IMG/VR virus record: IMGVR_UViG_3300018891_000001
Coordinates: 1 to 64,000 of that record
Strand: one strand, 5' to 3'
DNA: 64,000 nt
Shown: piece by piece, positions 1 to 64,000 of the stretch
Position numbering within the stretch: position 1 is the stretch's first letter
Layout: each line of letters opens with the position of its first letter
Notes under the pieces: model-generated
What the model saw: the letters and a program-made list of their open reading frames with translations, nothing else
Database searches by the model: none
What the model was told of the DNA's origin: nothing
Made by a program: the position numbers and the translations under genes

Positions 1-167
1 TCTTGTAAATCATAATCATCTAACTTATTATATCTTCTTCGCTGTTCCTTTTCTAAAACCCCCTTCAATTGCGGAATTAAAACATTAAGCACATTAAATA
101 CTGTTTCGTTCGATTCATCATCTGTAAAGTGTTTTCTAATTTCAATCTTGTTTCTCCATATCGCCAT
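1..167 (-). CDS. Hypothetical protein, partial (runs off left edge)
   Basis: ATG at 167 with upstream GAAGGAGA; frame MAIWRNKIEIRKHF... stays open to position 1; not in ORF track. Confidence 0.6.
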   Translation of the reverse strand, partial: MAIWRNKIEIRKHFTDDESNETVFNVLNVLIPQLKGVLEKEQRRRYNKLDDYDLQ

Positions 168-243
168 AAAATACCATCTCCTTCATTGTCATAAAATGGA
201 TATTTCATTCTGTGTCGATTGCGTAATATCGTCGAAATGCGAA

Positions 244-432
244 TTAGTTATTTTTCAAATGCACATACTCAATAGTTGAGTCGGCATCTTTACCTTTTAA
301 TTGCTGTACGTTTCCGTTTGTTTCTTCCAGACGGTCAATCAATGATTTTAAATGGGATTTAATTAAATCTGCCTTTTCATCAAACTCCAGATCCTCATTT
401 TTGATTTTAATTTTTATTGTGATTACGTCCAT
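244..432 (-). CDS. Hypothetical protein, 62 aa
   Basis: ORF track; RBS AAGGAGG upstream of ATG. Confidence 0.75.
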   Translation of the reverse strand: MDVITIKIKIKNEDLEFDEKADLIKSHLKSLIDRLEETNGNVQQLKGKDADSTIEYVHLKNN

Positions 433-492
433 TTTTCACAACCTCCTTATTACGCTTTTTGTGTCTACTACGCATTATCGTCGGAATGTGTA

Positions 493-675
493 TTAACCTT
501 GATGCCAAGTAAGTACAATGCCTTTTTCTCTTTTTTCTTCGCATTCGATAACGTCTTGTTCTTTTACAGAATCGCCATCTACAATCAAATTTATCGCTTC
601 TGCCATTGTGTTAGCCAACACAACCGACTTTGCTAAATCGCCACAATGAAAATATTTTATTTTCCAAACTCTCAT
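493..675 (-). CDS. Hypothetical small phage protein
   Basis: ORF track 493..696; start moved to ATG 675, which has a GAAGGGGG RBS. Confidence 0.7.
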   Translation of the reverse strand: MRVWKIKYFHCGDLAKSVVLANTMAEAINLIVDGDSVKEQDVIECEEKREKGIVLTWHQG

Positions 676-716
676 TTCAAATCCCCCTTCTTTCACATTT
701 TGTGTCTGATGCTCAT

Positions 717-923
717 TTAATCTTCAAGTAGCAATTCCTCAAAAATTTCAAAAGCCATTTGACCTTCATCATTTTCTGTTTCTCCCAACGGTTCACCATC
801 CAATAATGCATAAAAACCTGCTGGAACAAGGGTTAGACAATCTTTGTGATAATATTCGTCATTAACTATTACTACATCATCATTCCAAACAAATTCATCA
901 TTACATGCGTTACATTTAGGCAT
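717..923 (-). CDS. Small Zn-finger-like protein
   Basis: CxxC (CNAC) ... HxxC (HKDC); ATG 923 preceded by GGAGG. Confidence 0.7.
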   Translation of the reverse strand: MPKCNACNDEFVWNDDVVIVNDEYYHKDCLTLVPAGFYALLDGEPLGETENDEGQMAFEIFEELLLED

Positions 924-1284
924 CCTTAATTTCCTCCATTTCCTTTTTTGTCCACAGATAACCTTGTTCAAAGAACAGATATGCCTGTTGTTTAAACGTT
1001 TCTAAATCATGAATCTTGTAACAAGCTTTAAATGCTGAATCTATTTTCCTGCCTGTACAGCGTATGTCAACCAAATAACAATGAGTGCGCTAATCGTATT
1101 GTGGGACTCGTTTCATCAATTCTAATTCTGAATACAACTTTCCTTTCTGAAAATATAAATCTCGGATTTCAATATCTGCTTCATCTTTATTGCGCTGAAG
1201 CAGTTCAATCCGTTGATCAATTTCTTGCAGTTTCTTTTCAAGATATTCAACTTGACTCAGTGCTGCTTTTTTTAATGGTTTCAT
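916..1284 (-). pseudogene. Hypothetical gene apparently split by an in-frame TAG at 1090-1092
   Basis: ATG 1284 with GAGGGAG RBS; the same frame continues 57 more codons after the TAG (RTHCYLVDIRC...EEIKDA*) with no RBS of its own. Confidence 0.45.
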
Positions 1285-1297
1285 AAACTCCCTCTTT

Positions 1298-1606
1298 CTA
1301 CTCCTGAACGTAAATCTTCTCCAATTCCAAATGAATAATAAGTAAATCATCTTCTGGATCCATGCCCTCTCCTTTAACCCATATTTCAAGAGCATAGGAT
1401 TTTAGAGTTAAGTCATTATGCTCATTCTCTATTTCCATTATCGGCTCATCCAAATAAACACAATCCTCTTCTTCCGCTAAATCGTGATCTCTATGATACT
1501 GAAGTCGTTTCTCTAAATGTTGAAACGCTTGTTTTTCATCTAGAAAAAACTTCTCGTAATAAGTGCCTCCTAATGGATAAATTTCTTGAACACGATAAAT
1601 CATCAT
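1298..1606 (-). CDS. Hypothetical acidic protein
   Basis: ORF track; coupled to upstream gene; AAGGAG RBS. Confidence 0.7.
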   Translation of the reverse strand: MMIYRVQEIYPLGGTYYEKFFLDEKQAFQHLEKRLQYHRDHDLAEEEDCVYLDEPIMEIENEHNDLTLKSYALEIWVKGEGMDPEDDLLIIHLELEKIYVQE

Positions 1607-1920
1607 AATACTGATACTCCTTTTTTCTTTTTAGGAAACCATGCTCGAATAAACATCAATAAACTAGTAAACCATCCTGCTATTGTGATATTGTCTAATT
1701 TTTGTTCCAATTTCGTAGCCGGCTCCAGGTTCCATCCAAAATAAGCGGTGTAACTCATATTAAAAATATTGAAAAACCAAAACGTAATAAGAAAATAACG
1801 AAAATGAAACAAATCCAATCGAGATTTATTCCAGTGATAAATCACATAACACCAAAAAGCATGGATCGCAAAAGATTTCACATAGATTAGAATACATTCC
1901 ATGATTGAGCTGCTAATCAT
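1603..1920 (-). CDS. Small membrane protein
   Basis: ATG 1920 after GGGAGGG; three hydrophobic segments and a basic C-terminal tail. Confidence 0.7.
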   Translation of the reverse strand: MISSSIMECILIYVKSFAIHAFWCYVIYHWNKSRLDLFHFRYFLITFWFFNIFNMSYTAYFGWNLEPATKLEQKLDNITIAGWFTSLLMFIRAWFPKKKKGVSVL

Positions 1921-2102
1921 AACTGCCCTCCCATGTCTTCTACATACCAACGCAAAAAGCCTTGGGGGGTTTCTCCGTATTTTGCACCGGTATTCAAATA
2001 TGTCACCATATATGAAGTGATTTCCTCTATTTTTTCCTCTGACCATCCACTTTTCTGTACGGCTTCTTCCATCAATTTCGCAATGATTCCCTCTTTACTC
2101 AT
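1917..2102 (-). CDS. Hypothetical protein, 61 aa
   Basis: ORF track; AAGGAGG RBS. Confidence 0.7.
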   Translation of the reverse strand: MSKEGIIAKLMEEAVQKSGWSEEKIEEITSYMVTYLNTGAKYGETPQGFLRWYVEDMGGQL

Positions 2103-2114
2103 GATGATCCTCCT

Positions 2115-2522
2115 TTAAAATAAGGTATATAGTTTTGCGGAATGATTGGCTCGAATAAAGCAAAATTTCCCCTGAAAGAATACTTCCTCAGCTTCTGTGA
2201 TCACTTGATCACCATGAATAAAATAAGAAGTCACGTAAGGATTGTAATACACAATATCCTGTAAATCCGGTGGCTGTGGTTCATTAAAACCTGCTAATAT
2301 CCCACTCACCCATGCATGAACTCGTCTTCGTTTTTCCTGAATGGTTTTCTCCCGACCAGATTGTGAGACTTTAAATACACCATGTTGCAATCGAACAGTT
2401 TCAAAATGGGCTAACACTCGTTTGGTCTTATTGCAACGAACAGAATAATTGCCTGTATTAAGATTCCGGTACACATCTACAGGAATACCTAATTGTACTT
2501 CTCGCCCCTTATACCCTTTCAT
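2115..2522 (-). CDS. Conserved-type phage hypothetical protein
   Basis: ORF track; GAGG RBS; VYRNLN..YSVR and VHAWVSG motifs recalled from phage proteins. Confidence 0.75.
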   Translation of the reverse strand: MKGYKGREVQLGIPVDVYRNLNTGNYSVRCNKTKRVLAHFETVRLQHGVFKVSQSGREKTIQEKRRRVHAWVSGILAGFNEPQPPDLQDIVYYNPYVTSYFIHGDQVITEAEEVFFQGKFCFIRANHSAKLYTLF

Positions 2523-2531
2523 AAAAGCCTC

Positions 2532-2939
2532 CTATGGATCCATTGATTCATCCACTTGAATATATTCTTCCAACTCACGCAATTTGATTTCCCGACGAAG
2601 AAGCATATACAAACGCAATTCCTCCCAGAGAATCGAATATGTCAACATTCGACCATTCTTCTTTTTCTTCTTCAATAAAGGAGACTTCCCGTATAAAATC
2701 CATTCATCTGCTTGGCAGTCTTTATACATGTTCAAGTATTCAGGATATCTTCGATGAATCATACGAACAGTATAAATCAAATGGCGGTTGGTCATTTCCC
2801 ATGGATACACACATTCCCCCTGTTGAGTAATCCAAAAATCATTTTTGTAACGATTTTCAGGAAATAAGTATTGGGGGAATGGTAACGGATCCCGTTTACC
2901 TATATATCGATGAAACAAGTAATCCGTTACCAATTCCAT
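2532..2939 (-). CDS. Hypothetical protein, 135 aa
   Basis: ORF track; AAAGGTGG RBS. Confidence 0.75.
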   Translation of the reverse strand: MELVTDYLFHRYIGKRDPLPFPQYLFPENRYKNDFWITQQGECVYPWEMTNRHLIYTVRMIHRRYPEYLNMYKDCQADEWILYGKSPLLKKKKKNGRMLTYSILWEELRLYMLLRREIKLRELEEYIQVDESMDP

Positions 2940-2941
2940 AA

Positions 2942-4027
2942 CTACACCACCTTTGTACTAAAAATCATTTCAAGAATCTGTTCCATTTGAGAATCAGAAA
3001 GCTGACTTCCAGCTGTTGCTTTTCGGCCACCGCCACCAAAATACTGAGCAAAACGAGACACATCTATATCATCTCGCTCTGTACGATAACTAATCTTTTG
3101 AGAATTCAAATTGATAACAGCTATTAAATCTAAGTCTGGATGCTTCTTATGAATTTCATGAGCAACCTCATTGATATGTTGTTCCGCAAAAACAACACCT
3201 ACTTTGTAGCGTCCTACTGGTTTAATCTTCAATTTTTTCTCACACGCTCGAACATATCGATCAATTTCTTCTTGTTTTAAATCTAACAACAGACGAGCCG
3301 TGTCATTAAATTGATAATGGTGATATGTTTCCATTTGTTGCAATACATTATCAATAAACCGCTCACGGCCTAAGATCCAAAACAAATCGTTAAGTTCTTT
3401 AGCTTCTCTGTCGTTATAAATATGAGCCCAGTCCCATGTATCATAACGGCGAACTTTTTCGATAAAGCCATTTTTCCATTTAACAAGGTCATCAAAATTC
3501 ATCATCCCTTGCTCTGCTAACCAAATTAACAACATACTAGCTCCTGATGTATTTTCTCCTGTTTCGTGTTGGAAATATACTTGTGCCCAGTCATATTGAT
3601 TAAGCCATTTAGCGGTTTCATGGTGATCTAGTAAACACACTCTCCCTTTTTTTGCATATGGATGTGAATCAATCAGTGTTGCTAGGCCTTCCTGCACAGA
3701 AATATCTGTAATCAACACCTTTTCATACTCGCCTTCTTTTACTCCAGAAAAGAAAGTATGAATCTTCTCATTGACATCATGATAATCACAATATGTAACA
3801 TCAACATTTTCTCTTCCAAAAGCAGCATATGCTAAAATCGCACAAGAAACGCCATCAAGATCTGTATGAGTAAATAGTTTCACTTTCGTGAAATGCGTTT
3901 CTCCAACATTCATTTGTATTGCATTACAACATTCGGCTGACTCTAAATTATCGGATTTATATTCCTTCTTTTCATCATTAATACCGTAAATAAACTTTTC
4001 TTTCATCTTACACTCCTCCGTCAACAA
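2942..4027 (-). CDS. DHH/DHHA1 family phosphoesterase (oligoribonuclease NrnB-like)
   Basis: THTDLDG, LITD and LLDHH motifs; C-terminal FGGGGRKATAG (DHHA1 GGGH motif with H>R); true start may be downstream of 4027. Confidence 0.85.
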   Translation of the reverse strand: MLTEECKMKEKFIYGINDEKKEYKSDNLESAECCNAIQMNVGETHFTKVKLFTHTDLDGVSCAILAYAAFGRENVDVTYCDYHDVNEKIHTFFSGVKEGEYEKVLITDISVQEGLATLIDSHPYAKKGRVCLLDHHETAKWLNQYDWAQVYFQHETGENTSGASMLLIWLAEQGMMNFDDLVKWKNGFIEKVRRYDTWDWAHIYNDREAKELNDLFWILGRERFIDNVLQQMETYHHYQFNDTARLLLDLKQEEIDRYVRACEKKLKIKPVGRYKVGVVFAEQHINEVAHEIHKKHPDLDLIAVINLNSQKISYRTERDDIDVSRFAQYFGGGGRKATAGSQLSDSQMEQILEMIFSTKVV

Positions 4028-4080
4028 TAATAACTATTGAGTATTATATATCATTTTGTAATACATTTCATCAATATTCT

Positions 4081-4251
4081 TTAATATCCTTCATATTCCT
4101 CTAGAATCCTTGATAATTCTTCTACTTCTCCTTTATAGCGGTCCACTTGTTTTTCTAAATCCTCGATTACCTGTAAAGTTTTTTGAGCCATTTCAGATTG
4201 GGGGGATTGCTCCTCTAAAAATGTTTTAACCTGTTGGATAAGATGTTCCAT
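4081..4251 (-). CDS. Small coiled-coil protein, 56 aa
   Basis: AAGGAG RBS, ATG 4251, TAA 4081; below the ORF-track cutoff. Confidence 0.65.
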   Translation of the reverse strand: MEHLIQQVKTFLEEQSPQSEMAQKTLQVIEDLEKQVDRYKGEVEELSRILEEYEGY

Positions 4252-4256
4252 CTTTA

Positions 4257-4502
4257 TCACTCCTTAATCAGAATAGCACCTGTAATATCCATTTCATGCA
4301 AACGACTTTTGTAATGCAATTTTCCTTCTTTTTCAACGATATATGATTCATAAGTTGTCATCACCGCTCCGCTAGGAAGTTGAATGGTAATACGATTTCC
4401 TAAATGTTCTGACTTATCAAAGGATAATTTTGGATAGGTCCATTGATAAGCCACATAACATAATACACACAGAAAAAAGAAAATAGTTCCCTTTTTCTTC
4501 AT
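4257..4502 (-). CDS. Small membrane-anchored protein
   Basis: N-terminal KKK plus hydrophobic helix; AAAGGAG RBS. Confidence 0.75.
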   Translation of the reverse strand: MKKKGTIFFFLCVLCYVAYQWTYPKLSFDKSEHLGNRITIQLPSGAVMTTYESYIVEKEGKLHYKSRLHEMDITGAILIKE

Positions 4503-4517
4503 AGAAGTCTCCTTTCT

Positions 4518-4931
4518 TTACAAAGTCACCAAACACCCCGGAGGGGGGATTAATAACTTAATCCTAATAATTTTTTCATTTGTTGCTGCAATTCTAATTT
4601 CCCTTCTAGATAAGCCCTTTTTTTTCATTTCTTTAATCAAGAGTAATAAATGACGAGGGGGCATATGTTGTATCGCTAAAATATCTATATATTCAATAAT
4701 CGCATGAGCATCCATATTCAAATCAGATAAATATGATTGTAATGTTTGTCCTTCTTCTGAATTCTTCATAATTTTATACGAGTACTTAAAAGTATATGTA
4801 TGCACCCAAAATAACTCATGATTGTGAGAAATATGTTCCTGAATAATCGGTTCCTCCCGAAGATCGTACTTAGTAGCAACAATACAACTTGGTCGCTTTT
4901 CAACATATTATCCAATAATTAAATCTCTCAT
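4518..4931 (-). pseudogene. Hypothetical gene with premature TAA at codon 8 (4908-4910)
   Basis: RBS GAAAGGTGG plus ATG 4931 is in frame with ORF 4518..4805; a single stop interrupts it. Confidence 0.45.
4527..4547 (-). promoter_or_regulatory. Hairpin motif copy 1 (putative phage-RNAP promoter)
   Basis: + strand CACC AAAC ACCCC GGA GGGGG; upstream of ATG 4502. Confidence 0.55.
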
Positions 4932-4992
4932 ATATACATCCACCTTTCAAAAAAATATGTTATACATCTAGATAGAATGAAGCCGCAGGCTA

Positions 4993-6861
4993 TTATCCTG
5001 CGGCAATGGTTTTTTCCTTTTCTGATCTTTTTCGAAGCAATCTTTCAAATGCTAAAGTATTGACATCTTTTCCTCTATAAGAAGACTCAATGCCACCCGT
5101 TAAAATTTCTTTTGCCATTTCTGATTTCTTAAACAGTAACTGAATCATGTGTTCATCATATGATTCACTCATGATATAGTAGTAAACCGTAATATTGGCA
5201 TGTGGGTTTCCTGTTCGGTCAATTCGACCATTTCGCTGTTCAAGCTCAGTAGCGGTATATGGCAAATCAAAGTGGATCATATAATTAGCCACTTGCAGAT
5301 TTAACCCTGTAGAACCTGCTCGAGTAGAAATAAAAATTTTAGTGTACGGATCTTCTCGGAATTTTTGAACAGCATACTCTTTCTCTCGATCTGACATTTG
5401 ACCTGTATAGAGAACAGAATGAGTCAGCCGTTCATAAATCATGCGAGCCATACGTTCATATTCAGTAAAAATAACAATTTTAGAAGATGGCTCATCGTGA
5501 AAAACTTGTTTGACAAACTCCTGCAATTGATCCAACTTAGGCGACTTCCGAATATCTTTTTCGGATAATCCTAACTCTTGAATGATTGACTTAGACATTG
5601 GTGATGCTTCTGGATGCACTAAAAGTTCTGGGGAATCACTGTTTTCAATTAAGAAAGTTTGCAAACCCTGAATAATACCATCGTAATATTCTTTTACTTG
5701 TTCTGGACTCATAAGCTGTCCATTAATCACTTTTGATCCCGTAACATTACGGGTTTCTTCTTTCAATTCTTCCATCTTTCTCAAGATATATTCCTGAATT
5801 TTCTCTTGAGCATCCGTCATCTCTAAGAATACGTGAGAATGCTGTACTTTTGGTAATTGCTGCTGAATTTCCGGCATTTCTTTGGTTCTGCGAATAAAAT
5901 GAGGTGCAATTCGATAATACAATTCCCCTAAATTAAAAGAGCCCGTAATACCATATCTTTTACTGTATTTGCAGTATCGTTCTCTAAAAAATTCCCACGG
6001 CCCCAGTATATGAGGATCTACAAAATGAAATAAGCTCCAAACTTCTTCTGCTTTCGATTGAACGGGTGTTGCTGTAGCAATAAAGCGATACGGAATATGC
6101 ATCAAATTATAGCAAGCTTTGGCATTTTGAGAAGGTTCAATATTTAAATATGAATCTGTTACGCCCGATTTAATCTTTTGGGCTTCATCTAATGCAACAA
6201 TATCAAAAGAAATTTTCTTAATCTCATTCATGTACTGAGAATTTCTTAATGTTTCGTAATTAACAACTAGATAACGAATATCTTGACGAGAAGCAAATCC
6301 TTTAATCAGTTTCTTTCTTTTTGTGGTACTACCATAAACCGCAATAGCGGATTCTCCTGTAAATTTCTCGATTTCTCTTGCCCATTGTCTCTTGAGTGAA
6401 TTTAAAGTAACAATCAATGCACGCTTGGCTTTTCCTCGATTAAAAAGAATTTGACAAGCTCCAATAATCTGAACCGTTTTTCCTAATCCAACACCATCAA
6501 ATACCGCAGCACGACCACGATCCGCTAAAAAATGAGAACCTACTTTTTGGTAAGGATACGGTTTGAGCCTCCAATTCTTAAAATCATCATCATTTTCCCA
6601 TGAAAGGTGTTTCTTTACTAATTCGTCATCAACTGCACAACCCTTTAAAATTTCCTGCAAAGGTTGATTCCAGATAATTTGATTATCAAATAATCGAAGA
6701 AGATCTCCAATGGATTCTTTCCCAAACATCCACTCTCCCGTGAGACGATTAAATGAACGACCAGCAATATTTCTAATTTTCTCTAATGTATATTCAAATG
6801 TCTCATGTGTATCTAAAATCCGAACATATAAATTTCCATACTGCTCTCGAACCTGAATCAA
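4993..6861 (-). CDS. SNF2-family (SF2) helicase/ATPase
   Basis: Walker A DGVGLGKT, Walker B LDEAQ, motif III TATP, and STRAGSTGLNLQ / EQRNGRIDRTG motifs V-VI. Confidence 0.92.
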   Translation of the reverse strand: MIQVREQYGNLYVRILDTHETFEYTLEKIRNIAGRSFNRLTGEWMFGKESIGDLLRLFDNQIIWNQPLQEILKGCAVDDELVKKHLSWENDDDFKNWRLKPYPYQKVGSHFLADRGRAAVFDGVGLGKTVQIIGACQILFNRGKAKRALIVTLNSLKRQWAREIEKFTGESAIAVYGSTTKRKKLIKGFASRQDIRYLVVNYETLRNSQYMNEIKKISFDIVALDEAQKIKSGVTDSYLNIEPSQNAKACYNLMHIPYRFIATATPVQSKAEEVWSLFHFVDPHILGPWEFFRERYCKYSKRYGITGSFNLGELYYRIAPHFIRRTKEMPEIQQQLPKVQHSHVFLEMTDAQEKIQEYILRKMEELKEETRNVTGSKVINGQLMSPEQVKEYYDGIIQGLQTFLIENSDSPELLVHPEASPMSKSIIQELGLSEKDIRKSPKLDQLQEFVKQVFHDEPSSKIVIFTEYERMARMIYERLTHSVLYTGQMSDREKEYAVQKFREDPYTKIFISTRAGSTGLNLQVANYMIHFDLPYTATELEQRNGRIDRTGNPHANITVYYYIMSESYDEHMIQLLFKKSEMAKEILTGGIESSYRGKDVNTLAFERLLRKRSEKEKTIAAG

Positions 6862-6994
6862 TTCATCTCACTCCTTTCTTTTCAAGTATGGAAAAACGAT
6901 AATTTAATTATACTACATTTTTTTGTATTTTCTCAATAAATGCTATGTTTTTCTTCTGTTTTCTTTTAAATTTTAAATATTTTTTAGAAGAAAT

Positions 6995-7172
6995 TTCGTT
7001 GGGGGGGATATAAAAAAATGGATTTTTTTCTTATTTTCTTGGGGGGAGAAATATAAAAAATAGATTTTCTCCTATTTGTCGTGGGGGCATAAAAATAAAA
7101 AATGCATTTTTCTTTATTTAGTATGAAAAACAAAAAATATGAACAATCGTAGGGGGAATTAGTTTAAAAAAA
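6995..7172. repeat. Three full ~41-bp imperfect direct repeats plus one partial copy (TCGTnGGGGG...ATAAAAAAT.GATTTT)
   Basis: Units start near 6995, 7036, 7077 and 7145 in an AT-rich intergenic region. Confidence 0.6.
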
Positions 7173-7174
7173 GA

Positions 7175-7200
7175 AAGACTACTCCCGAAGGAGTAGTCTT
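7175..7200 (-). terminator. Rho-independent terminator
   Basis: 11-bp stem AAGACTACTCC/GGAGTAGTCTT, UUCG loop on the minus strand, followed by a U-run. Confidence 0.85.
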
Positions 7201-7208
7201 GAAATGTA

Positions 7209-8198
7209 TTAACTCATTGGCCATGGAAGTTCATCTGCTGAAATTTCTCCTGTATGAAAAGGAGGTTGTGTAGCTACCGGTGTTTGATCCGGCGTTTGAA
7301 CCGGTGTAGGAGTTGCTGCCGCCGGAACAGGATTTGGAGTTCCCACATTTGGAAGTGTAAATGCAGGAACGAAGTTTCCTGTTTGCACTGGTGATGCTGA
7401 CACCGCAGGTAATCCTTGAGCTAAAGCCATTTCAAATGCTACATTCATTAAAGTCTGTTCATAAATATATGCTAATGCTTTGTATTCACTTGTAATGACT
7501 TGAATATATTCTGGAGCTGCAGCATTCGCATCAATAGCAAATGAACCATCTGGATAGATTTGATATTGATTGTTAACAACTGCAATCTTAGCACGCAACG
7601 TAGCTGGCTGATTTTGTTGTTGATATACACGATAAAAACGTGCTTTACGTGGTGCTAAATTTGCATTAAACTCCTGGAACATATCTGTGTTTCGGTCCCA
7701 ATATTTATCGGTACCCACAACATAATAGGAACCATCTCCTGTATTCGATGCCACAACTGTAAATGGAACACTCATCATGTGGAATGGAGATTGTTCATCT
7801 GTAATAGTGGCTACCACTGAAACAGAATTTTGTTGCGAAGTGACTGTTAAACGAACTTTTCCATTTGGCTCATAAATAGCACGTTTTCTGTTATCAGAAA
7901 GTGTTTCCACACCATGACCTTGCAAGAAATAATAATTTGCTGTCAAAATCAAATTATGCAATTCTGAAAAACGTGCAATATGAAGCTCTGAAAACGATTC
8001 AGCACCATCATAAAGACGAGTACCATTATCTTGAGCAACCGGATTATACTGCACAAACCATCCAGAAGTAAAAGATGAACTCATATCTGTAACGATAACT
8101 GGATATTTTGCTTTTCCGTTGCGAGTAACAGGATTTTTCACCTCTACTTTAATAGAAGATTGAATAACCTCTTTGATTTGATTTAACATACTTAACAT
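7209..8198 (-). CDS. Putative single-stranded DNA-binding protein
   Basis: Beta-rich body, Pro/Thr-rich linker and acidic-aromatic tail EISADELPW resembling SSB DDLPF tails; inference only. Confidence 0.45.
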   Translation of the reverse strand: MLSMLNQIKEVIQSSIKVEVKNPVTRNGKAKYPVIVTDMSSSFTSGWFVQYNPVAQDNGTRLYDGAESFSELHIARFSELHNLILTANYYFLQGHGVETLSDNRKRAIYEPNGKVRLTVTSQQNSVSVVATITDEQSPFHMMSVPFTVVASNTGDGSYYVVGTDKYWDRNTDMFQEFNANLAPRKARFYRVYQQQNQPATLRAKIAVVNNQYQIYPDGSFAIDANAAAPEYIQVITSEYKALAYIYEQTLMNVAFEMALAQGLPAVSASPVQTGNFVPAFTLPNVGTPNPVPAAATPTPVQTPDQTPVATQPPFHTGEISADELPWPMS

Positions 8199-8242
8199 TG
8201 TTCATTTCCCCTTTCTTAAATTTGAATATGAATAAAATGTTC

Positions 8243-8263
8243 CACCAAATTCGCCGGAGGCGA
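8243..8263 (-). promoter_or_regulatory. Hairpin motif copy 2
   Basis: CACC AAAT TCGCC GGA GGCGA; upstream of the SSB-like gene. Confidence 0.65.
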
Positions 8264-8728
8264 TTAGATATATCCTTTTTCTTTAAAAGAAAAGTAACAA
8301 TTATCTCCTATGATTAAATGATCAAGGAGTTCAATTCCCATTATCTGTCCACACTCAGCTAAACGCTTTGTTGCCTCGATATCCGTCTTCGAAGGATTAC
8401 AGTGACCACTAGGATGATTATGAGCACATATAAACGTATAAGCATTGACAAGCAACAAACGCTGAAAAACATCTCGTGGATTTACGATTGACGCATTCAT
8501 AGTACCTGTTGTAACTTCAAACACACCAACACAATCATTTGCTGTATTTAGTGCTACAACAATGAATTTCTCCTGTGGTGAAGATTCCAAATTAGAAAAT
8601 ACAGAACGAATAAAATTGTATGCTACTTCAGGACAAGATAACTTTTTATCCATAATCTCATACTTCTTACTGGACTCTTTCACCAACTGAACTTGATACT
8701 TTGTGACGATTTTCTTCATTCTCATCAC
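8264..8728 (-). CDS. radC: RadC-like JAB domain protein
   Basis: EKFIVVAL, HNHPSG..PS..D and LLDHLIIG motifs. Confidence 0.9.
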   Translation of the reverse strand: MMRMKKIVTKYQVQLVKESSKKYEIMDKKLSCPEVAYNFIRSVFSNLESSPQEKFIVVALNTANDCVGVFEVTTGTMNASIVNPRDVFQRLLLVNAYTFICAHNHPSGHCNPSKTDIEATKRLAECGQIMGIELLDHLIIGDNCYFSFKEKGYI

Positions 8729-8849
8729 CTCATTTAGAAAAATTTATAAAGAAAATCCCGCACTGCTAAAACAATAAACAGTAGCGGGATTAAATATAGC
8801 TGACCAGAAAGAACAAAGATGATAAACAAAAATACACAAATGCTATAAG

Positions 8850-9104
8850 TCATTTAGCAATCACTCTTTGTTTTAAAATCAGTCTTTCAACAATATGTAA
8901 TTCATCCTCTAGCATAACAACCTGCGACATCTTAAAAAGTGCAATATCAATATTTCCTTCTGTAATATCACATTCAATTTCCTTGTTTAATAACTCAATA
9001 GCATTTGTTAACATGATTTGACGAACTTCGATAGAAGAAGAAGATAAGGCCTCACGAAGTTCTTGTCTGGATGTTACGGATTTTATCTTTTGAATTAATG
9101 TCAT
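8850..9104 (-). CDS. Hypothetical protein, 84 aa
   Basis: ORF track; GAGGAGG RBS. Confidence 0.75.
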   Translation of the reverse strand: MTLIQKIKSVTSRQELREALSSSSIEVRQIMLTNAIELLNKEIECDITEGNIDIALFKMSQVVMLEDELHIVERLILKQRVIAK

Positions 9105-9132
9105 GTGCTAAATCCTCCTCTAATCATTATTT

Positions 9133-9153
9133 CACCAAACGCCCCGGAGGGGC
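9133..9153 (-). promoter_or_regulatory. Hairpin motif copy 3
   Basis: CACC AAAC GCCCC GGA GGGGC; upstream of ATG 9104. Confidence 0.65.
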
Positions 9154-9277
9154 TGCATACCAACACCGAAGGCGATGACCATAAAAAATATCTTTTCTAT
9201 TAATAAAAAATATTTTTTATGAAAATAAAAAATAAAAAAGACACCGAAGGTGTCTATATTGCTTCTCATCAAGCAAT

Positions 9278-9499
9278 TTAAAGCCTGCTTAGAGCACTAA
9301 AATTAGAACTCTTTTCATGAGTTGTTCCGGTTAACGATTGTAAACATGATTGAATATAAGTTGTGAGAACCTTTAAGTCTTTTGTTTTTACATTGGATAC
9401 TTCATATGAAATATCTTTTAAAGACACATTGATTTCTGGTGTATACTCATTTGAAGGAATACGTACTTCTACAGATCCTACATGAAATTTCATTTGCAT
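9278..9499 (-). CDS. Hypothetical protein
   Basis: ATG 9499 after AAGGGGG RBS. Confidence 0.7.
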   Translation of the reverse strand: MQMKFHVGSVEVRIPSNEYTPEINVSLKDISYEVSNVKTKDLKVLTTYIQSCLQSLTGTTHEKSSNFSALSRL

Positions 9500-9529
9500 T
9501 TTGATTTCCCCCTTAATGTAATTACTTTT

Positions 9530-9550
9530 CACCAAATCCGCCGGAGGCGG
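9530..9550 (-). promoter_or_regulatory. Hairpin motif copy 4
   Basis: CACC AAAT CCGCC GGA GGCGG; upstream of ATG 9499. Confidence 0.65.
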
Positions 9551-9578
9551 CTCCACTAACCAAAAGTTAGACGATCAT

Positions 9579-9680
9579 TTACATAAAATAAAAAATCAGA
9601 AAGGTTAATATACCGGAAAAACAAATCATTCCTATAATTTCTTCCCCTGAATACAATAAACCAGAATCTATATCTTTCAT
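9579..9680 (-). CDS. 33-aa hydrophobic peptide
   Basis: GAGGTG RBS; MKDIDSGLLYSGEEIIGMICFSGILTFLIFYFM; one predicted TM helix. Confidence 0.45.
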   Translation of the reverse strand: MKDIDSGLLYSGEEIIGMICFSGILTFLIFYFM

Positions 9681-9691
9681 AATCACACCTC

Positions 9692-9770
9692 AAATTATCA
9701 AATTATCCTCTTATCAAATTATCGAGAAAACCCTAATTATCGTTGAAATAACAGGGGTTTTCTCGATAAT
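9692..9770. repeat. Four 8-bp tandem units (AAATTATC) overlapping a perfect 16-bp inverted repeat
   Basis: Units at 9692, 9700, 9708 (CTCTTATC) and 9716; ATTATCGAGAAAACCC 9718-9733 / GGGTTTTCTCGATAAT 9755-9770. Confidence 0.75.
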
Positions 9771-9772
9771 AA

Positions 9773-10081
9773 TTAGACTAATAATAATTCTAACTGTTTA
9801 AGTTCCTCATTAATTAAACGGTGAATAAGTCGTAAAGTTGTTACCCTTTCTTCATCACCATCCAAGTTGTTAATATCTATATCAGAATAATAAAATGAGA
9901 ATTCTTTAATATAACCGATTATGCGCTGAGACTTTTCGGTTTGAGCCCAGTTATTTAATACCGGATAATCAATTTTCTTTAGTAGGTATAAATACTGAAC
10001 AATATGAACAACCTCAAAATGATCGCCAGACTCCAATTCATCTGGCAAATGCCTCATAGCTTCGCAAACCGCTAATTTCAT
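9773..10081 (-). CDS. Hypothetical protein, 102 aa
   Basis: ORF track; GAAGGAGGAG RBS. Confidence 0.75.
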   Translation of the reverse strand: MKLAVCEAMRHLPDELESGDHFEVVHIVQYLYLLKKIDYPVLNNWAQTEKSQRIIGYIKEFSFYYSDIDINNLDGDEERVTTLRLIHRLINEELKQLELLLV

Positions 10082-10095
10082 ATAAACTCCTCCTT

Positions 10096-10317
10096 CTACA
10101 CAGCATGTTGTTGCAGCTTCGCCATAATATCTGCTTCTAATGATTCACGATCATGAATGTAAGTAGTAAAAGCCTGTTGCAAATCTTTAGCAGATGGCTT
10201 CTGATGTAAAACAATCTCTCTCATTGTGCCATTGTTATATTTAACACGAGCGATAATTGCAAAAGTATTATCTGGTTGACGCTGAATATAAAAACGAACT
10301 ACTTTCATAGAAATCAC
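10096..10317 (-). CDS. Hypothetical protein, ~70 aa
   Basis: ORF track; AAAGGAG RBS. Confidence 0.7.
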   Translation of the reverse strand: MISMKVVRFYIQRQPDNTFAIIARVKYNNGTMREIVLHQKPSAKDLQQAFTTYIHDRESLEADIMAKLQQHAV

Positions 10318-10646
10318 TCCTTTGGTTTAGCAATTGGAATTAAGAGAATTTGTCCCTCACGGATTTGAGAAGAATCTTCAATACGATTGACTTTTTTAGT
10401 CAGTGTCACAAAATGACGGGTATCCCATCCCCAAGGGACAAATGTATTCATATCTTGTACAACAGTAAAAAGAGTATCGCCCTTTTGCATGCGATACTCT
10501 ATATACTCAATCTGATAATCATTCATTTGTTCTATATGGAATACCAACATAAATACCATTAAAATCGATAAGAAAAAGAGACTGATGTTTTTCCATTTCA
10601 GTCTCTTACAAAATGATTTTTTTCTACGTATAGTGCTTAGATTCAT
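10314..10646 (-). CDS. Membrane-anchored LysM protein (YneA-like architecture)
   Basis: Basic N-terminus, TM helix, LysM motif YRMQKGDTL...IREGQILLIP. Confidence 0.8.
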   Translation of the reverse strand: MNLSTIRRKKSFCKRLKWKNISLFFLSILMVFMLVFHIEQMNDYQIEYIEYRMQKGDTLFTVVQDMNTFVPWGWDTRHFVTLTKKVNRIEDSSQIREGQILLIPIAKPKE

Positions 10647-10661
10647 GTTATCCTTCCTTTC

Positions 10662-10682
10662 CACGAAATTTGCCGGAGGCTA
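10662..10682 (-). promoter_or_regulatory. Hairpin motif copy 5
   Basis: CACG AAAT TTGCC GGA GGCTA; upstream of the LysM gene. Confidence 0.55.
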
Positions 10683-11195
10683 TTACGTTAATGCAACTTC
10701 ATACAAATCTTTTTTACCTTTCAAGAGATATTCTGCTGAAGAATGAATAGCCACTAAACGATGTGGCTGATCACATGTAGTTTGGTTTTGCAGATGCACT
10801 TTATAAGACAAAACACGTTCACTGTCCGTAAGGACAGCATAAATTTGTTGCCATAAATCTACATGTTGTGGAGGCTCTCCTTTCGTAGTGAGCCATCCTT
10901 GACGAACCCAGTTGTACATATGTTTATTTAGACCGGTACTGACTTGTACAACAGATGTATAAATATGTACAAACACAGGTTTTTCTTTCTTCAATTGCAA
11001 GAGTCCATGTAAAATAGCCTGAAGCGTCATACGAGTTGGTGTCGTTCCTTTCGCATAACCACCAATGGTCTTTGTATAATGCTGACCTTGAATGCAGCAA
11101 TGAAGATGAGAACACCAGCCACCGTTTCCTTCTTGGTCTGTTGTGCCGGCTACCCAAAGATTCACTTTTAATTTATCAAACTGAGCTTTACTCAT
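10683..11195 (-). CDS. RNase HI-fold protein lacking the catalytic carboxylates
   Basis: RNase HI-like segments (GGW, T..RM.L.A, YTS, G...W...GW.T..G.P..H.DLWQ); D10/E48/D70 equivalents appear as A/T/S. Confidence 0.75.
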   Translation of the reverse strand: MSKAQFDKLKVNLWVAGTTDQEGNGGWCSHLHCCIQGQHYTKTIGGYAKGTTPTRMTLQAILHGLLQLKKEKPVFVHIYTSVVQVSTGLNKHMYNWVRQGWLTTKGEPPQHVDLWQQIYAVLTDSERVLSYKVHLQNQTTCDQPHRLVAIHSSAEYLLKGKKDLYEVALT

Positions 11196-11262
11196 AGATT
11201 TCACTCCTTCATTTGAATAACAAAAAAAGCCCACACCAGAAGATGTGGACTTTATTTATGAT

Positions 11263-11538
11263 TCAAATTTTTTCATCAATGAATTTATGAATATTGCGCA
11301 AACCGTTTTGACCATAAAGAATACGAATCTTCTTATAATCTACATGACGTGGAGCGGTTTTCTTGTTATGTATTGGAATCCCACGACGATGACAATTCTT
11401 TTCAATCACATTAAGAAGGATTTTTGTGCGCTCGTATTGACCTTGATTGTAAGTACATTGAGCTTGATGAAGAATATGAAGTAAATCATCTGGCAAGAAA
11501 GATACTCGCAAACGAAATAAACGATCAGATAAATTCAT
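11263..11538 (-). CDS. Hypothetical protein, 91 aa
   Basis: ORF track; AAGGAGGAG RBS. Confidence 0.65.
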   Translation of the reverse strand: MNLSDRLFRLRVSFLPDDLLHILHQAQCTYNQGQYERTKILLNVIEKNCHRRGIPIHNKKTAPRHVDYKKIRILYGQNGLRNIHKFIDEKI

Positions 11539-11602
11539 TTCTTACTCTCCTCCTTAGACAAAATAAAAAAAGCCATCCTAAAAAGGACGGCTTTCTTAAT
11601 GC

Positions 11603-12148
11603 CTATATATAAAACGTATGAATATAACGATTAAAACGTTTGGCGTACTCAATACAGTTGGCAGTTCCGCCAGGTGTTCCATCCCAAAATGCGATCACAC
11701 CTTGAACAGAATCTACCATATATTCATTTCGAATTTGCAGTTTGTAATTGCTATGTACGCCAACAGGTGTATGGATATCTCGCATGTACAATGGTGTCTT
11801 ATCCACATACGTCACCAAGTCTGCTAACTCTAACATACGAGAATACCAATACAAAATTTCTGGATTTCTCCATATTTTTGGTTGCTCTTTATACGGTACA
11901 GCAACAATATTCTTAATATGAGGATAACGTTTCTTGAGTTGCTGTACCGTAAAAAAAGCAATTTGATCAAAGCCAATCGCTCCGCCAGACATAAATTTTG
12001 TTGCTCCCTGTTGAATTTTTTCTTCTAAAATAGGAAGCAACAAATTTCTCACAGTATACACTCCTTCATTCTTCCAGGGATCATTCCAATCAAACCCTGG
12101 AATTTTATTAGGGCGATGACCTGTGAAACACCAAGCATCTACAGACAT
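11603..12148 (-). CDS. YspA/DUF1273-like SLOG family protein
   Basis: CFTGHRP, SGGAIGFD, RNEYMVD and FWDG..GGT..CIEYA motifs. Confidence 0.85.
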   Translation of the reverse strand: MSVDAWCFTGHRPNKIPGFDWNDPWKNEGVYTVRNLLLPILEEKIQQGATKFMSGGAIGFDQIAFFTVQQLKKRYPHIKNIVAVPYKEQPKIWRNPEILYWYSRMLELADLVTYVDKTPLYMRDIHTPVGVHSNYKLQIRNEYMVDSVQGVIAFWDGTPGGTANCIEYAKRFNRYIHTFYI

Positions 12149-12175
12149 GCAAAATCCTCCTTGAGAGAATATTTT

Positions 12176-12196
12176 CACCGAACCCGCCGGAGGCGG
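12176..12196 (-). promoter_or_regulatory. Hairpin motif copy 6
   Basis: CACC GAAC CCGCC GGA GGCGG; upstream of the SLOG gene. Confidence 0.65.
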
Positions 12197-12205
12197 TCCC
12201 ACTGG

Positions 12206-12388
12206 CTAAAAGCTAGTGGGAATTTCAATAAATGATTGAAGATAATTATCACAGCCGGATTCGCAATACTTGCAATTTGGACATTCCACTGTAAAATCAT
12301 CATGTAAATCTACATTTATGTGGAATTCCGTTTCGCATTCAGGACATCTAAGATACAACATATTATTCAAAATCCTCCATATACTCAA
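12206..12388 (-). CDS. Zn-ribbon protein
   Basis: CPEC...CPNC. Confidence 0.7.
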   Translation of the reverse strand: MSIWRILNNMLYLRCPECETEFHINVDLHDDFTVECPNCKYCESGCDNYLQSFIEIPTSF

Positions 12389-12404
12389 GAATATAAACCA
12401 CTCC

Positions 12405-12626
12405 TTATTTCATCCTCAATAAAGCTGTATAAGCATCACTAAAACGCTTATATTTTTCTTTACTATAATCATCTTCATGGATAGCATACCAAGTTTGACT
12501 TTCTTGGTGATAACACAATCTGCCAATATAGTAATACCCACAACGAGAACGAAGAACCAATAACTCACTTATTTGACCATCAAGTAAACGATTCTCCATT
12601 GTTGGAACAGAAGGAATTAAACCCAT
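12405..12626 (-). CDS. Hypothetical protein
   Basis: ORF track; GAAAGGGTGG RBS before ATG 12626. Confidence 0.7.
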   Translation of the reverse strand: MGLIPSVPTMENRLLDGQISELLVLRSRCGYYYIGRLCYHQESQTWYAIHEDDYSKEKYKRFSDAYTALLRMK

Positions 12627-12670
12627 ACTATCCACCCTTTCTAATATAATAAATTACAAAAAAATTTTTT

Positions 12671-12691
12671 CACCAAATTCGCCGGAGGCGA
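12671..12691 (-). promoter_or_regulatory. Hairpin motif copy 7
   Basis: CACC AAAT TCGCC GGA GGCGA; upstream of ATG 12626. Confidence 0.65.
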
Positions 12692-13172
12692 TAGCCTTTT
12701 TTTACTTTCTAAATAAAGAACACCTTGTTCGATAAAAAATAAAAAAATACGAACACTTTGTGACAATTTTGTGAACTTTTTTGAACAAGGTAGAATTTCC
12801 CCAAGTTTTGGCGGTATATAAAGAAAGTGAACACCTTTCTTAGAAAGCAAGGGGTTGCTGTCAAAGTTATCTGACAACTGTCACAATTTTGGAATTCTAT
12901 ACCAGAAATTAAAATAAGGGTATTCCAAAATAGCACACTTTCAGATACATAGTACACATTCTTTTGGTGGCTTTGCGAAGCACACCAACAAGTACACCAA
13001 CCGATTTCTAGAAAGGCATACCCAAAACCAAGCTAATGGGGCTGGAAGACAGCGGGGACGTATGCCCTTTTCGAAAGGACCACCCTAACGGCAAATTTTT
13101 AGGAAACATTGGGGGATTGCTACGCATATCATCATGCATATCATATTCTCCGCCGCCCGCCGATAGGGGTTC

Positions 13173-13193
13173 CAACAAATCTGCCGGAGGCGA
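13173..13193 (-). promoter_or_regulatory. Hairpin motif copy 8
   Basis: CAAC AAAT CTGCC GGA GGCGA; no clear gene immediately downstream. Confidence 0.5.
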
Positions 13194-13578
13194 TTGGTCG
13201 GTGCTATGTAAACCACGATTAGTCGGTGCTACGTAAAAGAACCAAAACTCGCCCTCCATCTCTGTGGCTCGATAGAGCCAAGAGTGATCTTGCCGAAGGC
13301 TAACAATAAAACAAGATAAGATGAAGCGTACAAAGGTGTTATCCATCCTCATTCTCATTCCCTCCAGAAGTCAGTATTGTCAGGGTGTAACCTTATACTT
13401 CAAGCCTATAGATAGGACAAGTCACTATCCACTAGCTCCATCCACATAAGACACCCGACACCAAAGATGGTACGAGGGAAGAGCATTCAGATGGTCATGA
13501 TGAACGCTTCCATAGGGTGATTGTGCTCCACTGACACGCTCACCCCAAAAAGCGCATCAGTTTCATCGCACAAAAACA

Positions 13579-13779
13579 TTAGTCAGTAATAAATGCGACA
13601 GAAACTGCATCAGCATTCTGAATGTCCTCCCAAGATATATTTGGTCGGACTTCAGAACACAACACAATTTCAACTACAAATACTGACATGGCTCCTCGAT
13701 CCGACCAGTCCAAAATCAAATGAACTGGCCAAATCAAAGAAGCAAATGCCAGTTCACAAATTATTTTCATGATGAACAC
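13579..13779 (-). CDS. Possible small protein
   Basis: ORF track; GAGGTG RBS before ATG 13773. Confidence 0.4.
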   Translation of the reverse strand: MFIMKIICELAFASLIWPVHLILDWSDRGAMSVFVVEIVLCSEVRPNISWEDIQNADAVSVAFITD

Positions 13780-14163
13780 CTCAACTGATTAATTTGTGAA
13801 CCGTTATTTAACTAGAGTGGCCGTCCTCTAGTGGAGTGGTTCTTCTCCATTCCTATTCGCCTATCCCCAAATAGGAAATCCCCCTGTTAGGGCAGGTCGC
13901 ATACTATGCACAGCTTGTTTTTCTCGCTATCGTGCATATTTAGCCAGGGATATTTTCAGCCTGTTAAATAGCTACTAGGACACTCTTATGCCATTCCCTA
14001 AGAACCTTGCCTAAGCAATGAATACAGGGAATAGAGAGGAATCCGCTCGCAAAAATAAAACACATCACCTCCTTTCTGATGTGAACCACACCAATCAAAA
14101 CAAGAAACACCTCTTGCACTCATTGCTAGGGTTCAAGCCATTCTTAATAAAAAAAAGAAAAAA

Positions 14164-14184
14164 GAGGAGGGCAAAACGCCCTCC
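14164..14184 (-). terminator. Rho-independent terminator of the RNA polymerase gene
   Basis: AGGAGGGC/GCCCTCCT stem followed by a long U-run on the minus strand, immediately after the stop at 14188. Confidence 0.8.
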
Positions 14185-14187
14185 TAT

Positions 14188-17100
14188 TCATGAATAGCGA
14201 GTAACTGATTCCAAATAGAACGTCAATGACTTCTTATTGACTTGAAAATCCTTTACTTTTGCAACAAATCTAGTTGCACCAGTAAAGAAAGTAACATACT
14301 CTGGATAAATCGAAGCTACACGTTGCTTCTTGACATACACTTCATGACGAAGATTGCCAAGTTCATCAGCTTGAACCATAACTGCAATATGATTAGCCCA
14401 ATTTTGAATCATATTAGCAACCATCTCTGGCGTATAACCCGGAGTAAAGTTACCAATGTTCACTTTCGTAACCTCAAGTTGATCAAAACGAGTTACTTGA
14501 GGTTCTTTTAATTTTAAGTGTTCTGTTCCAGACACCTTACGTAAAGCTGCAACAAATTGATGTTTAGCTACAACCCAAGGGAAACTTAACCCACGAGCAG
14601 GCTCATCCACCGTTGCGCCACGCTTCGAAGCTGAAACAGAATAAGTCATCTGATAAGCAACCAAGCCAATATAAGCTGGATCAAATTGTTCTGAAAGAGC
14701 CATAAACTCTGCTTGACACTTTTCAGTAATAAAGTTGAGCGAATCATCTAGATCACGCTTCAACTGATTAATATATTGTTCTTTGGCATAATCACTTGCA
14801 AAAGAAATAAACTCAAGTTGAGACATTTCGGTATCAAACTTACGATACGCATTCGAAATAGCCGTATTGTACATAGATTTAATCATGCGTACATTACTTA
14901 AAACGGCCATTTGTTCCACATGAGACTGTGGCACTTCAACCACAGTGGAAATCGCACTGAGAAGATTATTCTCTGCATATTCACTTCTCAACTTCTTAAT
15001 ATCAGCAATAAATTCTTGTTCTTCCCATTTCAACATATATTCATGAACACGAGAAAGAACAGAATCATTCTGAATACCATTTGACTTCCCTTTTAAATGA
15101 GCGAACCAAGATGGACTTGCCCAAACATAACGACGTAATTTCTTATTGTACGTTGCAACTTCTGCTGGTGGATTTTCAATGAAAGAAAGTTCTTCTTTCA
15201 ATGCTTCTTCATATGCACCACCATGTTTTGCACGGTCAATTTCCCAAGACTGAACCCATGCAAGTAAATCAATAAGTTCTTGGAGTTCATTCACTCTCTT
15301 AATAATCGCTTTTGCTGCTGACATACTGCCAGCTTCATAATGAGAACGACCCTTATACCACAAAGCACGAACCGCATCAGCAAGTTTCGTAGCATAATCC
15401 GTTAACTCACCAATACGGTTTGGCTTTAACGTTTCTGCTACATACTCTAAAGATATTTCATACATCTTTAACTGTAACTCACGAGTATATTGACTCTTTG
15501 TAAAAGTAAATTTATACTTAGACATATCCACTGTACCCTTAAATGGGCAACCATTGTCGAAGAGAATCTGCCCATTCTCTTCCCAATAGTGGATATCTAA
15601 GAAAGCAGGAGCAGATTTGCATGCTTCTTCAACCGCTGTGACCAATTCTGGTTGAGTCATGCACAGTGATGTATCACCATCACAATCTGCTCCACCTTGA
15701 GAAATAGTATTAAAGTCATGGCACGACATAATAATCATGCCATCAAAAGCATCTTTCTTCATATAGCGTGAATAAGCACGTGCTTCAAGAACACGAGATT
15801 GCCCCATAGTCATCTGCGGATTACGAGCAACAGCTAGTTTGCCAACATACACCACATGACCATCTTTCTCTAACATAAAGCACGTACCAGGTTTAATTCC
15901 TTTATTCGGATTCACAAAAAGTTTTCCATTTTTACGAATCTCTTGATCCGTGCCACGCAACTTATACGCATCTAAAATCGCATACGGATCCATAATGATA
16001 AAACGATAATTCGCTTCAACCGGAATTAAACCCGATTTCCACTCTTTAATCAACTCTTGTAATAAAGAAAGAGCCTTTTCTTTCAAGAAAACATCTTGGT
16101 AAGAGTTCGGCGCATAATGTAAATAAAACGACAACAAAGAAACAAGAGTAGAATCTAACAATTCATCTTGTTCCTCTTCTGAATACTCTTCAAGTTGCAA
16201 CAAACGATCATGCCCTAAATACTCCTTCATCAATTCTACATCATGAAGTAACAATTTTGCACGATCCAAATGAGGTTTTAAAAGTTTAATCATAGTATCG
16301 GCACTCAATTTCATACCATGTATAAATTGATACGGTAAACTCACATATCTCTTTTTAAAGCGCATTGGTGCTCCAAAAAGAGCCACACGGAACTGCAATT
16401 GAATATCTTCAATTACATCTTCCAACGTATCTGTAGAAGCTTTGAATGAAGACATTGGAATCACAATATCTTCTTCAAAATACTTCTCTAAATCTGGAAT
16501 ATACACAGCATTGCCTTTTACAAAACCGTTAAACAAACGAACAACACCATTCTGAAAATGACGGCCAAACTCCGCTTCCGCTAAAGTCTTAATACGATTA
16601 TTGAAATACATTTGACCATCACCGGCTACTTGTTCAATAGGATGATCAGCCGCATCAAACACACGACTTTTCTTTGTATCTTTGCCAAAAGCTTTAAACT
16701 TACCTTGTGATACTTCTGAATAAACATCTTCGACAATACGAAGAGATACATTTCCGCCGAGAATAGAAATATCACCATTCTCGTGACGTACTACTTCTTT
16801 TCCAAAACGAATAAAGTTCGACTTAACACTATTCGAAAGCGTTAAGCCAAAACGTTTCATAGCTTTGACATAATCTAATTCATAAACAATCTCACCATTT
16901 TTATCTTGGCCCTTCACCTTCGCAAAGGCTAAAGGATTCATACCAAGAATATTCAATACATCCACAGGATGAATAATATGCTCTGCCACACCAACTACTT
17001 GGACTTGACGTTCTTGAGAAGGAGAACGCAAAGCATAACGAACCATACGTTCTACACCTTCATAATCAATATAACTCATTCCTAATCGAATAATATTCAT

Positions 17101-17667
17101 CGCCTTTGTAATATCCTCTTCTTTTAACGGTTTTAAATCAATGAAGAAAACGTGAGGCAATACATATGCATACACCTCACGTTCTATAACTTCACCATCA
17201 ACTATCTTTCTAACTGTCACCATACGTGGACCATCAAAAATAAATGGAGACAACATCTCTGCTGCATAAGAACCAGAAATCTCTTTATATCCTGATTTCT
17301 TATCTTCACCAACGAAGAAAGAATCAGAATAATTGCGAGTAGAAATATAACGACCATCAACAAATTCGATCGTATCTAAGTCTGCTTGTGCTACAATAAC
17401 ACGAATATTCTTGATACGACGAAGTTTCTTAGGAATTGGATGAGATTCCAAGAACTTCTTAAATACATGAGCTTGTTGTGGTGCAACACCTGCCAACTCT
17501 ACAGGATTCTCTAATACCTCCACTACATTTGCACCACTCGCAACCGCTTCCACAACTTTAGAAAAGTTTTTCGTACCAATTGCCGTTAAAGGCGAAAAAG
17601 AAGCCAAGCGTTCAACCACTTGGCTCACAGACTGAATAGGATTTAATACATTTTTCACATTGTTCAT
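14188..17667 (-). CDS. Single-chain two-barrel RNA polymerase (SPbeta YonO / RNAi RdRP-like)
   Basis: Catalytic GGADCDGD (DxDGD); ARNPQMT.GQ.RVLEA (RdRP RxP motif); AGDGQ and FVKG motifs; N-terminal HhH-like segment. Confidence 0.85.
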   Translation of the reverse strand: MNNVKNVLNPIQSVSQVVERLASFSPLTAIGTKNFSKVVEAVASGANVVEVLENPVELAGVAPQQAHVFKKFLESHPIPKKLRRIKNIRVIVAQADLDTIEFVDGRYISTRNYSDSFFVGEDKKSGYKEISGSYAAEMLSPFIFDGPRMVTVRKIVDGEVIEREVYAYVLPHVFFIDLKPLKEEDITKAMNIIRLGMSYIDYEGVERMVRYALRSPSQERQVQVVGVAEHIIHPVDVLNILGMNPLAFAKVKGQDKNGEIVYELDYVKAMKRFGLTLSNSVKSNFIRFGKEVVRHENGDISILGGNVSLRIVEDVYSEVSQGKFKAFGKDTKKSRVFDAADHPIEQVAGDGQMYFNNRIKTLAEAEFGRHFQNGVVRLFNGFVKGNAVYIPDLEKYFEEDIVIPMSSFKASTDTLEDVIEDIQLQFRVALFGAPMRFKKRYVSLPYQFIHGMKLSADTMIKLLKPHLDRAKLLLHDVELMKEYLGHDRLLQLEEYSEEEQDELLDSTLVSLLSFYLHYAPNSYQDVFLKEKALSLLQELIKEWKSGLIPVEANYRFIIMDPYAILDAYKLRGTDQEIRKNGKLFVNPNKGIKPGTCFMLEKDGHVVYVGKLAVARNPQMTMGQSRVLEARAYSRYMKKDAFDGMIIMSCHDFNTISQGGADCDGDTSLCMTQPELVTAVEEACKSAPAFLDIHYWEENGQILFDNGCPFKGTVDMSKYKFTFTKSQYTRELQLKMYEISLEYVAETLKPNRIGELTDYATKLADAVRALWYKGRSHYEAGSMSAAKAIIKRVNELQELIDLLAWVQSWEIDRAKHGGAYEEALKEELSFIENPPAEVATYNKKLRRYVWASPSWFAHLKGKSNGIQNDSVLSRVHEYMLKWEEQEFIADIKKLRSEYAENNLLSAISTVVEVPQSHVEQMAVLSNVRMIKSMYNTAISNAYRKFDTEMSQLEFISFASDYAKEQYINQLKRDLDDSLNFITEKCQAEFMALSEQFDPAYIGLVAYQMTYSVSASKRGATVDEPARGLSFPWVVAKHQFVAALRKVSGTEHLKLKEPQVTRFDQLEVTKVNIGNFTPGYTPEMVANMIQNWANHIAVMVQADELGNLRHEVYVKKQRVASIYPEYVTFFTGATRFVAKVKDFQVNKKSLTFYLESVTRYS

Positions 17668-17809
17668 AATGATTTCCTCCTGTTTTTATTTACTTATTAA
17701 AGAATCCTAAACCCACCCAACCACCCGCTTGCTGTCATAAGGCGCAAGTCAACCGGACATAAAAAATAAAAACTAAAAACATAAAAAATAAATAATAAAA
17801 AATAAAAGA

Positions 17810-18313
17810 TTAAAAGATAAAAAACTGTTGAGAGACATAATTCGCTACATTAAACAATTCATAGCGAACAGGATACTTCGTTATGCATCTTCCCTTCTTC
17901 CAAGCTTCTAATTCTAAACGCATTCTCACTTCCTTTGTCATAGATTCGGCCGAAGAATAAGAACGAATCCCCTCTGTTAATGCATGACCAACCTCATGAG
18001 ACATAACAACATCCACAAACTGTAGAACCGTCATGTGATTTAAAGAGGCAGTTAGTTTTGTAGTTTCTAAGTCAGCCAACCAATAAATAATATGGTGGGC
18101 AGGAGCATAAACAGCTACAGCACCACTTGGCACTAAAACAGTACGTGGTGAGCCATATATAAACTTCACATCACTACCACTACGTCTAATTACATCAAAA
18201 CATAAAGATTTAATATCATCCTCTGTTACCTCCTTTACATAATTTAAGCAAGTATGAACACCAATAGATAACATATTCGCCACAAAAACACCCTTAAACA
18301 TTTTTCTGATCAT
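17810..18313 (-). CDS. Zn-metallopeptidase-like protein (HExxH)
   Basis: VMSHEVGHAL plus downstream ELEAW glutamate; ATG 18313 with GAGGAGGGG RBS. Confidence 0.65.
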   Translation of the reverse strand: MIRKMFKGVFVANMLSIGVHTCLNYVKEVTEDDIKSLCFDVIRRSGSDVKFIYGSPRTVLVPSGAVAVYAPAHHIIYWLADLETTKLTASLNHMTVLQFVDVVMSHEVGHALTEGIRSYSSAESMTKEVRMRLELEAWKKGRCITKYPVRYELFNVANYVSQQFFIF

Positions 18314-18593
18314 ATAACCCCTCCTCATACACACTAAAGATAAAACGGTTTAACACATTACCTACAAGAACAAATAGATTCCCTTTTGAAAGTTTGTAAG
18401 TTGATAAATCGTTAGAATAAAAAAGTATTTTATAACCTTTCTTTACTAAAGAAGAAATCAACTCATACTTTATTTCTTCTCCAACTTCATCTAATAAAAC
18501 CTGATCTAAACACAATCCTACAAAAAGCTCCATATCTAGTTCACCCATCGCTGCCTTATCCTTCGCTTCCTGTAATGTTACGGATATACACAT
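18294..18593 (-). CDS. Hypothetical protein, 99 aa
   Basis: ORF track; GGAAAGGGG RBS. Confidence 0.7.
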   Translation of the reverse strand: MCISVTLQEAKDKAAMGELDMELFVGLCLDQVLLDEVGEEIKYELISSLVKKGYKILFYSNDLSTYKLSKGNLFVLVGNVLNRFIFSVYEEGLYDQKNV

Positions 18594-18778
18594 ATTACCT
18601 TTCCCCTTTCCCTATGTTTATAAATATAAGAAAGCAAAGTGAGGGAGTGGGAACGTGCTAACTCCCCCTCTAGGCATCCACATCAGCGCAAAGTAAACTG
18701 AGCAAAATTACCCCAAGTTTACAGAAAAATAAAAAGGCTTCTTTGGCACAAGGTACACCGCCAAAGCATTCCTTTTCT

Positions 18779-18952
18779 TTAGTGAGAAGCTGAGAAAGTA
18801 ATCAATATCATAGTTTGATTATCCTTAACAGCTACAACAGAATAGAGTTTACAACCTTTTTTATCGTGTCCTCTAAATACGCTATAAATATAACCTTTCA
18901 TTTCGCAGAACCCTAAGTATTCTCCTTGTTTTTTAATAGTCTCAAATGTCAT
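18779..18952 (-). CDS. Hypothetical protein, 57 aa
   Basis: AGGAGGT RBS, ATG 18952, TAA 18779; below the ORF-track cutoff. Confidence 0.6.
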   Translation of the reverse strand: MTFETIKKQGEYLGFCEMKGYIYSVFRGHDKKGCKLYSVVAVKDNQTMILITFSASH

Positions 18953-19029
18953 ATCTAAATACCTCCTAAATTATTCGTTTTTTATTCGATAAGTGTTTGA
19001 TTCCCCTCTAGGGGGGAGAAGTATATATT

Positions 19030-19086
19030 CTAAATAAACACGGACGTTTTCATTAAAATAAAAAGGAAATGTTCGTCAATAGACAT
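19030..19086 (-). CDS. 18-aa micropeptide MSIDEHFLFILMKTSVFI
   Basis: Strong SD AAAGGAGGT directly adjacent to ATG 19086 (unusually short spacing). Confidence 0.3.
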   Translation of the reverse strand: MSIDEHFLFILMKTSVFI

Positions 19087-19089
19087 ACC

Positions 19090-19496
19090 TCCTTTGTTTT
19101 TCCTGTGTATATCCCCCACAGGCAGGGTTGGCTTTGATTGAAGCATTCCACCTGCTTCTGCGTGTTGTGCATCACGCCTACCGGTACGTGGGGTGTCCAC
19201 TAACCACATCCATGGCAATACCGGTAATTAAGATGATCTAGGTTTTCCTACGACCTTCGACCTTTATACACTTACCTGTGTATCGGCACTCCTAACGGTG
19301 CCTTTGCCTAACGGTAGGGTGAGCTAGGCTGCAACCCATTTGTGCCACGCCCACAAATGGCCCTGTCGGGTTGGGAAGTTGCCTTATCACCCTCCTGCAC
19401 CTCTTCCTGCGGTGCAGTCGGGCTTGTCACTCCACTTAGAGACCCCTTTGCATACCCCCTAAGCTTCGTGACAAGGGCTATCACAGCCTAGCTCAC
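19090..19496. ncRNA. Candidate structured RNA (multi-stem, GC-rich)
   Basis: 13-bp stem 19319-19331/19484-19496 enclosing 9-, 8- and 7-bp stems; further hairpins at 19266-19302. Confidence 0.45.
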
Positions 19497-20131
19497 TAGG
19501 CCACGATAATGGAATAAGGAAGCACAAATCCAAAAGCTGTAACAAAGATGCCAAGATAAGAAAGACCTAAAAGAACAAACGGAAAGATAGCGACTGTAAC
19601 AAGAGAAGTAGTAGCCGCTACAACAAGCTGCTTCACACTTGGTTTCTTCTTTTTCTTCTTTGCTAATAAGTAAGAAACGGCTAAAGCAGCCAGAGAAATA
19701 CCAGCACCTACTGCTACCGCAGAAACAGTAGAAGCTGTGACTGCACCGGCTACAAGAACAGAACCGGAAGCAAAAGCAATGGTATCACCCTGAGATACAA
19801 AGAAATCCTTCAATTTCTTAGCAGCACGTTTAATTAAAGACCAAAGACTAGTAGATGACTCCTTTACTGCTTGTTTAAAGCCCTTTTCCTTTGCCTTATT
19901 AAGAGCTTCTTTAGCTTTCTCCTTTGCAACCTTTGTTGCCTTACCTGCTTTCTCTTTCACATTTTTCATAACCATTTCCCCTTTCTTGCTAATTGTGTTT
20001 ACAGTAGATTGATGGTTTTGGTGTTTAGAACAATAAAAAGCACCAGGTATCAATACTGGTGTGTCACATAAAGCGCATGTCACCCCCTTATTCTCCTTCT
20101 CATTTCCTACTTGGATGATGTTGTTTTGCAT
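19496..20131 (-). CDS. Membrane protein with N-terminal Cys/His cluster and Lys-rich helix
   Basis: ATG 20131 after AAGGAGG; CALC...CSKH; several C-terminal hydrophobic helices. Confidence 0.75.
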   Translation of the reverse strand: MQNNIIQVGNEKENKGVTCALCDTPVLIPGAFYCSKHQNHQSTVNTISKKGEMVMKNVKEKAGKATKVAKEKAKEALNKAKEKGFKQAVKESSTSLWSLIKRAAKKLKDFFVSQGDTIAFASGSVLVAGAVTASTVSAVAVGAGISLAALAVSYLLAKKKKKKPSVKQLVVAATTSLVTVAIFPFVLLGLSYLGIFVTAFGFVLPYSIIVA

Positions 20132-20162
20132 AATCCATTCCTCCTTTAGATTTTTAAAAATG

Positions 20163-20290
20163 TGTTGGTGGTGATGGTTGCTTGCGCCTCCGCTAATGCG
20201 GCAACCCCACGCCATTCAGCAGCCACGCCCTGCTCGGAGTGGGTGGGGCGACGAACGCCATCAGAGGCGCACAACCAACAACCACGTATC
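20163..20290. other. GC-rich multibranch fold-back at the strand switch
   Basis: TGCGCCTC 20183-20190 / GAGGCGCA 20264-20271; CCCCAC/GTGGGG; AGCAG/CTGCT; GGCG/CGCC stems. Confidence 0.55.
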
Positions 20291-20398
20291 CCTCGCAATT
20301 TTTTTTTAAAATTTTTCCCTATATAGGCGTTTCCCTAAGTTTGTGGGCCTGCCTCAAAATTTTTTTATCCAATTTTCTGCCTATTTAGTGTTTCCCTA

Positions 20399-20407
20399 TG
20401 TTATAAT
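20399..20407 (+). promoter_or_regulatory. Extended -10 promoter TGnTATAAT starting the right arm
   Basis: TG-T-TATAAT at 20399-20407, upstream of ATG 20441. Confidence 0.6.
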
Positions 20408-20414
20408 AGTTTCA

Positions 20415-20428
20415 TGTAATGCATTACA
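20415..20428. promoter_or_regulatory. Palindromic operator-like site TGTAATGCATTACA (perfect)
   Basis: 14-bp perfect palindrome just downstream of TATAAT; recurs elsewhere in the window. Confidence 0.65.
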
Positions 20429-20440
20429 ATAAAGGGAGAG

Positions 20441-20710
20441 ATGATTATGGCGGCAGAAACTATGGTTCAACGAATACTCAGAATGATTAATGAGGAATTG
20501 AAGTTCCTGTATGAAGAGATGAGGGATCTTGATCGTAGGTATATTGAATGTCAGAAGAAAGTACGTGAACTCAAAAAGACAAAGGAATTAATCGAAAAAG
20601 AACTGATGGGACAGACAAACACCCAAGCAATCGACAAGCCAACACCTCCCCCGATCCGCAGTATTACAGAAGAAATCAACTTCACAACAACTTACCCAAG
20701 CAATGAATAG
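20441..20710 (+). CDS. Coiled-coil hypothetical protein
   Basis: ORF track; AAAGGGAG RBS. Confidence 0.75.
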   Translation: MIMAAETMVQRILRMINEELKFLYEEMRDLDRRYIECQKKVRELKKTKELIEKELMGQTNTQAIDKPTPPPIRSITEEINFTTTYPSNE

Positions 20711-20729
20711 AAAAGGAGGATAACCTTTC

Positions 20730-21068
20730 ATGTCTGAAACAAAAAAGCATTTATTGTATGAAAAAGTACTTCCAATTGTAAACGAGTGTGAGTTTTTGCA
20801 ATTAAAGCCAGAAGATGTTGCGGTAGTTGCTGTCATTAGAGAGTTCGTGAAATCATATCAAAGCGAACAATACCTGCAGCGGGAGATTAAAAAGCTAAAT
20901 CAAAGAAAGCAAAAAATGGAGATAGAGGTTCTTGAAGAACTAGAAAACCAACAAGAACTATTAATGGTTTTAGAGAAAATCTCAAATCCTGAGCAACTAA
21001 AACGATTAAGGAAGCAGGCCGAGGAATTTCGGGTTATTAGTGAAAATAAAGAGGAAAAGGAGAAGTAG
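20730..21068 (+). CDS. Coiled-coil hypothetical protein
   Basis: ORF track; AAAGGAGG RBS. Confidence 0.75.
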   Translation: MSETKKHLLYEKVLPIVNECEFLQLKPEDVAVVAVIREFVKSYQSEQYLQREIKKLNQRKQKMEIEVLEELENQQELLMVLEKISNPEQLKRLRKQAEEFRVISENKEEKEK

Positions 21069-21070
21069 GT

Positions 21071-21442
21071 ATGAGTGCAGTATATGCAAATGAACAGATA
21101 GCAACACCACTAGATATGTGGAGTGCTATCTCTCATCGATATTCGGATTTTACAGAGGAAAAGGTAATTGAAGAATGTCGCATATGTTTAGATATTCAAG
21201 AAGGTCAAGAGTCGTTTGTAGAGTTATCTTACTACGAACTAACAAATCCAGAAGTGATTTATGACGAGGAGCCAAAAATCAAACGATTCCGCTTACAACC
21301 TCATGAGGTCCAGGAAATGTTTAGAGAAATAAAAGAAATTATAGAGTTGCCATCTTGTGTATATAAGTTGTATACGGAGTTAAATTCTCATCGAATACCT
21401 GTCTTCCGAATCGAAATGACTCCTATTCTCAAAAGTGTATAG
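21071..21442 (+). CDS. Hypothetical protein, 123 aa
   Basis: ORF track; tightly coupled to the upstream gene. Confidence 0.75.
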   Translation: MSAVYANEQIATPLDMWSAISHRYSDFTEEKVIEECRICLDIQEGQESFVELSYYELTNPEVIYDEEPKIKRFRLQPHEVQEMFREIKEIIELPSCVYKLYTELNSHRIPVFRIEMTPILKSV

Positions 21443-21681
21443 TTCATTGATTTAAACAAACTTGAGGAACAACCTTAGTAAAACATAGGGAAAAACCTTA
21501 CGAAAAAATTTTCGGTCGGGCTTCGCCCAATTATTAGGGTTTGGGCATTAAGGGGGAGAATCAATGACCTATTTTGCAATACACCGCAGAATGCTCATTG
21601 AACGGTTTATTCGAGCGGAATTGTACTCTCGTATCAATCGGGAAATCTTGATGAAATGCCAAAAGAAGGGGAGTAGACAAA

Positions 21682-22344
21682 GTGGAACTCATAGCACAGT
21701 ATATCGAAATTGATGAACCCAGAAGAGTAGATTTGCGGTTTTTAGATGTTCCTCCGATGTGGAGAGCCTTTCATGAAAGTACAGAACATAAAATCAGTAT
21801 ATTTGCAGGAAGGCAAATGGGGAAAACATATAACTTAGCTTTACGGGCTGTTCGCTCTATGTATGATTGTGTCGTGTATGTGCGTGATCATTATATGGTA
21901 AAGAGTATGGCCAACTTGATTGCTGATCTCAGTCCAGAATCTCCTGTCATAAGGATGTGTTCGAATTATGCTAGTGTTATATTGGGTACCGGGAGACACA
22001 TTGACATTTATGCCTTTTCTGCACCTAACATCCGTGGAAAACGATTTATGATGAAAGAAGTTTTGATAGATGAGTTCGATTGCGAAAGGTTTGAAATATT
22101 GTTAGAAAGAGTAAAGTTTGAGCTCGATCGTGCGATACATGTAGTATGTGTAGGAACTCCAAGTATAAGTCCTGACACACCGGGAAAACGATGGTTTAAG
22201 GAATCAGGAACAAAATATTATATTGATATGATTCATGTTCCAGAAGATATGGAGCAATGGGCACATGTATATGAATATCGTCCGAGTGCTCTCCAGAATG
22301 TTATTGATCGTCTTCCACCATTAGAGTATGATTATTCTTTTTAA
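21682..22344 (+). CDS. Stand-alone terminase-like ATPase domain
   Basis: AGRQMGKT (Walker A), VLIDE (Walker B) and VGTP (coupling motif); no nuclease domain. Confidence 0.65.
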   Translation: MELIAQYIEIDEPRRVDLRFLDVPPMWRAFHESTEHKISIFAGRQMGKTYNLALRAVRSMYDCVVYVRDHYMVKSMANLIADLSPESPVIRMCSNYASVILGTGRHIDIYAFSAPNIRGKRFMMKEVLIDEFDCERFEILLERVKFELDRAIHVVCVGTPSISPDTPGKRWFKESGTKYYIDMIHVPEDMEQWAHVYEYRPSALQNVIDRLPPLEYDYSF

Positions 22345-22361
22345 TTTTTTCTATAAAACTA

Positions 22362-22390
22362 TTGAAATGCATTACAAGAAATAGTATATT
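22362..22390 (+). promoter_or_regulatory. SigmaA-type promoter of the ncRNA island, overlapped by an operator variant
   Basis: TTGAAA-17-TATATT; TGAAATGCATTACA at 22363-22376. Confidence 0.6.
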
Positions 22391-22393
22391 ATA

Positions 22394-22488
22394 GATGGGT
22401 GGTTTATTCCGATTACGGCACATGGATATGTGCTTCTCCTCTCCCAATTGTCTGGCGGTTATCGCCGTTTCCGGAGGGCCCACTCATC
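22394..22488 (+). ncRNA. Candidate small structured RNA
   Basis: Begins near the predicted +1; closing stem GATGGGTGG/CCACTCATC; internal hairpins GCACAT/ATGTGC and GGCG/CGCC; C/U-rich linker. Confidence 0.4.
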
Positions 22489-22736
22489 AACCACATCCTC
22501 TTTAATTATATATTTTTGGAGTGGGCCTACTTAAATCTGATACATGGGTAGATCATGAATTGTAGCGGTAAGACACTCCTGCTTAGGAGACACCAGACAG
22601 GTGGCAAACATCATACATGAAAGGCTTTTCTTGTTTGAGCCTTATCAAGCAAGTGGTGAGCCATTTGAAATAACCCTTTCATATTTATAGCCATGAAGGA
22701 ACACACTCCAGTAACCCACGGGTCTGGAGTCCCCAT

Positions 22737-22811
22737 TGCCTAGTAGCTCAGTGGTAGAGCAATCGGCTGTTAACCGATCGGTCGCAGGTTCGAATCCTGC
22801 CTAGGCAGCCA
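22737..22811 (+). tRNA. tRNA-Asn (GTT)
   Basis: Acceptor stem TGCCTAG/CTAGGCA; anticodon stem ATCGG/CCGAT with loop CT-GTT-AA; T arm GCAGG-TTCGAAT-CCTGC; encoded CCA. Confidence 0.97.
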
Positions 22812-22831
22812 ACCTCTATTCTAAAAGATTG

Positions 22832-23333
22832 AAATAAATTATACAGTGGCTGAATAATGGATTGGCAGTCCATAAGGCAGTCATGATGCCTGGGATGAGA
22901 AACAGTTGTCTGAGATGGCAGAGATCATCCTTTGAGACTTGATGAAGTCGAATGGTATGTAGGTGTTCCATTTATATAAGAAGCTTAATGCACTCTAGCT
23001 GGCCGGCGTGATAGGGGAGGATAAAGAGTGGTTAATACGTAATCCCACGCCCCAACGGTAAAGCGTTATCGTGGTTGATGTGTTGAAAGGCACTATAAGG
23101 CACGCTAGAGGTGCTGTCGCATAAAACCACGAACTCGATGGACTAGTATACAGTATGTGACATTTGAATCTAATCCACGCCATGTGACAGTTATGGGTAA
23201 TCAATCCCATCCAAGATAACGAGGTAATGTGGAGTAGGAGTAGCTAACCTACAAGAGCATTATTCTCCTTGGTGGCAGAAAGAAGTGCTTATATAAATGG
23301 TTGGAGGTGGAATCCTCCTTGTATAATTTATTT
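22832..23333 (+). ncRNA. Large ornate ncRNA, ROOL-like
   Basis: 15-bp closing stem 22832-22846/23319-23333; perfect 13-bp long-range stem 22968-22980/23288-23300; 8-bp stem 23069-23076/23125-23132; many hairpins; no credible ORF; next to a tRNA. Confidence 0.7.
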
Positions 23334-23610
23334 GAGTCTTTTAGTAAGAGGCTCAAGTGTTTTGATACTATGGGTTGTAAAGCCCACCACCTTTCTTTTT
23401 TGTATATAAGTCAACAACTCCTTTCGACATGGCAGGATTTTTTCCTCATTATTAAGGTATTATGAGTGAGGTTTTTGCCTGCCACACCATATTAATAGTT
23501 ACACCAATTTAGGTGTTAACTATAGATTCATACCTTGTACGACGCATTAATAATACCTCCGGGGCATATAAGAGGGAGATTTTTACTGTTGGTCTGCACA
23601 GGTTTTTGCT

Positions 23611-23793
23611 CCCCGCCCTAAAGGGCATTCGAGGTTTTTATGACATCTCCTTTTTCCCTTGAGTGCCTTTTAGGGTGTGGGGTATATGCTCAATCCCAAC
23701 TGCCCACCTCTAGGTATTGTTGTGTCTTACGAGTAACTTGTGCCAATTTGAATGGGAAAAAGCACTAGAACGTGTATAGATTCTAGTGCTTTT
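23611..23793 (+). ncRNA. Candidate sRNA ending in an intrinsic terminator
   Basis: 14-bp stem 23621-23634/23657-23670 with three G-U pairs (fixes + strand); terminator 23758-23793 plus U-run. Confidence 0.45.
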
Positions 23794-23883
23794 TCTTTTT
23801 TTATTTTTTAGATTTATTAATTTTATATTTTAATAATTTATTTTTTAAGTTTTTATTTTTTCTTGTAATGCTCGTCTATAGTA

Positions 23884-23912
23884 TTGAAAACCTAGGGAAA
23901 CTGTGGTAATAT
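23884..23912 (+). promoter_or_regulatory. SigmaA promoter of the parM operon
   Basis: TTGAAA-17-TAATAT with TG extension. Confidence 0.7.
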
Positions 23913-23922
23913 TATCATCAGT

Positions 23923-23955
23923 TAGACATATTAGACAAATTAGACAGGATAGACA
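23923..23955 (+). repeat. parC-like iterons: 4 x TAGACA at exact 9-bp period
   Basis: TAGACA at 23923, 23932, 23941 and 23950, between promoter and RBS. Confidence 0.7.
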
Positions 23956-23974
23956 AAAAATGGAGGTATGATAA

Positions 23975-25162
23975 ATGATGCAAACTGAATATCGTGCTAA
24001 GCCAGGAAAAGCTTCCAAGAAGCAAGTAGAATCGATGCCTTTGTTGGTATCTATTGATGTAGGTTTTGGTGAATTGAAACGGTTATCCAATATCTTTCCG
24101 CACCCAGTAGCGATTCCAAGTGCAGTGGTTCCTGGGGCAAAACCAGCATCTAGTCGTTTATTTGAGCTTCAAACGATTGATGATGATAGTTTGATTGTCA
24201 CAACAGAAGATGGAACATTCTTTGTTGGAAAGCAAGCCATGCATGTGCCAACAAGCGGAAGTAAGCGTACACAGGTGCGTGATCGTGCAAATGACATGAT
24301 GAGTCGTGTACTATTCCAAACAGGCATTGCGTTAAGTGTTCCACATGAAGATGGAGAGTACAAGGTATTTGTTGTAACAGGGCTACCAAATGATGATTAC
24401 GATTTATCCGTGAAAAAGAATCTAGAAGAATTCTTGCATCGCTCTTTTGTTGTGCAATTCCATCTTAGTGAAACACGCACGATTACAAAAACCATTCATG
24501 TGGTTGGAGTTGAAATTTTACGTCAGCCGGAAGGTTCGGTGACTTATAATCAGTTTGATTTTGATGTAGAACGCTTCCTAGTTCCAAGTCCAAATGCTCG
24601 TCGCACATTAGGTATTATTGATTTTGGTCATTTTACGACAGATTACGCTTTATTCCGTGATGGTATTTTGATTGAAGATGCAACCATCAATGGGTCTGCT
24701 GTAGGAGTGACGGAGGTTTATAATAAGCTGCGTCGTCGTCTTATTGTAAAATTTGATGAAATGGGATATGAATACCGTCCAACGGATGAAGATTTGGATA
24801 TGGCGGTGCGTACGCATAAGATTCATTATATGAATCAGGAGTTTGATGTATCTAAGGAAGTCCAAGAAAGTGCTAAAGAAGTGGCAGCCATTATTGCAAA
24901 AGAAGTATTGGATGCATGGGGGAACGAGACAAATCGATTGGAATCTATTATCGTTTCCGGTGGCGGCTCTCACGTCTTTTCGAATTACTTGTTAGAGGAG
25001 TTTAAGATTCGTAAAAAACAAGGTTTCCATGTGATTGATGCACCACAATTTAGTAATGTCATTGGATTCTATATGTACGGTTGCATTGCGTTATCTGATG
25101 AATATTCATCTGAAGCACTCTTTAGTGAATATATTAATCCAGTATTTGTGGAGGCTTTATAA
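23975..25162 (+). CDS. parM: ParM/StbA-family actin-like partition ATPase
   Basis: Phosphate-1 IDVGFG, phosphate-2 IIDFGHFTTD, adenosine motif VSGGGS; QPEG motif. Confidence 0.88.
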   Translation: MMQTEYRAKPGKASKKQVESMPLLVSIDVGFGELKRLSNIFPHPVAIPSAVVPGAKPASSRLFELQTIDDDSLIVTTEDGTFFVGKQAMHVPTSGSKRTQVRDRANDMMSRVLFQTGIALSVPHEDGEYKVFVVTGLPNDDYDLSVKKNLEEFLHRSFVVQFHLSETRTITKTIHVVGVEILRQPEGSVTYNQFDFDVERFLVPSPNARRTLGIIDFGHFTTDYALFRDGILIEDATINGSAVGVTEVYNKLRRRLIVKFDEMGYEYRPTDEDLDMAVRTHKIHYMNQEFDVSKEVQESAKEVAAIIAKEVLDAWGNETNRLESIIVSGGGSHVFSNYLLEEFKIRKKQGFHVIDAPQFSNVIGFYMYGCIALSDEYSSEALFSEYINPVFVEAL

Positions 25163-25350
25163 TGGCAAAGGATAGATTATACGCTCGAATTCGGGAAGAC
25201 GACGTAATCATTCGAGAGCATTTTGCCAATATTAAGCCGAGTGACCATCCATATGAAATTAGAAGATTATTAGAAAAAGCGATACTGATTGAAAGAAAAG
25301 AGAAGGAAATACTTGAAAAAGTGGAAATTCGCATAGGGCAGGACTCATAA
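25162..25350 (+). CDS. Putative ParR-like DNA-binding adaptor
   Basis: 62 aa, translationally coupled (TAATG) to parM; beta-strand/helix/helix (RHH-like) pattern. Confidence 0.55.
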   Translation: MAKDRLYARIREDDVIIREHFANIKPSDHPYEIRRLLEKAILIERKEKEILEKVEIRIGQDS

Positions 25351-25368
25351 TCGGGTCCTGCCTTTTTG
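25337..25368 (+). terminator. Terminator of the par operon
   Basis: GGCAGGAC/GTCCTGCC stem followed by TTTTT. Confidence 0.8.
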
Positions 25369-25518
25369 TATGAGCGGACACCCAATTACAGAAAAAATTC
25401 AAGACCTAGTAAAATAATGGTTAAGGAGATACTGCACCACCTCATATAGCACCGATGGGGATTAGGAGGATTGAGATGGGTATCTCCTTTTTGTGTACAC
25501 AAAAGGGAGGAACAAACG

Positions 25519-26268
25519 ATGAGTAAAACAGGACCAAAAACGGAGGCAGGATTGCAAGCTGTTTCAGAACACGCCCGTAATCTGGATCACTCTGCATGGA
25601 CTCAAAATCCAGAAGCCGTTCAAGCTATTGAGATAGCTAAACGATTACGCCAAACCAAACATGGCATGTATGCTGCGGTGCCGATTATTTGTAAAGCGGA
25701 AGCTTGCCCGTATGCAGAAGCATGTGAATTGCAGCAAATGGGGCTTGCTCCATACGGAGAAAAATGTCCAATGGAGATTGCGGCTATTGAGGATTTATTT
25801 CAGCGATATTGTCATGATATGAAAATTGATCCGACAGACCCCGCTCAACAAGTAGACGCTATTATGGTCAAAGAAGTCGTAGACTTAGATATTGCCATGC
25901 TTCGATGTGATAAAAAAATTGCCATTAGTGCAGATTATATTATTGAGAACGTAGTCGGAGTTAACGAGGATGGAGAGGCCATTACTCGTCAAGAATTGCA
26001 TCCGTTAACAGAGTATAAAGAAAAGCTACGAGCCCAAAAGTATAAAACATTGAGTTTATTGAACTCTACACGAAAAGATAAACAAGGTTCTAAAGTGCAT
26101 GTGGTTCTTGACCCATCCGAACGAGCAGCTCAATTGATTAAATTGAAAGAGGACATGAAGCTGATTGAACAACAAGAGGAAGATGCGGAAAAAGCGTATT
26201 ATGAAAAAATGCGTCGTTTACAAAAGACTGTGATTGATGTCGAACCGATTATCGAAGATGCGGAATAA
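25519..26268 (+). CDS. Putative terminase small subunit
   Basis: TGPKTEAG...KHG N-terminal motif, Cys cluster (C..EACP...C...CP), C-terminal coiled coil; first gene of the packaging operon; position-based inference. Confidence 0.45.
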   Translation: MSKTGPKTEAGLQAVSEHARNLDHSAWTQNPEAVQAIEIAKRLRQTKHGMYAAVPIICKAEACPYAEACELQQMGLAPYGEKCPMEIAAIEDLFQRYCHDMKIDPTDPAQQVDAIMVKEVVDLDIAMLRCDKKIAISADYIIENVVGVNEDGEAITRQELHPLTEYKEKLRAQKYKTLSLLNSTRKDKQGSKVHVVLDPSERAAQLIKLKEDMKLIEQQEEDAEKAYYEKMRRLQKTVIDVEPIIEDAE

Positions 26269-26282
26269 AAAGGAGGGATAGT

Positions 26283-26774
26283 ATGAGACAGGCATTTAGA
26301 AACGCCTTTTATCGTTCAGTCTTGAATCGGGCGACTCCCTATCAAAAAACCGACTTAAAAGAAAATGCGAAAGAGCTAAAAACGCACTTCAGAGAAATAG
26401 GAGAAACCGTCCGAAATCATGTCAGAGATAATTATAACCCCAAAGATCCTTTCTTTATGAAAGATCCTCAAGGACGCAACATTAATAACTTATGGACCGG
26501 ATACAAGCTCGGTGGAAAAGGAAATTTACTAGCTGCAGGAAGCATCTTAGGTGGAGGTACAATTATCGCCACCAATCCACGTCATTATCAATCTTTGTAT
26601 AATCAAGCATATTACATTCCAGCCATGAGCGAAGAATTGGATGTAGAATCATTGCCTTCTACACGAGCGGATGGAGTAGGATATCAAGCAGCAATAGGAA
26701 ACAATCCTATGTTAACTACATCAGGTGATTTGGTGTTTGCGATGCACAAAACTCGTCATACCGGTCAATTTTAA
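26283..26774 (+). CDS. Hypothetical protein with Gly-rich hydrophobic segment
   Basis: ORF track; LLAAGSILGGGTII. Confidence 0.75.
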   Translation: MRQAFRNAFYRSVLNRATPYQKTDLKENAKELKTHFREIGETVRNHVRDNYNPKDPFFMKDPQGRNINNLWTGYKLGGKGNLLAAGSILGGGTIIATNPRHYQSLYNQAYYIPAMSEELDVESLPSTRADGVGYQAAIGNNPMLTTSGDLVFAMHKTRHTGQF

Positions 26775-26787
26775 AGGAGGTGTATAA

Positions 26788-27228
26788 ATGGCAGGAGTTC
26801 AGCAATCACCTAACAATGCCGAAGGCCGTATTCATGAATTAAATAAAAAGGGGATTCGATTAGGTGGCGGTCTATTAAACTACGGTTTTATTGGTTTGGA
26901 TACGGCTTTGCGAATGAAGGAAGGAGAATCCGCTCCTGTGGCAGTAGGGAAAGCTCTCTTAACCAATGCAGCTTTATCATTGCTTCCGGGTGGTTTACCG
27001 GCTGCACTAGGAGTTATGGCTGTTGCCTCTGCTCCGGAATTGATGAATCAACTGGACCAAGCTGCCGGAGCTATAAATGCAAAGAAACGTCAATTTGGTG
27101 GGAACTTTCAAGAATCGGAATCTCAATTACGGATGATGCAACAGGGGTTATCTCGCATGCAAAATGCTCGGATGCATGCCGTTCGAAAAATGGCCAATCA
27201 TGCAAGAGGAGCACAAAAGGTGTATTAG
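26788..27228 (+). CDS. Hypothetical Gly/Ala-rich protein
   Basis: ORF track; glycine-zipper-like helices. Confidence 0.75.
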   Translation: MAGVQQSPNNAEGRIHELNKKGIRLGGGLLNYGFIGLDTALRMKEGESAPVAVGKALLTNAALSLLPGGLPAALGVMAVASAPELMNQLDQAAGAINAKKRQFGGNFQESESQLRMMQQGLSRMQNARMHAVRKMANHARGAQKVY

Positions 27229-27246
27229 AAGGAGAGGTGAAAAGAA

Positions 27247-27855
27247 ATGGCAGTTGCAAGCAATGAGCCTTATCAGCGAGTGTCACGAGATAATGGTGTC
27301 TTTGATGGAATGTTTATTGGCATGGCGGTTGCAGCAGGTGGAGCTAGTGCAGGTGTCTTTGGTGCTCGTATGAATTATAACGGCATTGATAAATCTGTGC
27401 AAGCAGCACAAGGCCGAATTAATGCAGGGCTAGAGGCACTTAGTAGTCGGGAGCAAAAGGCATTAGAACGATATGATAATAAGATTGATCGCATCATTAA
27501 CCGAGAGCGCACAGCAGGTGTGACCGGTAATGTAAATTCTCGTTTAGAGAGACGTAATCAAAAGAAATTAATGAACAATCCAAATATAGTAAATTTATAT
27601 AATAAGTATTTTGTAGAGAAGCCTCTTAATCGATTAGAAAGAAATCATCAAAAGACAATGGAACGAATTCGAACGGATTTTAATCGACTGGTTGAACAAA
27701 ATGCTCATTTTGAAGATCCTTCATATATCAATAATCAAAAAGCCAATCATATTTATCGCAAGCATATGGGCGGTTGGAAGAATGCCGCTATTATTGGAGC
27801 GAGTGCTGTGATTGGTGGTGGTATTGGCATGATTACAGACGCATTGATGGAATAA
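27247..27855 (+). CDS. SNxPxQR-family paralogue 1
   Basis: N-terminus MAVASNEPYQRV; two Gly-zipper hydrophobic helices at the ends. Confidence 0.75.
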   Translation: MAVASNEPYQRVSRDNGVFDGMFIGMAVAAGGASAGVFGARMNYNGIDKSVQAAQGRINAGLEALSSREQKALERYDNKIDRIINRERTAGVTGNVNSRLERRNQKKLMNNPNIVNLYNKYFVEKPLNRLERNHQKTMERIRTDFNRLVEQNAHFEDPSYINNQKANHIYRKHMGGWKNAAIIGASAVIGGGIGMITDALME

Positions 27856-27870
27856 TTTAAAGAGGGGTGA

Positions 27871-28278
27871 ATGACAGTGTTAGCAAGTAACCAACCATAT
27901 CAACGAGTAGATGATGGAGTTGGCGCAGGTCTTGTCACAGGAGCCATTCTTGGTAAGATGGCTCACGGAGCTGTAGGAATGGGACTTGGATATAAAGCTA
28001 TTCAAGCATCTGGAGGGATTGATGCGCTTACTGAAAGAACAACAAGGGATATGGAGCGTTTTCAAAGGATGACCAAAACTCCAAAACAACAAATGTTTGC
28101 AGGAATAAGGGTGGCAGATAGAGCAGCAAGAAAAGCTATTGATAGCATGGATGACGGGCTTCTTAAAAATGTTGCAAGAACCGGATATGGAAGTACGAAA
28201 CGTGCCATGATTTCCGGCGGTCTTAGTGTTTTAGCCGGAAGTATACTGGGAGCTAGTATTGATGCGATGAATGATTAA
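27871..28278 (+). CDS. SNxPxQR-family paralogue 2
   Basis: N-terminus MTVLASNQPYQRV. Confidence 0.75.
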   Translation: MTVLASNQPYQRVDDGVGAGLVTGAILGKMAHGAVGMGLGYKAIQASGGIDALTERTTRDMERFQRMTKTPKQQMFAGIRVADRAARKAIDSMDDGLLKNVARTGYGSTKRAMISGGLSVLAGSILGASIDAMND

Positions 28279-28291
28279 GGAGGGATCATAT

Positions 28292-28714
28292 ATGCCATTA
28301 GATAGTAATCGTCCAGTGCAAAGAGTAAATAATGGTGGAGATGGTATTTGGGATGGTGCTGGATGGGGGATAGTTGCTGGCACAGGAGCAACAGCCCTTG
28401 CTTATGGTGCCTCTGTTCACGGAGCTAAGCATCTCCGAGATTTGAATACTACGTTAACAGGCGTGAGACAAGGCAAATTGTATGAGAAGAATGCTCGATG
28501 GGCGGCATTTGGAAAACGCCATTATTCAGAAGCAGCATTACAAACCAAAGCTCTCAAAATGGAGCAACGAGCGGCACGAATGAATTCTATGTTAGGAAAT
28601 GTACAAAAAGCTGGTGATTTTGCATTCGGTTCGTCCAAGCGAGCTATCATTTCAGGGGCTACAGGATTGCTAGGTGGTATGATAGCAGGAACTATTACAG
28701 ACTCCATGAATTAG
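28292..28714 (+). CDS. SNxPxQR-family paralogue 3
   Basis: ATG 28292 after AAGGAGG; MPLDSNRPVQRV. Confidence 0.75.
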   Translation: MPLDSNRPVQRVNNGGDGIWDGAGWGIVAGTGATALAYGASVHGAKHLRDLNTTLTGVRQGKLYEKNARWAAFGKRHYSEAALQTKALKMEQRAARMNSMLGNVQKAGDFAFGSSKRAIISGATGLLGGMIAGTITDSMN

Positions 28715-28726
28715 TGGGTGATTTGG

Positions 28727-29131
28727 ATGTTAGTTTCTAATCAACCAATTCAACGTATTCATGCCCAAGAGGATAGTAATAGTACCTTGTACCGGAATAT
28801 AGGGGTTCATGTAGGATTAGGTGTTGCTATGCAAGCTGGACAAGAAATGACTCTTCAAACCTTATATCGAAGCACCAAAAATCCCAAATTAAAAGAAAGT
28901 CTCCGAACGGCTTTATATGTGGATTCAAACATTCAAGAGTCAGGTATCGTGAATCCCATTACAGGTACGAATTATTACGCCAAAATGAAAGAGGGAAAAT
29001 TGAAAAATCTTATCGGGAAAATTCCTGTGTATGGTCAAAGTACATTCAAAGGCCGTGCATTAGGTTATGGAATGGCAGTTGGAGGAGGAATACTGTCAGG
29101 AATATTACAGACCCAAATTACTAAGCAATAA
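28727..29131 (+). CDS. SNxPxQR-family paralogue 4
   Basis: MLVSNQPIQRI. Confidence 0.7.
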   Translation: MLVSNQPIQRIHAQEDSNSTLYRNIGVHVGLGVAMQAGQEMTLQTLYRSTKNPKLKESLRTALYVDSNIQESGIVNPITGTNYYAKMKEGKLKNLIGKIPVYGQSTFKGRALGYGMAVGGGILSGILQTQITKQ

Positions 29132-29142
29132 CGGGTGACAGT

Positions 29143-32100
29143 ATGAGTGTACAAGCCATTGAACTAACAGAAAGACAAATGGACGAATTAGAATCGGAGA
29201 TTCGAACGGATCCGGTAAAATGGGCATACTGGAAACTCAAAGATCCAAAAGGAAGACCGTGGAAAGCCCGTTGGTACCAAAAGAAAATCATTGACGGTAT
29301 TATGAAAGGTGATCGTCGAATTGCCGCTCGTATGGGACGACGGGTAGGAAAAACAGAAACCATGGTTGTCTTTTGTTTATGGTATGCCTTTCATCATAAA
29401 AATGCTCGCTTGCTAATTGTTGCTCCGTATGAGCATCAAGTCCGATTAATATTCATGCGATTATCAGAATTGGTGCGAGATAGTGATGAACTGCATCATT
29501 CTGTAACCATTACCAAAAATCCGTTTATTGCTTCTTTTGGAAATGGTTCTAAGATTATGGGGTTTACAGCAGGGGCCAACTCTGGTACACAAGCGGGTGC
29601 GAGCTTGCGTGGTCAGCGTGCCGATTGGATTTTTATGGACGAAGTCGATTACATGAGCCGTGAAGCGATTGACGCTACCATTGCAATTTCTTATGAAGAC
29701 CCAAAACGAATTGGAATTTGGGTATCTTCTACACCTACCGGAAAGCGAGATTTCTTCTATGAAGTTTGTACAAATCCTGATACGGGATACAAGGCTTATC
29801 ATTTCCCATCTCATGTAAACCCGGATTTTGATGAACGCATGGAAGGCGAGCTTCGTGCAACGATGACCGTACAAGGTTATATTCACGAAGTTGAAGCGGA
29901 GTTTGGAGAAGAAACCATCGGAGTATTTAGCAAATCAGCGGTAGAGCGAGCAAAATCGCAATATCTTTACAGTTATCGAGAATTAAACGTGTGGGAGAAG
30001 GAACAGTACAAAAAACAGGGCTACAACATAGATGACATTATCTTCTTCCCGGAGTATACTAAAAGAAATCCAGCCCCTCCTGCGATTCGGGTTGTAGGGG
30101 TAGACTGGGATAAAAACGCAGCTTGCTAAGTAAATGGGTGGTATGATGCTCATATGCTAAGATTCCACTCAAAAGAGAATCTCATTAAGCTATATGAGTA
30201 CATGTATGAAAATCAGACAGTATGCTTACCAAGAAAGTTAGAAAAATATCATGAAGCATTAGCAAGATGCAATTATTGTCCCCTTCAGGAGTAATCCTGT
30301 CGATATAAACCGGGTGAATTGCTGGAATCCCCTTAGAGCCAATTTGACCACAACGTAAGGATGAAATAAGCCTAAACGTGACGGTTTGAAAACAAATTGG
30401 ATTGGGTAATCAGCAGCCAAGCTCCGAACAGGAGAAGGTTCAACGACTATCTCGTAAGAGAGTAGGGTTCAAGTGAACTCGAAGTGCCCGGCCCCTTTTA
30501 CAAGAGGGTGATGATATAGTCTGAGCTTACATGAAAGTGTAAGAGGGTTGTCGGAAACGGGCAATCCGTAACACAACTGAAATATGCAGAAGCTACTCAA
30601 ATTATTGTTACAGAATTTGATGAGTTATTAAAGAAATTCCGAGTAGCAAAGAGATATGAGATTCCTCGTGGAGATTTTACGTACGACAATGCCGTACAAA
30701 AATTAATTGAAATCAATGAAATTTGGAATCCAAAATTCTATTACATTGATGCGGGGCATGGTAATGTAGCATAATTTGTTTTCACCCTGTATAATCAAAT
30801 TATTAACAAAAAAGGGTGAGAGATTATGTTTCCTGAATGGTATCAAGAAGCAGAAAGATTATATGTAGATGAAAAGCTTTCTTATACAAAGATTGGACAA
30901 ATACTTGGTGTTGGAAGAAAAACAGTAAGCCACTATTTGCGAAAAGGTGGACATGAATCGAATTTAAAATTTTATCCTAATGTAGACCACAGCAAGTATA
31001 GAAAGTATCAAATTGACGAATCAGTTTTTGAAACCATAGATACAGAAGAAAAAGCATACTGGCTTGGAATGTTATATGCTGATGGCAATGTGTCTGATCG
31101 TTCAAATGATATAGAAGTCACTTTACAAGCAGAAGATTATAATCATCTGTTAAAGTTAAGGGATTTCTTTAAAACTGATAAACCCGTCTACAAAAAGGAT
31201 AAAAAGAAATACGATAAAACCTATGAAGGTTACAGGCTTATTATTTGTAGTAAGAAAATCAAACAAGATTTGATTCGATTAGGTTGTTTACCTAGAAAAT
31301 CACATATACTTCAATTTCCTACAACAGAACAAGTCCCAGAACATTTGATGTCTCACTTTGTGAGAGGATATTTCGATGGCGATGGTTGTATTACATTTGC
31401 TAATAAAGGAGTTACATTAGTCATTGAGTTATTAGGGACAGAAGATTTTCTTACTCAATATTTAATTTGGTCTGAAAGAAATCATCATCGCATTCATGAT
31501 TTTAAACATTCGAAGGAAACCAAAAGAGTCCAACACTTTGGTGAAGAAGCTAGATTTATATTAAATCGCTTATATGTAAATGCCAATGTGTATCTTGAAA
31601 GGAAATATAATCTTTATAAAAATTATGCATTGCCGTCTAATGGGGAAACTCATTAGAGTATCAGAGCGGAATGAAGCGGGAAAGCTGAGATGCTAACCCG
31701 AACCGAAGGCTAGGCAAATCCTAGTCAGGGGCAGAGCATAGGAGCTGACCGGTAACAGGAATAACGCTCCCACGAGGCCGCTCCACCCAAACCGTCAAGG
31801 TCGGTGGGTGAAAAGGTATGCCGAGCTTGCGGGAAATGAACCGTAAGAAGTAGAGGATAAAAAGCCTTTACGATAACAATACTGGAGTATCAAATTGAAA
31901 TGCTTCGAAAATATGGACGAGATAATCCAGAAAGCGGCATGCTTCAAAAGGTGAAACGAATCCATTTCTCTGAGAAAATTGAAATTCGTGATCCTGGTAC
32001 AAGAGAAATTGACAAAAAAGATGTCAAAAACTTTATGGTTAATCAAACTAGTATTCTTCTTGAACGGGATCAATTGGTGTTATCACCGTTTGACGATATG

Positions 32101-32502
32101 GTGTGGAAGCAAATGATGGATTATCAAGTTGTTCGAATTTCTCAAAATGGTAAGCCAATTTATACATCGGAAAATGAGCATGCATTAGATGCGCTCATGT
32201 TAACGATTTTAGGATTTACAATTGAGTTTCCGAACATCACAAAAATTCTTGAAGAAATCAAAGTAGCACGAAAGGTGTTACCATTTCAAAATAAAATTCA
32301 AGAATCTCTTCAGGAAAAAGTGTTTGGCGGAGAACGGGATGTTTATCAACCTATTAAATCAAAACCGGAAAGAGAAGAGAAAGATAATCCTCGTTGGCAC
32401 TGGCAAAAGGTTGCTTTAGGGTATTCAAAAAGAAAAGTTACCGCTAATCCGTGGGGACGGGGGCAAGCAAAAGGAATAGGTTTGTCACGGTCTAAGTTTT
32501 AA
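29143..32502 (+). CDS. terL: Terminase large subunit; spliced exons 29143-30111, 30580-30762 and 31885-32502 (589 aa)
   Basis: Walker A GRRVGKT, Walker B FMDE, SSTP; exons join in frame as GVDWD|KYAEATQ and YIDAGHG|EYQIEM; C-terminal EHALDA nuclease motif. Confidence 0.92.
30112..30579 (+). mobile_element. Group I intron 1 (468 nt)
   Basis: Exon ends in U, intron ends in G; P1 GGGAU pairs with GUCCC 30278-30282; core GGTGAATTGCTGGAA, AATCAGCAGCCAAG, GTTCAACGACTA and GATATAGTCTG. Confidence 0.92.
30130..30294 (+). pseudogene. Remnant C-terminus of a LAGLIDADG homing endonuclease in intron 1
   Basis: 54 codons ...LIKLYEYMYENQTVCLPRKLEKY..., comparable to LNRLYVNANVYLERKYNLY at the end of the intron-2 endonuclease. 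Confidence 0.65.
30763..31884 (+). mobile_element. Group I intron 2 (1122 nt) carrying a homing endonuclease
   Basis: U|...G boundaries; 10-bp P1 AUGGU|AAUGU pairs with GCAUUGCCGU 31627-31636; variant P7 GCAUA/UAUGC. Confidence 0.9.
30826..31656 (+). CDS. Double-motif LAGLIDADG homing endonuclease with N-terminal HTH
   Basis: AYWLGMLYADG and HFVRGYFDGDG; HTH-like LSYTKIGQILGVGRKTVSHYL. Confidence 0.9.
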   Translation: MFPEWYQEAERLYVDEKLSYTKIGQILGVGRKTVSHYLRKGGHESNLKFYPNVDHSKYRKYQIDESVFETIDTEEKAYWLGMLYADGNVSDRSNDIEVTLQAEDYNHLLKLRDFFKTDKPVYKKDKKKYDKTYEGYRLIICSKKIKQDLIRLGCLPRKSHILQFPTTEQVPEHLMSHFVRGYFDGDGCITFANKGVTLVIELLGTEDFLTQYLIWSERNHHRIHDFKHSKETKRVQHFGEEARFILNRLYVNANVYLERKYNLYKNYALPSNGETH

Positions 32503-32740
32503 AAATGGATAAAAATATTTTTTATTTTTTATGAAAATCGGAAAGAAAAAATAATTTCATAAAAACTTTGGGAATGCCGGAAGTAATGCGTTGTCCCTGT
32601 TGCAACCTTTCACGTTGTAAACAGGTGGAAGGCATAAATACCCCCTGTATCCTTTTTTCTTTGGCTTGGCTCATCTTTCATCTCTTTCCCTTGCCCCTGC
32701 GGAAACGCAGGGGTTACATATTGTTTAGGGAGGTATAGTA

Positions 32741-34012
32741 ATGTCAGAATCATTTGATCAGTTATACGGAAAAAAAGGAATTGATACGTCGTATGAGCGT
32801 GAAACATTTACATATCGTCCAACATGGAAATATGAAAAGAAAGATCTAGACCAACTATTAAGAGAAGAAATCAAGCAATCCATTGAACGGGCACGCACGT
32901 TTACCATTGCCCAAAACCTTTTAGAATATGATGAGCTAATTGCTGATATCGGACAAATGTTACGAGATTTAGAATCTCGAAATCCAAAAGAAAAAATAGA
33001 GAAACTTAAAGAACACTTATCTCAAAAAGATTACCGAGCCCTTTTTGCATTTGAACGAGAACATAGTAGCTATCAGGATACGGGTGATTACGAATTATAT
33101 TCACTGCTTTTTCATATGAAAGAATCTCTTCAGGTTCGACGGGATTTTATAGATCGGCATTTTCGTACACAAATTACCCATGAAACTGAAATTAAAAAAA
33201 TTGAAGAAGCAGAAAGAAAATCCATTGAAGAGTGGGAATATCTTGAGGCAAAGGTAATGGAAGGATATGCCCTGTTAGCTCAACAAGATGAAGACGAAAT
33301 TCACCCAGCAGATGATACGTCTTTATTTATCAATACGCATGAGTTGAATTACGAAATATTAGAAGACTGGGAAAAACAAAAACGTAATCGAGAATTGTTG
33401 CACACATCTTTGGCAGATAGTTCCTATGTGCATCGAAATCGTTATTTTATGTTTTTAGAAATTGTAGAAAAAGCCAAAATCCTCGTTTATTACCCAACAC
33501 AGTTAATCGATAAAAATCTCAAAGAATTCATTTTAAGCTTAGGTGATTTGTCAGATTTTTCATCCCCAAAAACTCATTTGATTTTACAGTTTCGAAAAAT
33601 TCGAGAACGTCATGATTCCTTGAAAGGGAAAATGATGACGATTGATGATGAAAAAGAGACATTTGCTTCTGAGAAACATTATCTGTACCAACAAATTGAA
33701 ACAAAAACGATTGAGCCTTTAAAGCAATGGTTACATGAACAGCAAGAGAATATTAGTGGAGCTTTAGATTTATTCTCGCAATATATGGTATCTTCCATGA
33801 AGGAAACTCGCCAGTCTTATGAGCAAATCCTAGCAGATTTATTGAATTTTTATAAATCAGAAGCTCACTATTATGAACAACAAATTTACTTTTTAAGAAA
33901 AAAAGAAGAAATCCGCAAATTTTACAGAATTCTTGAGGATTTAGAAGATGTAGAGAAAATTCATAAGGAATGGGTGGAAGAGTACCTCAAGGTGAACGGA
34001 TATAGCGTGTGA
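32741..34012 (+). CDS. Hypothetical alpha-helical protein, 423 aa
   Basis: ORF track; AGGGAGG RBS. Confidence 0.8.
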   Translation: MSESFDQLYGKKGIDTSYERETFTYRPTWKYEKKDLDQLLREEIKQSIERARTFTIAQNLLEYDELIADIGQMLRDLESRNPKEKIEKLKEHLSQKDYRALFAFEREHSSYQDTGDYELYSLLFHMKESLQVRRDFIDRHFRTQITHETEIKKIEEAERKSIEEWEYLEAKVMEGYALLAQQDEDEIHPADDTSLFINTHELNYEILEDWEKQKRNRELLHTSLADSSYVHRNRYFMFLEIVEKAKILVYYPTQLIDKNLKEFILSLGDLSDFSSPKTHLILQFRKIRERHDSLKGKMMTIDDEKETFASEKHYLYQQIETKTIEPLKQWLHEQQENISGALDLFSQYMVSSMKETRQSYEQILADLLNFYKSEAHYYEQQIYFLRKKEEIRKFYRILEDLEDVEKIHKEWVEEYLKVNGYSV

Positions 34013-34019
34013 GCGGGTG

Positions 34020-34033
34020 TGTAATGCATTACA
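34020..34033. promoter_or_regulatory. Palindromic operator-like site TGTAATGCATTACA (perfect), upstream of portal
   Basis: Occupies the -35 position of TATAAT 34043-34048. Confidence 0.65.
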
Positions 34034-34110
34034 AGAATCATGTATAATAACTGTGAATTACATTATTTGACGAAAAACAGATAAACAAGAAGGAAAAGGG
34101 GGTTTCATTC

Positions 34111-36270
34111 TTGGCGAAACTCTGGAATCGGTTGATTAAGAATTTTACGCTCAAGAATGCTCCCTCTGGCGGTAAGTCTAGTGGTGGGGTAGGAGCAATT
34201 AATCGTGATCCTAAAGCCATGCAGGTAAAGCGAGTGGGTTATCAGTTATCCAATGGAGCTAGTGGTGGTGGTCGAGAGAACTTTGAAGGACCAGAAGCAG
34301 ATTTTAATCTGATCGATACCGCCATTAAAAGAGACTCCTATGTTATGCAAACGATGATGAAATATGGTGAGCTCATTTTTAAAAGTGGTTGGTATTTTAA
34401 AGGGAAGAATGAGCAAGCTTTGCAATATTTAAAGCTTCGTTTAGAAATGATGGCAGTAGCAACAGGAATACCAACGGAATCGTTATTCCAAGGTATTGCT
34501 GATGATATCGTACGTTATGCCAATGCATTTCTTGTGAAAGCTAGAGCTAAAGGAGGAAAAGGATTACCTCCTGGGCTTTCAGCTATACCGATTCCTCCCG
34601 CAAGAGAACCAATCGCCGGCTATTTTCGGCTTCCTCCGCATACGATTACGATTGCGAGAGATCAAAACGGCAATATTCTGAAATATAGACAAGAAGTGCA
34701 AGGTGCGGAAAAGCCGATTGATTTCCGACCGGAGGATATCATTCATATTACTGTTAACCAACCTGTAGGGCGACCATTTGGTGATCCGTGGATCGCTCCT
34801 GTGTTAGAAGATGTAAGGCTGCTGCGTAAAGTAGAAGAAAATGCAGCTCTCCTCTTGTATCGACATATCTTCCCACTTTTGGCTTACACAGTTGGTATTG
34901 ATAAGCCGGGTTATGAAGCAACCGATGACGAACTTGAAGAACTTCGTAGTGTTATTGAGAATATACCGACAGATGGGGCGATTGTTCTTCCTGAGCGTCA
35001 TAAAATCGAAGCAATCAAAATTGATACCATTGACGGAAAGCCATATTTAGAATATTTCGAACAGCGTGTATTTACGGGCTTAGGAATGAGTACGGTTGAC
35101 ATGGGTCGAGGTGATACGGCTAACCGAAATACTGCTGATGCAATGGGTGGTATCAAAGCTGATCGAGTAAAGGGATGGCAAAAGGCTCTCCAAATTCAAA
35201 TTGATAAATACATTGTAGATGAGATTCTGGTGGAAGGCGGATTTGATCCGCTAGTGAATCCTGAATTTGATGTTAATTTTGTGTTTGAGGAAATCGAACA
35301 AGAACGCAAAATCGCCAAAGAAAATCATGCCATATTGAAATGGAACTCTAACCTTGCAACATGGGAAGAAACCCGTGTGGAATTAGGTTATGATCCAGTT
35401 GCTGATGAAAGTCGATTACATTATCAAATGATTGCAATGGCAACAGCAGAACATGCAAATCAATTAGCAATGCAGGCAACAACAGCAAAGGAAGTTGGCA
35501 ATAAAAATGCACCAGAAAATCAAAATGGGAAGCGTTCAGGGCCTAAACGAAGTACAGAAGCTCTTGAAGAATCGGTTTTTAATCATTTGCCCGTTAAACA
35601 ATATCAGAAATTGCAAGAATCACTTGCTATGTTTTACCGGGAATTAGAAGAAGATGCGATTCAAATCGTGCAGGCCTATGTAGAAAAGAAAGTCTTTCCG
35701 ATGAAAGAGCCAAAAGAATGGCTATCTTCCTTTCATTTCAGCAAAGATAAAATGCTTCGAGTTATACAGCAAAGCACTCAATCCGCTTTGTCAGAGGGTG
35801 TTACAAAAGCACGAAGCGATATAGGACGTAACGATTATCCGGGAATAAATTCGAGAAAGGCATTGCAAGTTATTAGGCAATATGCTTCGGAGTCTTTAGA
35901 ACAATTAGAGGCATTTTTAAAACAATCTTTATCAAAAAAACTGGAAAACTCTCAAAATACAGAGGATGCGTTATTAGCGATTAAAGGTATTTTTACTACA
36001 ACTAAACATCGAATGACGTTCTTGAGTAAAACATTATTAGCCAAATCTTACAATTTCGGTTATGCCTTAGCATTGATGAAGTACGGGGAAGAGCAAGTGA
36101 AACCTGTATATGAGGGTACTTGTTTAACCTGTCAAGAAAAAGCGTCGCAACTCATTTCACTTCAACAATTTTCATCACTTGATGAAATTGCTATATTCTA
36201 TCGCATTCCACCATGGCATCCAAACTGTGAATGTCCTTTAGAAGTCGTTAAGGGAGGTGAAACAGAATGA
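34111..36270 (+). CDS. Portal protein with C-terminal MuF-like domain
   Basis: Position after terL; DIIHI...FG.P.I.P..D portal-like segment; C-terminal PPWHPNCECP (MuF/head morphogenesis signature). Confidence 0.8.
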   Translation: MAKLWNRLIKNFTLKNAPSGGKSSGGVGAINRDPKAMQVKRVGYQLSNGASGGGRENFEGPEADFNLIDTAIKRDSYVMQTMMKYGELIFKSGWYFKGKNEQALQYLKLRLEMMAVATGIPTESLFQGIADDIVRYANAFLVKARAKGGKGLPPGLSAIPIPPAREPIAGYFRLPPHTITIARDQNGNILKYRQEVQGAEKPIDFRPEDIIHITVNQPVGRPFGDPWIAPVLEDVRLLRKVEENAALLLYRHIFPLLAYTVGIDKPGYEATDDELEELRSVIENIPTDGAIVLPERHKIEAIKIDTIDGKPYLEYFEQRVFTGLGMSTVDMGRGDTANRNTADAMGGIKADRVKGWQKALQIQIDKYIVDEILVEGGFDPLVNPEFDVNFVFEEIEQERKIAKENHAILKWNSNLATWEETRVELGYDPVADESRLHYQMIAMATAEHANQLAMQATTAKEVGNKNAPENQNGKRSGPKRSTEALEESVFNHLPVKQYQKLQESLAMFYRELEEDAIQIVQAYVEKKVFPMKEPKEWLSSFHFSKDKMLRVIQQSTQSALSEGVTKARSDIGRNDYPGINSRKALQVIRQYASESLEQLEAFLKQSLSKKLENSQNTEDALLAIKGIFTTTKHRMTFLSKTLLAKSYNFGYALALMKYGEEQVKPVYEGTCLTCQEKASQLISLQQFSSLDEIAIFYRIPPWHPNCECPLEVVKGGETE

Positions 36271-37607
36271 GGTATACATTGAAGGAACATCAAGAAAAAA
36301 AGTTGATTTCCGGTCAAGATTTAGTAGAAAGTATAGGGATTTTAGGAAAAATCAAACCGGATACAGTAACAAAGTTGACGGAATCTGCTAAAGGAAAGAA
36401 AAATCGAAAATTAATTGTTCAAATGGAAGCAATTCACGTAGGACGCACAGCTAACTATACGTTCTATACAGAAGAAGGATTGCGAGCGGGACTAGAATCC
36501 TGGACACACCCGTATAATAAGCCAGTTTTAACACATCACAATGCCTATAGTGGTGAGCCAATTGGTCGTATTCTCCGAGCAGAATTTGCGGAGTCTACCT
36601 TATCGGGTCGAAAAGGTTTGATTTTTACATGTGAAATCACAGACCCGGATGCGATTGAGAAAATTCTAGATGGTCGCTATCAAACAGTATCCATTGGTGC
36701 GACGACAGATAAAGTGACATGCAATATCTGTGGAACCGATCGCACAAAGGAATGGTGCGAGCATTGGCGTGGAGAAGAATACGAAGGTCAAACCTGTCAT
36801 TTTATTATTGGTACCACATATGGTCGAGAAGTATCGTATGTCAATGTTCCTGCTGACGAAAATGCAGGAAATATTTCGGTGACGATTGAGGATGAAGATG
36901 ATAATGGTACCAAAGAATCAGCCGTCCTTCAAATCTTCCAAATTGCCGAGGGCTTGATGCAAAACATCAACCTTCCGGATGTGAATTTGTATGAGAGTGC
37001 AAGTGATGATCTTAAAAAGTTAATTGATGGATTGCTAGATTTAGAAGAAGGGAGCGCACCAAAGATGGGTCAAGGAAATCAAACACCAGGTCAAACACCA
37101 ATCAATGAGTCTGAATTACAGACAAAATTAACAGAAGCTAATAATCGTATTTCTGCTTTAGAAACAGAGCTTCAAGAAACAAAAAATGCTTTGGCCAATA
37201 TAACAATTGAAAAGTCCAAAGTCGATACATTACTTACAGAATCTCAAGCAGAAGTAGAACGGTTAACAAACGAAAATGCTGAGCTTGCGGCAAAAGCGCA
37301 TCGAGCTTTGGCTGAAAAGGTAGTAGATATGAAACTATTCCTTCGTAAATCTGATGTCATTGGTATGACACGAGAGCAAGCTATTGAAGACCATATTCAG
37401 CGAACAGAAGAATCATTAAACGACGCTGTAAAAGATCTACAGGCAGAAATGCAAAATACAAATGCGATGCGTGGAGTTGTGGTAAATCCAGGCTACGCAG
37501 GCGATGATAATAATCCAAATCAACCACAAGAACAACAAGAGTCAAAAATGACAGTGGATGAAGCTGTCAACATGTTTAAAGGCATGTTTGGCCGCAAAAG
37601 ACGATAA
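36267..37607 (+). CDS. Prohead protease fused to coiled-coil scaffold
   Basis: PVLTHH, IGRI, TVSIG and EVSYVNVPAD motifs; CxxC..C.H insert; long C-terminal coiled coil. Confidence 0.8.
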   Translation: MRYTLKEHQEKKLISGQDLVESIGILGKIKPDTVTKLTESAKGKKNRKLIVQMEAIHVGRTANYTFYTEEGLRAGLESWTHPYNKPVLTHHNAYSGEPIGRILRAEFAESTLSGRKGLIFTCEITDPDAIEKILDGRYQTVSIGATTDKVTCNICGTDRTKEWCEHWRGEEYEGQTCHFIIGTTYGREVSYVNVPADENAGNISVTIEDEDDNGTKESAVLQIFQIAEGLMQNINLPDVNLYESASDDLKKLIDGLLDLEEGSAPKMGQGNQTPGQTPINESELQTKLTEANNRISALETELQETKNALANITIEKSKVDTLLTESQAEVERLTNENAELAAKAHRALAEKVVDMKLFLRKSDVIGMTREQAIEDHIQRTEESLNDAVKDLQAEMQNTNAMRGVVVNPGYAGDDNNPNQPQEQQESKMTVDEAVNMFKGMFGRKRR

Positions 37608-37624
37608 GAAGGAGTGAAAATGAG

Positions 37625-38848
37625 ATGGCATTATTCAAAGGTATTACTGGCCCTTTAAGAGATACGCCAGACCAAAAATTTAGAACAAACACAAAACTAC
37701 AAGCAGGTACACACGACTCGCCAGGTGAGAAATTTTTAGTGGACCCACGTCTACCACGTTTATTCCGTTATCATTTTGGTGGCGATGGATGGGTAGTTAT
37801 TCCAAAAGGTCGTGTTGTTGCTCCAGCAACTAATGGTGGCAAAAATGACGATGGACGTTTTGAAGACTTTGATTTAGGCGTGCCATACAATGCACTTACT
37901 CTTGCTAACGGTGGCGTTGATGTCACAGAAGTGGGACGTGATGGAAACGAATATGTGCGAACAGCTAACAAACCAATTGGTGTGGCATACGCTAACTTAT
38001 ACGAGCAATTCTTGGATGGTTTTAATGGATTCCAGCCAACAGTTGAAAATGAAATCTATATTGAACTGCCTTACATTCCGAATAAATCAGATGCGTATGA
38101 AATTCACTGGGGTGCTTTCTATGATGTTGATCCAACACGCCCAGTTAAAGCTGGCGATTTTGTAATGCCAGATGAGTACGGATATGTAATTAAAGCAGAC
38201 TTTGAGAAAATCCGTGAGCAAATCGAGAGTGCGACCACATTAGAAGAATTAAAGGCAGCATTAAAAGAAGAATCTCGTATGCGTGAGCAAGTCATTGGAC
38301 AAGTATGGGCTGTTGAGACAAACCTTCCACCGCATGGTTGGTTAAAATGGGTTGGATGGTCGCAAGAAGATATGAAAGAGGATGAATGGAGACTCGCAAC
38401 GGGTGCTCGTACAGAAGATATTGGAGCTCAAGACGGATTCCCTGGATATCCATATGAAAGAACATATCGCAATTGGGATGTACGCTCTAATAAATATTAT
38501 CCACAAGGTATTCCGGGATTAACAAATGGCTCTAATATTGAAGTGCCTTTCACGAATGAAGTAATTGGTCAAATTCAGCCAGGCGCATCTGGTCGTCATG
38601 ACTTCTTCTTGCTGCATACTCCTGCAGTTGAAGGTACGGTAGAAATCTTTGTTGGTGGTCAAAAAATCACTCCAGACTATGTGGATGTCGTATCTGGTCG
38701 TGTGGTATTCAGTTATGACAACACGAACGGTACAACTCCGCTAGATGTTACAGCAACATACAAAGCAACTGGACAAATTCCGGGTGTACCAACTGGTTGG
38801 GACTTCAAAGGTTCTATCGGTGCTGTACGCATCCTGTTACAAAAGTAA
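37625..38848 (+). CDS. Head decoration/minor capsid protein
   Basis: Between protease and MCP; C-terminal beta module (DYVDVVSGRVVF). Confidence 0.55.
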   Translation: MALFKGITGPLRDTPDQKFRTNTKLQAGTHDSPGEKFLVDPRLPRLFRYHFGGDGWVVIPKGRVVAPATNGGKNDDGRFEDFDLGVPYNALTLANGGVDVTEVGRDGNEYVRTANKPIGVAYANLYEQFLDGFNGFQPTVENEIYIELPYIPNKSDAYEIHWGAFYDVDPTRPVKAGDFVMPDEYGYVIKADFEKIREQIESATTLEELKAALKEESRMREQVIGQVWAVETNLPPHGWLKWVGWSQEDMKEDEWRLATGARTEDIGAQDGFPGYPYERTYRNWDVRSNKYYPQGIPGLTNGSNIEVPFTNEVIGQIQPGASGRHDFFLLHTPAVEGTVEIFVGGQKITPDYVDVVSGRVVFSYDNTNGTTPLDVTATYKATGQIPGVPTGWDFKGSIGAVRILLQK

Positions 38849-38866
38849 GAAGGGAGACAAAACAAG

Positions 38867-39952
38867 ATGAGATATATTAATGAACATGAGCTTTCTGAAC
38901 AATCCCTTGACGTTCTAAGACGAATGAAACGTCAATTGGATTTAAGTGAAGACTGGACGCAGATTCCAAAATCTGAATTAGTAACAGTGAAAGAAGCATT
39001 AACTACACAAGATGCATCGATTTTAATTCCTCGTGTAATTACAGGGCTTATGCGTGAAGCAGCAGAGCCTTATTACATCGGTTCTGATTTATTACAAAAA
39101 GTTCGTTTAACAGAAGGTCGCTCTATTGAGTTTCCATCTATCGGTGCAATGCGTGCGCATGACATCGGGGAATCTCAAAGCTACTTAGAAGAAACTGTAG
39201 ACTTCCAACTTCACAGAACACAAGAAGTGAAGGTTGGTAAGTCAGGTATGGTTGTCCGTGTAACAGATGAGATGATCAATGACTCTCAATGGGATGTTAT
39301 TGGTATCTTAGTTCGCAAAGCGGGGGAAGCGATGGCTCGCTTAAAAGAAGAAAAAATCTTCAATAACTTCTCTAAACACGGCCATATTGTCTTTGATAAT
39401 GATATTCGCCAAAAGTATCCAGAAGCAGGCACAACAGGTATGGATATTGAAGGCAACCTTAATAACACAATGTCTACAGAAGACATGATTGACCTGTTTA
39501 TCGCTGTCATGGCAAATGGATACAATCCAACAGATGTGCTCATGCATCCATTAACATGGTCTGTTTTCTTTAAAAATGACATTATGCAATCTTTAACACA
39601 TGCTGCTTTAGGTGGTTCTCAAATCACAAACTTACAAATTACACCGGAGCAAGTGCAAGGACGTATTCCATTCTCTATTAATATTAACTTTACACCATTT
39701 GCGCCGTTTAACTACGAAACAAAGAAATTTGATATGTACGTAGTGGATCGCAATAATATCGGTATCTTACTAGAAAAAGAGCCACTCACAACAGAACAAT
39801 TTGACGATCCAATGCGTGATATCCAAACGATTAAAGTAAAAGAACGTTACGGTATCGGAATCTTAAATGAGGGTAAAGCGGTAGCAACTGCTCGCAACTT
39901 AGCGTTCGAGAAGTCTTACCCGGCTCCGGATCGCATCAAGATTGTATCTTAA
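38867..39952 (+). CDS. Major capsid protein (HK97-like)
   Basis: 361 aa; ASILIPRVI, KERYGIGILNEG; position in head module; followed by a terminator. Confidence 0.85.
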   Translation: MRYINEHELSEQSLDVLRRMKRQLDLSEDWTQIPKSELVTVKEALTTQDASILIPRVITGLMREAAEPYYIGSDLLQKVRLTEGRSIEFPSIGAMRAHDIGESQSYLEETVDFQLHRTQEVKVGKSGMVVRVTDEMINDSQWDVIGILVRKAGEAMARLKEEKIFNNFSKHGHIVFDNDIRQKYPEAGTTGMDIEGNLNNTMSTEDMIDLFIAVMANGYNPTDVLMHPLTWSVFFKNDIMQSLTHAALGGSQITNLQITPEQVQGRIPFSININFTPFAPFNYETKKFDMYVVDRNNIGILLEKEPLTTEQFDDPMRDIQTIKVKERYGIGILNEGKAVATARNLAFEKSYPAPDRIKIVS

Positions 39953-39969
39953 TAGTTTATTAGAAACGC

Positions 39970-40006
39970 TAAAAGCGGGGGAATGAAGTTTCGTTCGCCC
40001 GCTTTT
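39970..40006 (+). terminator. Terminator after the major capsid gene
   Basis: AAAAGCGGG ... CCCGCTTTT inverted repeat. Confidence 0.6.
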
Positions 40007-40032
40007 GTATTAAATCATAAGGAGGAAATAGT

Positions 40033-40578
40033 ATGCCTGAATTAACATTAGGTTTGGCACCAGGAAAGGTAAGTTATTACGATAAGCATACAAATTTGTA
40101 TTTGACGTTAGAAAAGCCAGTACAAAAATTTGTATATCAAGATTATCGTCAATTAGAAGGAATTGCTCATGCATTATTAGCTTCAGTTCCCGCTCTTGTG
40201 CTGTATGAAGGAACATTGCCACAAGAAGCTATTGATACATGGAAGGCTAAATATAATAAAATTTTCTATTCTCCGAAAACACGCAATATTGTTGAAAACG
40301 GTAAAGTGATTGGTACAGTTCCATATGCGGATCCGGTTCGTAATAGTATGGATTACATAGGTCGTCCAATTACATCTAATCGTGCTTTTGACCGTGCTGA
40401 TGAAGCTTCTAATAATGTATCAACAATGGCTGCAGAAGAAGCAGAAGAAGTAAAGGTGCTATCAGACGTTGTTGAGGAAGTGAAGGAAACAGAGCAACTA
40501 GAAAATGAGGAAACAATAGCAGAAGAAAAGAAAACGACTTCACGCAAAAGAGGCGCAAGCAGCAAATCTGAAAAGTAA
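40033..40578 (+). CDS. Virion-associated hypothetical protein
   Basis: ORF track; acidic/basic C-terminal tail. Confidence 0.7.
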   Translation: MPELTLGLAPGKVSYYDKHTNLYLTLEKPVQKFVYQDYRQLEGIAHALLASVPALVLYEGTLPQEAIDTWKAKYNKIFYSPKTRNIVENGKVIGTVPYADPVRNSMDYIGRPITSNRAFDRADEASNNVSTMAAEEAEEVKVLSDVVEEVKETEQLENEETIAEEKKTTSRKRGASSKSEK

Positions 40579-40601
40579 ATTAGGGAAAGGCGGTAGGGGT
40601 C

Positions 40602-42716
40602 ATGCCACTGGAATCGCAGTTTTCTGTGCAAGTCACACAGCCTTACCTAAATAATACATTCCCAATTAGATCTAAAGAGCCACATGATGATCGAATTTTT
40701 AAACACATCACATTTCCCGATAACCATGATTCTCTTACACTTCGTTTACGCACCATTAATCGAAACTATATCACAGAATCTAGTGTGTTACAAAAACAAA
40801 TTCGCACCAATATTTCATCTAGTGATTTAGAGAAGGATATTTTTCGAGTTAAAGCCGTGCTGTCTCAATCAGACCACGGCATCCTTGAATCACATTGGGT
40901 GACACAAAAAGAGATAAACGCCCTTTCCGTGTCTACACATAATCAATATCGAATTCGAGGAATTTCCCGTGAAAATTGGAAAAGTGATTGGGTTTATTCA
41001 GAATTAAGAGATGCTGAGAACGATTTAATTATTTATAACATGCTCTATGATATTCTCGATCTCCTGATGAGTGTTCATGATGATCAAATCGATTATGTAA
41101 TGGATTATATTGTTCGTGACACATTCTTGCAGATCATCAAAGAGAATATCCCTCAATTTTCCACTAGTCTAGAGCAGGAGGAATTATTAGAGGCAAATAT
41201 AGAGGAAATCGTTTCTTTCTTGGCTTCACATTTGCAAAATCATCCTAAAGAACAGATGGTTACTGAACTAGGAGAAGCATTTCTTATTTTATCACGAGAG
41301 TTAAAAAAAGAGTTCCAAGAAAGTGTAATGGCATCACCCCTAGAGTTTTCTGATCTATATCGCTCATACCGATTACTCGAGCAATATCAGCACAAGAAGA
41401 ATGATGCCCTGTACCTTCTTGTAGACATCTTTCTTGAAGACCGGTTAGAAAAAATTCTTCAAAATGCCGATATTGAAGTATTATTGCAAAACCAAGAAGA
41501 AATGGGCATTTATTTGAATGGCAAGTATGATTTTAATATTAAAAACGAGTTAATCACATCTATGTACCATGCATCGCCTAACGAGAACTTTGTAACAAGT
41601 CTGAATGATGCAGTACAATTGTTATCAGAACCTATCGTGTACGAACATCTAGTGTATCAAAAGGATGAGTCAGTAGAGAAATTCATGCGTTTAGCACTTC
41701 GAGAGCTTTATGCACCTTTTGCCGCTATCGATATTCGATTGGCTGAACTTGAGCACGCTTTGGAAGACGCATATGGCTTGGATATAATTGGCAATGTCAT
41801 TGAATATGCAACTAAGATAGATGACTATGAGCTTCGAAATTTGCTCTTAAACGATATAATCAGTTCTGTTATCCAAGGAGACTTGGATATGAAGAAAGAT
41901 TATGAAATATGGATTTTGGACCATATGTTGAATTTATTCAAAGATTCAAGAAAAGCTTTATTAATAGAATATCGTTTTCCAGAATTTTTTGAAGTCATCA
42001 TGGATATTGGTGAATCATTTCGGCATACTTATCGAACCACACTAGAACAAACGCATGAATCCATGACAAACGAGATAACGGAATCATCTCGAATACATGC
42101 GACTGCTTGGGGTTCTTTATTAAAGGAATCTTATACAATAGCCTTGCAATCTACACATCAACTTGCAAAAGTAAAAGACATCAAAGATTATCATGAAAAT
42201 ACTCATATAGGACTTCTTGACTATGCTGAAATGTATTGCAAGTGGTTAAAAAAGCAGATAGACGAAAGCTTTATAGCCATGATACGAAATCATGTCAAAC
42301 ATCATCTTACGGATATTGAACAAGATATTCAGGAAGATCTGTTGTCGAATCCGTTGGATATAGCATGGTTGCACGTTATTCAAACGCATTTTTCTATCCA
42401 CGATGAGTCTTTAATATCGCTGAGGGGTTCTGTTGATCAAGAAGTAATCATCTCCAATTGGGAGCAAGATGAGTATAAGTCCATTCTTCCGAAAGAAGTG
42501 TATCACAACTTGTTTAAACACCATCTTCGAGATCCAAATAAATACCGAATCTTAGAGAAAAAACAAACAGAATTATCTCATGAATTGCGTGATGTGTTTA
42601 AAATGGATGGAACAGATATTGTGCAATATGCATTAGGAGATATAACAAAAGATTGGCCTTTAGGAGTCTTTAGACTGGGTACGAATACATTAAAAGGTGA
42701 GGTGTCAAATTTATGA
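40602..42716 (+). CDS. Hypothetical structural protein, 704 aa
   Basis: ORF track. Confidence 0.75.
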   Translation: MPLESQFSVQVTQPYLNNTFPIRSKEPHDDRIFKHITFPDNHDSLTLRLRTINRNYITESSVLQKQIRTNISSSDLEKDIFRVKAVLSQSDHGILESHWVTQKEINALSVSTHNQYRIRGISRENWKSDWVYSELRDAENDLIIYNMLYDILDLLMSVHDDQIDYVMDYIVRDTFLQIIKENIPQFSTSLEQEELLEANIEEIVSFLASHLQNHPKEQMVTELGEAFLILSRELKKEFQESVMASPLEFSDLYRSYRLLEQYQHKKNDALYLLVDIFLEDRLEKILQNADIEVLLQNQEEMGIYLNGKYDFNIKNELITSMYHASPNENFVTSLNDAVQLLSEPIVYEHLVYQKDESVEKFMRLALRELYAPFAAIDIRLAELEHALEDAYGLDIIGNVIEYATKIDDYELRNLLLNDIISSVIQGDLDMKKDYEIWILDHMLNLFKDSRKALLIEYRFPEFFEVIMDIGESFRHTYRTTLEQTHESMTNEITESSRIHATAWGSLLKESYTIALQSTHQLAKVKDIKDYHENTHIGLLDYAEMYCKWLKKQIDESFIAMIRNHVKHHLTDIEQDIQEDLLSNPLDIAWLHVIQTHFSIHDESLISLRGSVDQEVIISNWEQDEYKSILPKEVYHNLFKHHLRDPNKYRILEKKQTELSHELRDVFKMDGTDIVQYALGDITKDWPLGVFRLGTNTLKGEVSNL

Positions 42717-44854
42717 ATTTAAATGTTATTAATAAGCTTTTATCTGTTTTCCCAGAAGGAGAAAAGAAAGAATCCCTACGTCAAAAACTTCATGCGTTGA
42801 CCATGAAATCTAAGAAGCGAGGTGGAGATGGATTGCAAGATACATTTGAACTTCAACCAAAAGGTCACATTAAAATCGAAGCGATTGATGAACACGGAAA
42901 TGTTGTTGGCGTTTTAGCTGATCAATCCAATCTAGTTGTTCATGGAGCAGAAGAAATTCTCTTACGTGCATTCTCAGGTGATCCTAGCCGTATTCTTTAC
43001 AAAAATCGTGTGGTGAAAGCTGCAAATGGTATAACACCAAAAATCTATATTTCCGAAAGCAAATTGAGTGGATCTCCAATTGTAAGTAATGGAAAAGTGA
43101 TTCATTCGCCAAACGTTCTATGGGAAGTAGTTGATGATAGTTTATTTGATGTGTCTTACGGATATATTCCGAATACCGTTTATATTAAAGAAGAAGCATC
43201 TACAGAACCTGGAAAACGAGCATTTACGATTTCAAATGCACCTGATGTTAATCGTGTTCCTATGAGTGCAGAAATTTATTCAACTTATACAAATTTATTC
43301 ATTGGAATCGGAGAAGGAAAGAATTATTCTGTTCCATTAACGGATTCACGCTTACAGTTTTCGGAAGAATTCACTGTAACAGAGAATCGAGCAGAAGCTA
43401 CTCAAGAAGGAGCAAGTTTAGAAGTAACGGCAAAAATAAGTAATTTTAAAGTGGAGTTAGAAAAATCTAATACAGGTGCACAAGTCGATGTCTACGTGAA
43501 TGGACTTCTCCGTGAAACGATTGAAACATTTGATAGTGAATTATCTGAGCCAGATGTATTCGTGTATGAATTAGAAGGACTCGACCATGAAACGGAGACA
43601 ACCATCCGTTTGGTTCATTCGGGTTCTGATTCTGCTGTTACAACTCCGGTCATGGCAATTACGGGATTTTACTTTGATGCATTGGATAAAAAGATGAATG
43701 GCCTTATTAAAGAGTTTAAAAACTTTGAAACAGAATTTCATACACCAACATCTTTTAATACAACCCCAATGGCTCCGTATACCATCCAACTGCCATATTT
43801 CCCATTAAAACAAGGGACTATTCAAGTGCAGTATGAGGGGACACAATTTACAGAGGTATCCGATGCGACTCAATTAACTGATACATCATTTGCTGTAGAT
43901 TATTTACATGGAACATTAATATTTAATCGTGCGTTAACAGGGGTTATGGTCACATATGCCATTACCGGTGAAATTTATGACGCTGAATTAGTTTCTACGA
44001 TGACTGCAGGGACAGTGGCAGTGCCGACTCAGCAGGAAAAAACAGTAACGGGTGGAGCTGTAAATGGAGTTAAGGATGGGAGTAACCGAGTATTTACACT
44101 AGGACGCACCAATATCAAATCGAATACGGTTGTTGTATATAAGAATAACAATCCTTTACAAGTAGGACCAACAGGAGATATCGAATCTATTGATTATCAA
44201 ACAGGAACCATTGTATTCCATAATGGTAAACAACCTATTTCAAGTGACGCACTAAAAGCAGACTACGTGTACTTTGAAACTGTCACCGTCAATGTGGCTG
44301 TTAATAAGTATCAAACCGCTCATGTAATTAAAGAAGGCACTGTTCGCATCCTTGATCAAAACGGCAATGAGTTACAAAGTGTGAATAATGCTGCTGACTT
44401 TGGAAATGGAAAGTTTATGGTAGATGCCACTAATAAAAAATTGATTCATATTGCCGCAAAAAACGCCCAAGGAGAAAACATTACGAAAGTAGAAGTCATC
44501 TATAAGTCAGATGAAAAACCAGGTGTTCCAACCCATTATACTCGTGCAGTTATTGAAAAACCAAAAACAGCTAACGAATACCCATGGTTTGAGTTAGATA
44601 AGGGTGCTGTTAAATTTGTAGCAGAATTTCCAGAATTAAAGCCGGTTCATAATATTACAATCCGAGAAATGGGATTATTTGATGGACCACGTGTAGAAGA
44701 CAATATTGAAGGGTTCCGCAATTATCCTGTTAAAGCCTTTTCACTTGTTCGAGTGGGTGAAGCTCGTAAAGAATCCAGTACGGGAATTCGTGTAACGTGG
44801 ACTATTACACTCTTAAACTCAGATGGTCAACCATTCCAAGGCGGTAGAAACTAA
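42713..44854 (+). CDS. Fibre/collar-like structural protein
   Basis: N-terminal KGHIKIE...NLVV and C-terminal IREMGLF...IRVTWT halves flanking beta-rich modules. Confidence 0.6.
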   Translation: MNLNVINKLLSVFPEGEKKESLRQKLHALTMKSKKRGGDGLQDTFELQPKGHIKIEAIDEHGNVVGVLADQSNLVVHGAEEILLRAFSGDPSRILYKNRVVKAANGITPKIYISESKLSGSPIVSNGKVIHSPNVLWEVVDDSLFDVSYGYIPNTVYIKEEASTEPGKRAFTISNAPDVNRVPMSAEIYSTYTNLFIGIGEGKNYSVPLTDSRLQFSEEFTVTENRAEATQEGASLEVTAKISNFKVELEKSNTGAQVDVYVNGLLRETIETFDSELSEPDVFVYELEGLDHETETTIRLVHSGSDSAVTTPVMAITGFYFDALDKKMNGLIKEFKNFETEFHTPTSFNTTPMAPYTIQLPYFPLKQGTIQVQYEGTQFTEVSDATQLTDTSFAVDYLHGTLIFNRALTGVMVTYAITGEIYDAELVSTMTAGTVAVPTQQEKTVTGGAVNGVKDGSNRVFTLGRTNIKSNTVVVYKNNNPLQVGPTGDIESIDYQTGTIVFHNGKQPISSDALKADYVYFETVTVNVAVNKYQTAHVIKEGTVRILDQNGNELQSVNNAADFGNGKFMVDATNKKLIHIAAKNAQGENITKVEVIYKSDEKPGVPTHYTRAVIEKPKTANEYPWFELDKGAVKFVAEFPELKPVHNITIREMGLFDGPRVEDNIEGFRNYPVKAFSLVRVGEARKESSTGIRVTWTITLLNSDGQPFQGGRN

Positions 44855-44874
44855 TTTAAAGAGGTGAAAGAGGT

Positions 44875-46671
44875 ATGTTGAAAGATGTTTCATCAATGAA
44901 TCCGAAAGGTCATGTGAAATTAGAATTATACAATGATGAAGGCGTGTTTTATACAAAAGAAAAGAAAAACTTAGTTGTTCAATCTGCTAATGAGATTGTA
45001 GCTCATATGATGGCTGATCCAGCGAAAGTACTTCGGATTAATCAAGTGGATAAGGGCGATTCTGCCCTTACCGCTAATTCCAATTCCCTTTATCCGTTTT
45101 CTTTAACGGTGCAACACGAGGTAAAAGGGCGATTAGAGAACAACTGGGGAACAACCAATACCAAAACAGAATTTCAGTTAGAAGAATTGAAAGGTATTAC
45201 AAGCTTAGATGCTGTCACAGTAGGAGACACTCAACTGGTGATTAATGAAGATGTTTTTGTAGTAGATGCAGAGGCTGGAAAAATTCAATTTGCACAAGCA
45301 CCGACGGATAATGTGGTGATTCGATTTCACAAAGTTAAAAATCCGTATATGAAAATGATTGTGGGAACAGAAACGGTTACAGTAAATGGTGTTCCTTGGA
45401 AGCGTGCAACTGTTGCTAATAATGCCCAGAAAAAATACCAAGTGGACTATCGAACAGGAGAAATTTTATTCCAATCTCCGGTAAGTAATGTAGAAGTAAA
45501 ATATGATTACCATATGAATTATTGCTTAGGATTTATGGCTTTAGGTGGAAAGCCAAATAGTTCCCACCCAAATTATCAGCCGGTAGAGTTTGGTCATTCC
45601 AACCGTTTGGATACATTTATGAAAAACGAACTGCCAGGTTCTCGTATGCCGATTATGTATCCAGCTTCTGTGTCTAATGGAGCAACCGAATTAGAACCGG
45701 CAATTCCGACTCAGCCAATTGCGTCTGTACAGAAAACAGCAACCGTTACTATTATAGACACTGGTGACGGTACAACGAAGCAATTGGTTTATGATCTGCC
45801 AAATATACATGATAGTGGTTCGGGTGCAGCTGGACGTACGCTTCTAGAATTAGTGACAGTGAAAAACGTGACATTAAATAATGCAGATATTTTAGCTGGA
45901 ACTAAAATCAAAACCAATACCTTCTCTTCCGTTAAAATTGAGTTTGCTTCCTCTGATGTCAATATCGGTGATAGTGTACAAGTAATTTATCGACTCAAAC
46001 TAGATAATCGTCATTTGACATATCAATTAGGTCAATCACCAGTAGTAAAGCTTATTAGTGTACGCCATATTGATGCCGTTGATAATACAAAGATTCGGGA
46101 ATATAACATCGTTGATAGTGGATTACGTCCAAATCAAGGGGATGTATGGATTTCTAATCCGAATACAGGGCATATCACGTTCAGTGAAAATCCAACGGGT
46201 GGACCACAAGTGCACACACCAGGTCAATTGCAAGTGGAATATATGGTGAATTCGGGTACGGTAGTGAAATTTGTAGCAGACTTCCCTAAAGGAGTACCTG
46301 CACCGGTGCTTGAAGATACGACGAAAGTTGTCAATGTTGTATCTGGACAAACAACGATTACATTGGATTATCCGATTGCTAAGAATGAACAAGGTGTATT
46401 TATCGAACCAGAAGTGATTATTAATGGAACTAAGCTATCGTCTAGTGATTACACAATTTCAGTGGATGGAAAGTCTATTACTCCAAATAGCTTGAGCGCA
46501 GGGCAAACTGTAACCGTGAAACACAAATATGAGAAAACAACTCATGACATTTATCAGGTTGCCATGTTTGATGATAAAGTGGGCGGAAAAATGTTCAATA
46601 TTTCCGGCATTGGGCCTGTAACCAAAGATAAGAATACAGGAATGCGTGTAACATGGTCCGTCACGTTCTAA
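44875..46671 (+). CDS. Fibre/collar-like structural protein, paralogue of the previous gene
   Basis: KGHVKLE...NLVV and QVAMF...MRVTWSVTF; VDY.TG.I.F modules. Confidence 0.6.
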   Translation: MLKDVSSMNPKGHVKLELYNDEGVFYTKEKKNLVVQSANEIVAHMMADPAKVLRINQVDKGDSALTANSNSLYPFSLTVQHEVKGRLENNWGTTNTKTEFQLEELKGITSLDAVTVGDTQLVINEDVFVVDAEAGKIQFAQAPTDNVVIRFHKVKNPYMKMIVGTETVTVNGVPWKRATVANNAQKKYQVDYRTGEILFQSPVSNVEVKYDYHMNYCLGFMALGGKPNSSHPNYQPVEFGHSNRLDTFMKNELPGSRMPIMYPASVSNGATELEPAIPTQPIASVQKTATVTIIDTGDGTTKQLVYDLPNIHDSGSGAAGRTLLELVTVKNVTLNNADILAGTKIKTNTFSSVKIEFASSDVNIGDSVQVIYRLKLDNRHLTYQLGQSPVVKLISVRHIDAVDNTKIREYNIVDSGLRPNQGDVWISNPNTGHITFSENPTGGPQVHTPGQLQVEYMVNSGTVVKFVADFPKGVPAPVLEDTTKVVNVVSGQTTITLDYPIAKNEQGVFIEPEVIINGTKLSSSDYTISVDGKSITPNSLSAGQTVTVKHKYEKTTHDIYQVAMFDDKVGGKMFNISGIGPVTKDKNTGMRVTWSVTF

Positions 46672-46681
46672 TAAGGAGGTC

Positions 46682-47212
46682 ATGTTTATGACAACTCCCC
46701 TTTATTCTGCAGACTATATGAAACGAATTGCCTTTTTAGATGGACAAATTCTTCATGATTTCCATTTAAATATTATGCAAAAAAACATCGCCGAGGCGAT
46801 TAAAGCAAAAACGACACGAGAAAAATATGATTTTTATCTTCTCGTGTCCCCTTACAATATGTACTTTCATGAACCGTTTATCAATACAAGTGAACGTGAT
46901 CCGGCTAGTACTGCACAGTTAAATTCATTAAGTTTTTCTATTAATTCCGGATCATGGGAAACAACACTACTAGAGCTTCCTAAGGCAACAAATGAAATTT
47001 ACTTAATTTCTAACTTTGAAGATTATCCATCAAAAGGGGCAACAGTGCATTTTTACTACAGAACTGCTATCGGGAATCAATGGATTCCCATCCAGCCAGA
47101 TCGCCCAATTTATTTATCGGTTCCTAGCCGATATTTTCAAATCAAAGTAGAGTGTTTATATACAGGTACTATTCGTCCGGTCGTTTATGATTTTGCTTTT
47201 ATGTGGAAATAG
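46682..47212 (+). CDS. Hypothetical structural protein
   Basis: ORF track; AAGGAGG RBS. Confidence 0.75.
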   Translation: MFMTTPLYSADYMKRIAFLDGQILHDFHLNIMQKNIAEAIKAKTTREKYDFYLLVSPYNMYFHEPFINTSERDPASTAQLNSLSFSINSGSWETTLLELPKATNEIYLISNFEDYPSKGATVHFYYRTAIGNQWIPIQPDRPIYLSVPSRYFQIKVECLYTGTIRPVVYDFAFMWK

Positions 47213-47224
47213 GAGGGATAATCA

Positions 47225-47551
47225 ATGGCATATGTGCGCCAACATCCTGATTATCCAAGATTCCGGATGAAAGTCGGGTCGATGCCTGACTTCTCCGGTT
47301 CTAGATATGCAGATCAGGAGATTCCAATGGGTACAATGAATGGGGTGAATCGGGTTTTTAGGCTTGCTCACCTGCCTATTCGATTGAGTGAACGCATTTA
47401 TAAAGATGGAATGATGATGGCCCGTGCTTCGAATCAAGCCATCACAGATGGAGATTATTATATAGACTATGAAACTGGTGAGATTATCTTTTCCGTAAAT
47501 CAAACACCTCAGCCTAAATCAGTGATTCGAGTAAGTTACAAATATATGTGA
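47225..47551 (+). CDS. Small beta-module structural protein
   Basis: GTMNGVNRVFRL...DYYIDYETGEIIF. Confidence 0.75.
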   Translation: MAYVRQHPDYPRFRMKVGSMPDFSGSRYADQEIPMGTMNGVNRVFRLAHLPIRLSERIYKDGMMMARASNQAITDGDYYIDYETGEIIFSVNQTPQPKSVIRVSYKYM

Positions 47552-47558
47552 AAGTGAT

Positions 47559-48530
47559 GTGGAGTCGATGAATGTAATTTATAAAACTATTCCACGACAC
47601 ACAGAGGAAAATATACCTCTTGATCAGATTATTGAAATTTATTTCATGATTGATATTCATAAACATTCTTTGCGACAAGAGAATATTATTTTGTTTAATA
47701 TCACAGAGCAAATTGTAGAGCCCATTTCATTTGAATATCAAAGACGAATTTTAAAGATTCGGCCTACACAAAAATTAAAACCGAACAATCACTATCAGCT
47801 TCAGATTGTAGGAGGAGAATCAGGGATTAAAGATATTACAGGGCGTATAATGGCTCAAACCTATGAAGTTGAGTTTTATACCAAGGATATAGAGAATATT
47901 AAGCCGCCAATACTCTTTTCTCCTACCGATGTCTCAGTGATTCGTGAGCCAGCAACCTTCCGATTTCAACCTATTGAAAAAGCGCATTATTACGAATTAC
48001 AAATCTCTAAGAGTAATACATTTCATAATTTAGTGTGGCCAACGAACGGGGAAAAAATCTATCAGGCTTCTGAATTGTCTGTAACGCCTAATATGTCTTA
48101 CGAGACGGGAACCTACTATGCTCGAATCCGGTCTGTTGATGAAAATGGAATAGCTAGTTCATGGTCTTCGGTTATTCAATTTTATTATGATGGTGCTCCG
48201 ATTATTCAAGAGCCAGAAGATATTGTTATAGCATCTAAAGAGGAAGATATTCCTTCCAAAGATACTGGCGTTTCCCAGCGTCAAGTTATTTTAAAACCTA
48301 TGACTCAATTACAATCCAAGCCAAGTCAATTATCTGCACTGCAAAAGGTGTTTTCAGCTGAAATGACAAACACATTTGCAAATCTCTATGTAAAATCTGT
48401 AACCCCAAAAGATAAATCCGTAAATAATGCTTTAGCAAATGCTAAACAAATTGTCATTGAGTTTACAGAGAATATCGATCCACAAACGATAAATCATACT
48501 ACATGTTACGTTTTAGCAGAACGCAATTAA
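47559..48530 (+). CDS. Ig-like domain protein
   Basis: Ig-like (SbsA/Big_5-type) segment followed by an FN3-like segment. Confidence 0.65.
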   Translation: MESMNVIYKTIPRHTEENIPLDQIIEIYFMIDIHKHSLRQENIILFNITEQIVEPISFEYQRRILKIRPTQKLKPNNHYQLQIVGGESGIKDITGRIMAQTYEVEFYTKDIENIKPPILFSPTDVSVIREPATFRFQPIEKAHYYELQISKSNTFHNLVWPTNGEKIYQASELSVTPNMSYETGTYYARIRSVDENGIASSWSSVIQFYYDGAPIIQEPEDIVIASKEEDIPSKDTGVSQRQVILKPMTQLQSKPSQLSALQKVFSAEMTNTFANLYVKSVTPKDKSVNNALANAKQIVIEFTENIDPQTINHTTCYVLAERN

Positions 48531-48543
48531 CTGGGAAAGGGTA

Positions 48544-48858
48544 GTGAGAAGGATGGCTGAGATCATTAAACCAAAGACAACAGGGGAAGAAGTATTGGTC
48601 AAAATTGTAAACCAAATGGTCTTTGTTCGTAATGAGACACCTATCCTCGACCCAAATGGTGATGGTAGAACGTTTACGACCAATTACGAATATGTTCCCC
48701 ATACGCTATGTGTAACTCTCAATGGATTAAGACAGCGAGAAGGTATTGATTATGATTATGAAGAATTGGGCGGAAACCGGTTTCGATTCACTCATAGCAT
48801 CGAGGAAGAGGATAGTGTGATCGTTGATTATATCCGAGTCATGAGTATTCTAGGGTAA
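48544..48858 (+). CDS. Small beta-module structural protein
   Basis: VTLNGLRQREGIDYDY. Confidence 0.7.
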   Translation: MRRMAEIIKPKTTGEEVLVKIVNQMVFVRNETPILDPNGDGRTFTTNYEYVPHTLCVTLNGLRQREGIDYDYEELGGNRFRFTHSIEEEDSVIVDYIRVMSILG

Positions 48859-48902
48859 CTCCCTATAATGCTCACCACACTATTCGAAACATCATAAGGA
48901 GA

Positions 48903-50681
48903 GTGACTTCATTTATGGCAATTTCACGTATTAGAGGAGAACAAATACGTCCGGGTGTGTTAGTGAATCAACACATCGCAGACAATGCAGGTATTCATGA
49001 GAGCAAGTTGGATATCAATTGGTTATCTCACTATGCTCAAGCCCTTGAAACAAAGAAAGTAATTGACTTTGTTCAAGTAGGCAATAAAGTGGTAGGCGGT
49101 TTATCGTCTTATAACCTTTCTACGCAAGGGATTCTTGCTGGAAATGCACCAAAGGCAACATCTGTCAGTACAGATGAAGGGGTTATTATTGATGCTCCTT
49201 ATAACAAAGTCATTATTCGTGACTCTGTAACGGGAGATTCGATTCTTGATGTATCAGGTAATGAAGTATATGGTCGCATGGTGCATGATGGTGTAGATTT
49301 TATTGTCATGTTCTATACGAGCAATGATGAAACTGAAACACCTTTCACAATGCCAGAAAACCAAGAAATCGATTTCCAATACATGGAGCGTTTTAATCTA
49401 CGCACAGTATCGGAATTGTTTGCTGCTAATGAAAAATTTGTAGCAGGGGCTGCAGATATTACAGCATTCCAAAACATCCATCAATTAGCAAAAGATATTT
49501 ATGGTGCTGGCTACACATTAGATCGTGATGGTCAGGGCAATTTATCAGTGTCTCTTGTAGATCAAATCGCTAATGAAGTGCAAGAGCGTCAACAAGCAAT
49601 TCAAGATTTCCGCAATGATTTGCTTGCACAAGCAACAGCCGGAAAGGGAGCCAACCTCATTGGTATTGAAGATGCAGGAAATCGCTTCCTTGGAGGGACA
49701 GTGGAAGCTGTTTTAGCAGAAATTAAAGATGCATTAGATGAATTAAAAAATGACCTTGCTTCTACAGCATTAGGAAAAGGCGCAAGCATGATTGGTCTTC
49801 ATGATGCAGCTGGCAAGTTTAACGCTTCCGATGTAGAAGGGGCATTAGCAGAATTAGCGGATCGTGCTTCTAGCTTAGAGCAGGGTTCTAACTTAGAAGT
49901 AGATAATGCGAAATCTCGTGATGCGGCATCTGCCAATGGCTATTTTGCTCAAAAAACATTTGCTAGTTTAGAAAATCGCCTAGTAGAAATCGAAACCGTA
50001 GTCGATAGCGAAGTGAAAGGTCATGGAGACCGTTTAGACGCAATTGAGGCAGAAATTCAAGCAGCTCGTAATGGGCAAGTATCTTTAGATGCTCGTTTGG
50101 ATGCTATGCAAGCAGAAATTGATGCAGAAGAAGATGCACGAGCACAAGGCGACCAAGAGATTCGAGATGACTTTGCATCTACAGACGCTGGAAAAGGTGC
50201 AAGCCTTATTGGGGTGCATGATGCTAACGGCAAGCTCACAGCCATAAATGTAGAAGGTGCATTAATTGAACTTGCAGACCGTTCGACTGCTGTTGAAGGT
50301 CGTGCGACAAATCTTGAAAATGAAGTGCAAGCAGCTCGTGGTTCAGCATCTTCTTTAGATGTTCGTTTAGATCGTGCATTAAATGAAGATGGTACGTTAA
50401 AAGCAGGTCGTGATATTCATAAGCATTACCGTGCCCGTTATCAAGCAACAGGCGGCGAATCCCAAGTTACATTGGATCAATTTAATAAAACTGACTTGCC
50501 AAATTTCCAAGTGGGCGATGATAGCTTAGAAGTTTACATTAATGGTCAATTGCAAGAAGTAGGTTTGAACTATCTTGAAGGAGCTGACGGACGTACAATC
50601 ATTTTTGATATCGGTGATGGCACAGTCTTGCAATCAACAGATATTGTTCAAATCAAATACTATGTCAATAACCCTGAGTAA
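48903..50681 (+). CDS. Fibre/whisker-like protein with three internal repeats and coiled coils
   Basis: GKGA.LIG..DA.G.F....VEG.L.E repeated three times. Confidence 0.7.
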   Translation: MTSFMAISRIRGEQIRPGVLVNQHIADNAGIHESKLDINWLSHYAQALETKKVIDFVQVGNKVVGGLSSYNLSTQGILAGNAPKATSVSTDEGVIIDAPYNKVIIRDSVTGDSILDVSGNEVYGRMVHDGVDFIVMFYTSNDETETPFTMPENQEIDFQYMERFNLRTVSELFAANEKFVAGAADITAFQNIHQLAKDIYGAGYTLDRDGQGNLSVSLVDQIANEVQERQQAIQDFRNDLLAQATAGKGANLIGIEDAGNRFLGGTVEAVLAEIKDALDELKNDLASTALGKGASMIGLHDAAGKFNASDVEGALAELADRASSLEQGSNLEVDNAKSRDAASANGYFAQKTFASLENRLVEIETVVDSEVKGHGDRLDAIEAEIQAARNGQVSLDARLDAMQAEIDAEEDARAQGDQEIRDDFASTDAGKGASLIGVHDANGKLTAINVEGALIELADRSTAVEGRATNLENEVQAARGSASSLDVRLDRALNEDGTLKAGRDIHKHYRARYQATGGESQVTLDQFNKTDLPNFQVGDDSLEVYINGQLQEVGLNYLEGADGRTIIFDIGDGTVLQSTDIVQIKYYVNNPE

Positions 50682-50689
50682 TCAATTCA

Positions 50690-50726
50690 ATATCCTCCTT
50701 CCATTACCGGAGGAGGATATGTTTTT
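50690..50726 (+). terminator. Rho-independent terminator
   Basis: ATATCCTCCT/AGGAGGATAT stem plus T-run. Confidence 0.75.
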
Positions 50727-50743
50727 TGAAAGAGGGTGTCACG

Positions 50744-51898
50744 ATGAATTATATTGGAGAATTTCAAAAAGATTCAACGATTTTACTAGAATTATTAACT
50801 AAAGATGAAAAAAATCAACCAATTGTTACGGATTTTCCACCTACAGCATTGATTGAGCATTATGACCGAAATGGATTACAGGAGGTAGATAATGTTACAC
50901 TGGAAACAATGGGAGATGGTTCTAGGCATATCAAGCTATATCACATCCCTATCGACTGGAAATATGGTGATTATTTAATCACGTATAAAGCTCAAATTGA
51001 GGGAGTTGAATATACTACTCAAGAACGTTTTTATATTTCTAAAACAGAGAAGTTAGTAGAAGAAAATAACCAAATCGGTTATGAAATTATGAATCTTATG
51101 ACCTCTCATAGTTTTCCGGTCGATACAAAACCCGAAGAAGAGCCTGTTACAAGTGCGGATGGTTATATTATGCCACCGGATTTTCAAATCCCAAGCAATA
51201 TTCAAGTGGTAGATAATCGAATTATTATCACGATTAATGAAAATATTAAGTTTAACCACACATATCGGGTGGTTTTAGATAAAGAGATTCGTTCTACAAG
51301 TGGGGCTCGATTAGGGGAAACCAAAACGATTACATTTACCTCAGCATATAAGCCTTTGTTGGCAACACCATTAGAAGTGCAATCCGTATTAAGAAGTCTT
51401 TACAAATATTTTACTCCGCATGATATTTACTCAGCCATTCGTGATGCAGGACAAAAAGCCATGCAATTATTAGGCCAAATTCCTGATCCTAATAATAGCC
51501 GTTATCGAGATATGCGAGAACGTGATGAAGCCTATTTTGCTACTACCAAGTATGTGCTGCATGAAGCGGCTCGAATCCTTATGACAGGCCTTATGGTTCG
51601 CATTTTAAATGGAACGGCGAGTGATGAAGAAGGATTAGGATTAATGACAGAAACAGGCGGTTCCATTACATTAGGGGATTTCTCTATTTCTAATAAATCA
51701 TCCTCTTCCAGTGGTATGGGAAATGGAGAAAATGAAGAAACTCCTTTGCAAAAATTGCAGGCTATGATAGTTGAAAACGATAGGGATTTGAAATTCTGGC
51801 AAGATGCTATGATGGGTCGTAATCGAAGAGGATATGCTAGACCATTGTCAGGATCCTATAGAAGCGGAGCGGGATCGCCGGAAGGACGTGACTTCTAA
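50744..51898 (+). CDS. Putative head-tail adaptor with Ig-like N-terminal domains
   Basis: Position-based; ATG 50744 after GAGGG; helical C-terminal domain. Confidence 0.5.
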   Translation: MNYIGEFQKDSTILLELLTKDEKNQPIVTDFPPTALIEHYDRNGLQEVDNVTLETMGDGSRHIKLYHIPIDWKYGDYLITYKAQIEGVEYTTQERFYISKTEKLVEENNQIGYEIMNLMTSHSFPVDTKPEEEPVTSADGYIMPPDFQIPSNIQVVDNRIIITINENIKFNHTYRVVLDKEIRSTSGARLGETKTITFTSAYKPLLATPLEVQSVLRSLYKYFTPHDIYSAIRDAGQKAMQLLGQIPDPNNSRYRDMRERDEAYFATTKYVLHEAARILMTGLMVRILNGTASDEEGLGLMTETGGSITLGDFSISNKSSSSSGMGNGENEETPLQKLQAMIVENDRDLKFWQDAMMGRNRRGYARPLSGSYRSGAGSPEGRDF

Positions 51899-52383
51899 TG
51901 ATTGATATTCGCAAAGAAATCGCCAAACTGTTTGACCAATATGCTCACAATATTGTTTATATCCGTCGAGATGAGCGATTTCGATGTGAGTGCTATGTGG
52001 AGCGAAGTGGCGAGCCACTCCCTCATTGTTTTAAATGCTTTGGAACGGGGCATATTGTTCAAATTGAGCGAGTGCGAGCCCGAAGAAAAATTGCCACAGT
52101 TCCTGAAACTTTGATTGGTGTTAATCAAATGCATCCAGCAGGAACCTTAGCTCCCAAATCCTATATATATTACTTTGAACACAATATTCACCCCAAAGTC
52201 AATGACTTGATCCTTGAGGTAATATGGGATGTTAAAGGTATACCACGATATATTAAAGAAAAGCACTTAATTAGCACCATTGAACCTAAACTTGGATATA
52301 AAGGTCGAGTGGAGTTTTATCAAGTATACTGTCGCTACGACCAGAAGGGAGTTAATGATGACAAAGCCCTCACCAAGTATTGA
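51898..52383 (+). CDS. Putative head-closure/neck protein
   Basis: Coupled start; CxC...C..C.G.G motif; position-based. Confidence 0.5.
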   Translation: MIDIRKEIAKLFDQYAHNIVYIRRDERFRCECYVERSGEPLPHCFKCFGTGHIVQIERVRARRKIATVPETLIGVNQMHPAGTLAPKSYIYYFEHNIHPKVNDLILEVIWDVKGIPRYIKEKHLISTIEPKLGYKGRVEFYQVYCRYDQKGVNDDKALTKY

Positions 52384-53407
52384 ATATTTACAACATCCCC
52401 ATATGTATTTAGAGCGTGAAGTAGCAATTGGAAAACGGTTGTTGATTCTCGCTGAGTCAGAAAATGGAGATTACTATAACCCTACATTGGTTTATAGCAA
52501 GGAAATGGCCATCGACTTTTTTGGAGGCGGTGCATTAGTACAAGCCTACGAGGATGCAAGTACTTATCAAAAAGGATTACACGCTTATTTAATGCGTATT
52601 GAACCATATGGATATGAAACGGCGTTTGCTGTTTTAGAATCATTTGATTTTGACCTTTTATTCTTAAAAGATGTGCATTTCAACAAAAACAATGAAGTTA
52701 TTCATCAATTTCTGGAGTTTGCTAGAGTAAAAGAAGAAAAAGGGAATTTAGTTCATGGAATTACCACATTATCTTCTGGTTTGCGCTATCAGGATCTTAC
52801 TTCCTTGTTTCCGCTGATTCAATCTTTAACAGAGGAAAGAGGAGATGAAACAATTGAAAGAGGAAAGTATCTTTCTTTAGTTGTTCATCAGATGGAATTT
52901 CAAGATGCCGGGGCAGTCTACGCTGGACTATTGACCTCTATTGAACCAGAAGTAAGTCCTATTAATAAAACCATTCCTAATGTATCGCTTTCTTTTGAAT
53001 TTAGCAAGCCAGAAATCCATCAACTTCGTTCTGTAGGAATTGTATGTTTTCATCAAACATTCAAGAAAGGTATTACATGTACATCTTCGAGTTGTGCTGT
53101 AAGTACAGAAGGAAGTGTACATAAGCATATATCAAATTTTCGTATTGCTCAGCATTTGATTAATCAAGTATCTAATGAGCTTCATCCTTTAATCGGAATG
53201 CCAAATGTGCTCCATCAATCTCACAATGTTGAAGGTATTGTAGAGTCAATCTGCATGGAACACATTGAGTTAAAGCGAATTAGAGACTTCGGTTATTCCG
53301 TAGGAGTGGATGAGTTATATGGCTTGATTGATGTACAAATTGAATTGGTGCCGATTTTCTCGGTGCACAGTATGACTACACATAGTCGTGTGAGAATCTT
53401 TAAATAG
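52364..53407 (+). CDS. Short tail-sheath paralogue
   Basis: N- and C-terminal segments resemble the sheath at 54181 (G....P..V....A...FGG; S..RI); start refined from 52280. Confidence 0.6.
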   Translation, partial: KPSPSIEYLQHPHMYLEREVAIGKRLLILAESENGDYYNPTLVYSKEMAIDFFGGGALVQAYEDASTYQKGLHAYLMRIEPYGYETAFAVLESFDFDLLFLKDVHFNKNNEVIHQFLEFARVKEEKGNLVHGITTLSSGLRYQDLTSLFPLIQSLTEERGDETIERGKYLSLVVHQMEFQDAGAVYAGLLTSIEPEVSPINKTIPNVSLSFEFSKPEIHQLRSVGIVCFHQTFKKGITCTSSSCAVSTEGSVHKHISNFRIAQHLINQVSNELHPLIGMPNVLHQSHNVEGIVESICMEHIELKRIRDFGYSVGVDELYGLIDVQIELVPIFSVHSMTTHSRVRIFK

Positions 53408-53427
53408 CAAAGGGAGAAGTAAGCGTA

Positions 53428-54162
53428 ATGAGTCGAGTCCATAGAGGTTTTAATCACACCATGAATCCAAATCCTTATTTTTATATTAAACACTCACAAG
53501 AAATGCCTTCTGAATTGAAGCAAGAGTTAGAGGGAACTGTACATCCAAGTTTAGATGCTCGACCTATCAGAGATAATCGAGCTCCTTTGTTGGATGCCTA
53601 TATCGACAATCGCTTACGTTCTGATAAACCCATCACCTTTTTAGATTTCATCGATGATTTGCGACGCTTGTGGGAAGCGGCCGGAAAAGCAGGAAAGTTT
53701 GTTCGTCAATCACCTCTTAAAGAAGATGCAGAATTTCCGACTATTACGTATCGCATTTTGCGAAGAGAAATCAATAAAGAGTTTAAAGATATTAAACCTC
53801 GTTATCGTACGACCATTCGTCATCCTTATTTAGAAGAGGAATACATCGAATTGTATGGTCAAATTTTTGACGTATGGGTGGAATTCTGTATTTATACCCT
53901 TAGTGCAGAAGAAGCTGACGAGCTAGTGATGGAATTAGAAGAATTTTTGCAAACTTATGCAGGATTTTTCAAGCAAAAGGGTGTGCAAGAGATTCTTTTC
54001 CACGCACAAGGAGAAGATGAGGTACTTGAGGAGCAAAGAATCCATATATCCAAACGCAAGCTTCTTTACACAATGCGATTCGAAAAAATCATCGTCAGAT
54101 TTCTTAATGAAATTGAACAAATTGCTGTTCAAGCCAACCTTCGACATGAAGGAGAAATTTAA
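53428..54162 (+). CDS. Putative tail terminator/completion protein
   Basis: Position before sheath; FPTITYRILRR. Confidence 0.5.
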   Translation: MSRVHRGFNHTMNPNPYFYIKHSQEMPSELKQELEGTVHPSLDARPIRDNRAPLLDAYIDNRLRSDKPITFLDFIDDLRRLWEAAGKAGKFVRQSPLKEDAEFPTITYRILRREINKEFKDIKPRYRTTIRHPYLEEEYIELYGQIFDVWVEFCIYTLSAEEADELVMELEEFLQTYAGFFKQKGVQEILFHAQGEDEVLEEQRIHISKRKLLYTMRFEKIIVRFLNEIEQIAVQANLRHEGEI

Positions 54163-54180
54163 CAAGAGGAGGATTCCTAG

Positions 54181-57105
54181 ATGGTACAGTTTGAACAATA
54201 TGAAAACCTGCCAGGTGTTAAAGTTTCTTATGAAGATGGCAACCTCCACACAGGAAATCAAGTAGAACAAGCATCTACTCAATCGATTCTGATTATTGGA
54301 ACTGCTATCGATGGTCCTGTTGGAGAACCGGTGTCTGTAAACGCTATTGGTGGTCCAAAAGTCGCTGAGCAAATGTTTGGCGGTTTATTGGAACGCAGAA
54401 AAGTTGTAGAGAATGGAGAAGAAAAAACAATTAAAGTGCCACATCAGGGAACATTAATCCGTGCAATGTGGGAGGCCATTCGTGCTGGAAATGAAGATGT
54501 ACGTTTATTGCGTGTATCTGGTCGAGCAGCCAAAACAGAATTACCTGCAAAAGATCCAAATAGTGAAGTTGTACAACCATTAGCAGATGCAATGGGCAAT
54601 AACTTAATTCCGGGAAATATCCCATTTCAAAAAGCATTGGGATTAACTTCGACTTTGCGCTTAGTAAAGATCGAAAAAATTGAAGAATTTGCAGGCACAG
54701 ATACAACTGTTGCACCACTTCGCACATTCCCGGATTCAACAGGTTATGAGTCTGTGGATCCAACACCGGGTTCTGAAACTGTTTATTTCCGTAAGGATAC
54801 ATTCCGCCCGAAAAACACCATTAAAATTACGTATAAAGCAAAACAGCGTAATTACACAGAAGTGACCCGAAATGAAGATGGAGTAAATAATTCATCTACT
54901 AAAGGGGTATTAACACAAGATCCAACGATGACAAACTATTTCGCTGCAGAAGTTGGAAACTGGTCAGATGATCCAATGCACCAAGTAAACGTGTATGTAG
55001 TGGATTCTCAAGGAAACGTTCATACAATTCCAATGGTTAATTCATCTGGCGAACGCTTGTGGCGTATCGGTAAGGGAGATCCGACAGTAACCGATGAATT
55101 ACGTGATGTCATTACAGCTGAAGAATTCAAGCAAGGTGGCATTCGTTTTACATCAGCTTATCAGGCAGAAGTAGCTAATGGCTTATATCCTGCATTAAAT
55201 TCTGGTATTCGGGTTCTTGCAGATTACTTCTATTACAACGATGTAGAAGTGGTTGGTTCCGTGACACAACTTGTGCCAGGCGCAGAGAAAGTGACTTTCT
55301 TGAAATTTATGCCTGATTCTGGAACCCTTGAAGTGTATTACGAGAGAAATGGATTTAAGAGTGTACTTGTAGAAGGGACAGACTATACACTCGTATTTCC
55401 AAATGATTCACAAGGAAAAGTAGAAGTTCGCATTCAGGCAGGTGCAGGCCCTGTTGGTGCCAAACTATTCGCTCACTATAAAACAGGTGAAAATAACACA
55501 CAAGGAGCTAAATTGATTGTTAATGCTCTATATGCGGGTAAATTGTACGGTGGTATTGAAGATGTAAAAGATCCGTCTACTCTATACGGGGTTAAAGTGG
55601 TCGTTGAGTATGAGGTAAATGAAAACGGCACATTAGATATGGAGAACCGTGTAATCCGCTTTATTAAGCCAGTCGATAAAAAGACAACATCTAATGATAA
55701 TGAATTACGGTTCCGTACAAAAGAATTGAAAGGCATTCGAACACTTCGTGAGTTTGCTAACTATGTAAACGGTCTTCCTCAAAATAATATTGTTCACTTA
55801 GAAGTTCCATTAAATGCAGGGGATGTTCCGCTTACAGGATTGCTTGTTACGGATTATACAGTAAGCCCAATTGATGGTAGATATGATTATCGACCAATTA
55901 ATCTTGGTGAAAAGTATGATGAGGAAACTATGTCATTCCGCTTGTTTGTAGATGACAGTAAACAAGACAATGACCCAGATCGCTTTCCGTGGTTAGGTAC
56001 AGATGGTTTCTTTGATCCTAGCAACTTGTTAGATATGAAGAAGCTGTATGAAGCTCTCGGCGGTAAATATCAATTAGTAGAAGGAACGCTAGATGAATAT
56101 GAGTTAGTTGAGCAAGGTATTTACTCTAAACTTGAAAACTATGCCGTTGACATCATTGTTCTTGAAGGCGTATATGCCAATACTGCGATTGGAGATATTG
56201 CCGAAGATGGGTCAATCGTAGTTTCTCAAAATAAAAACTTTGCTACACAGCTTGCTCAGCACTGTGCCATGGTCACAGCAAAAACATGGGAAACTATCGG
56301 TGTCATTGGAACTGCTCCAGCTCCATTTACGGGACTTCGTGAAGTTCAAGAATACATTGATTTACTGACAAAAGGTGTAGGATTGAACGAAGAAGCTGAA
56401 CAATTCTACCTCAGTCGTGGAATCAATCCTAAGTATCAGAACTTCCATTACATGTACAACCTTGCAACACATGAGCAAATTTTCAATGATGAAGGCGATC
56501 CTATTGATATTGGCCGTTACATTAACGTTGTATATGGTCCGGAGGCTGGATTAGCTCATGAGAAGCTTGGAACTTATGTCGTAACTGGTTCTATGATTTA
56601 TGCAACTCTTATCTCCCAATTAAATGCTGAAGTTTCAACAACGAATAAACCAGTGCCAGTACTTGGTTTGCGTTATCACTTGTCTGAGGCACAGCACAAT
56701 CAATTAGCAGGTGGACGGTATGTAACTTTTGAGGGCAAATTAAATCTCAATGGTACTCGAACAGTAGTTGTGAAAGACGGTGTAACAGCTGCTGCTCCAA
56801 ATAGTGATTATCAGCGTCTATCTACGGTTCGTATTGTTCATGCAACTGTTCAATTAATCCGTAAGAAAGCCGACCGTTTCATTGGTCTACCAAACGGTAT
56901 TGCTCAACGAAATGCATTAGCTACTGAGATTCAAGCAGGACTCGATCGATTAAAAGAATTGGGTGTTCTCCAAAACTTTAAATTCTCTATTTTCTCTTCT
57001 TCACGTGACCGTGTACTTGGTAACGCCTTTATTACATTAGAGCTAGTACCTGCCTTTGAAACTCGCAAAATTTACACAAGCGTTGCACTGAGAGCAAGTT
57101 TATAA
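54181..57105 (+). CDS. Contractile tail sheath protein, 974 aa
   Basis: N-terminal LPGVKV...IIGTA.DGP; C-terminal RLSTVRIV...FIG.PN...R...I...L; large central insertion. Confidence 0.88.
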   Translation: MVQFEQYENLPGVKVSYEDGNLHTGNQVEQASTQSILIIGTAIDGPVGEPVSVNAIGGPKVAEQMFGGLLERRKVVENGEEKTIKVPHQGTLIRAMWEAIRAGNEDVRLLRVSGRAAKTELPAKDPNSEVVQPLADAMGNNLIPGNIPFQKALGLTSTLRLVKIEKIEEFAGTDTTVAPLRTFPDSTGYESVDPTPGSETVYFRKDTFRPKNTIKITYKAKQRNYTEVTRNEDGVNNSSTKGVLTQDPTMTNYFAAEVGNWSDDPMHQVNVYVVDSQGNVHTIPMVNSSGERLWRIGKGDPTVTDELRDVITAEEFKQGGIRFTSAYQAEVANGLYPALNSGIRVLADYFYYNDVEVVGSVTQLVPGAEKVTFLKFMPDSGTLEVYYERNGFKSVLVEGTDYTLVFPNDSQGKVEVRIQAGAGPVGAKLFAHYKTGENNTQGAKLIVNALYAGKLYGGIEDVKDPSTLYGVKVVVEYEVNENGTLDMENRVIRFIKPVDKKTTSNDNELRFRTKELKGIRTLREFANYVNGLPQNNIVHLEVPLNAGDVPLTGLLVTDYTVSPIDGRYDYRPINLGEKYDEETMSFRLFVDDSKQDNDPDRFPWLGTDGFFDPSNLLDMKKLYEALGGKYQLVEGTLDEYELVEQGIYSKLENYAVDIIVLEGVYANTAIGDIAEDGSIVVSQNKNFATQLAQHCAMVTAKTWETIGVIGTAPAPFTGLREVQEYIDLLTKGVGLNEEAEQFYLSRGINPKYQNFHYMYNLATHEQIFNDEGDPIDIGRYINVVYGPEAGLAHEKLGTYVVTGSMIYATLISQLNAEVSTTNKPVPVLGLRYHLSEAQHNQLAGGRYVTFEGKLNLNGTRTVVVKDGVTAAAPNSDYQRLSTVRIVHATVQLIRKKADRFIGLPNGIAQRNALATEIQAGLDRLKELGVLQNFKFSIFSSSRDRVLGNAFITLELVPAFETRKIYTSVALRASL

Positions 57106-57178
57106 GAATTGATTCGTGGGGAAGGCCTTCCTTCCTCACTTAATTAGAAATAATTTTATAAAGAGGTGAACAAGCACT

Positions 57179-57949
57179 ATGTTCAACGTTGAAGAATATA
57201 CTCGCACATTTACGAGCTTCTCTGGTGCTGATATTGTAGCAACATTCAATGGTCGTGTGATTGGTGAACTCCAAGCAATTTCCTATTCTGTTGCTCGTGA
57301 AGTTGCTCCAGTATACACAATGGGTAGCCCAGATCCACGTTCATTCTCTCGAGGTAAGCGTGGTATTTCCGGTTCTCTTGTTTTTGTTCAATTTGACCGT
57401 GATGCCTTGCTGGAAGAAATGAAAAAACAATATGAAGGAGCTCCAGGGGCATTGCGTTTCCAACAATATATTACCAATGTTAGTGGTACTAATATTGGCA
57501 GCCGAACAGGAAGAGCAGGATTAGAGGATCAAATCCTAAGTGGATTAAAAGCTGTTTCAGCTACAGGCGGAAATTCCTACGGAATTAGTACATGGGACGA
57601 GCAAATGACACGTTTAGGATATGCTCGTACAGCAGGAAACGCACAACAAGGATTTAATGAGGACAATCTAGTGGATTTCTTCGTTCCAGAATATGCTGAT
57701 CAGTTAATGCCTTTCAATATTTCTATCAGTATGGCCAATGAATATGGTCAGCGAGCAGGTATGGAAATTTACGGGGTTCAATTGCTAAATGAAGCATCCG
57801 GATTTTCTGTTGACGATGTGGTAACAGCTAAAGCTTATACATTTGTGGCTCGTAAAATTAAAGGAATCCAGCCAAAAGCAAACCTTCGTCAAGAAGGTGG
57901 CGCATCAGCCAATACCGCTATTGGCGATACATGGAATCCAGTCTTATAA
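57179..57949 (+). CDS. Tail tube protein
   Basis: Directly after sheath; SFSGADIVATF..GELQAISYSV.RE..PVY motif. Confidence 0.8.
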   Translation: MFNVEEYTRTFTSFSGADIVATFNGRVIGELQAISYSVAREVAPVYTMGSPDPRSFSRGKRGISGSLVFVQFDRDALLEEMKKQYEGAPGALRFQQYITNVSGTNIGSRTGRAGLEDQILSGLKAVSATGGNSYGISTWDEQMTRLGYARTAGNAQQGFNEDNLVDFFVPEYADQLMPFNISISMANEYGQRAGMEIYGVQLLNEASGFSVDDVVTAKAYTFVARKIKGIQPKANLRQEGGASANTAIGDTWNPVL

Positions 57950-57968
57950 GGATATTAATATATTCCAT

Positions 57969-57999
57969 AATAGGACAGCACTTGTGGCTGTCCTATTTT
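57969..57999 (+). terminator. Terminator after tube gene
   Basis: AATAGGACAGC/GCTGTCCTATT stem plus T-run. Confidence 0.8.
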
Positions 58000-58018
58000 T
58001 CAATAAGGAGGAAAAGAG

Positions 58019-58537
58019 ATGTTCGAGCGTTATCAAAAAACGATTACTTCTTATTCCGGTACAGATATGGTCTGCAGCATTAATGTTCCTGGTAAGGGTC
58101 CTATTATCTTTGGAGAGTTATCTCAAATTTCATATTCCGTGTATCGAGAAAAAGTACCGGTGCGAGCATTAGGAAGGGTATCAATGAAAGGATACACAAG
58201 GGGGATGCGCACTATTACAGGGATTTTATCTTTTACAGTATTTGATGAATCCATTGTTTATCGCTGTATGGAAGAAATTCGTCAAGCAGGATATCGCATG
58301 TTAATGGATGAAATGCCTTTGTTTGATGTCACGATTTCCATGGCCAATGAATTTGGTGCTCGTTCCAAAATGAGTATTTACGGTATTTCTACCTATACCG
58401 AGGGAATGGTTATGAGTGTCGATGACATTGTTACGCATAATGCGTATGAATTTTATGCTTTAGATATTGACCCTATTCAACGAACCAATGAAGAAAAACC
58501 ACCACATTATCCAAGAGGGGGAGGAATCGTTATATGA
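58019..58537 (+). CDS. Tube-like paralogue 2
   Basis: SYSGTD...GELSQISYSV.RE..PV...G.....RG.R. Confidence 0.7.
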   Translation: MFERYQKTITSYSGTDMVCSINVPGKGPIIFGELSQISYSVYREKVPVRALGRVSMKGYTRGMRTITGILSFTVFDESIVYRCMEEIRQAGYRMLMDEMPLFDVTISMANEFGARSKMSIYGISTYTEGMVMSVDDIVTHNAYEFYALDIDPIQRTNEEKPPHYPRGGGIVI

Positions 58538-59406
58538 CAACAAATCGAGTAATTTTAACCAAGAAAAACTTCTTTCAAGGAAATAAAATTCCGTCTATGC
58601 GAGATGCTTATCCAAGGAAAGATAATCGAGTGGAATACCAAATTTATCACTCGGATTATTTCTCAAGTGCCGATGTGAAATTGTATTTTGGAGATATCTG
58701 GGTAGATGATGCAGTAAGTATTAGTTTTCAAGTATCTGAAGAAGTCATGCCGATTTATGGTTATCATTCTTATACGTATGATGCGATTGCCCGAGGACGA
58801 AGACTGGTGCAAGGTCAATTTGCTATTAACTTTACTTCTGCGGGTTATCTTCATCAAGTTATTGAAAATGCTCATGCGATTTTCTATGCTTTGGAAGAAG
58901 GAAAGAAAAAAGGCTTGATTCAACCCCAGTATTATCAAAATATGAAGCTAAATGAAATTCTGATGAAGTTAGGGAAAGAGTCATTTGATCAAATTGCAGA
59001 TGAATATGAAAAAGCCATTTGGGGTGTTCAGGAAGATAATGACCAATATTTAAGTTATGCAGACCGTCCTTTCTTCCGTCAAAATCAACTTGGTTTTGAT
59101 ATTCGTATCCAATACGGGGCTATAGCGGAATCCACTGGTTATGTGAATGGTCGATTCTATCAATCAACCAAAGCGGAAAAGCCTAATTCTACAGTTGATG
59201 TCATTAATGGAGTGCAGCTGAATGGCATGAGTAAACAAATTGCTACATCTGATCAAGGAGCTCCGATTTTGGAGTATTATTCGTTTATTGCTCGTGATAT
59301 TAATGGGGTTTCCTTTGCCCATCTAAATCGAAAGCGAAGTCAAATTCAGCAAGTGAATGACATTCCTACCGTATATCGTAAGATGCAATATGGACCGATC
59401 GTATAA
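58534..59406 (+). CDS. Tube-like paralogue 3 (possible tube initiator)
   Basis: YFSSADV...ISFQV.EEVMPIYG.....ARGRRLVQG. Confidence 0.65.
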   Translation: MTTNRVILTKKNFFQGNKIPSMRDAYPRKDNRVEYQIYHSDYFSSADVKLYFGDIWVDDAVSISFQVSEEVMPIYGYHSYTYDAIARGRRLVQGQFAINFTSAGYLHQVIENAHAIFYALEEGKKKGLIQPQYYQNMKLNEILMKLGKESFDQIADEYEKAIWGVQEDNDQYLSYADRPFFRQNQLGFDIRIQYGAIAESTGYVNGRFYQSTKAEKPNSTVDVINGVQLNGMSKQIATSDQGAPILEYYSFIARDINGVSFAHLNRKRSQIQQVNDIPTVYRKMQYGPIV

Positions 59407-59447
59407 AAATGGCTTTCTCTTATTTGAAAAAGAGATTATAATATTAT

Positions 59448-59461
59448 TGTAAAGCATTACA
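59448..59461. promoter_or_regulatory. Operator variant TGTAAAGCATTACA upstream of chaperone genes
   Basis: One mismatch to the palindrome; just downstream of TATAAT 59437-59442. Confidence 0.55.
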
Positions 59462-59477
59462 AGAAAGGGGAAAGAAA

Positions 59478-60026
59478 ATGAGCAAAAGGTCAAAGCAAAA
59501 GCCACAAAATCAGGATGAAATCCTTCAGGCATTTGAAAATGCCAAAGAAGAACAATTAGATTTGCTTGAAGGTTTTTATAATCATGAAGATACTGAGATA
59601 CAGGGCCATCATGAGGAAGTCATAGAAGAAACACAAGAAGAACAAGAGGAAACTTATTATATTGGAGCCGATGGAACTCGTTATACAGAAGAAGAATGGA
59701 ATGCTCCGGTTGTTCGAAATGGTCCTACCCGACGAGAAGTAGAGGGTTGGAAAGAACGTTACGGACACGTATATTTCACTCCATTTGAAGGGGAAGTGTT
59801 TGTATGGCGTACACTTCAACGACCAGAATATCGTGAAATTATCCGTGATACTACACTAACAGCCCTCGATCGAGAAGAATTGTTTACAGAAAAATGCGTT
59901 CTTTATCCGTATGATTTTTCACTAGAAAAAATCAAAAAATCTAGAGCTGGAATTGCTAGCTTATTATCAGAAATGATTATGGATAAATCGGGATTCGTAG
60001 CACAAAGTGCTCCGATCAAACTCTAG
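59478..60026 (+). CDS. Tail assembly chaperone
   Basis: Position; FVWRTLQRPEY...CVLYP. Confidence 0.65.
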   Translation: MSKRSKQKPQNQDEILQAFENAKEEQLDLLEGFYNHEDTEIQGHHEEVIEETQEEQEETYYIGADGTRYTEEEWNAPVVRNGPTRREVEGWKERYGHVYFTPFEGEVFVWRTLQRPEYREIIRDTTLTALDREELFTEKCVLYPYDFSLEKIKKSRAGIASLLSEMIMDKSGFVAQSAPIKL

Positions 60027-60069
60027 CAGGACACTTCGTTCTGCTTCATTTTTTATAGGGGCGATTATC

Positions 60070-60798
60070 ATGATAGGAATTGATGATATTCTGAAGTGGA
60101 AGCATATGTATGGTGAAATTTATCAAATGCAAATTCTAGATCAGCATTTCATTTTTCGTCCAGTCGGCCGAGAAGAATATAAACAGATTATTTTATATGA
60201 TCTCGAGTTAGGAGAATTTCAAGAGGCGATTTGCCAGAAAGCAACCATTTATCCAGAAGACTATGACTACAGTAAAGGAATTGCTGGGATTGCCGAAGTT
60301 CTTTGTGACGCAATTTTAGATGCATCAGGTCTACACATAGGACAAGCCAAAGAACTTCTCGAACAATTTCGATTAGAAATGATGAATTATGATTATCAGG
60401 TTGATTGCCTAATCCATGAAGCGTTTCCGGAATACACTTTAGAAGAAATCTCAACATGGCCTGTGCGGAAAACCATGTATTATTTATCACGAGCAGAATG
60501 GATATTAACTCATCTAAAAGGAGTCCGACTTCAAACCATTGATGAAACAATGCTACAAGAACAACAAATTCATCCGTCACCAGATTCGCCACCTGTCCAA
60601 CCGCCAATATCGAAAACTGTACCGTCTGCCTCACCACAAGAAGCTTCTTCTCATCAGATCCAAAGTGAAGAAGAAGTTTTGGCTATGTTAGCCCAAACAG
60701 GTGCGAAAATCGCCCGTCCTTCCACAAATATGGATGATGTAAAGCCGGAACTTACTTGGTTTAGTTATATTGATGAGCTTAAAGGGGAATTTGATTAA
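60070..60798 (+). CDS. Second tail assembly chaperone-like protein
   Basis: ATG 60070 after GGGGG RBS; FIFRPVGREEY...ATIYP resembles the previous gene. Confidence 0.6.
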   Translation: MIGIDDILKWKHMYGEIYQMQILDQHFIFRPVGREEYKQIILYDLELGEFQEAICQKATIYPEDYDYSKGIAGIAEVLCDAILDASGLHIGQAKELLEQFRLEMMNYDYQVDCLIHEAFPEYTLEEISTWPVRKTMYYLSRAEWILTHLKGVRLQTIDETMLQEQQIHPSPDSPPVQPPISKTVPSASPQEASSHQIQSEEEVLAMLAQTGAKIARPSTNMDDVKPELTWFSYIDELKGEFD

Positions 60799-60971
60799 TG
60801 TTTCCATTTTGGCAATGTATTCAGACCATTCGATTCGACCCACGAGTGAATCGGTCTTACGGAGATGGACAATGGTGCATTCAAGAATGTTGGGCTATTT
60901 ATTTTCGTAGACGTATCGAATTGTTAGAGTTAGACAAGGAGGAGTTCTCTCATGGAAGAAGTACGATTTGA
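60798..60971 (+). CDS. Possible 57-aa protein
   Basis: TAATG overlap with the upstream stop. Confidence 0.35.
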   Translation: MFPFWQCIQTIRFDPRVNRSYGDGQWCIQECWAIYFRRRIELLELDKEEFSHGRSTI

Positions 60972-63900
60972 AGAATATATGGGACGAGAAAGGCAAACCA
61001 CTCGCTTTTTCCATGATGAGAAGGAGCGGGAACAATTGCCTTTAATTGCAGAAGTGGGAATAGGTCTTGCAGCAGTTGCCGGACTCCTTGCAGCTGGGCA
61101 TCGAACTGGTGTCATTCGTCGTATTGCTCAGTTTCTCGATATAGAAGCCAAAGCTACCGTTCGAGCGGTTCGGGAAACAATGGATCAGCAGGGAAGTTGG
61201 TTTCGGGGAACTGATAAACTAACCGCTAGACGGATGAAAATATTAAAAGAAAGTTTTATCAATCGGAGAAAAGAAATCCTTCAGGATCTTAAAAAAGGCT
61301 CCAAAGATATCCTCTTAAAAAGAGAAATGGATATGGAGCGGTATTTGAATCAACGCAGACAACTCATTGGAAAAATTCGAAATATGGGACAATACGAAGG
61401 GGAAGTACCTTATCATATTCAAGAAGGATTTCGTTTCGCAGCAGTAATGGATGATATTCGTCAGAACTCTCAATTGCCTACCGAGGCGATTCAAGAATTA
61501 GAAAAAGCATTAGCAAAAGGGCGTAATGGAATCCTTGATTATGGGTCAGATGATCAATTGCGTTTACTGTTGCAAAAACATGGAAAAGGCCTCAATACAG
61601 ATGAGGTTTGGAAAGCATTAAAGACAGCTAGAGAGAAATACCGGGGCAAAGATTTTATTGCTGAAAATCCAGATGCTCGCCGACTCGTAGAAGGAATGCA
61701 AGAAAAATTAAGAGAGTTTACAGCCCTTCAAATGCAAAATATTACGAAAAAAGATCATCTACTTAAACAAATGCGAATTGGACATAAGCAAGCTACTGTC
61801 GGCGATATTTTGCGTTTAGAAGAAGCTGGTAAAATTCGAATGAATGCCGATTTAAAAGCACAAATTCAAGAAGTCTTGCGTTATAACAAGGATTTCAAAA
61901 AAGCAATTTTTGATGAGAATCTCTATATTTCTACTAAAAATGATGAACTAATAGATTATAAGGTATTTAGTGATATCCGAAGGAGAACAGCAGAATGGTG
62001 GGCTAATACAATCCCTGGTGGTCTGTTGCACTTGCGGGATATCTTAAATGTAAAAACCGCCCGAGAACAAGCAAGTTTTCGTATTTTTGAAAGAGGAACC
62101 ATTCAAGCTTCTTTGAATGCCCATCGAGGATTTGAAATTACTGAACCTCTAAATGAAGAAGTTATCTTTGTGAATGGTAAATTTGTAAAGCTCTTTGACT
62201 ATGATGCAATTAATAATAATGCTCCCTTAGAAATCTTGAATCCAAAGCGAGACATGTTCCTAACATCTTCTCAGTTTGGTTCAATGGGAAAAATGCATCG
62301 TCATATGTCAGGACTTATGACAGATAACGAATCTCCTCGGAATATTATATCTTCTTTCTTTGATATCGGACGACAAGATAAAGATAGTGTCTTTATCCAA
62401 GGTGTGAGTGTCTTTACGAAGTTTTTTAAAGACGATTGGGAACGAAATAAAATGAAATCATTCATTAAATACGGGATTAATACCCCAGAGGATTTTTTTG
62501 AATTGAACACATATTTCCGATTGAATACAAAAGGGTTTAGTGCACGGTTATTAAATAATTTAAGAGGACACTTGCCTCGATCTATAGAGGAATTTATTGA
62601 AAGGGAAAACGTTAATTTTTCAAGACAGGAAGATATCTTAAAACTATTTAGTCATATCGGTGAGAAGGAAATCAAGCGAAAGGGTAGCCCTTATACGGAG
62701 CTTGTCACATTGTATCGACAATATCGTCGCAATCCAGATGCCGTATTAAATCGAAAAACGCCTGTTGGAGAAAGTAATCCGATTTTAGGGCACCATACTC
62801 ATATTCAGACTGGATATGATGTGATTCATCAGCAAACCAGCTTATATCTCTTGCAAGAAATGTTGATGGCTCGGCCGGGAAAAGGGATTTATATAGACCT
62901 TGCCAATCAGTTTCGAAGAGAACTGCAAGGATTGTATTACGACGGTAAAATTTTTAAAGATGAGTTACAAAAAGCAGAAGAACTATTAAATTACAGTATG
63001 TTTCGTTCTCAAGGGTTTGATTTTTTCGAGAATCGAAATGCAGCTTTAAATCGTGTTAGTTACTTATTCCAACATAATGAAGAATTCCAGGATGCAATGA
63101 GAAAAATGGTTCGGCGCACTAACCCAATGTGGGAACGCTTCTCGGAAATTCGTCCAATTAACCAAGTGGAAGATGAATATGTAGCTATTAGTAAATCAAA
63201 TATAGGAGGCATTTTTAATCGTATTATCGGATTAAATTCAAGTCTTAAAGAGCGAGCACAAGCAGCAGGAGAATTGTTCCGTCAATGGAGTCCATTTACA
63301 GGACGACGCAATATGGAAGATGTCACTCCATTTACCCTGTTTGGTGTGTATTATCCAGTATATCGCTTACAAGATGCACTCGGTAATGCAGGATTAGGAT
63401 TTTCCGATCAATCAATGGGAAATACCTTCCAAATGTTTTCTGCTCTTATGTGGAAGCGAATTTTCCCGGTGTATGGTACCGTAGAAGGCATAAAGTATAT
63501 GGATTGGAAAATGGATCAATGGACAGGAGAAGGTCTTGATGAGCGATGGGAAAACTATAAAGCACAATATCGTTTAGAGAAAGCATTGGAGCGAACACCG
63601 GAAGAAATCTATCAACTTAAACGGGAGCGAATGCTTCGACCAGGTATTGAACATTGGGAAGCTATGCCGGATGTTCACATTCCGGGAATCGGCCCTGTTG
63701 GAGCAGGAGATTTCTTAAATTTATTGTTTGCTCCGTTGATGGGTTATGCTCCTCTTCGAGAAGAAGATATGATGACTTACGATGAAACTCTCCATGATTT
63801 GTATTACGGAACGGAAGAAATCCGAAAATCCCGTTGGTGGCTCTTTGGTTCCAAGTCAGCATATCGTGGAGATCGGATTATTGAATTTGCTCCAAATTCG

Positions 63901-64000
63901 TTCCGTTTAGCACATAGCGATTATGAATGGACAAATACAAATGCAACCGGAGAAGAATACTGGAGTCATCATTTATTACCGACACTCGAAAATCCATTAG
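60952..64000 (+). CDS. Very large virion protein (tape-measure position), partial, >1016 aa
   Basis: AAGGAGGAG RBS plus ATG 60952; frame open at every line spot-checked through to the window end; absent from the ORF track because no stop lies in the window. Confidence 0.75.
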   Translation, partial: MEEVRFEEYMGRERQTTRFFHDEKEREQLPLIAEVGIGLAAVAGLLAAGHRTGVIRRIAQFLDIEAKATVRAVRETMDQQGSWFRGTDKLTARRMKILKESFINRRKEILQDLKKGSKDILLKREMDMERYLNQRRQLIGKIRNMGQYEGEVPYHIQEGFRFAAVMDDIRQNSQLPTEAIQELEKALAKGRNGILDYGSDDQLRLLLQKHGKGLNTDEVWKALKTAREKYRGKDFIAENPDARRLVEGMQEKLREFTALQMQNITKKDHLLKQMRIGHKQATVGDILRLEEAGKIRMNADLKAQIQEVLRYNKDFKKAIFDENLYISTKNDELIDYKVFSDIRRRTAEWWANTIPGGLLHLRDILNVKTAREQASFRIFERGTIQASLNAHRGFEITEPLNEEVIFVNGKFVKLFDYDAINNNAPLEILNPKRDMFLTSSQFGSMGKMHRHMSGLMTDNESPRNIISSFFDIGRQDKDSVFIQGVSVFTKFFKDDWERNKMKSFIKYGINTPEDFFELNTYFRLNTKGFSARLLNNLRGHLPRSIEEFIERENVNFSRQEDILKLFSHIGEKEIKRKGSPYTELVTLYRQYRRNPDAVLNRKTPVGESNPILGHHTHIQTGYDVIHQQTSLYLLQEMLMARPGKGIYIDLANQFRRELQGLYYDGKIFKDELQKAEELLNYSMFRSQGFDFFENRNAALNRVSYLFQHNEEFQDAMRKMVRRTNPMWERFSEIRPINQVEDEYVAISKSNIGGIFNRIIGLNSSLKERAQAAGELFRQWSPFTGRRNMEDVTPFTLFGVYYPVYRLQDALGNAGLGFSDQSMGNTFQMFSALMWKRIFPVYGTVEGIKYMDWKMDQWTGEGLDERWENYKAQYRLEKALERTPEEIYQLKRERMLRPGIEHWEAMPDVHIPGIGPVGAGDFLNLLFAPLMGYAPLREEDMMTYDETLHDLYYGTEEIRKSRWWLFGSKSAYRGDRIIEFAPNSFRLAHSDYEWTNTNATGEEYWSHHLLPTLENPL

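What the first reader, a model, noticed from the sequence alone, without database searches (positions are those of the whole stretch)
29143..32502. Terminase large subunit split by two group I introns at nuclease active-site motifs
Seen: two introns with U|...G boundaries and demonstrable P1 helices, only 183 nt apart. One is inserted after GVDWD and the other after DAGHG, both in the RNase H-like nuclease domain. Intron 1 has a canonical P7 (GACUA/UAGUC); intron 2 has a variant P7 (GCAUA/UAUGC). The ORF track shows only fragments, so automated annotation would call a broken terL. Inference: DNA packaging requires two splicing events.
Basis: partly seen in the sequence, partly recalled or inferred. 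Interest (0 to 1): 0.6.

Follow-up and report, generated by a model that had tools for sequence, protein, structure and literature searches.

The report
Phage terminase gene with two introns
The DNA-packaging enzyme gene of a 216-kb soil phage is interrupted by two self-splicing-type (group I) introns next to its nuclease catalytic residues, a real but already known kind of arrangement.

Summary
terL has three exons: 29143-30111, 30580-30762 and 31885-32502 (323 + 61 + 205 = 589 aa). Each exon, searched separately, aligns end to end without gap or overlap to the uninterrupted Moorella phage TerL. Eleven IMG/VR relatives carry the three pieces directly contiguous in DNA.

Intron 1 (30112-30579, 468 nt, no ORF) scores 86.9 bits on Rfam RF00028, with P7 GACUA/UAGUC.

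Intron 2 (30763-31884, 1122 nt) gets no Rfam hit. I still call it group I, because:
- A 27-sequence alignment of relatives supports P3-P9.1, including the P3/P7 pseudoknot and P7.1: 88% canonical cells against 69.5% when shuffled, and 41 of 52 pairs with two-sided changes.

Its LAGLIDADG endonuclease ORF lies in the P1 loop, reads through the guide sequence and stops inside P2.

Both introns follow a U, end in G, and form 7-bp P1 helices with an internal U•G. They lie 2 and 4 codons after the predicted first and second catalytic Asp of the RNase H-like nuclease domain.

Splicing itself is inferred; no RNA data were usable. Terminase genes with two or three group I introns are already published, so this is a new member of a known kind.

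The parts
29143..30111 (+). terL exon 1 (323 aa): ATPase domain and the start of the nuclease domain, ending GVDWD
   Evidence: Pfam Terminase_6N 31.9 bits, phrog_2 E 4.5e-27. 44% identical to Moorella phage TerL residues 4-305.
30112..30579 (+). Intron 1: ORF-less group I intron (IA-like, with P7.1/P7.2), phase 0, in-frame stop at its 6th codon, ends in G30579
   Evidence: RF00028 86.9 bits, E 9e-21, at 30259-30543. Absent from 12 homologous terL genes.
30107..30113 (+). Intron 1, P1 5' strand (GGGAU|AA); splice site after U30111
   Evidence: Pairs with 30276-30282 (UUGUCCC) with U30111•G30278. Present in the minimum-energy fold.
30276..30282 (+). Intron 1 internal guide sequence (P1 3' strand), followed by P2 at 30286-30299
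   Evidence: The AUUGUCCC motif and a compensatory change in P2 are shared with the L026 Walker-B intron.
30445..30521 (+). Intron 1 P7 5' strand GACUA (30445-49), then P7.1, P7.2, P3', P8, and P7 3' strand UAGUC (30517-21)
   Evidence: RF00028 alignment.
30580..30762 (+). terL exon 2 (61 aa, KYAEAT...YYIDAGHG): strands beta2 to beta4 of the nuclease domain
   Evidence: 36% identical, gap-free, to Moorella TerL 306-366. Up to 93% identical to IMG/VR relatives.
30763..31884 (+). Intron 2: group I intron (IA-like) with a LAGLIDADG endonuclease gene in the P1 loop, phase 0, in-frame stop at its 4th codon, ends in G31884
   Evidence: Absent from 11 homologous terL genes. A homologous intron sits at the same site in L026. 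Covariation analysis.
30779..30822 (+). Hairpin whose 3' strand covers the endonuclease gene's Shine-Dalgarno region (AGGGUGA)
   Evidence: Fold energy -12.3 kcal/mol, z -1.95. A regulatory role is inferred only.
30826..31656 (+). Intron-encoded double-motif LAGLIDADG homing endonuclease (276 aa) with an N-terminal helix-turn-helix. Its last codons encode the guide sequence and P2.
   Evidence: Pfam LAGLIDADG_3 31.7 bits, phrog_4645 E 1.2e-57. 27% identical to the intron endonuclease of Alicyclobacillus phage MMB025.
31630..31636 (+). Intron 2 internal guide sequence UUGCCGU. It pairs with 30758-30764 (AUGGU|AA), with U30762•G31632.
   Evidence: The same guide sequence lies at the same distance from P2 in L026 and L003, whose 5' exons end AUGGU and UUGGU.
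31637..31656 (+). Intron 2 P2 (8 bp, GAAA loop). The endonuclease stop codon TAG (31654-56) lies in its 3' strand.
   Evidence: G•U changes to U-A in L026.
31664..31783 (+). Intron 2 P3 (31664-69 / 31778-83). It encloses P4 (31677-80/31697-700), P5, P6 (31703-31729), the P7 5' strand (31736-40) and P7.1 (31741-45/31766-70).
   Evidence: Canonical cells: P3 93%, P4 94% (4-bp definition), P6 95%, P7.1 100%, with compensatory changes (except where noted).
31784..31821 (+). Intron 2 P8 (31784-88 / 31806-10), A-rich J8/7, and P7 3' strand UAUGC (31817-21). P7 with P3 makes the pseudoknot.
   Evidence: P8 is 92% canonical and P7 100%. The P8 hairpin is 97% identical to that of the RF00028 intron at genome 144926-54.
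31826..31884 (+). Intron 2 P9 (31826-32/31841-47), P9.1 (31850-56/31865-71), the invariant GAUAAC motif, and the terminal G31884
   Evidence: This is the most conserved segment: 100% identity over 36-37 nt to several Staphylococcus, Clostridioides and Arcanobacterium phage records.
31885..32502 (+). terL exon 3 (205 aa plus stop): the rest of the nuclease domain (HALDAL motif) and a basic C-terminal tail
   Evidence: 39% identical to Moorella TerL 367-545.

Best explanation
The large terminase gene of this 216-kb phage (direct terminal repeats) is one gene interrupted by two group I introns.

The pre-mRNA folds into two ribozymes. Each uses a 7-bp P1 helix with a U•G wobble at the 5' splice site and a terminal G at the 3' end. 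Two guanosine-initiated transesterifications per intron join 30111 to 30580 and 30762 to 31885, giving mRNA for a 589-aa TerL.

Intron 1 is a 468-nt ORF-less ribozyme of the type Rfam models.

Intron 2 belongs to a widespread phage intron family that Rfam's model does not detect. It carries a LAGLIDADG homing endonuclease gene inside the P1 loop. That endonuclease presumably cuts intron-less terL alleles at the DAGHG|EYQ site and spreads the intron by homing.

Both introns sit in invariant coding sequence next to catalytic carboxylates of the RNase H-like nuclease domain, which is the usual niche of homing introns.

Shown: exon boundaries, ribozyme core structure, endonuclease family. Inferred: actual splicing, endonuclease activity and target, and any timing role.
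For: Junctions:
- Gap-free colinearity of the three exons with Moorella TerL.
- An exact 183-nt spacing between the exon 1 and exon 3 matches in phages MTATph1 and 0305phi8-36.
- 11 intron-less relatives with abutting exons.
- The joined sequence at both sites matches the relatives' uninterrupted sequence.

Intron 1: RF00028 86.9 bits.

Intron 2:
- 52 proposed pairs are 88.1% canonical across 27 relatives, against a shuffled mean of 69.5% (maximum 71.7%). 41 pairs show two-sided changes. The P3/P7 pseudoknot and P7.1 are supported.
- The minimum-energy fold reproduces P2-P9.1 (z -3.44).
- Its P8 matches the P8 of a bona fide intron elsewhere in the genome.
- A homologous intron occupies the same site in L026, with its ORF in a different loop.

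Endonuclease: LAGLIDADG_3 and phrog_4645.

Context: the genome holds 7 RF00028 hits, so it is intron-rich.

Precedent: terL genes with 2-3 group I introns, and self-splicing of the SIOphi TerL intron (PMC11878797); B. cereus prophage term-IVS1/2 (PMC2504315).
Against: - No RNA evidence. The only runs found are metagenomes of uncertain type, and their contigs did not lay on the gene.
- RF00028 gives nothing for intron 2, even at E<=10 on the 261-nt core.
- P10 is only about 2 bp for both introns.
- Intron 2's P1 must close an 865-nt loop.
- The structural model used to place the active-site residues is poor overall (mean pLDDT 44.7).
Confidence: 0.9

Rival explanations
1. Intron 2 is not a working ribozyme. 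It is a homing-endonuclease cassette with a decayed intron remnant, so terL is expressed as separate fragments that assemble, as in some phage genes split by endonuclease genes.
For: No Rfam hit for intron 2. No RNA data.
Against: - Exon 2 has no in-frame start codon or ribosome-binding site.
- The core helices are maintained by compensatory changes across 27 relatives, and the invariant G-C and C-G pairs of P7 are intact.
- The boundaries obey the U/G rule and are exact to the codon.
Confidence: 0.05
2. The gene is a decaying pseudogene in a defective element, or an assembly artefact, and the interruptions have no functional meaning.
For: The sequence comes from a metagenome; no isolate is known.
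Against: - All three exons are open and 64-93% identical to relatives (exon 1 73-83%, exon 2 70-93%, exon 3 63-78%), with catalytic motifs invariant.
- An independent contig, L025, is 100% identical across the exons and the endonuclease ORF.
- The record is called complete, with terminal repeats.
- Four runs hold all sampled words of the stretch.
Confidence: 0.03
3. The introns are spliced but depend on a host or phage protein cofactor (maturase-like help from the LAGLIDADG protein or a host chaperone) rather than being truly self-splicing.
For: Intron 2 has a long P1 loop, weak P10 pairings, and an ORF that overlaps the guide sequence and P2. From general knowledge, LAGLIDADG proteins act as maturases in organelles.
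Against: Related phage group I introns, including a TerL intron, self-splice in vitro (PMC11878797). The core looks complete.
Confidence: 0.15

Closest known systems
Group I introns in terL of Bastillevirinae phages, e.g. SIOphi (PMC11878797)
   Same: Large terminase genes split by two or three group I introns, some carrying homing endonuclease genes in loops. Self-splicing was shown for SIOphi TerL. Rfam hits are often partial because of long ORF-bearing loops.
   Different: This is a different phage lineage: a 216-kb relative of Bacillus phage 0305phi8-36, Moorella phage MTATph1 and an Alicyclobacillus element. Intron 2 is entirely missed by RF00028. The endonuclease here is a LAGLIDADG in L1; those terL introns mostly carry HNH/VSR-type enzymes.
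term-IVS1 / term-IVS2 of Bacillus cereus-group prophages, and the phage K1E large-terminase intron (PMC2504315)
   Same: Group I introns inserted in phase in large-terminase genes, with an in-frame stop within the first codons of the intron. Related introns retarget to other genes (tape measure) by changing P1.
   Different: Those are single introns per gene. Insertion sites relative to the catalytic motifs were not compared here.
Staphylococcus phage Twort orf142 (three group I introns) and the T4 td / nrdB / sunY introns (my own knowledge, not checked here)
   Same: Multiple IA-type introns with P7.1/P7.2 lie close together in one phage gene. Endonuclease ORFs are looped out of the ribozyme, and endonuclease translation is restricted by RNA structure.
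   Different: Different host genes. The T4 ORFs sit in P6 or P9 loops and encode GIY-YIG or HNH enzymes, not a LAGLIDADG in L1.
Intron of Alicyclobacillus phage MMB025 DNA polymerase (PV686781, locus L003)
   Same: Closest named relative of intron 2's core: 76% identity over 158 nt. It has the same guide sequence GCCGU, the same P7, and a related helix-turn-helix LAGLIDADG endonuclease (27% identity).
   Different: It interrupts a DNA polymerase gene, and its ORF sits in the P5/P6 region rather than in L1. The record does not annotate it as an intron.

Membership tests
Group I intron: intron 1 | Scores above the curated threshold of Rfam RF00028 | tested here: met
   86.9 bits against a gathering score of 50, full model 1-253, at 30259-30543.
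Group I intron: intron 2 | Scores above the curated threshold of Rfam RF00028 | tested here: not met
   No hit at E<=10 on 30000-32100 or on 31640-31900. Relatives are also missed: L003-L005, L026 and 12 IMG/VR loci. I take this as a gap in the model's coverage rather than evidence against the fold.
Group I intron: intron 2 | Conserved core topology (P3-P4-P5-P6-P7-P3'-P8-P7'-P9 with the P3/P7 pseudoknot) supported by covariation | tested here: met
   27-sequence alignment A1. Canonical cells: P3 93%, P4 94% (4-bp definition), P6 95%, P7 100%, P7.1 100%, P8 92%. 41 of 52 pairs have two-sided changes. Partners slid by one to three columns mostly drop to about 30-65% (the 2-bp P6a reaches 80%). 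The alignment is MAFFT, not fitted to the structure.
Group I intron: both introns | 5' splice site after a U that forms U•G in P1 with an internal guide sequence; intron ends in G | tested here: met
   U30111•G30278 and G30579 for intron 1; U30762•G31632 and G31884 for intron 2. Both P1 helices are 7 bp. The pairing is predicted, not probed.
Group I intron: both introns | Removal restores an uninterrupted reading frame colinear with intron-less alleles | tested here: met
Group I intron: both introns | GTP-dependent self-splicing | not testable with these tools
   Needs in vitro transcription and splicing, or cDNA. The sequencing runs gave nothing usable.
Terminase large subunit | N-terminal ASCE ATPase domain of terminase type | tested here: met
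   Terminase_6N 31.9 bits (cut-off 22), GpA_ATPase 29.5 bits, phrog_2 E 4.5e-27. Profile matches to the T4 gp17 ATPase: E 1.5e-4 in the PDB search, hhalign probability 95.5%.
Terminase large subunit | C-terminal RNase H-like nuclease domain with catalytic Asp residues at the ends of beta1 and beta4 and in a later helix | tested here: inconclusive
   No Pfam or PDB sequence hit for the C-terminal half. In the model of the uninterrupted homologue L015, residues 310-417 (pLDDT 65-87 locally, 44.7 overall) best match the E217 TerL nuclease domain: Z 10.1, rmsd 2.7 Å, 98 residues. T4/RB49 gp17, G20c and Sf6 nucleases score Z 6.6-7.7. D319, D378 and D484 (L015 numbering) are invariant in 10 homologues. 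No residue-level superposition is available.
LAGLIDADG homing endonuclease | Pfam LAGLIDADG domain above threshold, and two LAGLIDADG-type motifs in a single chain | tested here: met
   LAGLIDADG_3 31.7 bits (cut-off 22.5), two stretches. The motifs ...LGMLYADGN... and ...RGYFDGDGC... are visible in the translation. Cleavage activity was not tested.

The most novel reading that the evidence does not exclude
Intron 2 may represent a large clade of phage group I introns that has no covariance model. An exact 3' motif occurs in at least 109 IMG/VR contigs, and 68 phage records match by blastn. Members interrupt terL, DNA polymerase, tape-measure and other genes.

In one sub-lineage the LAGLIDADG reading frame runs through the internal guide sequence and ends inside P2. 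A ribosome translating the endonuclease would then physically prevent P1/P2 formation. Endonuclease translation and terL splicing, and therefore packaging, would be mutually exclusive on one transcript and could be timed against each other.
Probability: 0.25. Interest if true: 0.55.

Novelty: new member of a known kind. Interest (0 to 1): 0.4.

Why it matters
For annotation. Gene callers will report three terL fragments and a stray endonuclease in this phage. Rfam-based intron screens will find only one of the two introns. More generally, they will miss a family present in over a hundred viral contigs, so intron counts in phage genomes are underestimates.

For biology. This clade gives a tidy natural series:
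- Intron-less alleles.
- One relative with an intron in the Walker B motif plus a same-site version of intron 2 that carries a different LAGLIDADG gene in a different loop.
- This phage, with introns beside both nuclease carboxylates.

The series illustrates how ribozyme and endonuclease modules are exchanged, and how introns settle at catalytic motifs. None of this changes current understanding. Multi-intron terminase genes and their self-splicing are already published.

Tried and rejected
- RNA evidence. The look-up of sequencing runs returned four biocrust metagenome runs from one study, kind guessed as DNA, possibly the source of the sequence. Read laying placed only one unrelated 712-nt contig on parts of intron 1 and nothing on the exons. 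This says nothing about splicing.
- Rfam on intron 2 and its relatives: no hit.
- Group II intron: rejected. There is no GUGYG start, no domain V, no RF00029 hit and no reverse transcriptase.
- Intein: rejected. In-frame stops occur 4 and 6 codons into the insertions.
- The 46-aa ORF at 30154-30294 inside intron 1's P1 loop: no family hit. I treat it as non-coding.
- Locating the nuclease by sequence: no PDB hit with one protein. The profile hit only the ATPase of T4 gp17. Pfam and PHROGs find nothing in exons 2 and 3.
- AlphaFold on a 10-sequence alignment gave a poor model (pLDDT 44.7). Only residues about 300-410 are usable.
- The large protein searches were not used, because the family scans and phage tblastn settled the protein's identity.
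- Exons were handled one by one by reference, and a natural uninterrupted homologue (L015) stood in for the whole protein.
- One script call returned no answer and was repeated.
Full report
**What the window is.** The window is the first 64 kb of a 215,870-bp IMG/VR virus record with direct terminal repeats, rated complete. Its TerL is closest to those of three things:
- Moorella phage MTATph1.
- Bacillus phage 0305phi8-36 and related jumbo Bacillus phages.
- A 198-kb contig of Alicyclobacillus shizuokensis.

The runs that hold the sequence are biocrust metagenomes. The host is therefore probably a member of the Bacillota.

**The observation.** The ORF list shows three in-frame terL pieces and one 276-aa ORF between the second and third.

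| Piece | Coordinates | Notes |
|---|---|---|
| Exon 1 | 29143-30111 | ends GVDWD |
| Exon 2 | 30580-30762 | KYAEAT...DAGHG, 61 aa |
| Exon 3 | 31885-32502 | starts EYQIEML |

I tested each exon separately and by reference.

- Against the uninterrupted 547-aa TerL of Moorella phage MTATph1, exon 1 aligns up to residue 305, exon 2 to 306-366 and exon 3 from 367. There is no gap or overlap at either junction.
- In 0305phi8-36 the exon 1 and exon 3 matches are likewise exactly 183 nt apart.
- A scan of IMG/VR gave 13 related loci. In 11 of them (73-83% identical in exon 1) the three pieces abut to the nucleotide. One, L025, is an identical copy carrying both insertions.
- The flanking nucleotides of the intron-less alleles match the joined sequence at both sites.

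The junctions 30111/30580 and 30762/31885 are therefore as well established as sequence comparison allows. At site 1, a run of A's on both sides means the join could slide by up to 3 nt without changing the product. The U-before / G-at-end rule picks the stated position.

**Intron 1 (30112-30579, 468 nt).**
- Rfam RF00028 matches 30259-30543 over the full model at 86.9 bits (gathering score 50). P7 is GACUA / UAGUC, and a 33-nt insertion between P7 and P3' forms P7.1/P7.2, which marks it as IA-like.
- The guide sequence is not near the 5' splice site. GGGAU|AA (30107-30113) pairs with UUGUCCC (30276-30282), giving U30111•G30278. The P1 loop is about 160 nt and holds no credible ORF.
- P2 (30286-30299) follows. 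The same AUUGUCCC-plus-P2 arrangement, with one compensatory change in P2, occurs in a related intron of locus L026.

**Intron 2 (30763-31884, 1122 nt).** Rfam finds nothing here, even at E<=10 on the 261-nt core alone. It also finds nothing in relatives. The evidence that it is nevertheless a group I intron is comparative.

- The 3' 255 nt resemble many phage sequences. A 19-base motif from P9.1 hits at least 109 IMG/VR contigs.
- I aligned 26 non-identical full-length cores with the window using MAFFT, not fitted to any structure. I then scored the helices I had drawn by hand.
- Canonical cells per helix: P3 93%, P4 94% (4-bp definition), P5 82%, P6 93-95%, P7 100%, P7.1 100%, P8 92%, P9 71%, P9.1 84%. 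The lower values for P9 and P9.1 come from one-base length variants that MAFFT shifts.
- Overall, 88.1% of cells are canonical, against 69.5% (maximum 71.7%) in 500 column shuffles. 41 of 52 pairs show changes on both sides. Sliding the partner by one to three columns mostly drops the values to about 30-65%; the 2-bp P6a is the exception at 80%.
Its third pair switches A-U to G-C in six sequences. Its first two pairs, G-C and C-G, are invariant, as expected for a guanosine-binding site.
- The P7 5' strand lies inside P3 and the P7 3' strand outside it. That is the P3/P7 pseudoknot that defines the group I core. The P7.1 hairpin between P7 and P3' points to subgroup IA.
- The single-sequence fold recovers P2-P9.1 apart from the pseudoknotted P7 (-84.2 kcal/mol, z -3.44).
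- The P8 hairpin is 97% identical to the P8 of an RF00028-positive intron elsewhere in this genome.

**Where the endonuclease gene sits.** Locus L026 has a homologous intron at exactly the same terL site (74-80% identity in two blocks). There the ribozyme starts 9 nt after the splice site: GGU|AAGCAAAUU-GCCGU-P2. In the window the matching GCCGU lies at 31632-36, after the ORF.

- The 276-aa ORF (30826-31656) is therefore an insertion in the P1 loop. P1 is AUGGU|AA (30758-64) paired with UUGCCGU (31630-36), with U30762•G31632.
- The ORF's last codons encode the guide sequence and P2. Its stop codon lies in the 3' strand of P2. The same layout is seen in relatives L096 and L072.
- The protein is a double-motif LAGLIDADG enzyme with an N-terminal helix-turn-helix: LAGLIDADG_3 at 31.7 bits, phrog_4645 at E 1.2e-57.
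- It is related to the endonuclease of the Alicyclobacillus phage MMB025 polymerase intron, which sits in a different loop.
- L026's same-site intron carries a different LAGLIDADG (phrog_11023) in the P7.1 loop. Ribozyme and endonuclease have evidently been combined more than once.
- A hairpin at 30779-30822 covers the ORF's ribosome-binding site. A role in limiting endonuclease translation is inferred from the T4 precedent (my own knowledge).
- Both introns are in phase 0 and have an in-frame stop within 4-6 codons. This feature was already noted for Bacillus prophage introns (PMC2504315).

**Position in the protein.** The ATPase half is a standard terminase ATPase. The C-terminal half has no sequence-level match.

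I folded a natural uninterrupted homologue, L015 (82% identical), with ten relatives. The model is poor overall (pLDDT 44.7), but residues about 300-410 reach 65-87 and show the order beta1-beta2-beta3-helix-beta4-helix. An exhaustive structure comparison ranks the phage E217 TerL nuclease domain first (Z 10.1, rmsd 2.7 Å, 98 residues). The T4/RB49 gp17, G20c and Sf6 nucleases, and other RNase H-like enzymes, score Z 6.6-7.7.

In that fold the catalytic carboxylates end beta1 and beta4; this is established knowledge of RNase H-like nucleases. Here those are the Asp of GVD and the Asp of YID, both invariant in the family.
- Intron 1 lies two codons after the first Asp.
- Intron 2 lies four codons after the second Asp.
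- L026's extra intron splits the Walker B D|E.

'At active-site motifs' is thus reasonable, but it rests on topology and not on a residue-level superposition.

**What is not shown.** Splicing itself is not shown. The four runs found are of uncertain type, and their contigs did not lay on the gene.

**Comparison with what is known.**
- Group I introns in large-terminase genes were reported in Bacillus cereus prophages and phage K1E in 2008 (PMC2504315).
- A 2025 survey found terL genes with two or three introns in Bastillevirinae and showed self-splicing of one of them (PMC11878797).
- That survey also noted that Rfam covers some intron subgroups badly.

This finding is therefore a new member of a known kind. 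Its modest extra value has two parts. First, intron 2's family escapes RF00028 altogether yet is common in phage data. Second, the endonuclease frame overlaps the guide sequence and P2, which suggests, without showing, a direct conflict between endonuclease translation and splicing.

Noticed in passing
Genome G000 outside or at the edge of the window: 65124-65458 and 66177-66289 (+), 144689-144985 (+), 145674-145941 (+), 173787-174082 (-), 183708-183959 (-): Six further RF00028 matches, three of them above threshold. The phage is intron-rich. Flanking frames show two introns in a DNA polymerase III alpha-like gene, one in an SNF2-type helicase, one in a UvrD-type helicase, and one (two half-matches around a LAGLIDADG ORF) in an unidentified gene at 63.6-67.8 kb. 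Three carry LAGLIDADG ORFs.
   Followed up: partly
L026 4488-5000 and 5655-6680 (IMGVR_UViG_3300000208_000002): A relative's terL lacks intron 1. It has a 513-nt RF00028 intron (95.8 bits) between the D and E of Walker B. It also has a 1026-nt homologue of intron 2 at the identical site, carrying a different LAGLIDADG gene (phrog_11023) in the P7.1 loop.
   Followed up: yes
L090 2552-3314 (-) and L058 1805-2552 (-): A tape-measure gene in small IMG/VR contigs holds an RF00028-type intron and, about 260 nt downstream, an intron of the intron-2 family that Rfam does not report. This is the same pairing of intron types as in this terL.
   Followed up: partly
window 31656-31663 and 31885-31892; also 31658-31661 with 31872-31875: The 8-mer GAGTATCA occurs just after P2 and again as the first 8 nt of exon 3. 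The J2/3 segment (A-U/G-UAUCA, conserved in the family) is complementary to the invariant GAUAAC near the 3' end. The minimum-energy fold pairs UAUC with GAUA. This may be a long-range contact that positions the 3' splice site. It is unexplained.
   Followed up: partly
window 27871-28278, 28271-28714, 28718-29131 (+): Three tandem, overlapping or abutting ORFs of 135-147 aa lie directly upstream of terL, with similar N-termini (SNQP.QR) and Gly-rich ends. The first two are paralogues (34% identity, E 3e-11). In 0305phi8-36, small virion protein genes lie upstream of terL.
   Followed up: partly
window 22737-22811 (+): The only tRNA gene in the window is tRNA-Asn (GTT).
   Followed up: no
L138 / L020 (NZ_BCQV01000007.1, 197,999 bp): An uninterrupted terL relative (75% identity) lies on a contig of about 198 kb in the Alicyclobacillus shizuokensis NBRC 103103 assembly. 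The contig is about the size of this phage, which hints at the host group and at a possibly extrachromosomal or contaminating phage genome.
   Followed up: no
window 30381-30475: The P6-P7-P7.1 part of intron 1 is 86% identical over 95 nt to an unannotated stretch of Escherichia phage nepoznato, so similar intron cores occur across distant host groups.
   Followed up: no
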